From: Somniosus microcephalus
Lineage: Eukaryota
Direction: 5' to 3'
Assembly: GCA_052327205.1 (NCBI GenBank)
Contig: CM126205.1
Location: 274,908,001 to 274,972,000 of the forward strand
DNA length: 64,000 bases
Part shown: one piece after another, positions 1 to 64,000 of the stretch
Layout of the letters: the number at the start of each line of letters is the position of its first letter
Numbering within the stretch: position 1 is the stretch's first letter
Translations under genes and position numbers: made by a program
The notes under the pieces: generated by a model
Seen by the model: the letters and a program-made list of their open reading frames with translations, nothing else
Told to the model about the DNA's origin: nothing
Database searches by the model: none

Positions 1-1237
1 TCCCCCCACTATTTAGCTTAAAGCCCTTTCTACAGCCCTAGTTATTCGATTTGCCAGGACTCTAGCCCCAGCATGGTTCAAGTGAAGCCCGTCCAAACGG
101 AACAGTTCCCTCTTATCCCAGTACTAGTGCCAGTGCCCCACAAATCGAAACCCAATTTCTCCCACACCAGTCTTTGAGCCACTCATTCATTTCTCTGATC
201 TTATTTACCATATTCAAATTCACTCATGGCTCAGGTAGTAATCCAGACTTTATTACCTTTGTGGTTCTGCTTTTTAATTTAGCCCCTAGCTGCTCATACT
301 CTCTCAGCAGAACCTCTTTCTTTGTCCTACCTATGTCTTTGGTACCTACGTGGATCATGACAACTGGATCTTCCCCCTCCCACTCCAAGTTTCTCTCCAG
401 CCCAGAGGAGATGTCCTTAACCCTGGCACCGGGCAGGCAACACAGCCTTCAGGACTCATGCTCTCGGCTGCAGAGAACAGTATCTATCCCCCTCACTATA
501 CTGTCCCCAATCACTACAACATTTCATTTTGCTCCCCCCACTTGAATGGCTCCCTGTACCATGCTGCTGTGGTCAGTTTGCTCATCCTCCCTGCAGTCCC
601 TGGCCTCGTCCACACAGGGAGCAAGAATCTCGTACCTGTTGGACAAGGCCAAGGGCTGCGGCTCCTCCACCACTACCTCCTGGATCCCAATACCTGCCTC
701 GCTGGTAGTCACACTCCCCTGTCCCTGACCATGGGCCAAGTTGGAAGTCATTATTCTAGTGGGTGTGACTGCCTCCTGGAACATAACGTCCAGGTAACGC
801 TCCCCCTCCCTAATGTGCGCAGTGTCTGAAGCTCGGACTCCAGCTCATCACCTCTGAGCCGAAGTTCCTCGAGCAGCCAACATTTGCTGCAGATATGGTC
901 ACCCTGGACCTCAATGGTGTCCACGAGCTCCCACATGCAACAACAACAACACATTTCCTGGTCTCCTGTCTCAATTAATTAATTAATTAGTTTTAAAATT
1001 TGGAACACTTATATCTTTTAATCTACACCAAGGCACTTAAATTTAGATGCTCAAGTTTGGAAAAAAAGTGAGAAATAGAGAAATACTCACCAACCAATCA
1101 CTTACCTGCTTTCTGGTGATGTCACACTTCGATTACTTTGTACTTCTTTGTATCTCAGCGTGCTCCCGCTGCTTTTGAACTCTCCCGGGTTTTGGCGCTC
1201 TCGCTCTGCTCCCGCTGCTTTTGAACTCTCCTGGGTT
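1..1237 (-). mobile_element. CR1 LINE 5' part (5'UTR + decayed ORF1 with Cys-rich N-terminus and esterase-like domain); continues left of window
   Basis: Minus-strand peptides CCCCMWELVD..CSKC..LEELRLR and LALSNRYEILA. Homologous to the ORF1 at 3337-4130. Tandem UTR repeat at 1161-1237. Confidence 0.85.
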
Positions 1238-4140
1238 CTTATGTGGGACTTTATCAAAGGTCTTCTGAAAATCCAAATACACCACATCCACTGGTTCTCC
1301 CTTATCTATTTTACCAGTTACATTCTCAAAAAACTCCAGTAGATTTGGCAAACACGATTTTCCTTTCATACATCCATGTTGACTTTGTCTAATCCCGTTG
1401 ATATTTTCTAAGTGTCCTGTTATCACATCCTTTATAATAGACTCTAGCATTTTCCCTACTATTGATGTTAGGCTAACCGGGCTGTAGTTCCCTATTTTCT
1501 CTCTCCCTCCTTTTTTTAAATAGTGGGGTTATATTTGCCACCCTCCAATCTGCAGGAACTGTTCCATAATCTATAGAATTTTGGAAGATGACCACCAATG
1601 CATCCACTATTTCCATGGCTACCTTTTTTAGTACCCTGGGATGCAGATTATCAGGCCCTGGGGATTTATCAGCTTTCAGTCCCATTAATTTCTCCAGCAC
1701 TATTTTTTTACTAATAATTTCCTTTAATTTCTCTTTCTCACTAGACCCTTGGTTCCCTAGCATTTCTGTGAAGTTATTTGTGAAGACAGAACCAAAGTAT
1801 TTGTTTAATTGCTCTGCCATTTCCTTGTTCCCCATTATAAATTCTCCCGTTTCTGACTGTAAGGGACCTACATTTGTCTTCACTAATCTTTTTCTTTTTA
1901 CTTACTTGTAGAAGCTTTTACAATCTGCTTTAATGTTCCTTGCAAGTTTACTCTCATACTCTATTTTTCCCCTCTTAATCAATCTCTTGGTCCTTTTTTG
2001 CAGAACTCTAAACTGCTCCCAATCCTCAGGCTTGCTACTTTTTCTGGCAACTTTATATGAGTCCTCTTTGGATCTAATACTATCCTTAATTTCTTTTGTT
2101 AGCCATGGTTGGGCTGCTTTTCCTTTTGTGTTTTTGCACCAGAAAAGAATGTATAACTGTTGCAATTCATGCATTTGTTCCTTAAATGTTAGCCATTGCC
2201 TATCCACTGTCACGCCTTAATGAAGCCCCCCAATCTATCATAGCCAACTCACTCCTCATACCATCATAGTTGTCTTTGTTTAGATTTAGGACCCTAGTTT
2301 CGGATTGGACGTCTTCACTTTCCATGTTAATGAAGAATTCTATCATGTTATGGTCACTCTTCCCTAAAGAACCCTGCACAACAAGATTATTAATTAACCC
2401 CTTCTCATTGCACAATACCTAATCTAGGATAGCCTAGTTGGCTCCTCAATGTACTGGTCTAAAAAACCATCTCGTACATACTCCAGGAATTCATCCTCAA
2501 CAGTATTATTGCTAATTTGGCTTGGCCAGTCTATATGTAGATTAAAGTCACCCATGGTTACTGTGGTACCCTTGTTACATGCATCTCTAATTTCCTGTTT
2601 TATGCCATCCCCTACATTACCACTACTGTTTGGAGGCCTATAGACATCTCCCACCAATGTTTTCTGCCCTTTGGTGCTTCTTAGCTTCACCCAGACTGAT
2701 TCTACATCTTGATTTTCTGAGCCAATATCCTTTCTCACTATTGCTCTGATTTCACCTTTACTAACAAGGCCACCTCACCTCCTTTTCCTTTTTGCCTGTC
2801 CTTCCTAAATATTGAATACCCTTGGATATTCAGCTCCCAGCCTTGGTCACCCTGCAGCCATGTCCCCATAATCGCAATTATATTATATCCGTTTACATTT
2901 ATTTGTGCTGTTAATTCATCTACCTTATTACAAATGCTTTGTGCATTCAGATACAATGCCTTTAGATTTGTCTTTTTAACATTTTTAGACATCTTAACAT
3001 TTTTTGGTACTATGGCCCTATTTGTCTTATTACCATTTTTTCTTACCCGGACCCTATTTGTTAGTGCACTCCTTTGTTTGTACGCTCTGTCCCTTCCTGA
3101 CACAATCTGGTTATCCTTACCCCAATCACTTTCCCACACTGCTTCCTTGTCTTTTCGCTTTAGCATTTTAGATTTCTCTCCACCGGGACCCTACCCCCTC
3201 CTTATTTAATTAAAGCCCTATCTACCTCCCTAGTTATTCGATTCGCTAGAACTCTGGTCCCAGCATGTTTCAGGCGTAGTCCGTCCCAATGGAACAGCTC
3301 TCTCTTTCCCTAGTACTGGTGCCAGTGCCCCACGAATCAAAACCCACTTTTCCCACACCAATCTTTGAGCCGTGCATTCATCTCCCTGATCCTATTGCCC
3401 CTATGCCAATTTGCTCGTGGCTCCGGTAATAATCCAGAGATTATGACCTTTGAGGTTCTGCTTTTTAATTTAGTCCCTAGCTGCTCAAATTCTCTCAGCA
3501 GAACCTCTTTCTTTGTCCTACCTATGTCGTTGGTACCTACGTGGACCACGACAACTGGATCCTCCCCCTCCCACTCCAAGTTCTTCTGCAGCCTGGAGGA
3601 GATGTCCTTTACTCTGGCACTGGGTAGGCAACATAGCCCTTCGGACTCATGCTCCTGGCTACAGAGAACAGTGTCTATCCCCCTAACTATGCTGTCACCT
3701 ACTACAACCACTTTCCTTTTTACTCCCCCCACTTGAAAAGCTTTCTGTACCATGGTGCCGTGCTCGTTCTCCCCGCAGTCCCCACACTGGTCTACAAGGG
3801 TTGCAAGAACCTCGAATCTATTGGACAAGTGCAGGGACTGAGGCTCCTGCAATACTACCTCCTGGATCCCCGTACCTCACTCGCAGTCACACCCTCCTGT
3901 CCCTGACCACTTGTCAATTCTAAAGTATTTAATCTAAGGAGTGTGGCTGCCTCCTGGAGCCAAAGGTCCAGGTAAATTTCTCACTCTCTGATGTCTCGCA
4001 ATGTCTGCAGCTTGGACTCCAGCTCCTCAACTCGGAGCCGAAGTTCGTCGAGCCGCAGACACTTACTGCAGATGTAGTCGCTGTGGACAAAAATGTCCAC
4101 AAGCTCCCACATATTGCAGCAGCAACATATCTCCTGTTCT
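1238..4140 (-). mobile_element. CR1 LINE: ORF1 (GDS esterase) + fragmented ORF2 (APE endonuclease, RT N-half), interrupted at FDKVPH
   Basis: ORF1 VVVVGDSIVRG / VHVGTND. ORF2 LYLNAQSICNK, YRPP, MGDFN, SDHN, KSPGPDNLHPR, VYLDFQKTFDKVPH in several frames. Confidence 0.9.
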
Positions 4141-4237
4141 CCCAGTATTTTTTTTGTTTAATTAATTAGTTTAGTATTAATCAAATTATTTAAATTAATT
4201 AAATTAAGTTTCATTTTTAAATAGTTTTTAATACAAA

Positions 4238-4325
4238 CATAAAATGCTGGAAACACCAGCAGGTCAGGTAGCATCTGTGGAGAGAGAAGCGTAGGCATCT
4301 GCAGTATTTGTTTTTTTGCTTTATT
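4238..4325 (-). mobile_element. Penelope-like pseudo-LTR fragment
   Basis: aaaatgctggaaacaccagcaggtcaggtagcatctgtggagagaga resembles 59590-59640 and 63540-63595. Confidence 0.55.
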
Positions 4326-4551
4326 GTTTAATTCACTGCCACTACTCTTCCAGGAATGCCCATCTTGAAGATGTTCTGCACTTCTCGCATCATTTGCTTT
4401 TTGCTTAATTGTAGTTTTTACTTTTTTAGATTGTTAGTTCCATTGGATTTACTTTATTATTCTCACCTTATTTTGCTTATCTACATTTAAACCCTTCCCC
4501 TTTCATGTTTCATTTAGATAAATATCCTATATTAATAGCTAGCTTCCCAGA

Positions 4552-5597
4552 TCCTAGAATCCTAGGATGGTTACAGCACAGAAGGAGGCCTTTGGGCCAT
4601 CGAGCCCGTGCCAGCTCTCTGCAAGAGCACTTCAGCTAGTCCCACTCCCCCACCCTTTCCCCGTAGCCCTGCAATTTTTTTTCCTTTAGGTACTTATCCA
4701 ATTTCCTTTTGAAAGCCACGATTGAGTCTGCCTCCACCACCCTTTCAGGCAGTGCATTCCAGATCCTAACCACTCGCTGCATAAAAAAGTTTTCCCTCAT
4801 GTCGCCTTTGGTTCTTTTGCCAATCACCTTAAATCTGTGTCCTCTGGTTCTCGACCCTTCTGCCAATGGGAACAATTTCTCTTTTGCTACACTGTCTAGA
4901 CCCCTCATGATTTTGAACACCTCTATCAAATCTCCTCTCAACCTTCTCTGCTCCAAGGAGAACAACCCCAGCTTCTCTAGTCTATCCACATAACTGAAGT
5001 CCCTCATCCCTGGAATCATTCTTGTAAATCTTTTCCGCACCCGCTCTAAGGCCTTCACATCCTTCCTAAAGTGCGGTGCCCAGAATTGGACACAGTACTC
5101 CAATTGAGGCTGAACCAGTGTTTTATAAAGGTTCATCATAACTTCCTTGCTTTTGTACTCTATGCCTCTATTTATAAAGCCCAAGATCCCGTATGCTTTT
5201 TTAACCGCTTTCTCAACCTGTCCTGCCACCTTCAACGATTTGTGCACATATACCCCCAGGTCTCTCTGTTCATGCATCCCCTTTAGGATTGCACCCTTTA
5301 GTTTATATTGCCTCTCCTCGTTCTTCCTACCAAAATGTATCACTTCGCACTTATCTGCGTTAACTTTCATCAGCCACGTGCCCGCCAATTTCACCAGCCT
5401 GTCTATGTCTTCTTGAAGTGGATCATTATCCTCCTCACTGTTCACTATACTTCCAAGTTTTGTGTCATTTGCAAATTTTGAAATTGCGCCCTGTACACCC
5501 AAGTCCAAATCATAAATATATATCAAGAAAAGCAGTGGTCCTAGTACCGACCCCTAGGAAACACCACTGTATACCTTCCTCCAGTCCGAAAAACAAC
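4552..5597 (-). mobile_element. CR1 LINE 3' end (RT C-terminal part + 3'UTR)
   Basis: 296-aa ORF 4636-5526: ISKFANDTKLG, LEYCVQFWAPH, RRLRGDLIEVFK, RTRGH. Short tail repeat near 4553-4568. Confidence 0.9.
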
Positions 5598-6290
5598 TAA
5601 AGGGACCTGGGTGTCATTGTACATGAGTCACTGAAAGTGAATGTGCAGGTGCAGCAAGCCATTAGAAAGGCAAATGGTATGCTGGCCTTCATTACAAGAA
5701 GATTTGAGTACAGGAGTAAAGAAGTCTTACTCCAATTATATAGTGCCTTGGTGAGACCACACCTGGAGTACTGTGTACAATTTTGGTCTCCTTACCTAAG
5801 GAAGGATTTAATTGCCATAGAGGGAGTGAAACGAAGGCTCACGAGATTGATTCCTGGGATGGTGGGCTGTATTCTCTTGAATTCAGAAGAATGAGAGGGG
5901 ATCTCATTGAAGCATACAAAATGATTATAGGGCTTGATAGGATGGATGCTGGGAGAATGTTTCCCTTGGCTGGGGAGTCTAGAACCAGGGGCCACAGCCT
6001 CAAGATAAAGGGTAGGCCATTCAGGACTGAGATGAGAAGAAATTTCTTCACAGAGGGTGGTGAATCTTTGGAATTCCCTACCCCAGAGGGCTGTGGAGGC
6101 TCAGTCTTTGGGTATATTCAAAACAGAAGTCGATAGATTTCTGACTAGTAAGGGCATCAAGGGATATGGCGATAGGGCCAGTGAATGGAGTTGAGGCAGA
6201 AGATCAGCCATGATCTCATTGAATGGCAGAGCAGGCTCGAAGGGCCGAATGGCCTATTCCTGCTCCTATTTCTTATGTCTTTATGTTCTT
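5598..6290 (+). mobile_element. CR1 LINE 3' fragment nested in opposite orientation inside the minus-strand CR1
   Basis: RPHLEYCVQFWSP, RGDLIEAYK, ESRTRGH. Ends in a ttcttatg-type tail; the host CR1 resumes at about 6291. Confidence 0.85.
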
Positions 6291-7095
6291 AACCGTTCCC
6301 CACTACTCTCTGTTTCCTGTCACTTAGCCAATTTTGTATCCATGCTGCCACTGTCCCTTTTATTCCATGGGCTTCAACTTTGCTGGCGAGCCTATTATGG
6401 GGCACTTTATCAAACCCCTTTTGGAAGTCCATGTACACCAGATCAACAGCATTGCCCTCATCAGCCCTCTGTTACCTCATCAGAAAACTCGATCAAGTTA
6501 GTTAAACACGATTTGCCTTTAAGAAATCTGTGCTGGCTTTCCTTAATTAATCCATACTTGTCCAAGTGACTGTTAACTTTGTCATGATTATTGTTTCTAA
6601 AAGCTTCCCTACTACCGAGGTTAAACTGACGGGCCTGTAGTTGCTGGGTTTATCCTTACACCCTTTTTTTGAACAAGGGTGTAACATTTGCAATTCTCCT
6701 GTCCTCTGGCAGCTCCCCCGTATCTACGGAGGATTGGAGTATTATGACCAGTACCTCCGCTATTTCCTCCTTAACTTCCCTCAGCATCCTAGCATGCATC
6801 CCATCCAGTCCTGGTGACTCATCAAGCTTAAGTACAGACAGTCTTTCTAGTACCATCTCTTTATCAATTTTTATCTCATCCAGTATCTCCACTATCTCCT
6901 CTTTCACTATGACTTTGGCAGCATCTTCTTCCTTGCTGAAGACAGATGCAACGTACTCATTTAGTACCTCAGCCATGCCCTCTGCTTCCATGCGTAGGTC
7001 TCCATTTTGGTCCCTAATCGGCCCCACCCCTTCTCTTACTACCTGTTTACTATTTATATGCCTATAGAAGACTTTTGAATTCACTTTTATGTTAG
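6291..7095 (-). mobile_element. Continuation of the minus-strand CR1 ORF2 (5'-truncated)
   Basis: MAEVLNEY..SPGLDGMHARMLRE..IANVTPLFKK. Confidence 0.85.
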
Positions 7096-7324
7096 TTTGG
7101 TTAATATCCAACCCATCTCTCCTGCACCACCCTGCTTTACTCCACTTACCTATAAATCAAACACCATGTCACAGGCACCAACTTGGTGCTTATTCATTTA
7201 CCCCTATAATTCTATTTGTGAACTCTGCTTCTTCCTAAAAGGGGTAATAACTTAGAATACACAGCTTTACAACTCCTCTCTCTCAATTTCCAGACATTAT
7301 GCTTGATCCTACCTTTGAGCGTAT

Positions 7325-7625
7325 CTGTATTTGACAACACCTCCCAAACCCATAACTTTTACCATCTAGAAGGACAAGGACAGCAGGCGCATGGGAACAC
7401 CACCACCTCAAAGTTCCCCTCCAAGTCACACACCATCCTGACTTGGAAATATATTGCCGTTCCTTCATCGTCGCTGGGTCAAAATCCTGGAACTCCCTCC
7501 AGAACAGCCCTGTGGGAGTACCTTCACCACACCAACTGCAGCAGTTCAGGAAGGAGGCTCACCACCATCTTCTGACAGGCAATTAGGGATGGGCAATAAA
7601 TGCTGGCCCATCCCATGAATGTATT
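7325..7625 (+). mobile_element. 3' end of a non-LTR retrotransposon (CR1/L2 group)
   Basis: ccatctagaaggacaagg..catgggaacaccacc..gggcaataaatgctggcc. The same sequence occurs inverted at 9815-10105. Confidence 0.6.
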
Positions 7626-8699
7626 TTTAAAAATCTGACTGTCTCTCCCTTGTCATTATATCCCATCTTATAGAGCTGACAAATGGTTAACACGAATGTA
7701 ATCGAATTATATTTGAGTCATTCAGTTTAAAACGACGCTTTTCAACTCAATTACTATTTAAAGATAATGCTCTTATAATCTCTTATCATAATTTTCGTAC
7801 TGAAATTCTTACCTACATGTTTACAAATTTGATGACACGTCTATTTGGAAACAACCAACCAATGAAACAACTAGACGTTTCAATAGGACAGGATATAGTA
7901 TTACTTTGAGTTTTAATTATTCTTCCGCATTTTTTTGTGTACTGGGGTGAATCGTCTTTTGTCCGGACATTGCTGTGCTCGTTACTAAAATAAAAATGAT
8001 TGTTCGCCAATTCGATTGATGTCATGCCTGAAAGAAAGCACGCGAATTCTGACAAAATAAAATGTTAAAGTCATTTACGGTAATCTTTATCATGGATTTA
8101 CATAAATTACATAAGAACAAGTAATAAGAACGACCCTAACAGGAGGCGCTTTCGATAGATAGGACTTCGAAACATTTTAAGGCATAATAAAATTTAAAGC
8201 ACCATTCCTGGCTTTGGTTTAGACCGATGCGAACTATTGTTTCCAGGTAACACATTTTCTACAATGTAAACATGTGTAATTTCCCGTATCCTGCTGCTGT
8301 GTTCAGATCCGAGGTACAACAGCAGGGAGTCGGAACTTGTGTTGTCATTCATGAGCCTAAGGTTTTTGTAGTCCTGTTGGTAGCACGTGTTTGTAAATTA
8401 TCCGTATCCGGAATTTTGCCCAACAGGATGGCACCTTTTGCAGTTGAAAGCTGGTCTTTTGGACATTTTTGAAGTATTGCATCCAACAAACTGTAGTCAT
8501 TCAGCCTGAATGCAGCGTGTTGCGATTTAAAATTAGCGTTGGTCAGAAAAAACTTTATTTTGATCAAGAAAAACTTCCTGTCAATACACTGGCAACGTAA
8601 ATAAATCGAGAAGCAACGTTCGTCTACGCATTCTATGCCCAACAGAAAACTTTTACACAGGTTGGTCGAACTCATCTAGGTGTATTCTTTCACGTTTCA

Positions 8700-9600
8700 G
8701 TGATCGAGTGGCTTGGATAACGTGCTCTAATTGTCTTTACTGGAGCTGGTTTAATATTGCACGTGGTCCTCTTTACACAGCGGCTGCAGGAGTGCGATTC
8801 GCTTCATTACTTCACAAAGCGTCGCCGCAGGTTTTTTTTTTGCCAGCGTACCCGTTCGACGGGCGAATCGATCCGGAAATTAATCTCCGTATCATTCACT
8901 TTCGTAAATTTATTCTCCGATTTCACACAATGATAACGAGGTCGGAAAACACTTGCGCGAGTTTGCCGGGGTTAAGACACCTGAATTTGGACGCGATCTG
9001 TGGTGTGTAACTTTGGGACGTGTTTCGCGGAGATTGCAGTAAGTCGCGGTGGCGCGGCCCCTTTAAATTCACCGCACCCAGTAAGCTCACCTGGCGCATG
9101 CGCGCCCACCCGAGTGGCTGTGCACACCTGTGTACACACCTGTGTCCAACGAGGCGGAAGTTGGTGCTGAGAGTGAGTGAGGAGCGAGTGTGGCAGTGGC
9201 AATCCCCGCCGGACGTTCGCTTCGCCTGTGTCACTCCGGGAGGGCAGTCTAGTCACATCAGGTTGAGCGTTTCCCCAAAGTTTGCACGGTCCCTTTGTAG
9301 TCTCAGCACAAAACACAAGGCTGGGAAGTGACAAGCCCGGAGTGATGGCTCACGCCGAGACCCCTGCTTGCGTCACGGTATCGCACCGCCCTGGTGTCCA
9401 CAGGCAGTGAAAGCTGATTTTATTTCGGTCGAGTTCTTAGTTAATTTTTTTTTTAAAAACCTACGAGTTAATCACCACCTCCTGTTGAGAAAACCTTATG
9501 GGGGAAAAAAAAACACCTCCAGCTACTGCAGGGTAATTCCTTGGAGATCGTCTCCAGATCTCCTTTGAGCTGAAGGCTGATTCCCGAGAGCGTTTCACCT
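8700..9600 (+). promoter_or_regulatory. Candidate CpG-rich promoter / non-coding exon 1 of the GALNT gene
   Basis: CpG-dense sequence not recognised as a TE, 15 kb upstream of the first coding exon. Contains NRF1-type GCGCATGCGC (9094-9103), ETS-type GGCGGAAGT (9153-9161), CTTTAAAT (9061) and four CACCTG E-boxes. TSS not provable from sequence. Confidence 0.5.
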
Positions 9601-9814
9601 ACAAATTATTGAGGCACTTCCAGAAACCAGCACGCGGGGTAAGCCACCTTTCGCTCTGTCAATTAAACATTAAAATAGCTAACTTAAAAAAACCAACTAC
9701 TACACCACTGATTTTTAAGGGTGTGTATATAGTGCAACTTTAAGCAGCTTCCAGTTTGCTGTGATGCTGAAATTGCAATATGATTAGAGTCAAATTTGGA
9801 CTTGAAGTTGTGTT

Positions 9815-10200
9815 TTTTATTCGTTTATGGGATGTGGGCATTGCTGGCAAGGGCAGCATTTATGGCCTATTCCTAATTGCCCTTGAGAAGGTGGTGAGCC
9901 GCCACCTTGAACTGCTGCAGTCCGTGTGGTGCAGGTACTCCCACAGTGCTGTTGGGTAGGAAGTTCCAGGGATTTGACCCAGCGATGATGACCCAGCGAT
10001 GATGAAGGATCGGCGATATACTTCTAAGTCAGGATGGTGTGTGACTTGGAGGTGAACTTGGAGGTGATGGTGTTCCCATGCGCCTGCTGCCCTTGTCCTT
10101 CTAGGTGTCCTTCAAGAAAAATGCCCATTGCTATCTTCTTGGGACAACTAAGGGTGGGCAATAAATGTTGACTTGCCAGTGCCATCCACATCTGGAAAAA
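9815..10200 (-). mobile_element. Non-LTR retrotransposon 3' end (same family as 7325-7625) with a short forward-oriented tail piece
   Basis: Reverse complement of 7325-7625 over 9815-10105. gggcaataaatg recurs forward at about 10155. Confidence 0.6.
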
Positions 10201-11066
10201 AATTCAAAAGAACTTGTGGTCAAATTTGGTTTAAAAGTGCTCAGAGATCCCACTAAACTTTTTGGGCACTGTTTAAATGTAAATAGAGTTGATTTAAATG
10301 CTAAGAGAGTGCAGACACTCCTACCTGTGCTCTCAATGCATTTAAATATTAATGATGGTATGAGGAGCTTGGGACATGCCTGGCTGAGACCATTACTGCT
10401 GCAATCAGTTTTGGATTATAGTATAGTATTGGTTATATAGTACACCATAAACTTTATTTCTGTGATTATAGTAATTGATTTTTTGTGTATTGGCACTTTC
10501 AGCATTGGAATTTCAGCTCTCAAGTTGAAAATCATACAATATTTTACTATTGCCAGTGACTTGCATCTGCTTTAGGGGTAACTGTTTGAAAATCTGGTCA
10601 CAGTCCATTCCTTTTATTAGACCAAAATGTGACTGAGTGTACATGATCTGTATTAAGGGAGCAATATATATTTCTGATTGTACTGTGAATTTTTGAAGAT
10701 TGGCTGCTTGAGTTTTGATCATCTATAAATGACCCTGTCAAATTTCTGTTTTCCCCATTAAAAAAAAAGCCCAGCAATTTATGGTGAGGAAGAGATATGG
10801 CCTGAGTTGTGAATAGCCACAAATTGCGAGACGATTTGCGCCGCTCCATCTTTAGCCTAGGAAAAATAGGAGCTTGCTGTCAACCTCCTCCATGAGTGTC
10901 AAGAAATTGCTACCTTTGGCCTCGCTGCAGGAAGTTAGGGATGCTATTTCACATCGTAAGGACCCTGTTAATGGGGTGATTTTATGGTCCTGAAATGACG
11001 CTCAACCTTTGAGGCCCTTTTCCGACGTTTGCTCTGTTTCTTTCTCTATTCTTAAATCTTATTAGT

Positions 11067-14000
11067 CAACAACAGCAACTTGAATTTATATAGCACCTTC
11101 AACGTAATAAAATGTCCCAAGATGCTTCACGGGAGCGTTGTCAAACAAAATTTGACAGAGCCACATGAGGAGATTTAAGGACAGTTGAGCAAAAGCTTGG
11201 TCAAAGAGGTAGGTTTTAAGGAGCGTCTTAAAGGAGGAGACAGAGGTAGAGAGGTTTAGGGATGTAATTCCAGAGCTTAGGGCCTTGGCAGCTGAAGGCA
11301 CAGCCTCCATTGGTGGAGCTATTAAAATCGGGGATGTGCAAGAGGCCAGAATTGGTGGAATTGGAGGGCTGGAGGAGGTTACAGCAATAGGGAGGGGCGA
11401 GGCTATGGAGGAATTTGAAAACAAGGATGAGAATTTTAAAATTGAGGTGTTGCTGGACCAGGAGCCAATGTAGTTCAGTGAGCACAGGGTGAATGGGACT
11501 TGGTGCATGTCAGGATATGGGCAGTAGAGGTTTGGATAAGCTCAAGTTTATATAGGGTGGGAGATGGCCAGGAGAGCATTGGAATAGTCAAGTCTAGAGG
11601 TAAGGAAGACATGGTTGAGGGTTTCAGCAGCAGATGAGCTGAGGCAGAGGTGGAATCAGGCGGTTACGGAGGTGCAAGTAGGCAGTCTTGGTGATGGAGC
11701 GGATATGTGTTCAGAAGCTCATCTCGGGCAGGGGGGTCAAATACGACACCAAGGTTGCAAAAAGTCTGGTTTAGCCTTAAAATTGCTAGGGAGAGGAATG
11801 GATTCTGTGGCTGGGATGGAAGACAGTGGCTTCTGTCTTCCCAATATTTAATTGGAGGAAATTTCTGCTCATCTAGTACTGATTGTCGGACAAGCAGTGT
11901 GATAAATCAGACACAGTAGAGGGGTCGAGAGAGGTGGTGATGTGGCAGAGCTGGGTGTTATCAACATACATATGGAACCTCGTGTTTTAGATGATGTTGC
12001 TGAGTGGCAGCGTGTAGATGAGAAATAGGGGGCCAAAGATGGATCCTTGGGGGACTCGAGAGGTCATGGTGCAGGAGCGGAAAGAGAAGCCATTGCAGGT
12101 AATTCTGTGGCTACAACTGGATAGATAAGAATGGAACCAGGCGAGGGCAGTCCCACCCAGCTGGATGACGGAGGAAAGGCATTGGAGGAGGATGGTGTGG
12201 TCAACCATGTCAAGGGCTGCAGACAGGTCGAGAAGGATGGGAAGGGATAGTTTACCCTTGTCATAGTCTCATAGGATGTCGTTTGTGACTTTGATAAGGT
12301 TCGTCTCAGTACTGTGGCTGGGGTGGAAATCTGATTGGAGGGATTCAAACATGAAGTTGTGGGAAAGATGAGCACGGATTTGGGGGACGACAACACGTTG
12401 AAGGACTTTGGAGAGGAAAGGGGGGTTGGAGATGGGGTGATAGAGAAGTCGAGGGTGTTTTTTTTGAGAAGGGTGATGATGGCAGAATTGAAGGGGACAG
12501 TACCTGAGGAGAGGGAACTGTTAACAATATCCACTAACATGGAGGCCAGGAAGGAAACTTGGGAGGTCTGCAGTTTGGTGGGAATAGGGTAGAGGAAGCA
12601 AGAGGTGGGTATCGTGGTCAAGATGAGCTCAGGAAAAAAAGGGCATGAGGGGAGATACGAGAGAAACTAGAGAAATGCTAGGGCAGGGGAGAAACTTGGA
12701 GAAATTTTGTCCCGATCGGTTAGGGGAAGGGAGGGAAGCAGCTGAACTGGTGGTCTTAATCTTAGTGACAAAAGAAGTCCGTGAGCTCCTCGCACTTGTT
12801 GGAGGTGAGGGTGGAGGAGGCAGGGGAGAGGGGTTTAAGAAGACGGTTTGTAGTGGAGAAGAGAAACCGGGGGGGTTATCTAGAACCGTGAGCAGTTTTG
12901 GCAGAGGAGAACAGGACCTGATGGTGCTTTATGTGGCCCAGCCCGGTGAAGCATTTGTCCGCCATAAACATTGAAGTCTGCATCCCTTGGACTTAAGGAA
13001 GCGGAGATGAGGGCCTTACTAAGGAGAACAACCAGGGTGAGAGAGAGTCATGGTTCTAATAGGGACATGGGCACCAAAGATGGAGAGGAGGATGTGATTG
13101 AGCAGATTGGTAGCTGCAGAAATGTGGTGAATGGAAGGCCAAAGGCAAGACAGTGGGAATTTGAAAGTGCAGTTGTTAGTAACTTTGGAGAGTTTTTTTT
13201 CCAGGGGTGGACCACAAGACCGTGGGGAAGGCAGGTGTGGGTGGAGAGCGATACAAGGAAGTGATCAGATATGGCCTCGTCTGTGATTGATACGATGGGA
13301 ATAGAGAGGCCACGTGAAATGGCAAGGTCGACTGGGTGGCCGTGAATGTGGGTAGGGGAGTTTATATGGAGGGAGAGATTTAGGGAGGATAGGAGGGTAG
13401 TGAACTCCGAGGGGAGAGAGAGTTGAAATAGAGGTTGAAATCACTGGGGATGAGAAGTTGCTCGGTGCAGAGGGAGGAAAGCAGTGTAGATATATCGGTG
13501 AGATACTTGGGTGGATAGTAGAGAACGAGGATTTAAATGAGGTGAGGGGGTGGGGAACAAGGAGATGCTCAAAAAGGAGAAGTTGTTGCTAGAGGAGCCG
13601 AGGGGACAAACTAAGGTGTGGTTTGGTGATGAGAGCCATACCACCACCATGGCGGTTTAGGCAGGGTAAGTGGCGGAAGGTATAGCCAGGAGGGGAGGCT
13701 TCATTTAAGCAGGAACGTGTCATCACCCGTCGGCCAGGTTGCCACCAAGACCGTGATGTCTATGCAATCATCCACAATAAGCTCATGGATGGCAAGGGTG
13801 TTGTTCACAAGTGAATGAACATTCTGGAGGGAGATGTGGAGAGGGGCGATGATAGCCGATCCGCTGGCAGAGTCCACAGTGTCAGCATTGGGAGGGGTGA
13901 GTGGGACGGGAAGGTGGTTGGAAAGATTAGCCCCCAGCGGAAAGATTAGCCCCCAGCGGATGCACTGGGCGGTAAGGTCAGCGAGCAAGTAGGATGGGGC

Positions 14001-14330
14001 AGTTGGGCTTGCTGTTTGTAAGGTGGCAGTGACGAGTGCATTGATGGGCCCTTCGGACGATGTCAGGAGAGGCACAGAACAAAGCTGTAGGCTTATGTAA
14101 GAGGGAGTCAAGCATGGAATGGCGACTGGAGAGTAGCAAGGTCGAGGAGTGCTCGAGGGTTAGGGTAGGGATTTATGTGGGCAGAGTACTCGAGGGGGAG
14201 AAATGAAAGGAGGCATGACAGGAGAGAGCGGCCTAGGAGGTGTAAAGAGAAAAGAAGGAAAAAAGGGGAAATAGAAGTGATGGGCTTGGGTCCAGAACGG
14301 CAGCAAATGGACACAGGGAAACTCGAGTAA
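11067..14330 (-). mobile_element. Long decayed L2 LINE (endonuclease + RT + 3' tail)
   Basis: LHISLQNVHSLVN..IDIT (APE), VDHTILLQ..WFHSYLS..VPQGSIFGPLFLIY (RT), LTELHWL, FKTLLKTYLF. Tail caacaacagcaacttgaatttatatagc. Confidence 0.85.
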
Positions 14331-15034
14331 CATAGGTCTGGTTACATAGTAAGATTAGGATAGATATATCCTAGTATTAAACAGGGAATAGAGAGCAGAC
14401 AATAGAAAGAAGTTCAGAGTTAAAGTTCGAGGTCCCATGGTGGGATAAAGTTGAGCTAGGTAGGGTGGAGTCAGCTTGGAGCATCGATGAACTGATGTCC
14501 AGGTTTGAAGGCCAGTGTGGAGGGCAAGTGAGTCCTGAAGCTATTTGAAGTGTAGAGTATCGGCGGACACATTGCTGGAGGTATTTCCGTGGGAATGGAA
14601 GAGCCAGCAGGTGTGCAGAATTGATTCGGGGGTGGGGGGCGTGGGGTAGGAAAACAGTGGCGAAGTTGGAGGTCACCAAAAGACCTAGAGATGGTGGAAA
14701 AATAGACTACAGCCCAGGAGAGTGAATTTCTGGCCAGGAACCACACAGTAGCTGAAGCTGAAAAAACAGTAGGACAGTCATAAGCTCAGCAGGTAACAGC
14801 AGCGGTAGGATATGGGCTGTAGGCCAAACAAAGTTACCGTAAAACTTAAACAACTGAATAACAGATCAGCGGCACAACAGCTGAGTCTTGCAGCATAGTC
14901 CAGTGGAGAAGCATAGTCTTGACGGCAGAGAAGTCCAGGAATTTGGAAGCCAAATTTAAGCAAAGATCCAGTGCTCGCTGAAGAAAACAAGAAGCAGATG
15001 GTCCGTGTTGCCAAAATGGTTGGTGGGTGGGCAG

Positions 15035-15196
15035 CAACGTTTCTGCTAAGCTGCATCTCCACGCAGCGGCCTGGAGGTCCCACGCAGGCCGCTCACCGGC
15101 TTTTCAGTGGGAGAAACTGCGCATGCACGAAATTTTGAAATGGCCGTGCAGCCCGTTAAAGGGACTGCGCACCAAAAAAAATTAGGGGGTACATTG
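15035..15196. mobile_element. hAT-type MITE (~160 bp)
   Basis: 8-bp TSD GTGGGCAG at 15027-34 and 15197-204. Degenerate CAATGTTCCCT TIRs; homologous to 46608-46772. Confidence 0.8.
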
Positions 15197-16573
15197 GTGG
15201 GCAGTGGGGCCAGGTAACTTTAAACGAGTAGTTAACTTGTAGTTGGGGCTAAAATGCACCCATTATTAGAGCCAGGGGAACTTCGTGGAAGAGAGGAGAT
15301 TGGGGGGGAAAAAGAGAAAAGGATGGCAACAGTTAGCCAAGGATAGAGTTCCTCAGCAAAGGAGCTGCTAGGAAGCTGCCAGTTCAGGAGCCATCTTGAA
15401 TAAGTCCCATTGTTCACCGAGATCCCAGATGCCCTGTTGACCCCATTGAGTTGTTATCAATTTGCATTTGTGGCACAAATTGGAGCTGAAGGGTGAGGGG
15501 AAAAAAATCCAACTCTGGGAGATGCCCCGCTCCAGCAAACTCTGGAACATTGTTTCCTTGGACTTCATTTTATAGGGGTTTTTAAATATAAATTTTGAAC
15601 TTGATCTGTAGTAAATACTGCATTTTCTTTTTCGGGGCAACTTAGTATATAGTCAAGCCCAGCTGATCTAAGTGAATTTGTGTCCATACCCTTTAATATT
15701 GTTAAAATTTGATATGCTTTGCTACATTGGTCAGTGTTTCAGAATTTAATACTATACTTGTGTGGACTGTATAAAATAAATATAAACCAATTCATTTAGT
15801 GTCAAAGTCCCAGCCATATAATTATTGAATGATTTACAGCAGTCAAAATTTACCATAATACGGTGAGATGTTTTAAAGTTTTTTTTAAATATAAAGACTT
15901 TTCCTCCGCCTCCTTATTTTCCCCCTTACGGTCTCTCAGCTGATAGCCCACACCATGCAGTGCATTTAGCAATTTAGCTGTTGGAGGGAAACTGTTCAAA
16001 GTGCTGGTACTGGGTTTAAAATTTTCCTACTGAGCTACATATGTTTCGCATATGTCTTCTTTGCAATATATTCCACTGTTAATTTATGCACAGTAGTAAA
16101 TGCCAGTACTGACAGAGAGGTTTATATTCTCTTGAAATATTTTGTTTTAAACTGTGAGTTCTACATTACATTGGAGGAGATTTGTTTGAAACTGCATGCA
16201 GATTTTGACAGTCAGTGTTTTTAATTTTTAAATTTAGATGCTGTACAGTAGAGAGGAAAACAATTAATATTCTGTCCCCTGATTCAGGAAGGGAAACTAT
16301 GTCGAGTAGGTGTGTGCTTCTATTCGGGTTTTTCTTTGGAAAATACAACGTCAATTGGATTCATGTAATAGCTGCAAACAGATCAAATTTAATATTTTTA
16401 TGGAACAAACTTTTATGCTTCTCAGAGCTCTAACCCTAACCTGCTATGTCACACATAGAACATTTGGACAGAACATGGAAACAGTAAGGTTCCATGAAGT
16501 GTTGAGGTGTAGGCTCAATTTCTCCACCCTCTCCAATATTGGCTGTTATTGTGACGCACCAAGTAGACACTAA

Positions 16574-17410
16574 GGGGTCGATTTTCAGTGTGCCGTGGAG
16601 TCGGGATTGGAGGTGTGCGGGGGGGGGGTTAAATTCCCGAATTCGGGGGTCTCGACACCATCCCGCCCAAAACCCGCCTCCATGTAAGTTTCAAAGGAGG
16701 CGGGTACCCGCCCCGCACTGGGACCCGCTGACCCGAGGCGGGAAGGGATTAGTGCCAATTAACTGCTTGTTAACAGGTAGTTAACAGGCAGTTTTTAGCC
16801 TAATCCCTATTTTGAAGGTTGTCGTGTGGGATTCCCGACGGCTCCAAACCACGCCAAGTTAGAGGAGTCGGGCCGTCGGCTTGAAGGACTTGGAGGGGTC
16901 GAGATGTCAGTGTTCAAGTGAGTGATGGGTGCATGAGTGCAAAGGTAAGTGTGTTTGGTGTGTCTAAAGTGTGTAAAGAAGTTTTAAATTACCTGCACTT
17001 ACCTTTACAGCCTTCCTTCCTCTAGGTTTCGGGAGTCCATCATCCATCCGGCACAGAAAGCAGAATGGCTGCAATCTGTCAAAAGTGACAGCCTGCAGCT
17101 TTCAGTGCCGGTGAGATTTCTAACTGAGTCTGCGTAGAAGGACTCGGGTTAGAAGTAAGATTATCAGTGTTTGACAGCTTCAAACAGCTGTGAAACACTG
17201 ATATCTCATCTGTCAACACGTCTTGACAGATGAAATTTCAGTCTGTGATGTCACCTGTTGCCGGGTGGCCCTTAATTGGCCTGCTGAGCCCGCTGGGCGG
17301 GCTCAACAAGGTCAATCAAGCTAAAATCGCGTGGATTGGCCGCATCTCGATGGAGGCGGGACTACAACCCCAAAAGTTGTAGTCCCGACTTCTGAATGAA
17401 AATCCTGCCC
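16574..17410 (+). mobile_element. Non-autonomous PIF/Harbinger-like element
   Basis: TIRs GGGGTCGATTTTCA / TGAAAATCCTGCCC, flanked by TAA on both sides. Internal palindromes; related inverted copy at 47739-53700. Confidence 0.7.
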
Positions 17411-17443
17411 TAAACATCTAGAAACAGCGCAAAATATAGAGTA

Positions 17444-17768
17444 CAGGAAACTTTCTGGTATCCAGCACGGACGGGACCGATGTGGTGCCGGTTCAACAAC
17501 AATTCCGGATAACCGAACGCTATAGTAAAAGATACAGAGCTCAGAGCTCCGTATAAAGCAACAAACCCTGTTACAGCTTCAAAACAATCGGCACAAGTTG
17601 CAAGCATCTATGTAGCTTAGCAACAGCTTCAGCTATACCCTTGCACAGCAACACATGGAGTAAAAAAAGTAACTAAAAGTAAAAAAAGTTACCTGAACCG
17701 ACTCCTGAATTTTGCCGGTGGATAGAGCGTTCTGGTTATTTAGGGGCCGGTTAATCGAAAGTTTTCTG
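17444..17768. mobile_element. Tc1/mariner-pogo (Tigger-like) MITE
   Basis: TA|CAGGAAACTTTC ... GAAAGTTTTCTG|TA. Related inverted copy at 34615-35124. Confidence 0.7.
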
Positions 17769-18033
17769 TATTGTGCTCCAAGTGGTCTTGCATACCTACT
17801 TGTCTGTTCTGAATAGCATTGGTTGCGATCTAGGGCACACTGGCTATATTTGTATATCCATAAAATAAATCTAAATTTACCAACTTCTAGCTGTGCATTA
17901 GATATGTGGCCCAGAATTTGCTGGAGCTTGCCCTGTTAGTTACATTTTTTCCCTTGCCCTTTTGTTCAAAATGTTTGGGCTGCAAATTTCTGGAAGTGCG
18001 AAGGATAGGTAGGTTGGACCTCTAGTTTACATC

Positions 18034-21000
18034 GGCCCTGAATTTGCGGTTGGTATGACGGCGTATGCTGAAATCGACCGCAAGTTCAAACGCATGCGCT
18101 AAATCCCGAACTTGTGATCTGTCAAGTTCTGACTCCGCTTCGGCTTTGCTCCATGTTTCACCTACCCATTCAAATTAACATGCTAGCGCAAAGTTGGGCT
18201 AATTGCCCACCTACTGTGCATTAAATATACCCTGAAAATGTTTATGGCAGGTACAAATAGGTGCAGGAGCCTGTTGCACAGCGTAAGAGTTGGAGTGGAT
18301 GAGAAAATTGTATTAATTTTGAGCTAGGTTTATGTTACGGCCATAAAAAGCATCCTAATTGAGTTTTATGGTTCCTATCCAGAGGCCAGAAACATTAACT
18401 TTCTGCTAAGTGCACTAAAGTATTAATAATTACTTTTGTGGCAGAACCACTGAATGACTCTGGCTAACTGTATATAATTCTCTTTAACGATGTTCTAACA
18501 CCAGCCTAAACCTGTACCATTGTGTTAGGCATTACTGTGTTTTGTATATAGAGTTTACATGTACGGGGCGTGGCCCCTTTAAGAGCGTGGGAAAACGCAG
18601 GCAAACGCGATGACGTCACGTTGCAAACCACGGGACTGCCCAGTGAGTCCTCGTGGCATCTCCGTTGAGTAAAGACCTGTTTAATTGTTCTCTGGTGTGT
18701 CGATCTCAGTTATTCGTAGGAATTCATCAATTCCTACATTGGTGACCCCTTCATAAATTCCTACATTGGTGACCCCGTTTTTGTGAACGTTTTCACAAAA
18801 GAAGAGCATGGAAGCAAACGCCGTTTCGCTAAAGCTACCGCAGTTCTAGGAGCAGCAAGCGCCCTCGTGGTTTATTCAGGTCGAGGCCCAGTTCACCCTG
18901 AGGAACATCGATGCAGATCAGACCAAGTATCTTTGTGGTCTCTGCACTCGACAGCTCTACCGCCTCTCGGATCGTCAGCCTCCTCGAAAACCCCCAACGG
19001 CGCGCAAGTATGAAACCCTCAAAGTGCGGTTACTGCAGGTTTTCGGGCTCACAAAATCGGAGCGCGCCTGTCGATTACTCGCTATGCCCGGGCTCGGGGA
19101 CGCCAAGCCTTCAGAGTTGATGAGCCAAGTGCTCACACTCCTGGGCTCAGAACGGGAATGTTTCCTTTTCCGCGAGATTTTCCTCAGCCAACTGCCTGAA
19201 CAGGTACAAGCTGCCCTGGCCAGATCTCAAACTGAAGACTGCGCAACACTCACTGCGGAGGCTGACACAATTTTCGCTGTAACTCGGCAGTACTGCGCCG
19301 CCACGAGGCATCCATCCTCCGCAGACACCGCCCCAGCTCGTCCGCCTGCTGGGCTGTGTTTCTACCACGCGCAGTTCGGAGCGAAAGCGAAGCGTTGCTG
19401 CCCTCCCTGCAGTTTTCCCCAAAAAAACCAACGACTGACAGGGCGACCACCGAGGAACAGGTCTAACGGGCACCCCGCGGCCGCAATGGCGATCGGCAAC
19501 GCGGGAAAATTGCTCTTCGTCACGGATACTCTCTCCGGTCGTCGTTTTCTGTGCGACACCAGAGCGCAGTGCAGCATTTTACCCGCGTCCGCCCTCTGTG
19601 CAGACGGGGAATCACGGCCCCGCCCTTGAAGCGGCCAATGGTAGAATGATTCGGACCTTCGGCAGACGGCGAGTGGAGTTGTGCCTCGGGGGGGGGGCAA
19701 CGTTTTCACTGAGTTTGTTACGGCCAAATTTTCCCAGCCCCTCCTCGGCGCAGATTTCCTGTGCGCCAACAGCCTCCTGGTCAACGTTCGGAACCGGCGG
19801 CTGATCAACGCAGCAACTTTTAATTCTCTTCTGTGTTACCACAGTAACACTACGTCACGCACCGTCTCCTGTGCGTTCCCGACTCCTGATGAGTTCGCTC
19901 GCCTGCTCAGCGAATTCCCCGACCTGACAAGACCCACGTTCTCCTCCACAGCCACGAAACATGGTGTGGAACACCATCACCAACGGCCCCCCGGTCTACG
20001 TGCGGGCCCAGCGCCTAGAACCTGGCAAGCTGGCGGTCGCAAAGGCCGAGTTCGCAACCATGGAACGGTTAGGGATTATTCGCCGGTCGAATAGTCCCTG
20101 GTCTTCACCCCTCCATATCGTCCCGAAGCCTGGCGGAGGATGGCGGCCATGCGGCGACTATCGATGACTAAACGACGCCACCACTCCTGATCCCCCCCCC
20201 CATATATCCAGGATTTCTCTACCCATTTGGCAGGGAACACCGTGTTCTCAAAAGTCGACCTCGTCCGGGGCTACCACCAGGTCCCAGTTCATCCACAAGA
20301 CGTCCTCTTCGAGTTTTTAAGGATGCCATTTGGGTTAAAGAACGCCGCCCAGGCTTTCCAACGCCTGATGGACTCCGTGCTGCAGGACCTCAAGTTCCTC
20401 TTCGTCTACCTGGATGATATTCTAATTGCCAGTCCCACTAAAGAAGAACATATCTGTCACCTACGCACCCTTTTTCGACGCCTCAGCCAACACGGCCTGA
20501 TTATCAACCCGGCCAAGTGTCAGTTTGGCCTGCACCAAATTGACTTCCTGGGGCATCGCATCACCTCAGAGGGAGCGGTTCCTTTACCTTCGAAGGTAGA
20601 GGCGGTGACATCCTTTCCATGCCCGCAGAACATAAAGGCCCTGCAGGAATTCCTAGGCATGGTAAACTTTTATCACCGTTTCGTGCCTAAGGCGGCACTA
20701 CTCATGCAGCCCCTGTACGAGGCCCTCAAGGGCAAGACTGGCAAGAACCCGGTAGACTGGACGGATGATATGGCCCGAGCGTTCGCCGACGCCAAAAGCG
20801 CCTTAGCCAACGCAACTATGCTGGCGCACCCGCTGCCAGGAGCCACCATTGCCCTCACCACCGACGCGTCGGACTAGGCAGTCGGTGCCGTGCAACAGCA
20901 GTGGGTGAACGGGACGTGGCAGCCGTTGGCATTCTTCAGCCGTCAACTACGGCAGAACGAGAGAGCATACAGCACGTTCGACCGGGAGTTGCTTGCCCTT

Positions 21001-23406
21001 TTTCTGGCCATCCGCCATTTTCGGTTCCTTCTGGAAGGACGTCCTTTCACCGCTTTTGTGGACCATAAGCCGCTGACCTTTGCAATGCCCAAGACTGCCG
21101 AACCGTGGTCAGCCCGACAGCAGCGTCAACTGACCTACATATCCAAATTCGGCACGTGGCCGGTAAGGACAACCTGGTGGCAGACTGCCTCTCCCGCGCG
21201 ATTGTCAAAACGGTTCATTTGGGCATCGACTACGCCCTCATGGCAGCGGACCAAGCCTCCGACCCGGAAGCCCAAGCTTACTGAACGGCCATCACTGGCT
21301 TCCAGTTGGCCGACGTCAAGTTCCATTCGGCAGGTACCACGCTGTTGTGTTACGTCAGTACAGGATCCTCGCCCTGTCGTGCCGGTTGTCTGGCGCCGCA
21401 AAGTGTTCGACGCCATACATGGGTTGTCACACCCTAGAATGAAGGCCTCTCAGAAACTGATGTCGGCGAAATTTGTATGGCATGGCATGCATAAGGATGT
21501 CCGCGATTGGGCCAACACCTGCGTGGTCTGCCAAAAGGCCAAGGTACAGCGCCACATCAAAGCTCCGTTGGCCGCCTTCACTGTTCCGGAGCGACGTTTT
21601 GACCACATCAACGTGGACCTGGTAGGACCGCTCCCACCCTCCCATGGTTTTTCTCACATCCTGACCGTGGTTGACCGCACCACCAGATGGCCAGAGGCGG
21701 TCCCCCTGTCATCCACTAATTCGGCGGACGTGGCCAGGGAGTTCATTTCCTCCTGGATCGCCCGTTTTGGAGTACCCGCCGATATTTCGTCAGACAGGGG
21801 ACCGCAGTTTTCCTCCGAACTCTGGAATGCAGTGGCCCAAGGACTCTGTCAAATTACACCGCACCACAGCCTACCACCCACAGGCAAATGGCCTCTGCGA
21901 ATGCTTCCACCGGTCAATGAAGGCCGCCCTGAGAGCCAGCCTCCAGGATGCTGGATGGGCAGACAGGCTACCGTGGGTCCTGTTGGGCCTTCGCACGGCC
22001 CCCAAAGAAGACCTTCACTCGTCATCAGCGGAGCTGGTGTATGGTCAACCGCTGCGGGTCCCGGGGGACTTCCTACCAACATCAACGGAGCAATGGTCCG
22101 CGTCTGCCCAGTTTGCTAGTCACCAAGAGGCGGCCAGATGTTTCGCACCGGTGCCCACTTCGCACCACTGGCTGCAGAGGTCACACGTTCCCACGGAGCT
22201 TCACAAGGCGGAATATGTTTTTATTCGCCATGACGCACATAGGGATCCGCTCAAGGCCCCATATACCGGCCCCGTCCGTGTGTTGGAAGCAGGGGACAAA
22301 ACCTTCACGGTCGATGTCGGTGGTAAGCCAGACCACATTTCGGTCGACCGCTTAAAGCCAGCACATTTGGACCTCGACCGCCCCGTCGAAACAGCACAAC
22401 CGCCGAGACGGGGTCGGCCACCCATCGTCGTTACGGCAGACCAAGTTCAACCGCCCGCCAGACCGCCCAGCAGCCTCCACCTCGAGAGTACAGGAGTCGT
22501 TCTGACAGGCTCGTCAGACCCCCTCACCGTTTGACTTTGTCCGTTAAAGCGAATTCTGGGGGGGCGCATGTGGCAGAACCACTGAATGAATGACTGGCTA
22601 ACTGTATATAATGATGTTCTAACACCAGCCTAAACCTGTACCATTGTGTTAGGCATTACTGTGTTTTGTATATAGAGTTTGCATGTACAGGGCGTGGCCC
22701 CTTTAAGAGCGCGGGTAAACACGATGACGTTTCGTCGCAAACCACGGGACTGCCCAGTGAGTCCTCGTGGCATCTCCGTTGAGTAAAGACCTGTTTAATT
22801 GTTCTCTGGTGTCGATCTCAGTTATTCGTAGGAATTCGTCAATTCCTACACTTTAATATCAATGCATTTAGGTTAAACTGTGCAAATCAAAATAACTTCA
22901 ATTTACTGTGTTAAGTAAAACTTCAAGCTTGTTCATCTTACCAGTCCTTTTTAGTTAAAATGAGTTGGCTTTTAAATAGTCAGCAATTTAAAAGCTGAAG
23001 CCTGGCATCAAATAATTTATCAACGATTGCGACGTGAAGAAAAATGCTTCAGTAATCTCTTGGAAAGTGTAGTGTGAACAGTAAAATAGATAAATAAATA
23101 AATAAAACCAGGTCAGCTGCTCAGATGGACTTCCTGCAAAGCTTAATGCTGTCCCATCGGAGATTTCTACCTTTCCTGATTGGCTAAGAGTCAGGAAGTG
23201 AATGGAGCACCGCCCCACGTGATCCCAGGTATGCTTACGCACAGCAGTGTGCTCCTGGAATCCGTGGGCCACTACACTGCGCACAACTCCACAGCGTTTC
23301 AAAGCAACTTTTCAAAGGGGGCTTTGCACAAGCTAAGTGCGAAGTTTGTTCTGAAGTCGTTGCCTGTGTACTCCTTAGCTACACTGCTGACTGCAAATTC
23401 GGGGCT
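18034..23406. mobile_element. Non-autonomous TIR element (Harbinger-like) split by an LTR retrotransposon
   Basis: GGCCCTGAATTTGC at 18034 and GCAAATTCGGGGCT ending at 23406. Flanks atc/att. Internal similarity to 58364-59444. Confidence 0.55.
18437..22850 (+). mobile_element. Full-length decayed Ty3/Gypsy LTR retrotransposon, CsRN1-clade-like
   Basis: LTRs 18437-18738 and 22569-22850 (TG...CA) with 4-bp TSD CTTT. PBS TGGTGACCCC(G) complementary to tRNA-Trp; G-rich PPT. Gag from ATG 18808 with CHCC motif CFYH..C..PPC, protease FLCDT, RT YLDD, RNaseH TDASD, integrase HHCC/SDRG. Stops and frameshifts present. Confidence 0.93.
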
Positions 23407-24458
23407 ATTATATCCAAAGCATGACAGCTCAGAAAATGCTGGCCACAGGGTGAACAATTAACCATTTTCTACCAAAAATACACACTGGATAAACATCAAC
23501 ACAGCCTGGTTGGGCTGAACGGCCTGTTTCCACGCTATGTGTATGTAATTCTACATCGGTGTGAAGCAGTTGTAGCTTCTCCTTGATGCTAAGCTGTATA
23601 GTGTAAATCAGGTGTCCTGACTTCAAAGCAGGATGGGACTTCTTGTAGAAATTTCACTTCACTCCAGGAAGTTTCATTCCATTTCGCTCCAATGTCAGGC
23701 TGGACCCTAAGTGTGGATTCAGGCTGTATTGACATTAAAGTGCACCATCCTTGCAATGCAAAACTGCATCATTTTGATACTACTGCTGTTGTATAAATGT
23801 AGCCTTGGAGTAAATAATTGTACAGGATATACTGCATTCACTTGGGTGCATACAGGATATGTGACTCACTCGACTGAAGTGTTTAATGCAAAATGCTGTT
23901 GATTTAATTAGTAGGAGTGGTCGAAGTGTGTTAAATTTAAGATGGTGTGTTTTTCAGAGGCATATATCCATCTAATGCAGGGAAATTATGATTAAACCAA
24001 AAATTACAATTTTTATTTTTTATTCAAAATTTATAGCTGTGAATTTTGTTAAATTGTATGAGACAAGTATCAAGAGCGCTGCTTTTCTTGCAGCCATGGC
24101 AATGATTTATGGTGGAGTAGAAACCTTTTTAAATAGGGTCCCTTTATCTCTTTCTCACCCTGTGTCTCCGTGCCCCCCTCTTTACAGATAGTGATGGATT
24201 GGTTATGTATTTTTAACATTTTTTTGTTTCTCTTGCAGATTTCTAGCATTCATAGCTTTCATTTTTATCTTGAAAAATATTCAGCATTGGGCCTGAATGG
24301 TGCCCGAGGCTTGCATGATATTTATTGACTTTTTTTATTTTTCAGATTTAAAATATTACTACTTCATGAAAGTTTGTGCGCGTCTCTTTGCTCCAGGGAG
24401 TTGGATATTTTTCTAAACTTTAAAACAACATTTCTGGAGTGGATTTTTAAAACTAAGG

Positions 24459-24955
24459 ATGCCTGCAATTAGAAGGCTCTTAAGAAGACGTTACTTGCCC
24501 TGGAAACTTGTGCTTGTAACTCTTGTGTTTATCACATTTTTATTTCTGATGCATAGAGAAGTAGTTGGGACTGCTACACAAGAGCCTTGGCTGAAAGAAA
24601 TGGCAGTAAAGAAAGACAAAATGTTGCACATGATGATGGGAGCAGTGAACAATCTAAGAGACGCAATTCCAAAAATGCAGATAAGAGCACCTATCAGAGA
24701 GCAAGGCTCTATAGACGTCAAAAAGCCCTGTTTGCCAGGATATTACACAGCAGTAGAATTGAAACCTTCCATGGAGCGGCCACCTGAGGATTCAAATGCC
24801 CCTGGAGCGTCAGGGAAGCCATTTCATACTGATAATCTATCTCCAGAGGAGCGGAAGGAAAAAGATCAAGGAAATGAAAAACACTGCTTTAATGCTTTTG
24901 CAAGTGACCGAATTTCATTACACAGAGACCTTGGACCTGACACACGACCACCTGA
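24459..24955 (+). CDS. GALNT6: Polypeptide N-acetylgalactosaminyltransferase (GALNT3/6 subfamily), coding exon 1: cytoplasmic tail, TM, stem
   Basis: [48 protein letters not shown]. Donor GA|gtatg at 24956; upstream acceptors at 24345 or 24238. The symbol could instead be GALNT3. Confidence 0.9.
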
Positions 24956-25202
24956 GTATGCTTTATGCTTTATATTTGCATCTAATTTCAAGCAATCCAT
25001 TACTTTTGTGAATTATGGTTTACATGCCAATATTTTTAATAAGACAGATAAATTTGAACTTGATGTTAGTATTCACATTTGATGAGCTTAAAAGCAAAGC
25101 AATTTAAATATTTTAAAATTAATTTGAAATTAAGTTGTAGGATGAGCATGTATCCATAAGAGTGACCATGTGTGCATCAGACTTGTTAGGGAATGCATTT
25201 AA

Positions 25203-25998
25203 TCGTAATAATCAACTTTATTGTCATTGTTAGTGCACAAGTGCAGTACAACGAAATGTAGGCTTGCGGCTCCCGAGAGTGTACATTTAGATTAAGACAT
25301 TTAAACATTCAACATACATTTGGCTTGTAATACATTAACATAAACATAACCCTAATAAAGTGCATTGGCAGATGTGCAGGCTTTAGAGTTTATTTGTGGA
25401 GTTCAGTAGGATGACAGCCCTGGGAAAGAAGCTGTTCCTAAATCTGGTCGTACGGGTGCGAATGCATCTGTAGCATCTCCCAGATGGCAGGAGGGCGAAC
25501 AGACTGTGGCTGGGGTGGGTAGGGTCTTTGATGATGGACCGTGACCTCCGTAAACAGCGTTTCTGGTATATGTGCTCTATGGTCGGTAGCCAGGTGCCGG
25601 TAATGCGTTGGGCAGTTTTGACTACCCGCTGCAGGGCTTTCCGGTCATAGTAGCTACAGCTGCCATACCATACTGTGATACAGTTCGTCAGGATGCTCTC
25701 TATTGTGCAGCGGTAAAAGTTAGAGAGGATCAGGGGTGACAGGTTACATCCCTTCAGCCTCCTTAGGAAATATAGGCGCTGCTGGGCCGCCTTCACCAGA
25801 GAGGAGGTATTGAGGGACCAGGAGAGGACTTCCGTGATGTGGACTCCGAGGAACTTAAAGCTGTCCACCCTTTCCACCACAGCCCCATTGATGTGGATGG
25901 GGGTGTGACTTCCGCCTTTAGACTTCCTGAAGTCCACAATGATTTCTTTGGTTTTCTTGATGTTAAGGGCCAGGTTGTTATCGGCGCACCACTTCACG
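25203..25998 (-). mobile_element. Rex1/Babar-type LINE 3' fragment
   Basis: Open 204-aa frame WCADNNLALNIKKTKEIIVDFRK..FKFLGVHI..AQQRLYFLRRLK..RFRNSFFP, followed by a 3'UTR with AATAAA. Confidence 0.85.
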
Positions 25999-27496
25999 AT
26001 TTACGTTCCAAGTTTAGCATCATTGCCAATTTAGCATTGATTAGCAATGTAAATCAGGAGTCAGAACCCAACCTAACTCTGCAGTGCAGTAGACTAAAAT
26101 CCCTGGAAACAGTAGTCTTGCATCACTTTGGTTTCACACTGCTTACAGTGTAAATCCAGTGTGGAGTGAACGTGATTTGCAAAGTGTTCAGGTGGCCAAA
26201 CCTATCTTAATTTAAATGTTTAGAATGCAGAGATTCTCCACTTCCCCCCCGCCCCGTTCTCCAAATGTTTACATTTCTATCTTTTGGGAGACATCTCTAT
26301 CCATGCATGTGTCTAGGGATATGAAGAGTTCTCCCCTAAACAGGATAGTTAAAGTTCCAGCTAGGCAGGAGCCAAAACTGCGTTCTGCCTGAGTGGAACC
26401 AGAACTGCAGTGGCTGGTCTCTGACTGTTGACTGCAGTTAAATGCACTCTTGTGTACCCCTTGAATATAATCAGAGTTTTTTTTAACTTTAAAAGACATT
26501 CAGAATTAATGTAAGCCCTTTGATAGAGTAATCCATTTAAGACTATTGATGGAGTGTAAAGATTTCTAACTAATTTAATTCCAAGTAACATTCTATTATT
26601 GAGTTGGATTTCTATTCTGAACTGCTAAATATTTAAGTAATTGATTTTATACATTGTAATAATAAAGCTTCCCAGTTTATATAAAAATTAAAGGATTATT
26701 TTATTTGTTTTATATGTACTTTTATAAAAATTTGCATATTATTTAAACAATTATATTCCATTTTATGAATGAAGACTAATTCTGAATTGTAAAGACTTTG
26801 TTTATAGAGTTCACAGTTGTTGTGCAGTACACTACATTTAGTTTCTATTTAAGACCAGAAAGTGTGTATATATTGATCCAATAAGATATCACTTTTCTTT
26901 CCTTAAAAAACATACAAAAGTAATGCACTACTGAATACTAAATATTCTTTTCATAAGTATAAAAGACCCAACGTAGTCTTTAACATAAATATAGTCATTC
27001 ACTGCTGAGTTGTAGCTATTTCATAGTATTTTTACATTTAGAACAGGGGGGATGTTTGGATGCAGAACTATTTTACTCTAGTCATAAAAAGTAGGTAGCA
27101 CATGATTGATATTTTGAGCTTTACCAATAACAGTAAACCTGTGTTTACAGTTGTATAGAATATCATGGCAAAATTCCATTTACAGTAATTGGAATCTGTC
27201 CAGAATTATATATCTGTTATTCCAAAGGTCTCCAATGAGAACTTAACAAAGTAACTGAACCATCAATCACTGTTGCTCAGCAGCAGCTATTAGTGGAGAT
27301 TGCTTCAGACTAGATATACTAAACATAGGATGAAGTGTTTGATCTTTTCCTGCAGTTGTGCTAGATGCAGAAGTAAAAGTTCAAATAAGGTGAAGGCCCT
27401 GTAGCTGTAATAAATATGTAGCCAAGAATAACACATTTTTGTTTTCATGAATTTCAACAAGTCTTCAAAATCCTTAAAAAATGTTTTTGTGTCCAG

Positions 27497-27669
27497 ATGT
27501 ATTGAGCAGAAATTTAAGAGATGTCCTCCCCTGCCTACTACGAGTGTGATTATAGTGTTTCACAACGAAGCTTGGTCTACGCTACTCCGAACTGTTTTCA
27601 GTGTAATGCATACTTCACCCGCTATATTTTTAAAAGAGATAATTATGGTGGATGATGCAAGTACAGATG
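27497..27669 (+). CDS. GALNT6: GALNT coding exon 2
   Basis: cag|[44 protein letters not shown]|gtaag; phases match neighbours. Confidence 0.95.
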
Positions 27670-28300
27670 GTAAGTACAAGCTGCCATCAATACTTTTATT
27701 TCATATGAGTGATTTAAAATGAAGCATTTTTGTGCTGTCTATTCAGTGGCTCCATAATTTACATACTATATATGGCCAAAATAGCCAAACTCTACTTCCA
27801 TTTTTAAAATACAATTTAAGTATCATTTTGAAAAGATTTAAACCTACTGAGTGTATCCTGAAAATGTGAGCAGATACTATTTTGAGATTAAACATCGATA
27901 ATTGTTCACATCAATTTACTTATAATATTTTAGTGACATAACATGGTCATTAAAATATTAACATTCAAACACTGATTTTGTAGGAGAAAAATTGCAAAAT
28001 TAGACCAGTTTGTATTGCATACCAATTCAGGGTAAGTGTTCTGACTGACATTCTAATTTCATTATTATCATGTTACATCTAATCAGACAGCGAGTAATCT
28101 CATGAGAGTATATTTTAATGTTTTAAAAAGATACACTTTCTTTTGCCAAGTGGTTTTAGGTTCATGAAGAAAAAACTTTGGATATAGAATGACTGTCTTT
28201 GTTGTAGTTGCATTCTGATTCCTTAACTTTTTTCAACTGATGATGCTCATTGAAATGGCTGCAGTGGAAATGTAAAGTAACCAAATATTTCTATCTACAG

Positions 28301-28450
28301 ATTACTTAAAAGATCAATTAGATAATTATGTGAAGCCATTTCAAATAGTTAAAGTTGTTCGTCAGCAGGAAAGGAAGGGGTTAATTACTGCAAGGTTGCT
28401 GGGAGCCTCCATAGCCACAGGAGAAGTCCTGACCTTCTTGGATGCCCACT
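28301..28450 (+). CDS. GALNT6: GALNT coding exon 3 (DxH motif)
   Basis: [49 protein letters not shown]; 150 nt, ag/gt flanks. Confidence 0.95.
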
Positions 28451-29467
28451 GTAAGTTGACAAGTTTTGACTTTTTTAGGGAACTGATTGTAACAATTTGT
28501 TGAATAATCATAAACAATACCGTTTGATCTGAGAAAGTAAGTTAGCATTTGAGGTATATGTTTGTTTATACTAATCCTTATTATTAAAGAGTGCACAATC
28601 TTAGACTGGTTTACATTGTACAAATATCATTATGCTGCATGAATTGCCTCCAGGAAGTTAGCAGCCACACTGGGCTAATGCAGTTAAATTTTATAATGCT
28701 AGTTATTATAATCCATTAATTCTACTGGTGACTATGGTCATTCCAAGTTGCTTTTTTTGGTGGTTATGCAAAAGCTCCTAATCCAACAATATTCCCAAGA
28801 GTGAAGTGAACTTGCGTATTAAAATTAAGTGGAGAGGGTCAAAAGACAAGTAAAACAAGTGAACTGAAATTAAACTGAATTTATGATTGAAGTAATTGAC
28901 GACATTTAATTTTCTAGTCTGTATGATCACTGCACTTAAAGATTGGCTATAATGCTTAAGGGATGCTAAATATGGAAACCGTGGCCAAGCTGTCTACACA
29001 AGGGGAAACCTGTTACAAAAAGCCTGATTCTTAAGAGATCAAATGTAAAATTGCATCTAATGGGAGATTTCTTCTTTTAACTTGTCTTTGTTAATCAAAT
29101 CCAAAATTGAAGGGTATGGGAAAAGAGGAGTATGTTATATTGAAAGTCCCTTCCTCTCCCCAAATAACTTAGACCTTTCCTATGCTAAGATGTGTTATTT
29201 TATTGATCCCTATTTCAGTGTGTAATATATATTGTATATCATGTATTATATTGTTAAATAGTGAATATCTGTATGCTAATTATTAAGAAATCTGCAGAGC
29301 AATGAAGCTGCTTGGAGCTAAAAATTGCTTTGTTTGATTTAGTATTCCGAGATCACTTAAAAATGTAAATTATGGTAAGTCAGTTGGAGTTATTTGGACT
29401 CCAATATTTACCTAGAACCAATGTAGTACAATCATTAATTAATATGATCAAAACTTTTTTCTGTTAG

Positions 29468-29702
29468 GTGAGTGCTTCAATGGTTGGTTGGAGCCTTTGT
29501 TGAGCAGAATAGCTGAGAATTACACAGCTGTGGTGAGCCCTGATATCTCCAGCATTGATCTCAATACATTTGAAGTGATGAAACCAAATCCATATGGACA
29601 AAATCATAATAGGGGTAACTTTGACTGGAGTCTATCATTTGGATGGGAATCCCTTCCTGACCATGAGAAAAAAAGGAGAAAAGATGAAACTTACCCCATC
29701 AA
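29468..29702 (+). CDS. GALNT6: GALNT coding exon 4
   Basis: [31 protein letters not shown]; 235 nt, tag|..|gtaag. Confidence 0.95.
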
Positions 29703-30221
29703 GTAAGTTTAAATTTTCAAAATGCTCAGATGATATTAATTATACTAACACACTGTAATGCAAAAACTACCAGGTAAATATTCTGATAGGTACTAGTCAA
29801 TCCCCCATGGCATTGCACGAAAGGAGTCAAGACTTTAATAGTCTGCAAAGTTCTTGATCTCAAACAAAATGATGACACTTTACCGTAAAACAGTAGATAA
29901 CAAATTTACAGTATAAAAACAAACAGTAAATTGGAGCACATGAATTGCAACAAAAGTGTATTATTGGTTTTGATGGGCAGTACAAAATTAAAGCAGGAAA
30001 ATTGAAACTAGAAATGTATAGAGCCACATGGGTGACCACTTAGTTAGAAGAACAGGTGAACCTTGCAGAACAGTGCAAGAATAAATTAATGAACACTGTC
30101 GGAAAACTAATAGCAATAAGTACTGCACGAAATTAATAGATTAATGGAACAGCAAGTAGCAGGAAATTAATAAGTTAATACAACATGGGCACAATTGAAT
30201 TAATACATAGAACGGTAGTAG

Positions 30222-30660
30222 TCAACAACAACTTGTATTTATATAGCTTCTTTAACATGTGAAACACGTTGGAACGTTTTACTAAGGGCATTATCAAAAA
30301 ATCTGACACTGAGCCCATAAGGAGAGATTAGGGCAGATGACCAAAATTTGGTCTAAGAGTTAGGTTTTAAGGAGCGCCTTAAAGGAGGAAAGAGAGGTGG
30401 GGAGATATAGGGAGGGAGTTCCAGAGCTTAGGGACTAGGCAGCTGAAGGCACGGCAACACCAATGGTTGAATGATTAAAATTAGGGATGCTCAAGAGGCC
30501 AGAATTAGAGGAGTGAGGCCAGAATTAGAGGAGTGCAGCTATCTCTGAGGGGGTGTGGGGCTGGAGGAGATTAGAAATAGGGAGGGGTGATGGATTTGAA
30601 AACAAGATGAGACTTTTTTTCAAATTGAGGTGTTGCTTAACTGGGAGCCAATGTAGGTCA
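30222..30660 (-). mobile_element. L2 LINE 3' fragment
   Basis: caacaacaacttgtatttatatagc tail; LHWLPVKQ peptide on the minus strand. Confidence 0.75.
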
Positions 30661-31166
30661 AGATTGGATTTGACTGATTCTCTACGGTGAGGCATTGGAG
30701 GCACTCTATTTCGCAATTAGTCAAAATCTTCAGAAGTAGTGGAAGGGAGAGAGAAAAATCATTGGACCAAGGAGAAATAAGTAAATCATTAGTGTCATCT
30801 TTTAGCTGGTTCCTGAGGAAGCTTTCTTCTGGATACCTGATGATCCTTACTATTTTATCTATTTCTCTGATAACACCATTGTGGGAGCACTGTCACCACA
30901 GGGACTGAACAGTTCAAGAAGGTTTACCACCTACTCATGGCACAAAAATGCAGCTTTGCCAGTCACTCATATCCTGCTACATCATAATAACACTAATAAG
31001 AAAATAATTAATCAAGCCAATTATCTCTAATTTCACGACAGATTAGGTATAAACTAGTTGCCATTTTATTGGACTTTTTTTTGGAGCAGAGGCTTTCTGA
31101 ATCTCGGCAAAATAAACTTCATCGCTCACAAGATACTTAATATTGTCTCTTACTCTTATTTTGCAG

Positions 31167-31284
31167 GTCACCAACATTTGCTGGTGGGCTATTTGCTATT
31201 TCCAAACAATACTTTCAACTCATAGGTAGTTATGATGACCAGATGGAAATCTGGGGTGGTGAAAATATAGAAATGTCTTTCAGG
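31167..31284 (+). CDS. GALNT6: GALNT coding exon 5 (Gal/GalNAc-T motif WGGEN)
   Basis: [39 protein letters not shown]; 118 nt, cag|..|gtaag. Confidence 0.95.
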
Positions 31285-32027
31285 GTAAGTGTTAGTTTTT
31301 TTTTAAGCATATTCTCAAATTGGATTATTCCAGTGGCTTGTTAATGCTGTTCCAGTTTAAAAGCTGCTGTGTCTTGTAAGTTTAATCTGTCAACATATTG
31401 CACCTTAAAATTGGTGACCTTGTATGTCAGTTTGCTAAAATGTATGTACATTAACCATTTATTTTTCCACTTGCATCTTTTTTCTAAGAAGGTTAGTCTG
31501 GAGTAGGGTTTTCCATAGTACTCATCACTCAGCAAAAAGTGAAATTTGAACAAGATGAGATGACCACTCAGGGCATCTCGCCAGCAAGTGGGTGGTTGGC
31601 ACAGGCACTGAATTAAATTCCGAACTATAAGTAATCTGGGTTAGGATATTTCTGCTTAACTTGCAAATGTACAGGTTTTGTTCATATGGACCCAACATTT
31701 CTTTTGGTTTGGACTGTTTGCCTTTTTTCATGTATAAGGAAGGAAAAACATAAATACATGAACACTTTCAAAGCTTAATTGTAGTATATTTGATGAAGGT
31801 TTTGGCCAAGTGTATTGTACACATCACTCGGATAACTGGTGTAGAACAAATTTGATTTGCAACCGAATAACTATACAGTGGAAATTTGATTTACGTGCAT
31901 CTTGATAACCACAGTGTTTCACAGTATCGTACCACATTAACCATTGTCGGACATGTGCACAAGGGATATTTTATAATGCATTATGCCGTTGGTTTCCCAT
32001 TGCCATACTGTAGCCTATAATATTCAC

Positions 32028-32960
32028 CACAACAACTTGTACTTGCATAGCACTTTCAACATAGAAAAATGTCTCACAATGCTGCACAAAGGAAGTGGAT
32101 AAATATTTGGAAAAAAACATTTTTAAAGGGCAGGGAACTGGATTAAGTGGATAGCTCTTTTAGAGAGCTGGCATGGGTGTGATGGGCTAAATAGCTCCTA
32201 CTGTGCTTTGAAATATTTATGGAAGCAGACAACAAGCAGGAGTTAGGGTAGATGATTGAATGTATACTTAAAGGAGGTGGTTTTGAGAAGGCTTTTGAAG
32301 GTGCAAAAAGCTTGTAGCAAGGTAGATGGGGTTAGAATGACCATTCTGGAGTGCAAAGACTGATGGCTAAAGTTTTGCTACCAATAGTGGAGTGAAGAGA
32401 GGGCAGGATGCACAGTAAGCCAGAACTGGAATAGCTGAGGATCCAAGTTTGGAATTAGGAAGATAAGTTTCCAGATGTAGGATAGGGCGAGACCATTGAG
32501 GGATTTTTAAGAGGACAAGGCTTTTTAAAATGACTATGTTGGGAGGTGGGCTAGGACAGCAGTGATAGGTAAGTGGAAATAGCTAAGGTAGATGTGGGTC
32601 AGCAGGTTTGGAAGTGGGTGGCAGAGTTTTGAACAAGTTAAAGTTTGCGTAGGATAGAGCTTGGGAGGTTGTGAGGGAAAGTGTTAGGAAAGTTGAGCTT
32701 GGATGGGAAGAACGTATGGATAGTAGTGAGGGCAAGAATAGGGATGGATGTTACAAAAATTGAAATAGGCAGTCTTAGTTATGGTTGGGGTGTGGAGTTT
32801 GAAGCTCAGCACAGGGTCAAACTATACTGAAGTTATGCACTGTCTAGTTTGGCCTGAGTGAGCAGCCAGAGTGGGAATGGAATGCTGGTATAGTTTCTGA
32901 TGGGAATTGAACAGAAAGCTTTTGGTTCTGTTGATAAGTTGGAGTGTTCTGACTCATACA
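32028..32960 (-). mobile_element. Old, highly diverged L2 fragment
   Basis: caacaacttgtacttgcatagcac tail and patchy similarity to 11067-11900. Confidence 0.55.
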
Positions 32961-33058
32961 AGATTTGATGTCAAACAAACGGCAAAAGAATCAATACCAA
33001 TTTTGGAAAATATAATTTTGTAAACTCTTTGTGAATTATATCTTTTTAAATACTTATT

Positions 33059-33789
33059 GGCCCAGAAATTCGGGTTCCAACGCGTGAGTACGGACGGAGT
33101 ACTCAGCGTGGACCCGATGGAAGTGCTGGAATCTTGCATGCACTACGCATGTGCGGGAAACCAGCACTTCGATCCTCTGAACCAAGGGGTTCAGAGGTCG
33201 AACGCGTGCGCGCAGGAGTCTGCGTGCGCGTGTTGAATTTTTTTTTCAGGTTTTAACGTGCGGGTAAGTTTGTACATTTTAGAAATGTAAAAAGCAGCCG
33301 TAAGGACTTCATTTTCAAAGGTAAGTGGTCAATTATTTAAAATTAAAACATTTTTTCCACAGGTTTTTTTACTTTTAACTACTTTAAAGCAAGGTAAGTT
33401 TATTTTTAGCCCTGTTTTTTATAAAATTATTTTTTTCAAAAATTAAAATTTTTGTTTAAAATAGTTATTTAATGTCATTTATGGTTTATTTACAAAGTGT
33501 GATGTTTTTTAAAAATTTATTTGAAGGTAAAGTACAGTTTTACAGCCTCAGCATTTATATGTTTTGACAGGTCTATCTGTCAAGACGTATGAATGGAGCA
33601 TTGGCTGCCTGTTGCTCACGTGATCCCAGGGGACGCTTCGCACTAACTACGCCCCTGGGACACGCCAGCATAGTGCACCGGCCTCTGGGACAGGCCTCGG
33701 AGAGGAATTCCATGCAGGCCAAGAGGTCAACTGCTGGCGCGCTAGGTAAGTGTAGGTCACGGGAAGCCCCTGACCCGAATTTCTGGACC
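33059..33789. mobile_element. Non-autonomous TIR element (Harbinger-like, 3-bp ATT TSD)
   Basis: att|GGCCCAGAAATTCGGG ... CCCGAATTTCTGGACC|att. CpG-rich ends, AT-rich centre. Confidence 0.75.
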
Positions 33790-34614
33790 ATTAACTTTAA
33801 TCTACAGTTGTGTAGGTATCATTGATATTGAAACTGAAACCAATTGTACAGCCACAAGTCTCCTGAGACCACTAAGCAATATAGCTGCACACCCATTATT
33901 GGATCACCCAGTACAATACGTTTCACTTTCCAGCAGAGTTTAGGCATAATCTTTCCAGGTGGGGCATACCTATTCTCTTGCACAGATAATGCGAGTTCTG
34001 GCATTAAGTTGCAGCTAAATTGTGGCTAATTGCCACCGGGTTGTTGATTGGTGTGATAATTTTGAGGTTAAACTTCACTCTATGAAGTGGTTGAAATCCT
34101 GAGCTATTTGCTTGGTCTGCTTGATGACGCTTGCAATATCAGAATGTGTGCTATGGTTTCATCGACTTTTTCAAATGCCTCCAGTTAAGGCCCTTGGGTA
34201 GAAACCCCCAATCTGCTCCTGGTTAATTAAAGAGGTGTGAATATTTCAAAATCCTTGGCTGTTGTACGAGACCTAAACCTGGTACTACATAAAACTAATA
34301 TAAGCTCTTCCTTTGCGTCTACAAATATAATCAATCTCAATATCCGAGAGACTGACTTCTTCTTGGCTCCAGCCCTAGATTTGCAAGTGAACTGAATGCT
34401 CTGGTTACTGAATCACCCTATTTGACTTGGTACATAATTCTTTACCCAGATCTAAAATTTTTCTCAAGCTTCCATCTAGCTGAGGAAGCTTTATTATCCT
34501 ATCTTGCTTCTGAAGTGTTGCATCGTTTCTACTATATGTAGTTAAGAAGGAATCTCAATTATGACGAAGCTATGAGTATGGGATGATAGCCATAGTGTCC
34601 AACAAAGCTTTATA

Positions 34615-35124
34615 CAGGAAACTCTCGTTTAAACGGCACCTAAATATCCAGAATTCTCTTAACCGGCAAAATTCATACTCCGAAAACAACAGCTCAATAA
34701 CCGGAAATGTTGCCGAGTCCGAGTCTCCCACGGTGGCCGAGTTAGTCAGTGGGGGTAGTTCTCCAAACAGCCACTAATCTGCTTATTGGCGCTGTCGGAA
34801 GTCCGAACACCTCAATAACAGGAGTCTGACTCTCCCGCGCTGCCGGTAGTCTCTTCCGATCCACCATTTTTCTGTTATGGATTACCCTCAACTGACAGTA
34901 CTGTACTTAATCAAGCATCTTCCACCATCCATTTAACACAACATTCTGTAGGTGAGTACCCAATTACTGTATACTGCACATTTTTTGATATTTAAGAAGA
35001 ACATAAGAACATATTTTTGTTTGTTAAAAATAGCCTCGGTAGATAACCCTTTCCATCATCCAGAATTTTTAATCAACCGGCACCATCCCGGTCCCATTGG
35101 TGCCGGATGCCAAAAAGTTTCCTG
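34615..35124. mobile_element. Tc1/mariner-pogo (Tigger-like) MITE
   Basis: TA|CAGGAAACT ... AGTTTCCTG|TA. End homologous to the 17444 copy. Confidence 0.7.
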
Positions 35125-35524
35125 TATGTGCTTATGTTGAAACATGGATAAAATTATTGGTTGTTTGATTGCATTCTGCTGTACTGTCCATTAGAAATGT
35201 CATACCTACTTAACAATGAATTTTTAATTGGAACTATTTGGTTCTATTCCTAAAATTAGCCTGTAGAAGTTAAAATAGTATGCTTTTATTGCCTAAACTA
35301 TAGATTACATTTCAGTATATTAAGTGCTTTTCTATTAATGTTTGTCCTAACTAACATTGTAGTTGAAATAATTGCATATGGCGACTAAAACTGGGCATTT
35401 TCATGAGATGTAGTGTAAGAACTAGTCAACTCTGTTTTGTAGAATGCTAAAATATCACTGAATTATTTTTCACATCAGGGTAGTAATGTCAATTCTGGAT
35501 TTGGCCATTAACATTTGATATTAC

Positions 35525-35670
35525 AAACAACAACTTGCATTATATAGCGCCTTTAACATAGGAAAACATCCCAAGGTGCTTCACAGAAGTGTAATTGAAC
35601 AACAATTGACAAGGAGCGTTGGAAGGAGATATTGGGAAGGGTGACTAAAACCTTAGTCAAAGAAGTGGTC
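35525..35670 (-). mobile_element. L2 3' tail fragment
   Basis: aacaacaacttgcattatatagcgcctttaac..catcccaagg. Confidence 0.65.
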
Positions 35671-36143
35671 GTTAAATTGTGTTGTCTGATCTAGATCATC
35701 AGTTCAGTGTCCTGTGGTTCCTTGTTCTGTGTGCATCATAGCCTGTATTATATCTTCTAACTTAAAGGGGTTATCTTCATGAAAGTGTTCAAAGTTTTTT
35801 TTTCATTTGAAGAGGAACTACATGTCATTTGTTGCAGTAAAGTTATACTGAAGTGTTGCCATTTACATCATGCTTGTAAACATATTTGTTGAACATTTTT
35901 TTGTGAGGACATTGCTTGTTTAATTCTCTGCAGAGATTCTCGTGTCTGGCAGGATAATGGTCTTTGTGAAACAGATTTTTTCATACTAGAATTTTCCTAT
36001 CCAATTTATTCTGACTTTAACTAGTGACAGATAATTTACATTGATAAGCAATCATGTATTAGAGGTAGCTGCACATAACTGTTAGCTGCTTAGTTTTAAG
36101 TTTATTAATATATCTATGCCTTTCCTTTTCTTTTTACTAACAG

Positions 36144-36344
36144 GTTTGGCTATGTGGTGGACAATTGGAAATTCTGCCATGCTCTGTAGTAGGCCATGTC
36201 TTTCGCACCAAAAGCCCCCATACTTTCCCCAAAGGTACTCAAGTGATAGCCCGCAACTTGGTCCGCCTGGCAGAAGTATGGATGGGTGAATACAAACAGA
36301 TATTTTACAGACGAAATCAACAGGCAATGCAGATGTCTAGAGAG
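36144..36344 (+). CDS. GALNT6: GALNT coding exon 6
   Basis: [49 protein letters not shown]; 201 nt, cag|..|gtagg. Confidence 0.95.
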
Positions 36345-38120
36345 GTAGGTGGCATTGTTAAAATGAGTACTTGCAGAACACCACCTTAAATTATAGCAGT
36401 TTATAAAGATTTGCCTACCAACTGTTTTTAGCTTTATTCATTATTTTGGTTTAGAAATTACTCAAAGATTTTAGGCGGTAGAATGGCTTTGGGGAGTCAG
36501 GAGGTGAGTCACTCAACGTAGAATACCTAGCCTCTGACCTGCTCTTGTTAGCTAGTGTTTATGTGGCTGATCCAGTTTCTGGTCAGTGATGATAACCAAG
36601 ATGTTGACTGTGTTGTGGGATTTCTCCCTGCCCCAAAGCAGACGGAGATGAGCGTGTATTGGTTCCAAGCACGTGCAGGGAGAGGCCCTCTCAGTCTGAG
36701 CTGAGATGGGAGTCTAATTTTTACTTTCGAGCAATTGGTATACAATCTTGCAACTTGTTTCCTTTACATCTTCGGAATTTGGCCAATTAATTGTCTAAGT
36801 CACGTACACTTAAACAAGATGTGTTTTGTGGAGATGTGATTATCTCATTTGCCCTGTTTCCACATCTGCCATTGTTCTACTCTTCAGCTCTTATCCAATT
36901 TCATACACTTAACCACATCTTCACAAAGCACATTGGCGGCCCATTGTTCAATGTATGGCCTTCTTTCACTTCCCCAATCATCGTGTAATATGCTTTTTCC
37001 AACTGTCTTTGTTCTGCCAGGCTTCTCCTTTATTACATCAGCTAGCTAGTCAGTTAAGCCGCTAATCTAACTTTTAATCCCTTCAACGGTGAAGGATTTG
37101 CTGATGGTAATGGATTGAAAGTTATCTTACTACTGGAAGAACCTGGTTCAAATTTGAATTTGGCCTTTTCAACTTACCATTTGTCTTACCTTTTCAGGAA
37201 ATGTATGAAATTGCACCTCTAAGTTGGAAGGGAAGGAATGGAGTCAACAATGTAATTTTTCACTTGATTCAGAAAAGTCTGCAAAGGACTGAGTAATGAA
37301 CTGAAGTTTACTGCTCTCTATAAAAAGGTTCTCATTTGAGAACTGTAAAAAGGTTCTCATTTGAGAACTGTACTAGTAAATTACCTGTGACATTGCCTAT
37401 CGTCAGTTGATAGGTTTTTTAAATATATTCAAAATGGCGATGGAGTGGGGGAAAGAAATCATAAACTTACTCCACAGAAGTACTTAGTGGCCAGAGACTG
37501 CATTGTAGGCTGAAGGCAGGTCTGGCAGAATGATAGATTTTGTTCGAGAGCATTCATTTTGGTTGTTTGCAAAATTATTTTATACCTGTTTTGTTGACAA
37601 AAATTGTAAACATTTTAAGTGCTCACACTTATGAGACAGTCACAGATCGAGAGGCAGAAAGTGTCTTTCCACATCCTCATTTGATAGAAAACACACAAGC
37701 AAGTTGAGTTTTGGAAACAATCTTTGAGGTAGATAGATAGGAGTGGAGGGAAGGCATAGAACAGGTTGAAAGGGCCTCTAGCCCCTTGCCGTCTACCCTT
37801 GGGAGTGGGGTGAACTGAGAGGGTGTAGGTGAAGGATTACGTGCAAGATGAGTGACAGTAGAGCGAGGGAGGGGGGAACATACTGTAATTAGTAGATAGT
37901 TCAACGGGGCAGCAATGGGAATCTGGAAGGAGGTATTGTGAGCGGGAAAATGTAGCATGCAGGTGCTAGTGGCTTGTTTCCCCACTACACCACGCCACCC
38001 CACCCAGTACTTCAGAGCTAATAGGAAAGAAGAAAACGACAGAAGCAGAAGAGGACAGACATAGAAGCAATAAGAAAATTTAGAGAGAGAAACAGCAACA
38101 CAAAGACAATAGTTATAGTG

Positions 38121-38628
38121 TCAACCGTGGCTCGGTGGGTAGCACTCTCGCCTCTGAGTCAGAAGGTTGTGTGTTCAAATCCCACTCCCGACACTTGAGC
38201 ACAAATATCTAGGCTGACACTCCAATGCAGTACTGAGGGAGTGCTGCACTGTTGGAGGTGCCGTCTTTCGGATGAGACATTAAAACAGGCCCCGTCTGCC
38301 CCCCCCCCCCAGGTGTAGGTAAAAGATCCCATGGCACTATTTCGAAGAAGAGCAGGGGAGTTATCCACGGTGTCCTGGCCAATATTTAGCACTCAATCAA
38401 CATTACTAAAACAGGTTATCTGGTCATTATCACATTGCTGTTTGAGGGAGCTTACTGTGAGCAATTGGCTGCCGCTATATAAAAAAAGAAAGACTTGCAT
38501 TTCTATAGCGCCTTTCACGACCACCGGACGTCCCAAAGTGCTTTACAGCCAATGAAGTGCTTTTTGAAGTGTAGTCACTCTTGTAATGGAGGAGAGGCAG
38601 CAACCAATTTACGCACAGCAAGCTCTCA
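38121..38628 (+). mobile_element. tRNA-headed DeuSINE (SacSINE1-like) with inverted 3' tail
   Basis: A box TGGCTCGGTGG (38128) and B box GTTCAAATCC (38173). Deu-domain-like gatgagac..aaagatcccatggcact..gtgtcctggccaa. Tail in reverse orientation at 38490-38628. Confidence 0.8.
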
Positions 38629-39268
38629 ATATCAAAACTGAATCATAACATCATGAGCTTTCATGAGTTTTTAGCTCTTGGTATCCAAATATTAAATGGT
38701 GAATGTTTTAAGTAACAATCAAACTTATTTTTATTTAGATCTTGTTTTGAAAGTATTACTTTTTATGTTCTATGTGAGCACCCATTGGAACTCTTTATTT
38801 AAAAAAAAAAATAAAAAAAAAATTTTTTTTTTTAAAAATGATGGATTGCCATCCTGTAAATCATAATGTTATTCATATCCATCATTGAAATTAAACAATT
38901 ATCAAAGACTAGTGGTTTACAAAAAATAAGATACTTATGCTTCAAGTATGAGTGAGTCATGTCAGTGGGTTATTTTCTGTAAACTGGCAGTTGGTAGACT
39001 GTTAAACTTGGCTTTTTCCTCAATTCCTGACCTTGCATGATGCCCAGGCACACCCATATTAACACTTTAGCTGCCCTTTTTCATAGTGATTTGTAAATTG
39101 TGGATTGCAGAACAAGCACTTCTCTGCGCCGTAGCAAGTGCCATCTAAACAGCTTTTTACGTTGCACGTATTCACACCAAAATAAAGACTCCATAGAAGT
39201 CATAAAATAAAAGCACCAAAGGTTCATACAGTAGTCAGCAGGAACTGCTACAGTTCATATTACCTTAG

Positions 39269-42200
39269 TGTAATGAAATCTGTTTGTCTTGATCCTGTAT
39301 TCGTTTTGCACTCATGTATATTACCCTCCCCCACTGTGTATAGTTTCACTTCCTCTTTCCCGACTAACCTGGGAGGTTCCAGGTCTTGGCTCTTGGCTCT
39401 GCCCCTGACTTCTCTTACATAAAGATCCCAGGATCTGTATGACTCATTCCTGTGAACCAGTCGGCGTGTTGAGATGTTAGCTCTGATCTTAGTGATTAAA
39501 AGCCAACTTGTTTAAGTCTATAACTTCTAGTTTTGTGGTTATTGAAGGCCCATCAATTTCAATCACTAAAGAATACTAGGATGGATCGACTCCTAAAACC
39601 AGAGCGTCTGGACTTGGACCCACATTCTGCTGAAGCATCAAATCAATTTGGACACTGGCTCAAATGCTTCGAACTCTTCGCGGGGGCCTCATCTGCTAGC
39701 GAGGTAGATAAACTGAGTCTACTGACTACTCGCGTAAGTCATCGGATTTATTCGTTCATCCGGGACGCCACCTCTTACATGGAGGCCATCACTATCCTGA
39801 AGGCCCAATACCAGAGGCCGGTAAACGAAGTGTACGCCAGACATCTGCTGGCTACACGCAGGCAGCGACCAGAGGAATCAATGGACGATTTCTTACAGGG
39901 CCTAAAGGACCTGGTCCGGGACTGTAACTGCAAGGCCGTGACGGCCAACGCGTACTCTGACGAATTGGTCCGCGATTCCTTCATCACAGGCCTCAAATCG
40001 AATTATATCCGGCAGAGACTGCTGGAGAAGGAGGTCCTGGACTTAAAAAAGGCAGTGGCCACTGCGCGATCGCTGGACGTGGCCCAGAAAAACTCCGACT
40101 CTTATTCTTCCGGCCATGCGGCCCTCACCGCCTCGTGTGCGCCGAGGGGGCCGCCATCTTGGAATCAGCCATCTTCCCCATCCAGGTCTCAGACCAGCTC
40201 TACGCCGCCGGCGTCCCCACACAGAAGTTCACCCAGGAGTCCTACTACAGTGGCAATGTCTCGAGGCCCGAAATGCTACTTCTGCGGCCAGGCCAAGCAC
40301 CCCAGACAATGATGCCCAGCGAAGGACGCTACATGCTTCAAATGTAAGAAAAAGGGGCATTTTAGCAAAGTCTGCAGGGGGAATCCGATTTCCAACTCCA
40401 TCACCGCCTCGTGCGTGCCGTGCGGGCCGCCATCTTGGGATCCGCCATCTTTTCCCGACTCAACGGCCACCCAGGGCCCAACAGTGGCTTCGATCACGGT
40501 GGATCAATCCAGGCCACACCCGTTGACAAAATCCATGATGGACATACAGGTAAACGGGAATTTAACGAAATGTTTAATTGACTGGGAGTACCAAGAGTTT
40601 TATCCACCCTAGCCTGGTACGGCGGCACTCATTAACGGTAACCCCTACATGGAGCAGAATTGCTATGGCTGCTAAGCCCCACACTTCGGACATTTTGGGC
40701 TACTGTGTGGTAACACTGACTGTAAAAGGCACGGACTACAAGGATTTTAAACTCCTCGTGATGCCAGAACTCTCTGTTAATGCAATCTTGGGCCTGGACT
40801 TCCAGTGCCACCACGAAAGTGTCACGCTAGCATATGGCGGGTCCCAGCCGCCACTCACAGTCTGTGGCCAATCAACCTTAAAAATCAGCCCGCCCTCTTT
40901 ATTCACTAATCTCGCTCCGAACTGTAGGCCCATAGCGACCAAAAGTAGACGGTACAGTCTGGAAGACAGACACTTTATCAAGGCGGAAGTGGACAGACTC
41001 CTGCGGGAAGGCATTATTGAATGCAGTACCAGCCCGTGGCGTGCCCAAGTAGTCATAGTTAAAAATAGCGAAAAGAAACGGATGGTAATTGACTACAGCC
41101 AGACTGTTAATATTTATACCCAGCTGGACGCCTACCCTTTACCCCGCATATCAGAAATGGTCAACCAGATTGCGCAATACCAAGTCTTCTCGACTATCGA
41201 CCTCAAATCCGCGTATCACCAGCTCCCCATTAGAACGGAGGACCGCCCATACACCGCCTTCGAGACGAACGGGCGCCTCTACCATTTTCTCAGAGTGCCC
41301 TTCGGGGTAACAAATGGGGTCTCGGTCTTCCAACGTGAGATGGACCGCATGGTTGACGAGAATAAACTACAAGCTACCTACCCCTATCTGGACAATGTCA
41401 CTATCTGCGGGCACAACCAGCAAGACCACGATCTAAATCTTGCGAGATTTTAAAAAACTGCCCTAAAGCTGAATCTAACCTACAACGAAGACAAATGTGT
41501 CTTCAACACAACCCGTCTCTGTATCCTCGGCTGTGTGGTGGAAGATGGGGTAATTGGACCGGACCCTGACCGATTACGCCCCCCTAAAGGAACTGCCCCG
41601 CCACACAATCCCAAAGCTTTAAAAAGGTGCCTGGGATTTTTTTTCGTATTATGCCCAATGGGTGCCCAATTACTCTGATAAGGCCCGACCCCTCATTAAA
41701 TCGACGTCCTTCCCACTATCAGCTGAAGCTCGGGAGGCTTTCACCAGTATTAAACAGGACATTGAAAGGGCTGCAGTGTGTGCAGTGGACGAATGCGTTC
41801 CCTTTCAAGTCGAAAGCGATGCGTCAGACTTTGCCTTAGCTGCGACCCTCAATCAGGCTGGGAGATCTGTGGCCGCCTTCTCCCGAACCCTTCAGGGACC
41901 TGAAATCAGGCACTCTTCTGTCGAGAAGGAGGCACAGGCTATAGTGGAGGCAGTGCGGCACTGGAGACACTACCTAGCCGGCAAACGTTTCACCCTGCTC
42001 ACCGACCAGCGGTCGGTGGCTTTCATGTTTAATAACAAACAAAGGGGGAAAATCAAGAATGACAAAATACTCAGGTGGAGGATCGAACTATCCACGTTCG
42101 ACTATGATATTATGTACAGGCTGGGAGCCCTTAATGAACCCCCAGACGCCCTATCGCGGGGAATGTGTGCCAGCATTCATACGGACAAATTACAGGGTCT

Positions 42201-43618
42201 CCACAACGACCTCTGTCACCCAGGGGTCACCCGACTATACCATTTTATAAAGTCCCGCAATCTGCCCCACTCCATCGAGGAGGTCAGGGCAATGACCAGA
42301 GCCTGCTGCATCTGTGTGGAATGCAAGCCTCGTTTCTACAGGCCTGACCGTGCACACCTTATCAAAGCCACACGGCCATTCGAGCGCCTAAGTCTGGACT
42401 TCAAGGGACCCCGCCCCTCTGCCGACCGTAACGTATACTTCCTCAATATCATTGATGAATATTCCCGCTTCCCCTTCACCATTCCCTGCCCAGACATGCT
42501 CAGTGCCATGGTCATCAAGTGTCTCTGTAATCTATTCTGCATGTTTGGCATGCCGAACTACATACACAGCGATAGGGGGACGTCATTCATGAGTGACGAG
42601 CTGCGCCAGTTCTTTCTCTCGAAGGGGATAGCCACTAGCAGAACCACTAGCTACAACCCCCGGGGTAATGGGCCAGTGGAAAGGGAGAATGCTACTGTTT
42701 GGAAGGCTGTCAAGTTAGCCTTAAAGTCAAAAGGCCTTCCGACCTCCCGCTGGCAGGAAGTCCTCCCAGACGTGCTCCACTCCATAAGGTCTCTGTTATG
42801 TACTGCCACTAACGTTACCCCTCACGAAAAGATGTTTGTTTTCCCCCGGAAATCCACCTCGGGCATATCTCTACCCGCGTGGCTGACTTCTCCGGGGACA
42901 GTACTATTGCGGAAGCACGTGAGAGGCCATAAAACGGACCCCCTTGTGGAAAAGGTACAGCTCCTCCATGCAAACCCTCAGTACGCCTATATCGAATACT
43001 CTGACGGGCGAGAGGACACTGTTTCCATAAAAGACCTCGCTCCCTCGGGGAGCGGAGAGAACGATGGGAGACTACCCGATGAAGACCTACACTACAAAGA
43101 GACGGGACGCTCAGAGGTATCAATACCCAACTTTAACCTGGAGGACACTGCAGATAACCTGGAAGACACTGCGGAGGCCTGGACAGCGGAGGAACCAGAA
43201 TCCACTCCCCTAGAGGCACCCCAACCGGCTTTGCGTCGATCACTGAGAACTGCAAAACCTCCTGACAGACTCACTTATACCAACTTTTAAGAAACATCAC
43301 CCCGATGGACTAAATCTATAGAAGGGGTGAATGTAATGAAATCTGTTTGTCTTGATCCTGTATTCGTTTTGCACTCATGTATATTACCCTCCCCCACTGT
43401 GTATAGTTTCACTTCCTCTTTCCCGACTAACCTGGGAGGTTCCAGGTCTTGGCTCTTGGCTCCGCCCCTGACTTCTCTTACTTAAAGATCCCAGGATCTG
43501 TATGACTCATTCCTGTGAACCAGTCGGCGTGTTGAGATGTTAGCTCTGATCTTAGTGATTAAAAGCCAACTTGTTCAAGTCTATAACTTCTAGTTTTGAG
43601 GTTATTGAAGGCCCATCA
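39269..43618 (+). mobile_element. Full-length Ty3/Gypsy LTR retrotransposon without tRNA PBS
   Basis: 287-bp LTRs 39269-39555 and 43332-43618 (TG...CA, 4 mismatches by eye), 5-bp TSD CTTAG, PPT agaaggggtgaa. Gag ATG 39581 with two Zn knuckles, protease, RT YLDN, RNaseH SDASD, integrase HHCC/DFKGP/SDRG. Few stops or frameshifts. Confidence 0.95.
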
Positions 43619-43896
43619 CTTAGTATTTAGACTAATTGGATAGCTCTTTGAAAGAGTCGGCGCAGGAAATATGGGCCGAATGACTTCATTCTGTGCTGTA
43701 TGGTTCTGTTATTCAGAGGAGCAGAAACTTTCTAATGAGGAATAGAGGAATTACAAATTCCACAGTGGAGCAAAATTGCCCATGCAATGAGTACTTCCTT
43801 GTATCCCTCACCACTCATCCTCACCCCCCCCCCCCCTTCCAACTCCACTTCCTTTTGTATCTGCTGAGGAAAAAATAAGCTTTCCCCAAAGTCACT

Positions 43897-45230
43897 TACA
43901 TAAGAACATAAGACATAGGAGCAGGAGTAGGCCATACAGCCCATCGAGCCTGCTGTGCCATTCAGTAAGATCATGGCTGAACTTCTACATCAGCTCAACC
44001 TTCCTGCTGTATCTCTTGATTCCCATAGTGCCCAAAAATCTATTGATCTCAGTCTTTAATATATTCATCGACTGAGCATCCACAGCCCTCTGGGGTAGAG
44101 AATTGCAAAGATTTATAACTGAGTGAAGAAATTTCTCCTCCTCTCCATCCTGAATGGCCAACCCCTTATCCTGAGACTCTGACCCCTAGTTCTAGATTCT
44201 CCAGCCAGCAGAAACAATCTCTCGGCATCTACCCTATCAAGCCCTCGAAGAATCTTTTGCATTTCAATGAGATCACAACTCATTCTTCAAAACGCCAGCG
44301 AATATAGGCCTATTGTACTCAATCTCTCTGCATAGGACAGCCCTCTGATCCCAGGAATCAATCTAGTGAACCTTTGTTGCACACCCTCTAAGGCAAATAT
44401 ATCCTTCCTTTGGTAAGGAGACCAGAACTGTACACCATACTCCAGGTGTGGTCTCACCAAAGCCCTATGTAATTGCAGCAAAACTTCCTTAATCTTAAAC
44501 TCCAACCCCCTTGCAATATAGGAGTTACTTGTGGTCTTGCCAAAGCCTTGTACAATTGTTGCAAGACTTCCTTACTCTTGTACTCTAAACCCCTTGCAAT
44601 AAAGACTAGCATACCATTTGCCTTCCTAATTGCTTCCTGTACCTGTTAACTTTCTATGGTTCATGTATAAGGACACCCAAATCCTTCTGCATGCCAACAT
44701 TTACTAGTCTCTCCCCTTTTTTAAAAAAAAAATTCTGCTTTTCCATTCTTCCTACCAAAGTGAATAATTTCACACTTCCCCACATTATACTCCATCTGCC
44801 ATCTTCTTGCCTACTCACTTAACCTGTCTCGATCCCTTTGTAACCTCTTTGCGTCCTCTTCACAGCTTATTTTCCCACCTAGCTTTGTATCGTCAGCAAA
44901 CTTGCCCCTAATCAAATCATTGATACAGTTTGTAAATAGCTGAGGCCCAAGCACTGATCCTTGCAGCACTCCACTAGTTACATCCTGCCATCCCAAAAAT
45001 GACCTGTGTATTCCTACACTTTTTTTTTCTGTCTGTTAACCAATCCTCAATCCATGCTAATATATTACCCCCCCAATCCCATGAGCCCTAATCTTGTGTA
45101 ACAACCTCTTGTGTAGCACCTTATCGAATGACTTCTGAAAATCCAAATGTACTACATCCACTGGTTCCCCCTTATCTGAAAATCCAAATGTACTACATCC
45201 ACTGGTTCCCCCTTATCTACCCTGCTAGTA
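43897..45230 (-). mobile_element. CR1 LINE 3' fragment with local duplications
   Basis: cataagaa tail; [34 protein letters not shown]. Tandem duplication at about 45135-45217. Confidence 0.85.
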
Positions 45231-45744
45231 CACTGATGCTTTCAAATTCCCAACTGTCTAGCCTTTGGCCCTCCATTCACCACGATACTTGTGCATAATT
45301 AGTTCCTCGCCTTTGCTTATGATGTCCTTGTCATCAGTTAAACCCTTACTCTCTCCTACCCTGGCTGAGCCACCTACTACAGTCACCATCTTCACTCTCC
45401 TAAGTCCAAGAGGTGCCTACTTGAATGTATATTGTGCACAACTGGTTTAGCCATTCATTGCCAGATCTGACTAGAAAACATCAAGCACTATCAGGACCTG
45501 TTCTGCTCTTGATAAAACTGCTCTGTACTGCAAGATCATCCTGAAATGCAAAGATAACCCCCAGCTTTTCCCCACTATTAACTGTGTTTCCTTAATCTCC
45601 TCTCCCCTGCCACCTCCAAAAAGAAATTCAAAAGAGTTCATGGACTACTTCTGCCCCTGCCACAAACTCTTACCTCACCTCTGATTCCATCTCCCTCCCT
45701 GGCCATTGTTTCAGGCTGAACCAGACTATTTCCCTCTTCATCTA

Positions 45745-46040
45745 GAATCATCTTTTGTTTCTTACCTTGTCCCATTACCATCTCCTTTTGCCTTGCACCA
45801 TCATCCCTTTTTGTCTCTTAATCTCTTCTGCCTTCCATCCTATCACAGACCTTCCCTTTTGTTCTTTCCTCTCCTACCCCCTCTCCCTGCCCCTACACTT
45901 GCTTAAAAACCTGTTACATCTCCAACTTTTTCCAGTTCTGACGAGCGGTCATCGACCTGAAATGTTAACGCTGTTTCTCTCTCTCCACAGATGCTGCCTG
46001 ACCTGCTGAGTATTTCCAGCATTTTCTGTTTTTATTTCAG
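45745..46040 (+). mobile_element. Penelope-like pseudo-LTR
   Basis: Pyrimidine-rich body, hammerhead-like motif, then ctctccacagatgctgcctgacctgctgagtatttccagcattttctg. Reverse complement of 59545-59950-type sequence. Confidence 0.75.
45934..45969 (+). ncRNA. Degenerate minimal type I hammerhead ribozyme
   Basis: AGTT CTGACGA GCGGTC ATC GACCT GAAA TGTT AAC. Core present, helix II base mismatched, ACGT palindrome mutated to ATGT. Confidence 0.55.
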
Positions 46041-46890
46041 ACTATTTGCTACCTCATCGTCCTATTTGACCCTGAACTGAGCTTCCGGCCCCATATCTTC
46101 TCCATCACAAAGACCACCTATTTCCACCTCCATAACATTGCTTGTGCCCATCTGCTGTTGAAACCCTTATCCATGCTTTTGTTACCTCCAAACTTGACTG
46201 TTCCATAGCTTTCCTGGCAGGCCTCCCAGCTTCTATCCTCCATAACCTTAAGCTCACCTAAAATTTTGCTGCCCATATCCTAACTTGCACCAAGTCCTGT
46301 TCACCCATCACCCTTGGCTCCCAGTCCACCTACGCCTCGCTTTTAAAATTCTCAAGTTCAAATCGTTCCATGGCCTTGCCCCTTCCCTATCACTAACCTT
46401 TTCCAGCCCGACAACCCTCTTGAGATTTGTGTTCCTCCAACTAGGGCCTCTTGCACATACCCCACTCAATTTGCCCCATGAGCAGCTGTACCTTCAGCCA
46501 ACTAGGCCCTAAGCTGTGGAATTTCCTCCCTAAAGCTCACCACCTCTTCTTTTAGGACATTACTTAAAACCTACCTCTTTGACTAAACTTTAGTCACCCC
46601 TCCTAATCAATGTTCCCTCTAAGCTGCACGGCCACGCAGTAAGAGGAAAGGTCCTGCGCAGGTCGCTCACCGGCTGTTACATTTTAAATACTGCGTGTGT
46701 GCAGAAATTTAAAGGGACTGCATTAAAAAACACAGGCCGCGCAGAACAAAGCACAGTTTACAGGGAACATTGCTCCTAATACCTCCTTTTTTGGCTCGGT
46801 GTCAATTTGTATCTGATTACGCTTTTGTGTAGCGCCTTGGGACGTTTTCTTACATTGAAGGCGCTATATAAATGCAAGTCTGTGCTGTTG
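46041..46890 (+). mobile_element. L2 LINE 3' fragment
   Basis: gaaacccttatccatgcttttgttacctccaaacttgact (ETLIHAFVTS) ... ggcgctatataaatgcaag tail. Confidence 0.75.
46608..46772. mobile_element. hAT-type MITE inserted in L2
   Basis: TIRs CAATGTTCCCT / AGGGAACATTG; perfect 8-bp TSD CTCCTAAT. Confidence 0.88.
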
Positions 46891-47414
46891 CATACAATGG
46901 TAGAACTCAAAATTCACAACAAATTCTACAAGGCAGTTAACCCAGCAAGTAAAGCCATACAAACAGTGCTGCTGAACTATAATGTAGCACGTGCTCATAA
47001 AATACAGGAGATCTCTCCAATACTGTAGTCAACCAAAAACAAAACACAACAGCTGTCTAAATTCAAACATAGTAAAGATGACACAAGTCTCTTAAAGAAA
47101 AGGGACAAAGCTTTACTATAATTTAATTTGGAATATCTTGGTAATCGTAAACAGATTCTGGAGGTTGAATTGGATAACCCCCAAAAACCAGTGTGGGGAT
47201 GGTGGCACACGATTAGCCTATGCCCCTTCATTGTATTGCAGGCAGCATGTTAAATTCCTGTTGCCTGCTGTTTTGTATGTTTCCAGTACTACCCACGTTG
47301 TTCATTGGCTGCACGCATCAGCTGGGGTTGGGGGGCGGGGTGGGGTAGCCTGCACCTGTTCAAGGGGAGGTGCATTGTAGTTGTAAGAAGTGGTGGTCCT
47401 TTGTGAACTGAATC

Positions 47415-47738
47415 TTACATAGAATATACAGTACAGAAGAAGGCCATTCGGCCCATCAGTCCATGCTGGCGTTTATGCTCCATTCGAGCCTCCTATCCTT
47501 CCTCCTCCAACTCTATCAGCATAACCCTCTATTCCCTTCTCCCTTATATGCTTATCTAGCTTCCCCTTAAATGTATCTATACTATTCACCTCATCCACTC
47601 CCTGTGTTAGCAAGTTCCACATTCTCACCACTCTCTGGGTAAAGAAGTTTCTTCTGAATTCCCTAATTTGATTTCTGGGTAACTATCTTATATTGATGGC
47701 CTCTTGTTTTGCTCTTCCCCCACAAGCGAAGACACTCT
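47415..47738 (-). mobile_element. CR1 3' end fragment
   Basis: catagaat tail; aggccattcggccc stem; ttccacattctcaccactctctgggtaaagaagtt. Confidence 0.7.
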
Positions 47739-47827
47739 GGGGGTGATTTTGACAATGGGGGCGCGTTGGAGGCGGGATTGCTGCTTGTCGGGTTTTAGTC
47801 CCGCCTCTATCAACTTGTGGCCAATAC

Positions 47828-50800
47828 TATTATGTCCGTGTATAAATGAGACACGGACTGCAGGAGTTGATTATAACAAGTCTTTACTGAATGGAGACAA
47901 CCTGGAAACTGAAACTACAGAAGCCTGCTAGGGCCTTTTATACAGGGGTGGTCACTGCCGGTACTGCAGTCTGAGACCAGTTATTCCCTTAAAGGTACAT
48001 ACACAACAATTCCTCCCCTTTTAGATAAGCAGTACATAACATTCATTTAACAACTAAATAATAACTAATTACAATTACGGTTGCTAGATACATTGGTTGA
48101 AGTTAAGCAATTATAAGTTCAGCCTTTGAGGAGGCTTCCTGATTCTGTCTGGATAACGCCTCTTTGGGATATCAGGTTCTTCTGGCAAGGTTGAGTCGGG
48201 ATCAATGTCGTTGTTTGGTTTGTCTGCTTCCAATATCACCGATTCTGCGGTAGATGCAATTGGTACTTTGGTTTCATCGCCAGGTGTATCAGATCGTGGT
48301 GTGGAGTTGACGTTTTCCAGTGACTCTAGAATCTGGTCAGCATGGCGTCTTACAATGCTCTCTCCAACATCCATGGTATACATTAGAGGTCCTTGCCATG
48401 TACAGATCGTTCCTGGCTGCCATTTCCCTGTGCGGTAGTCCCGGGCCAAAACTGGTTGACCTATCTTAAAACTCCTGGTCGGCCTTTCATTCATATTCTG
48501 AAACTGCCTGTTCTCCACATCTCTTCTGATGTTTGGCTTAACCAAATCCAAGTGGCATCGTAGTCTTCGATTGAAGAACATCATGGCTGGAGTTTGGTTG
48601 GTAACCGCATGTGTCGCATTCCGGTAGGCAAACAAGAAGTTGTCCACCTTGTGTTGTAGGGGTATATCTTCATTACACATTGCCTTGATAGCCTTCTTGA
48701 ATGTTTGAACAAACCTCTCGGCCAATCCATTAGTGGCTGGATGATATGGGGCGGTGTGTAATGCTTAACACCATTGTTCTTTAAGAACCTCCGGAACTCT
48801 TCAGACACAAACTGTGGTCCATTGTCAGAGCAAATCTGTTCAGGCAGCCCATTCCTGGCGAATATGGTTCGTAAGACTGATAGTTTTTTCTGTGGTGGTT
48901 GAGGACATTTTTACTACCTCTGGCCACTTTGTGCATCCACCGCAATTAAAAACAGAGTCCATAAAGGGACCAGCAAAATCAATGTGCACCCTTTGCCATG
49001 GAGATGAGGGCCACTCCCATGGATGTAGAGGGGCTTGTGGGGTGGGGTGTTTTGGACCTTCTGGCATCCTGTACAGCTCTTGGTCATCTCTTCGATTTCT
49101 CTATCGATTCCCAGCCACCACACAAACGCTCTGGCTAAGTTCTTCATTTTTACCCCTCCCAGATGACCCTCATGAAGCTCATTGAGCACTCTATCCTTCA
49201 ATTTGGGTGGAATTACTACTCTGGATCCACACATCAAGGTTCCTCTGCACACTGACAGCCGTTCTCTTCTCGGCGAGAATACTGGCAGCAGTCGTTCGCC
49301 ATGTGCTGGCCATCCCTTCACCGTTAAATCATAGACCCAGGAGAGTGTCGGGTCATTTCGTGTTTCCTTTTCTGTGTTTGCATTCGTCACAGGGAGACAT
49401 TCGACTATAGTCGAGTGGAATAACTCCACTGGATCCACTGCCAGTTCTTCTTCCACCGTCGGCAACGGTAGGCGCGACAATCCATCAGCATTCCCATGCT
49501 GTTTAGTTCCTTTGTACTCGATGTCATATTGGTGTGCCCCTAGGAAAAGGGACCACCTCTGTAGCCGTTGTGCCGTCATTATCGGTACACCCTTCTGAGG
49601 GTTGAAAATGGAGACGAGAGGTTGATGATCAGTTAGTAGAGTAAATTTCTGACGTGCAGGTAGTGATTGAACTTCTTCACCCCCCACACCAGGCTGAGGG
49701 CCCCTCTGTCAATCTGGGCGTAGTTACGCTCGGCTGAAGTTAACGAGCGTGACGCAAAAGCTATCGGCCTCTCTGAACCATCAAGGAATTTACGTGACAG
49801 TACCACCCCAACACCGTAGGGAGACGCATCACACGCCCGACTTATCGGTAGTGATGGGTTGTAGTGAGCCAATACTTCTCTTGAAGTGATTAGGTCCTTA
49901 CTCTTCTGAAAGGCCCGCTTACATTCGTCGCTCCATTTCCATGCTACTCCCGTTCGTAGTAGGGCATTCAGTGGATGCAGAATTGTGGACAAATTCGGCA
50001 AAAACTTATGGTAGTAATTCACCAATCCGAGGAATGACCTCAGTTGCGACACATTTTCAGGCGCTGGAGCCTTAACTACCGCTTCAATTTTGTCAGGGGA
50101 CTTATGCAACCCCTCCATCAATCACGTGGCCACAATACGATATCTGTTTCTTAAAAAACTCGCACTTAGGGCGATTGGCTCGTAGCCCATGTTCACGTAG
50201 TCTAGTGAGCACCTGCTCTAGGTTGGCAAGGTGTTCACTGTCATCTTCACCTATGTGGTAAACCACTGTTAACCCTGTACAAGTCCAGGCATGTCTCAGC
50301 CCCTGGCTCCACCCCTAAGCCCAGGTATAAAGGTGACTCACCACCCTTCCCCCGGGAGCTCTTAGGATGGATTCATTAGCAGAGGCATGCTCTAGTTCTT
50401 AGTCAATAAAAGCCTACTTCATTTAAGTCCATCTCGTAGTCTTTGGTATTGTTGATAGCACATCAACCTGTCACTAGGATGTCGTCCAAGTAACACTGAG
50501 TCCCCGGAATCCCTTGCAGGACTTGTTCCATCGCTCTTTGCCATATCGCCGGAGCTGAAGCTACTCCGAATACCAGTCGATTATACTGGTAAAGACCTTT
50601 TGTGAGTGTTTATCGTGAGATACTTTCTAGAGGATTCTTCAACCTCCATCTGCAAATATGCTTGTGCTAGGTCAATTTTTGTAAAACGCTTCCCTCCAGA
50701 TAGTGAGGCAAAGATATCTTCTATCCTTGGAAGAGGATATTGTACTGTGTGAAGGACTGGGTTCACCGTCACCTTGAAGTCCCCACAGATGCGAACCTTC

Positions 50801-53122
50801 CTTGGCTCCTCAGACTTATTGTTTAACGTTTTCTTCATGACGGGAACGATGGGTGTCGCCCACTCGCTCCAGTCTACCTTAGATAACATGCCTGCCTTCT
50901 CCAGCTCTGCCTCGACGGCTGGGCGAATTGCATATGGTACCGGTCTTGCTTTGAAAAACTTGGGAATTGCATTCTCCTCTATTTTTATCGAGGCGGTTAC
51001 GCCTTTAAGAGTGCCCAGTTCTTGTTGAAATACCTCTTTGGCGTCAGCTAAGATTGTTGACAATCGTCCAGGAGTGACGTTGTCATCCTTTTTACCAGCC
51101 ACCGTCAGTGCCTGAATGGAGTGCCAGTCTAAACTTATCTTTCTGATCCATTCACGTCCCAATAACGGTGGTCCACCATCTTGCAGAATGTAGAGATATA
51201 ATTTCCGTATTTTCTTGCCGTTGTATTCGACAGGCACCCTTATTTTTCCTCTGGGGTATACTTTTTGCCCCATATACGTCCTCAAGACAATGGATGTCTC
51301 GCTCAAGGGTATGTGTGAGAATAGCCGCTCGTAGTCTCGTCGATTCATGACGGTTAGAGCTGATCCTGTATCCAATTCCATTTTGACTTGGGATCCTGTT
51401 ATCGTGAGGGTGACCCAAATGGTTCGGTGATCCTCTTTTGTGATTACGTTGTGAAGTTTGAGACAGCTTAGTCTCTTGTTCCCGGATTCACTCGCTCATC
51501 TGGTTTTCGGAACTACTGTCCGTCATCTTTTGTACTTTCCTGTATGGTTCCTTAGTAGCCTTTTTGTTGTCGTTGGTCGTCTTCCCGGACCTGCAAACTC
51601 GTGCAATGTGTCCCATCTTTCCGCATTGCCTGCATGTTTTGTCCTTGGACCAGCAGTCCTTCTGGTCATGGTTTGTTCTGCCGCAGCGATAACATTTTGC
51701 AAATCCCCGTGTCATTTCGTGGGTGCCGTATTCCTGTGGCTTTTGTTGTATTTCCGCAGCTCCCCTTGCTGCTGCTTCGTACGATACTGCCACGCTGAAA
51801 GCCTTATCTAGCGTCAGCTCTTTCTCTGAGAGTAACCTCTTCTGGGTTCCTTCACTCAGGAGTCCACAGACAAATTTGTCCCGTAAGGTATCTGCCAGTC
51901 CTGCTCCGAACTGGCAGTGCTTTGATAGCTTGCATAGTTCCGTAAGGTAATCAGCATTGCTCTCATTTTTATGCTGATTTCTCCTGTGGAATTTAAATCT
52001 TTCTGCTATCAGCAGCGGTGTAGGATTTAGGTGTTCCTGTAGGATAGCAACAATTTCGTTAAAACTCTTCGCCTTCGGTTTGGCTGGAGTAATCAGGTCC
52101 CGCAATAGGCTGTACGTTCTTGCGCCCATTAAATTTAGCAATACCGATGCCTTTTTCTCATCGGCTATTTCATTTGCCTCGCAATATACCTCGACTCCTT
52201 CCACATACGTGGTCCAGTCTTCTATTGCATTATCGAAGGCAGTGATATCGCCAGTCTTTGGCATCTTGAAATCTAAGATGGCGCCTCCCGCGCTTTGCCT
52301 TCGTCCCCGCCGAGTTAAGATGGCGCCTCCCGTGCTTTCCCGCCGCTGCTGCCAACGCTGTTGCTGGCGATTATATTTATTTTACTATCCTGTAATGGCG
52401 ACGCCCTATGGTCTTCGCGCCTCCCCGATCACTGCTGCCAACGCCGCTCTCCGCGGTATTTTTATTTTTCTATCGCGCTTCAATATTTGCTCCGTTAATT
52501 GAAGAACCATTCCCCTTGTGGAGCGGACCCTCTGGGACACTTCCTTCCCTCCTTCCTAGGTCCGAGCGCTGCCCGGCTGCGAAGCACCGGCTGCGCCCTG
52601 TGTGCTCCACCCTCTCTCTTTGCTTCCCGACTCCCTGCCCGGCCCCGTTGCAGAGCCACCCGATCGAGCTCTAGCCCGCCGCAGCCCAGGAAGGATCAGT
52701 GCACTACCTGCCACCAGCCCGATTAGCTGGGAAACCACAGACTGGAGACCAAGCCTGGCTCTCGACAGTCTCTCCTGCACTTTTCAATTCGATGATTTGG
52801 AGGGTGGTTGCCCACGGTCGACGCCCGTTTCTCGAGTTTCTTTGGATTATTATTTTTTTCTTTCTTCTGGCTTCGACCTTCAATAACGTCGTCTGAGGTG
52901 CTGCCGAGTTGCAGGTAAGTTTGTTTCTTACTCATCGCCAGTATTATGTCCGTGTATAATTGAGACACGGACTGCAGGAGTTGATTATAACAAGTCTTTA
53001 CTGAATGGAGACAACCTGGAAACTGAAACTACAGAAGCCTGCTAGGGCCTTTTATACAGGGGTGGCCACTGCCGGTACTGCAGTCTGAGACCAGTTATTC
53101 CCTTAAAGGTACATACACAACA
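47828..53122 (-). mobile_element. Full-length Ty3/Gypsy LTR retrotransposon, Mag-clade (K02A2.6-like)
   Basis: 181-bp LTRs 52942-53122 (5') and 47828-48008 (3'), 2 mismatches by eye, 5-bp TSD AATAC. PBS TGGCGATGAG (tRNA-Ser-GCU-like), PPT aaaaggggaggaa. Gag 52264 with two CCHC, protease LDTGS, RT YLDD, RNaseH CDASPYG, integrase HIDFAGP/AERFVQ. Confidence 0.95.
50254..50465 (+). mobile_element. Solo LTR nested in the RT gene of the Mag element
   Basis: TG...CA, 212 bp, TATAAA near 50327, AATAAA at 50405. Flanks ACCTA/ACCTG. Removing it restores [17 protein letters not shown]. Confidence 0.85.
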
Positions 53123-53708
53123 AATACACGCTATTTTCCCTTGATTAACCTTGTTAAGCCCACCAATTAAGGGGAAGCCGGTTACAGAGAACATCAGTGT
53201 ATGACGTTTCATCTGTCAATTTTTGACAGATGAATTGTCATTGTTTGACAGCTCTGTGAAGCTGTCAAACACTGACATTCTCTGTTGTTTGAGTCCTTGT
53301 ATTCAAGACTCATCAAACCTATCTGCTGAGCAGAAATCAGATGGCGGTTGCATCGGAGAATGCAGCAGCCATCTGTCATATCTCTGCCGGTGAGATGAGG
53401 AGTCTCCGGTTCCCCAACGGTTGAAGCCTGCAGGAAGAAACAAAGGTAAGTAAACATTTTCTATCACTTTTCACTCACCTCACATAATTGCCTCTCCACA
53501 CTTGCACCCATCACTTACCTCCACAGCGCACTTTTGGGCCCCTCCAAGCCCCGCAAACCCACTGCTCGCCTCGATGACCCTGACGGGGTTTCCTGGCGTC
53601 GGGAAGCCTGCGCCTCTGCTGGGAAAACGGGGATAATCCTCTTAACTGCCTGTTAATTACCTGATTCTGACTGGTGTCATCACAGGCGAAGTTGACCTAA
53701 TTGATGGC

Positions 53709-53851
53709 CAATGTTCCCTGTAACCCGCGTCGCCGTGCAGCACTCCAGAGACTCCGCGTAGCCAGCTTGCCGGCTTTTCAATGCAGAACCCGCGCATGCG
53801 AGGTATTTTGAATGGCCCACACAGCCCCCAACAAAATTAAAGGGGACATTG
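53709..53851. mobile_element. hAT-type MITE, third copy
   Basis: CAATGTTCCCTG ... GGGGACATTG; imperfect 8-bp flanks TTGATGGC/TTGCCGGC. Confidence 0.7.
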
Positions 53852-56800
53852 TTGCCGGCCCAAAGAAGCAATCAGTCACCTGTGTTATGCATTTGTGCGC
53901 TGCCGACATTGATAGACATTTAAAATCAACAGATCTCATATTTCCAAAAATATTCTTCGTCAGATTGGCTGCTAGAAGATGAATTTTCTAATTATTAGAT
54001 TACCTGCCAAAAAGTTAAATGTTGAACTACTGAAATTAGAGTTTTTCCACAAGGTAATGAACAGTACATAATTTGAAATGTTACAATGTGTATTCATTGT
54101 TGGATAGAAAAGTGTTCAATTATAACTTATTCCCTTATGGCAAAGTTTAGAAACTTTCCTAATGAGCTCAATCTTTTGAATACAGGAGACTCGCTGGATA
54201 TGATTCATTACCCTTTGGATTGCTGCAAAATGGATTTTTTTAGCTGACACATGTACAAAGGAACACATTGTGGTTCGTTAGCAAACAGCAGTTTCTTTTG
54301 GGTCTTGAGAAAAAGACCCGTCAGTCCAAGTTGTGGGTCAATTGACCCACTTTTTATTTTATCTATTTTTATCTAGTCAATTTTGAGAGAAAATCATACT
54401 AGTGTGGACAAAGATTTTTTTTTTAAATCTAGTTTTACATGGTTTTAAATAAAGTAATACATCGTATAAAAATTGGATCATCTAGTTGCCTTTACGATGT
54501 CTTTACGAAATTTCCTTTATTCTTTGGCAAAATTTGAGTCTGCAAATGGGATTGTGGCTGGCTGCAATGTAATAACCTTAAACACTTTACTTAATGAAGA
54601 ACATTCTGTTAAATGTTCACCTGAGCCATGTGCCCATTGAACTCATTAAACCTCATCAGCTTATTCATTATTGGACGTTTGACCTAAATTGTTGTTTCAT
54701 TGATTTATGTCAAAATCTGGCTGCTGATAACATAGACCATTGTTTGTTTCCATGGAATCCCTCATGGAGCTATTTTGCATGAATTGATCCTGATAATAGC
54801 AATCTAAAAATGTCTAATTTTCTACTGTTGCTGTGTTTTTAAAAAAAGACCAATTGACATGCAGGAATGGCATTGTGAAGAGAACAGCTTCTCTGGTCAT
54901 TATCCCATTGTTTTCTGTGATGTTAGTTTGTTCAGATTCTGAAAAAGCTGTTCTTCCACAGGCTGCTTCTACATCAAAGAGTCTAATGTATAATTGTCAG
55001 GCTTAATGACCATTCTTTAGTTTTTATTCATTATTGCTTTTAAACATGTGAAAGATGGCTAGAGCTCCATAAGTTGTGTAAAATCACCAGACTGCTTGAC
55101 AAAATTTGCTGAGAAAAACAAGAGATTCTTGGTCAACCCAGTTATTTTGTTGCATAAATTACTGTTATGTTGTATAGTATCTTCCCTATCCTTTTGGCAT
55201 CTGTGCATTATTTTATTAAGACAGTATTTTAGCCTGTAATAAAGTGGGTAAATGATATTGTCCACTGTCTTGAGATGGTGGACATCCTACGTATTCTCCA
55301 GTACGCAACTTAGTCTGAGTGAGGTTAGACCATGGTTACACTAACGCAATGTGGCAGAAAATAAAGATGCAGCTTTCAGTTCATAGAAAACTTGGTCTAC
55401 CTACAGAATTTGGCAGAAATATTTTTGGTTCCTGCTTCACCCTTGCTGTTAAGGGGTGGTTTGGGTAGGGAGGAGGAGCCATAATTGGAAAATATAATTT
55501 TTCCTAAACCATGCACAGCTTAAAAAAAGTATCTGAACAGACCAGCCATCCATGAAATCTCCCTGCCCTATCCCCCAGTAAGTGACCCTGTAATATAAAT
55601 GGGCTGTTTCAGGTACAGGCAGTAAAGTGTATGGATTTTCATTGATCTTCTTGGGCTGCATCTGAACCTGAAGTGAACATTTGGTGTTCTCGCTTACATG
55701 TGATGACAAAATAGAATTATTAGTGCAGTGCAACCTGCACTCCATAAATGCTGATTACACAGGCACAGGTGTTTTTTCTGCTTTTTAAAATATATCTATT
55801 ATATAAGCTAGATTATTTTGGAAAATTGAAAAAGCAGAGGTTACACCTGCATTGAATGATTTTTTTTTTTTAAATTTCAGGTAGGTTTAGACATGATTTT
55901 AAAAATTAGTTTCAACTAGTTTTCTGTCTGCACATGAGACAGAACCAGAGTTGAGGTGGTACTAACTTTTCTTATGCAACTTTAGGATGGAGGTTGGGAG
56001 ATAAGTTGACCAACTGACTCAGACCAAGTACATGTATATCAGTTAGGATGAAGAAGCTTTGGCCTAGAGGCTAATTAAATTCTAGATGATGAAAGCATTA
56101 TTATACATGGAAGATCTGGATGAGATGTGGACATCTGCTCATTAAATGATTTGTATGCACAGGATGCTCCATTCTGTCTTTGAACTAGATTGTTTAACAT
56201 TTTTATTTGGATGCCTATGGACTGAGATAAATTCTGAAGATTTTCCTCTTTAGTTCAATTCGTTTGCAAAGTTGAACTACATGAAATTGATCTAAGCAGT
56301 CTCCACTAATGTAGTGGTGGACTGTGATTTTTGGCACAAAATGTATGCTGTATAAACTATATATAATATATATGGCATCTTACTTATAATCACATAAATA
56401 AAACACACTTTTTCCCACATACACTTCAAAGTGGGCCATACAGCCAGCCAGAGAGATTAAAGGGAGAGACAATTTTGAATATTTGCTATTGTATGCCAGA
56501 CATTTAAATTGAATAGACTTTAAACAAGTTGTACAACACATTTACCAACCCATAAGTGTTGTATTAAAATCCTTTTTGAATATTCTTACCAATAAAAAGT
56601 CTGTATTTCCCTAATGATTTGCATGGATTAATAGGTGATTACAGTGTATACACAAACTGAATCAGTTACATGGTAAAACTGAAAACAAAATAACATTTTA
56701 TTTTGTTCATGTATGCTGCAGATTTGCAAATGTTTGACCTGTGTTATGCACTGAAGAAGAACTGCAGTTTCTACAATCATGACGTTGAAAGAAGTCTCTT

Positions 56801-57046
56801 TAGGAGACATCATTAAATGGTATTAACTGTACTTGGGTCAATTTAAAGGTTTTGAGGAAAAGCTGTTAAGGAATTAGATTTGATATAAAAATCTGATAAT
56901 TTTCAGAAGAAAACACTGTATACAAAGCACATTGTCATTAGTCTTTGTCCCTTAGGCAATTTGTATTTTAAATCCTTTGTTTGATTGTGACAGTATGTTA
57001 ATTCAGTTAGTCAGCATTCACTTAATAACTTATTGCTTTTTAACAG

Positions 57047-57178
57047 AAAACATATGGAGACATTACTGAAAGGCTAGAGTTGAAACAACGCCTACATTGT
57101 AATAACTTCACTTGGTATTTGAAGAATGTTTATCCGGAGGTGTTTATGCCCGATATGTCTCCTGCACATTATGGAGCA
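57047..57178 (+). CDS. GALNT6: GALNT coding exon 7 (end of catalytic domain, linker)
   Basis: [44 protein letters not shown]; 132 nt, cag|..|gtaag. Confidence 0.93.
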
Positions 57179-57619
57179 GTAAGTACTTTTATTTTTCTAT
57201 ATTACACTCTTGTCACAAATTAATTCTCTATTCTAAAATAATTATTCTGTTTTATGAATGTAAAAATTAAGTTTAGGCATTTAACATTTGAGAATATTTT
57301 TTGATTGTAGCCTTGCTTATTTAATCGATTAACATTTCCATCTTTCCTTCTTTCCTAATATTATGCTTGAACTATTTGTTTGTAAATCTGAGAATTTTAC
57401 ACATTACCAGATTATACTACTTTGATTATTTTATAGCTGCAATCTTTTCAATTACATGTATTTAGCTGAAACCTAAATTACACTAAGATGGTTAGTCTTG
57501 GCCCTATTGAACTAAAAGCTCATCTCTCTTCATAAAGTAATTTACCAAAAATCCTTTAGCTGATCAAGAAGTAGGATTGATTTTACATTCATTTTTTTTT
57601 TTTCCCCTTTTAAATTCAG

Positions 57620-57721
57620 ATTAAAAATGTAGGTTTGGAAACTTGCCTTGATGCTGGAGAAAATAACCAGGGTGCAAAACACTTAATAATGTATACATGC
57701 CATGGTCTTGGAGGAAACCAG
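57620..57721 (+). CDS. GALNT6: GALNT coding exon 8 (ricin-type lectin alpha repeat)
   Basis: [34 protein letters not shown]; 102 nt, cag|..|gtaat. Confidence 0.93.
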
Positions 57722-58363
57722 GTAATAAAATCAAGTGTATTGAATTAAATAATTCAATGTTGGTCACTTTTGGACAAACATTGCTTCTTGTTACATATTT
57801 TGAGTAAAGCTATTTTACAAAATTTCATGTAATTTCTTTTTCCTATAAAATGATGAACTGCAACAAAATATTTTTTATCTGTCAAGCACATCATTTGGAT
57901 GGTATTGGCTACAAAACTCTTAATTGATTCTTTTCTCAGTATGCTTCTCTAGGTGCTTTGTACACCATTTAAATCTCTGATAATTTTCTTGCACATTTCT
58001 TTGTTACTTTTTATCTTCTCACTTGCCTTTTAGTGTGTTCGTATGCCAGTAGAAATATATACTCTGCTTTTCTTAACGCTCTAATATTTCAAGAAAGCTG
58101 TAAAATCTCCTCGGAGCTCCAACCGCCAGAACTGTGGTGGAATCCCCGATTGTGTGTGAACAGAGTTTCCGCCACACTTCTAGTGAAGTTACGGTGGCAA
58201 AGTGGGATCAGCGCCAAGGAAATTCCCGAGTTAGTCTCTTTGTAATGCGGACAAAAAGATGACCCAAGAGAGTATTTATTAATTGACAATGTTATTCTAA
58301 GGCACAATCAACTTGAATTTACTTACGCATTAGAAGTGTTATAGTTAAGGGATGATTGAGAGT

Positions 58364-59444
58364 GGCCCGGATTTTGCGGTAAAAATAACGGTAAGGCTAT
58401 TGGCGCTTAGTTATTCGAGTAAATCAGGCAGCAACTTCCAGCGACCGCACATGCACAGTGAAATGTGGAAATCAGGAAGTTGCTGTCCGAGTTGCCCTGC
58501 TCCTCCAAAAGCTGCACTATAACAGTGTCTTGCTGACAGACTTGCCGTTCAAATACATGAAAGGGCATGAATTTGCAGTAATTGCATGATATCCACTAAC
58601 CACACCAGAATAAGTTGAGGCTTGTCTATGCCAGTGTATGTAAATTTTTAATGGCGTAATATGTCTTAATTACTGCCAAACAACCTCTCTGGCACTGAAA
58701 ATTAACTTTTACAAGTGTGGAGCCCTATTCCTTCAGATTATAATTATTGTTGGAGATTTTTTTTTTTTAAATGTAAATAACACTTTTTTGCTTTTTTCTA
58801 TCTCTTTTATCTCTCTCCCATTTTTCATTTCCCTCTCTGTTTCGCTTTCTGTACATGACTTGGCATTGAATTAACTATTCTAACTTGCACTTCCTGGTTC
58901 AGACTCTGCACGCCTCATGACGAATTCTTAAATCTGATTGGTTAAAGAGATACACAGTTGCTTGCCATATTCACACAGGACCCAGATCCCCTGTAGAGGG
59001 TGCTGCGCTGAAATGGCTTTCGAATCGCCACAAGTTCCTGTGCTAAAGCCCATATGAAGAAAGATTTGCATTTATATCGCACCTTTCACAACCTCAGAAC
59101 ATCCCAAAGTGCTTTGCAGCCAATGAAATACTTTTTGAAGTGTAGTCACTGTTGTAATGTAGGAAATGCGGCAGCCAATTTGCACACAGTAAGCTCTCTC
59201 AAATAGCAATGTGATAATGACCAGATAACCTGTTTTAGTGATGTCGATTGAAGGATAAATATTGGCTTGGACACCGGGGAGAACTCTTCTGCTCTTCTAA
59301 ATATTGCCATGGGATCTCTTACGTCCACCTGAGGGGGCAGACAGGGCCTCGATTTAAAGTCTCATCTGAAAGACGGAAAGTCTGTGGGCAAGTGTAATAA
59401 ATGACTGGCGCCGTTCGTTCGCCACTGACCACAAAATCCGGGCC
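58364..59444. mobile_element. Non-autonomous TIR element (Harbinger-like) containing a SINE
   Basis: Perfect 13-bp TIR GGCCCGGATTTTG / CAAAATCCGGGCC; flanks agt/aat. Confidence 0.75.
59062..59378 (-). mobile_element. DeuSINE (SacSINE1-like), 5'-truncated
   Basis: Reverse complement of the 38260-38476 body plus the tail seen at 38490. Confidence 0.8.
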
Positions 59445-59544
59445 AATGTTTCACAATATGCAGATATTCCTTTGCCTATTGCAAGTCCTTATCCAATAAC
59501 TTTTTTAACTTTTATTGAAGCACAGTAACAAACATAATTATCTT

Positions 59545-60980
59545 CAACGATAGCAAAATACTGCAGATGCTGGAAATCCGAAATAACAACAGAAAATGCT
59601 GGAAAAACTCAGCAGGCCAGGCAACATCCATAGAGAGAAATTAGAGTGACGTTTCGGGTCTAACCCTTTTTCAAACTGGAAAGGAAATAAAATAGATCGA
59701 AGGCAGGGCTGCGATAGAACAAAAGAAGTAAAAGAGACATTGAGGTATTCAAAACCAGACGCGATGGTAATAGGACAGTGGAGACAAAAGACGGCAAGAT
59801 TAGGTGTGAAGTGTACTGGCAGGATGAGAGACAGCTGCTGTGTGGGAGAGAGGGGAAAAAAAAGGAAAGGGTGGGGGGGTGGGTGGAAGGGAAGATCCAA
59901 AACAAAGGGGTGGAAAAAATATATAAGTAAAAATGTAATGGGGGCCGAGGTTATGATCTGAAACTGTTGAACTCGATATTGAGTCCGGAAGGCTGCAAAG
60001 TGCCTAATCGGAAGATGAGGTGCTGTTCCTCGAGTTTACGTTGAGCTTCCATGGAACAATGCAAGAGGCCAAGGATGGTGAGGTCCGAGTGGGAATGGAG
60101 CAGTGAATTAAAATGACAGGCGACCGGAAGCTCGGGGTCACCCTTACGGACTGAACGGAGGTGTTCCGCAAAGCGGTCACCCAATCTGCGTTTGGTCTCC
60201 CCAATGTAGAGGAGACCGCATCGTGAACAGCGAATACAGTATACTAGATTGCAAGAAATACAAGTAAATTGCTGTTTCACCTGGAAGTGGTGTTTGGGGC
60301 CCTGGACAGTGGGAAGGTATGGGGGCAGGTGTTGCATCTCCTGCGCTTGCACGGGAAGGTGCCAGGCGAAGGGGGTGATAGAGGGGTGCACTAGGGTGTC
60401 TCGGAGGGAGCGGTCCCTACGGCATGCTGAAAGGGGAGGGGACGGGAAGATGCGTTTGGTGGTGGGATCACTTTGGAGGTAGCGGAAATGGCGGCGGATG
60501 ATCCGTTGGATGTGGAGGCTGGTGGGGTGAAAGGTGAGGACAAGGGGAACCCTATCGTGGTTCCGGGAGGGAGGGGCAGGGGTGAGGGCAGAAGTGCAGG
60601 AGATAGAACGGACACAGTCGAGGGCCGTGTCAACCACGGTAGAGGGGAATCCTCGGTTGCAGAAAAAGGAAGACACGTCGGAAGCACTGGTGTGGAAGGT
60701 GGCATCGTCGGAGCAGATACGGCGGAGACGGAGAAACTGGGAGAATGGAATAGAGTCCTTACAGGAGGCGGGGTGGAAGGAAGTGTAGTCCAGGTAGCTG
60801 TGGGAGTCAGTGGGCTTGTAGTGAATATTGGCTGATAACCTATCCCCAGAGATGGAGACTGAGAAGTCGAGGAAGGGAAGGGAAGAGTCAGAGATGGACC
60901 ATGTGAAGGTGAGGGAAGGGTGGAAATTGGAGGCAAAGTGAATGAAATTGTCTAGTTCGGGGCGAGAGCAGGAAACGTCA
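59545..60980 (-). mobile_element. Penelope-like element 3' part: RT C-terminus, GIY-YIG endonuclease and pseudo-LTR
   Basis: LPFLD..YKPTDSHSYL..PFSQFLRLRRICS; LVYCIRCSRCGLLYIGETKRRLGDRFAEH..PSGLN. pLTR at about 59545-59950. Confidence 0.9.
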
Positions 60981-61369
60981 GGAGAGCAGGAATAATTATC
61001 TTCAAAATTGGCATAAAAGGTACAGTATTTCTGCAACAGGAGTGGAAGGTTAGGAAATGCATCAAGGTTCATGATGAAAACAAAGATTAGTAAAAAGTGG
61101 TCATTAAAGAACCAGATGGCATGCTCATTTGGAAAAACTATAAAATTAAGGGCACAAACTTTCTTCAATCGAGTTACAGGTAATAATTGAAGAGGGGAAA
61201 ATACTAATGTTTCAATTTTTAAAGAGGACAAATCCAGGATCCTAGCAATTATAATGTTTGCATTGGAAAAATACTGGAGACTATCAAAGCAAGCAATTCA
61301 AGTATCTAACAAGTGGGAAGGAAATAAGTTCAATCTATTGTGAATTTAGTGAAAAGCAGGCACACCTGG

Positions 61370-61850
61370 TTAGATGACGGGATAGAGAGCCACATATCCA
61401 AGTTTGCCAATGACGCGTAGATAGGTGGCATTGTAACAGTGTAGATGGAAGCATAAAAATTAGAGAGATATTAATAGATTAAGTGAATGGGTAAAACTGT
61501 GGCAAATGGATTTCAATATAGGCAAGATGAAACTATTTCCACTGGTTGGGGAATCTAGGACTAGGGGACATAGCCTAAAAATTAGAGCAAGGCCTTTCAG
61601 GGGTGAAGTTAGGAAACACTTCTACATGCAAAGGGTGGTAGAAGTTTGGAACTCTCCGCAAACGGCAATTGATGCTGGGTCCATTGTTAATTTTAAATCT
61701 GAGCTTGATAGATTTCTGTTAATCAAAGGTATTCGGGGATATGGGGCATAGGCGGTTAAATGGAGTTAGGTCACAGATCAGCCTTGATCTCATTGAATGG
61801 TGGAATTGGTTTGAGGGGCTAAATGGCCTACTCCTGGTGCTATGTTCCTA
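61370..61850 (+). mobile_element. CR1 3' fragment with internal deletion
   Basis: atatccaagtttgccaatgac (ISKFAND) fused to LFPLVGESRTRGHSLKI; tail ctatgttccta. Confidence 0.75.
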
Positions 61851-61999
61851 GCACATTTATTGGCATTCATTAAGGATGTGCCAGAGATGATGGTAATGCA
61901 TTTCAGGACGCACTTCATGACTGGCAACACTAGAATGACATGACTGATGATAAACTCGTGGGATAATAACAGTGAAAATTATCTAATTTGATTAGGTAA

Positions 62000-62597
62000 T
62001 ACAACAACAACTTGTATTTATATAGTGCCTTTAACGTAGTAAAACATCCCAAGGCGCTTCACAGGAGTATTATAAGGCAAAAAGATTGACACCAAGCCAT
62101 ATAAGGGGAAATTAGGTTTTAAGGAGGGTCTTCAAGGAGGAAAGAGAGGTAGAGGGGTGGAGAAGTTTAGGCAGGGAATTCCAGAGCTTAGGGCCTAGGC
62201 AACAGAAGGCACGGCCACCAATGGTTGAGCGATTTATAATCATGCATGCTCAAGAGGGCAGAATTAGAGCAGGGCAGATATCTCTGTGGGGGGGTGGTGG
62301 GACTAGAGGAAATTACAGAGATAGGGAGGGATGAGGCCATGGAGAGATTTGAAAACCAGGATGAGAATTTTTGAAATCCAGGCATTGCTTAACCGGAAGC
62401 CAATGTAGGTCAGCGAGCACAGGGGTGCTGGGTGAACAGGACTTGGTACGAGTTAGGATGCGAGCAGCCGAGTTTTGGATGGCCTCAAGTTTACCTAGGG
62501 TAGAATGTGGGAGGCCAGCCAGGAGTGCGTTGGAATAGTCAAGTCTAGAGGTAACAAAGGCATGGATGAGAGTTTCAGCAGCCCATGAGCTGAGCAA
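62000..62597 (-). mobile_element. L2 LINE 3' fragment
   Basis: AAETLIHAFVTSRLDYSNALL..LADLHWLPVKQ; acaacaacaacttgtatttatatag tail. Confidence 0.85.
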
Positions 62598-63488
62598 TAG
62601 GAAATATATCGTAATTAACTATTGTGTCACTATTGAATCTGCTTCCATCACCCTTTAGGGCAGTGTATTCCAGATCACAACAACTCGCTGTGTTTATATA
62701 AAAAAAAAAGTTTCCTCCTGTCGCCTCTGGGTCCTTTTGCCAATCACCTTAAATCTGTGTCCTTCGATTACCGACCCTTATGCCACTGGAAACGGTTTCT
62801 CTTTATTTACTCTATCAAAACCATTCATGATTTTGAACACCTCTATCACATCTCCTCTTAACCTTCTCTGCTCTAAGGAGAACAACCCCAGTTTCTCAAG
62901 TGTCTCCACATAACTGAAGTCCCTCATCCCCGGTACCATTCTAGTAAAACTCTTCTGCACTCTCTCAAAGGCCTTGACATCCTTCCTAAAGTGTGGTGAC
63001 CAGAATTGAGGCGGAACCAGTGTTTTATAAAGGTTTATCATAACTTCCTTTCTTTTGCATTCTATTCCCCTATAAATAAAGCCAAGGATCCCATATGCTT
63101 TTTAACAGCCTCTTCAACTTGTCCTGCCATCTTGAAAGATTTGTGTAAATACACCCCCAGGTGTCTCTGTTCCTGCACCCCCTTTAAAATTGTACCATTT
63201 AGTTTATATTGCTTTATCACTTTACACTTCTCTGCCTTAAAATTCATCTGCCATGTGTCTGCCCATTTCACCAGTATGTCCATGTCCTCCTAAAGTCTGT
63301 TACTATCCGCTTCCTTATTTACTACATTTCAGAGTTTCGTATCATCTGCAAAGTTTTAAATTATGCCCTGTATACCCAAGTCCAGTTCATTAATATATAT
63401 CAAGAACAGCAGTGGTCCTAATACTGACCCCTGGGGAACACCACTGTATACTTCCTCCAGTCTGGAAAAGCAGCTGTTCACCACTACT

Positions 63489-63644
63489 ACAATAACACAC
63501 AATAGCAAAATACTGCGGATGCTGGAAATCTGAAATAACAACAGAAAACACTGGACAAACTCAGCAGGCCAGGCAGCATCTGTGGAGAGAGAAACAGAGT
63601 TAACGTTTCAGGTCGAAGACCTTTCGTCAGAACTGTTGTAGTGG
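63489..63644 (-). mobile_element. Short Penelope pseudo-LTR insertion inside CR1
   Basis: Near-identical to 59550-59640; bounded by direct repeat CACCACTACT (63479-88, 63645-54). Confidence 0.8.
63598..63634 (-). ncRNA. Minimal type I hammerhead ribozyme motif
   Basis: Minus strand AGUU CUGACGA A AGGUC UUC GACCU GAAA C GU U AACU: catalytic boxes intact, 5-bp helix II, palindromic ACGU helix III, GUU triplet, 4-bp helix I. Confidence 0.75.
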
Positions 63645-64000
63645 CACCACTACTCTTTTGCTTTCTGCTCCTGAGCCAATTTTGTATCCGTGCTGCTACT
63701 GTCCCTATAATCCCATGGGCTTTAATTTTTGTAACAAGTCTATTATGTGGTACTTTGTCAAACGCCTTTTCAAAGTCCATATACACATCAACCGCACTAC
63801 CCTCATCAATCCTCTCCGTTACTTCATCAAATAACTTGATCAAGTTAGTCAAATACAATTTGCCTTTAACAAATCCGTGCTAACTTTCATTTATTAGCCC
63901 ATACTTTTCTAAATGCCAATTAATTTTGTCCTGGATTATTATCTCAAGTTTTCCCACTACTGACATTAGGCTGACTGGCCTGTAGTTGCCAGGTTTATCC

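Follow-up and report, generated by a model that had tools for sequence, protein, structure and literature searches.

How is reverse transcription primed in an LTR retrotransposon that has no tRNA primer-binding site (PBS) and whose leader base-pairs with its own LTR? The question is raised by an element in the window, the whole 64,000-nucleotide stretch of Somniosus microcephalus DNA analysed here. A sequence-only reading of this stretch had proposed that the element is primed independently of tRNA, through the poly(A)-signal region of its LTR. Published work is cited by the excerpts available of each paper.

A gypsy element without a tRNA primer-binding site

The element (39270-43618) is a 4.35-kb Ty3/gypsy LTR retrotransposon without a chromodomain. 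Its assignment follows from LTRs of the TG...CA type, a target-site duplication, a polypurine tract and Pfam domains that run protease, reverse transcriptase (RT), RNase H, integrase. The features are listed below; the TATA-like and initiator-like labels are what we take these two motifs to be.

39265..39269 (+), target-site duplication CTTAG (5 bp), left copy; right copy at 43619-43623
39270..39555 (+), 5' LTR, 286 bp, TG...CA, four differences from the 3' LTR, ending ...CCCATCA
39416..39424 (+), TATA-like box TACATAAAG, 73 nt ahead of the paired segment
39444-39450 (+), initiator-like TCATTCC, 30 nt downstream of the TATA-like box; predicted start
39489..39501 (+), LTR side of the 13-bp helix and the predicted self-primer; includes ATTAAA at 39495-39500; predicted cut after 39501
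39502..39505 (+), RCC motif directly after the helix; in many families a short second hairpin begins here
39556..39580 (+), leader, 25 nt, no TGG; Gag ATG at 39581
39557..39569 (+), leader arm, lying where a PBS would be; pairs with 39489-39501 (12/13 in the window copy)
39581..40312 (+), start of Gag; in the window copy a stop at 40310-40312, with frame breaks beyond
40578..41453 (+), piece spanning protease and RT, with YLDN as the RT active-site motif
41623..43290 (+), RNase H and integrase piece, chromodomain absent
43321..43332 (+), polypurine tract and spacer ahead of the 3' LTR
43333..43618 (+), 3' LTR; motif copy at 43552-43564 without a leader partner downstream

The sequence-only reading had described an LTR ending in CCCATCA with no TGG behind it and only 25 nt of leader before the Gag ATG. 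Its coordinates are exact, with the LTR end at 39555, the leader at 39556-39580 and the ATG at 39581. The pairing that it described, of TTTCAATCACTAA (39557-69) with TTAGTGATTAAAA (39489-501) at 12 of 13 positions and overlapping ATTAAA at 39495-500, is likewise present. The mismatch, C39560, is private to the window copy: T occupies this position at 29 of 30 loci and in 146 of 150 RNA reads, and sister copies pair at 13/13. When shuffled LTRs were put through the same anchored search, 12/13 was reached in 1 of 1,450 trials, so that the match is above chance. A hairpin of TTCAAT with ATTGAA in U5, offered as an alternative pairing, depends on the private C39560, and U5-leader stems of at least 6 bp occur in 10/30 families against 8.0 expected; being at chance level across families, it is rejected.

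A TGG PBS deleted in this copy is rejected as an explanation. TGG is missing throughout the family, following the LTR in 0/30 loci and in 0/100 of the junctions listed among the 2,038 exact LTR-end/Gag-start junctions in the 6.45-Gb host genome. The exact 13-mer TTTTAATCACTAA is found in 91 of these 100 listed junctions (counted by eye), and the exact LTR-motif-plus-leader pattern occurs 1,865 times in the genome. The family is both young and large, with 98-100% identity over the first 100 Gag residues (150 scored matches).

The RT active site of the element reads YLDN instead of YxDD. Among 87 scorable homologs, 52 have xxDN and 35 have xxDD (17 of 104 were unscored). With the equivalent change in Ty1, D211N, transposition in vivo is lost, and changes in RNase H restore it in part, as reported in the excerpt of PMC2148107. 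The YLDN-bearing family is nonetheless present as thousands of near-identical copies, and a literature search found no paper on YLDN in gypsy elements.

Leader and LTR covary across families

Relatives were collected by Gag sequence, independently of the pairing. The sample consisted of 30 loci retrieved with a degenerate pattern (100 listed of 410 matches), 18 refetched or further regions (four of them not this element) and 80 metagenome loci (79 usable). Pairing at 12/13 or better is found in 120 of 145 distinct loci, 61/66 in the host genome and 59/79 in the metagenomes. Many of the 25 non-pairing loci apparently have no upstream LTR or lie at a contig edge, and five of them score 10-11/13. 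When 154 loci were clustered at 80% Gag identity, 36 families resulted, and in 29 of them the best copy matches at 12-13/13; taking the best copy per family inflates these figures, and the families are related and hence not independent.

The helix cells of the 29 pairing families comprise 373 Watson-Crick pairs, 4 mismatches and no G-U pair (0/377). These families carry 27 different 13-mers, and leaders matched to the LTRs of other families reach 12/13 in only 8 of 812 comparisons. An unanchored search for the longest stem recovered the identical helix, and in many elements the LTR ends were set independently from the 3' LTR. Closely related subfamilies differ on both sides of the helix, as where GCT-ATTAAA in one stands against GCT-AATAAA in another, with leaders altered to match, and at least eight different leaders exist within this one genome. 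Within family A no compensation was seen, as all 12 copies changed at LTR position G6 have the usual leader (0/12). Nine G6 variants were found with a 3' LTR, eight altered in the 5' LTR only and one in both LTRs. Templated copying cannot be assumed, since Ty1 and Ty3 do not carry their primer sequence over into the PBS (PMC5371799, in the excerpt).

A second LTR in the window allowed the leader of a sister family to be predicted:

50254..50465 (+), solo LTR belonging to a sister family, with the motif TTAGTCAATAAAA at 50399-50411 and TATA at 50326

This LTR has TTAGTCAATAAAAGCC at 50399 and the ATCA end, features that had been noticed earlier as shared with the element. The leader that it implies is ATTTTATTGACTAA. 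A pattern free of leader sequence found ten elements, and this leader is present in 10/10; in the full-length members of the family the leader is the exact complement of the LTR motif. The covariation on which the sequence-only reading made its case depend is thus borne out by pairing in 29/36 families through 27 different 13-mers and by this 10/10 prediction. The leader-LTR helix is a real, lineage-wide, covarying trait and not a quirk of a single copy. The solo LTR itself interrupts, in opposite orientation, the RT of an element at ~47818-53136 (-), presumably Mag-like, that has a long leader and a TGG PBS.

Helix geometry and the poly(A) hexamer

Leader +1 is an unpaired A in every one of the 29 scored families, and the helix runs from +2. 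The opposite edge is sharp, with 29-30 of 30 families paired at positions -1 to -13 and 14/30 at -14, and pairing continues to 15-18 bp in 7/29. The register is fixed to the LTR end and not to the ATG, as leaders range from 16 to 103 nt. The loop between the helix arms is 24-72 nt, and the helix ends 0-13 nt ahead of the ATG in many families. One family (L069-L071) has a leader of ~100 nt and the same 13-bp helix at +2, with a clear TATA 87 nt upstream in L071. CC directly follows the helix in 28/30 families, and a hairpin of at least 4 bp begins right after it in 23/30 against a shuffle expectation of 6.1 (10-18/30 at other offsets).

The poly(A) hexamer lies within the helix in 23/29 families, just downstream in three, and is absent in three. 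In the families of L144, L146, L147, L150, L157 and L079 the helix stops 5-6 nt short of the hexamer, and the RT branches of L146 and L147 are long. In folds that include 45 nt upstream, the mean pair probability of the helix, taken without a shuffle control, is at least 0.84 in 24/27 representatives; with the upstream start the window copy scores 0.0, rising to 0.52 in a fold that starts at the helix, and a family-A sister copy scores 0.55, rising to 0.96.

The conserved AG could also be read as a splice acceptor. The preceding base is a purine in 14/29 families, unlike YAG, and this reading was rejected. The LTRs of L068, L074-L076, L095, L114, L129 and L156 have, by eye, splice-acceptor-like branch-point or polypyrimidine/CAG sequences 5-50 nt upstream of the helix.

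Comparison with known self-primed elements

Among the papers cited here, the unrelated yeast element Tf1 is the one for which self-priming is demonstrated; the Tf1/sushi chromoviruses and one lineage of plant copia elements have it assigned to them. For the present clade, no Chromo match was found in the window pieces or in 6/6 full-length homologs. RT identity to one clade RT is 60% for the window element and 25-27% for sushi elements. In a quick tree, which has two outgroups only, 46 clade rows stand apart from 7 sushi rows and a CsRn1-like row with a support of 99; the Mag-like RT, being too short, is not in it. As judged from these sequences, the clade is placed outside the Tf1/sushi chromoviruses. 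Nor does it appear to be CsRn1 or Mag by tRNA PBS and RT similarity: the two tRNA-primed elements of the window show 31% (CsRn1-like) and 33% (Mag-like, over 63 aa) RT identity to a clade member. The former, a second Gypsy element at ~18471-22852 (+) that we take to be CsRn1-like, has a TGG PBS, and its LTR end and PBS are duplicated 27 nt apart, at 18733 and 18760.

Sushi-type copies of the same genome served as controls; 16 were fetched by chromodomain matches, 11 of them with a clear LTR pair. Their 11-nt segment lies 30-31 nt after a TATA box in 11/11, the loop is 153-162 nt and a poly(A)-like hexamer follows 67-75 nt downstream, in agreement with the description of Tf1 in the available parts of PMC7175516, PMC4600332, PMC5341516 and bioRxiv 10.1101/2022.12.06.519325. 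Like Tf1, Tf2, Tj1 and sushi, the clade has the Ty3/gypsy domain order and lacks a tRNA PBS, and the sequence that directly follows its 5' LTR is complementary to part of the LTR; the 1-nt spacer is shared with the sushi copies of this genome. Unlike Tf1/sushi, it has a helix of 13 rather than 11 bp, a loop of 24-72 rather than 153-162 nt, the hexamer mostly in the helix (23/29) instead of 67-75 nt downstream, and a strict TATA, where there is one, at -72 to -97 instead of -30, while chromodomain and pretzel helix are absent. This pretzel structure, a helix of at least 7 bp between U5 and the post-PBS sequence, was rejected for the clade, where it occurs in 0/30 families (1.7 expected) versus 6/10 sushi copies (1.0 expected). 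The young sushi-type chromoviruses L161-L174 have textbook Tf1 geometry, with a pretzel helix that includes the Gag ATG.

Self-priming is listed for Tf1/sushi, Tcn1 and TAR/Houba/Osr-1 in the excerpt of PMC6317226, whose criterion is a stretch of at least 10 nt, 0-5 nt after the LTR, that is complementary to the LTR. In the present clade 13 nt from +2 are complementary in 29/36 families. This likens it to TAR/Houba/Osr-1 (plant Ty1/copia) and Tcn1, for which self-priming was predicted from sequence on evidence of the same type (PMC6317226). The differences are that TAR is a copia element and Tcn1 a chromovirus, and the excerpt makes no mention of a poly(A)-signal overlap.

No relatives were found in viral contigs. 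Cigr-1 is an element of ~4.2 kb with one ORF of ~1,200 codons. On this description the clade resembles it in size and in its single ORF (1,190-1,240 aa). The Cigr-1 clade of Gypsy elements is described from Ciona and also from molluscs, and as abundant in Biomphalaria glabrata (PMC6238403, in the excerpt); a homolog of the studied clade (P0056) was found in Biomphalaria glabrata. The studied clade may be Cigr-1, or instead one of the MolGy clades.

Where transcription may start

Whether the paired LTR segment is internal to the RNA or at its very beginning depends on the transcription start. TATA-like boxes lie 65-97 nt ahead of the helix (73 nt in the window copy). A strict TATA is found at -72 to -97 in 5/30 families, including the window and solo-LTR families, and a looser motif in 7/29. 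None of the 30 families has a TATA at about -30 from the helix, and 25/30 have no strict TATA. The TATA positions would favour an internal primer segment; since 25/30 families lack a strict TATA, the internal position draws on five families (7/29 with the looser motif). At the helix start is an initiator-like Y-N-A-G, with A at -11 and G at -10 in 24/29 families each and a pyrimidine, usually T, at -13 in 26/29. This context and the sharp edge would favour a transcription start at the helix. In two raw RNA runs and one contig set, U3 and both strands were represented, and neither a transcription start nor a poly(A) site emerged; the pattern is consistent with read-through of many copies.

A model for the probable self-priming

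Whatever the primer, minus-strand synthesis has to begin at the LTR end, and the primer must therefore pair from leader +2. Because the leader from +2 onward tracks its own LTR through 27 variants, the RNA of the element is itself very probably the primer, whatever the geometry. Priming through the poly(A)-signal region of the LTR and independent of tRNA, as the sequence-only reading had it, gains support from the missing TGG and from the leader-LTR covariation; we infer the priming itself from these.

We lean, with a little less than even confidence, towards a primer that is a 13-nt LTR segment cut from inside R, and not the first bases of the RNA, and that pairs with the leader. RNA directed by the TATA box would begin ~45-60 nt upstream of the helix, and R would fold onto the leader. 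The RT/RNase H of the element would then cut at the 3' end of the helix, ahead of the RCC motif, and minus-strand DNA would be extended from the freed 3'-OH, beginning at leader base +1. For the first strand transfer, the 15-25 nt of R remaining downstream of the cut could be used. The length of 13 bp may, speculatively, mirror how far apart the polymerase and RNase H sites lie, ~13 bp in Ty3 RT (PMC5371799), with cuts measured at 11-12 nt (PMC11363490), both as given in the excerpts; this comparison with the Ty3 spacing is suggestive only. As a by-product, the helix would conceal AAUAAA/AUUAAA in the 5' LTR alone, no leader following the 3' LTR. Such masking, also raised in the sequence-only reading, is a plausible second use of the helix in the 23/29 families with the hexamer inside; because 6/29 families pair without a hexamer in the helix, it cannot be the universal reason for the pairing, and priming is favoured over masking as the constant function. 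The same problem exists in HIV-1, foamy virus and MoMLV if the signal is in R, and there it is handled by U1 snRNP, weak sites or structure within R (PMC3694450, in the excerpt), while the partner here is at the PBS position.

A lesser but real possibility is that the clade uses the geometry of Tf1, with a TATA-less, initiator-driven start at the helix, the first 11-13 nt acting as primer and the hexamer opening a very short R. Tf1 primes with its first 11 bases (excerpt of PMC7175516), and the sharp edge at -13, the bases favoured at -13, -11 and -10 and the higher helix probability in folds that start at the helix are all as such a start would have them; a primer ending at the cap would also spare a second cut. 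Against it stand the absence of any TATA near -30, where the sushi controls have one at -30/-31 in 11/11 and five of the 30 families of the clade have theirs at -72 to -97, the T that usually occupies -13 and is an unusual start base, and the pairing that extends to 15-18 bp in 7/29 families. Much less probable is that the 3' copy of R, from the same or a partner RNA, folds onto the leader and primes once it has been cut or trimmed after the hexamer, the 5' copy having no part as primer. A TATA-directed start would put the motif at both RNA ends, just upstream of the predicted 3' end, and Ty3 initiation draws on sequences from both RNA ends (PMC5371799, in the excerpt). The local 5' helix, whose probability in the upstream folds (at least 0.84 in 24/27, no shuffle control) was given above, would however form first, and strand transfer would be awkward.

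It is improbable, if somewhat less so than a 3'-end primer, that concealing the 5' poly(A) signal, or else controlling Gag translation, is all the helix does and that something else primes. The hexamer is within the helix in most families, the partner sequence exists for the 5' LTR alone, the helix ends close to the ATG in many families, and retroviruses with the signal in R must suppress that of the 5' LTR (excerpt of PMC3694450). Yet the 6/29 families that pair outside the hexamer, a register that follows the LTR end and not the ATG through leaders of 16-103 nt, and the absence of another primer site argue otherwise, and a masking helix should tolerate G-U pairs, which occupy 0/377 cells. 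The least probable reading is a host RNA, a half-tRNA or other small RNA, as primer, with the LTR match secondary or due to chance. Half-tRNA primers do occur in copia lineages (PMC6317226, in the excerpt), and our comparison spanned just four distinct host tRNAs (Cys and Lys; 30 fetched of 63 matches), to which the longest match of the leader is 6 nt. A fixed host RNA cannot, however, be the source of 27 different 13-mers that each track their own LTR; the same genome holds at least eight different leaders, and the chance rate of the match is 1/1,450. The tRNA genes include a tandem array with ~1.59-kb spacing at G000:C24:42.9-43.15 Mb (L196-L224).

Distribution and significance

A search turned up no publication that reports self-priming for an animal Gypsy clade outside the chromoviruses and none on a PBS complementary to a poly(A) signal; subscription papers, Repbase and GyDB lay outside this search. 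The sequences make it likely that the clade self-primes by a variant of the known mechanism, outside Tf1/sushi. The stronger proposal, that a widespread animal Gypsy clade evolved self-priming independently of Tf1/sushi and with another geometry, in which the primer is taken from inside R and is the poly(A) signal itself, we consider rather unlikely. Self-priming in a Gypsy clade that is not a chromovirus, and of which this genome carries young copies by the thousand, would be a further origin of the mechanism. If the primer is internal and lies over the poly(A) signal, priming and suppression of 5' polyadenylation, two problems facing every LTR element, would be joined in one short RNA structure. 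Such a clade would presumably be immune to silencing by tRNA fragments directed at the PBS, and annotation based on the PBS would call it defective. By named protein homologs, from sea cucumber, sea anemone, soft coral, woodlouse, snail, spider and aphid (protein homology only), the clade would span cnidarians, echinoderms, molluscs and arthropods.
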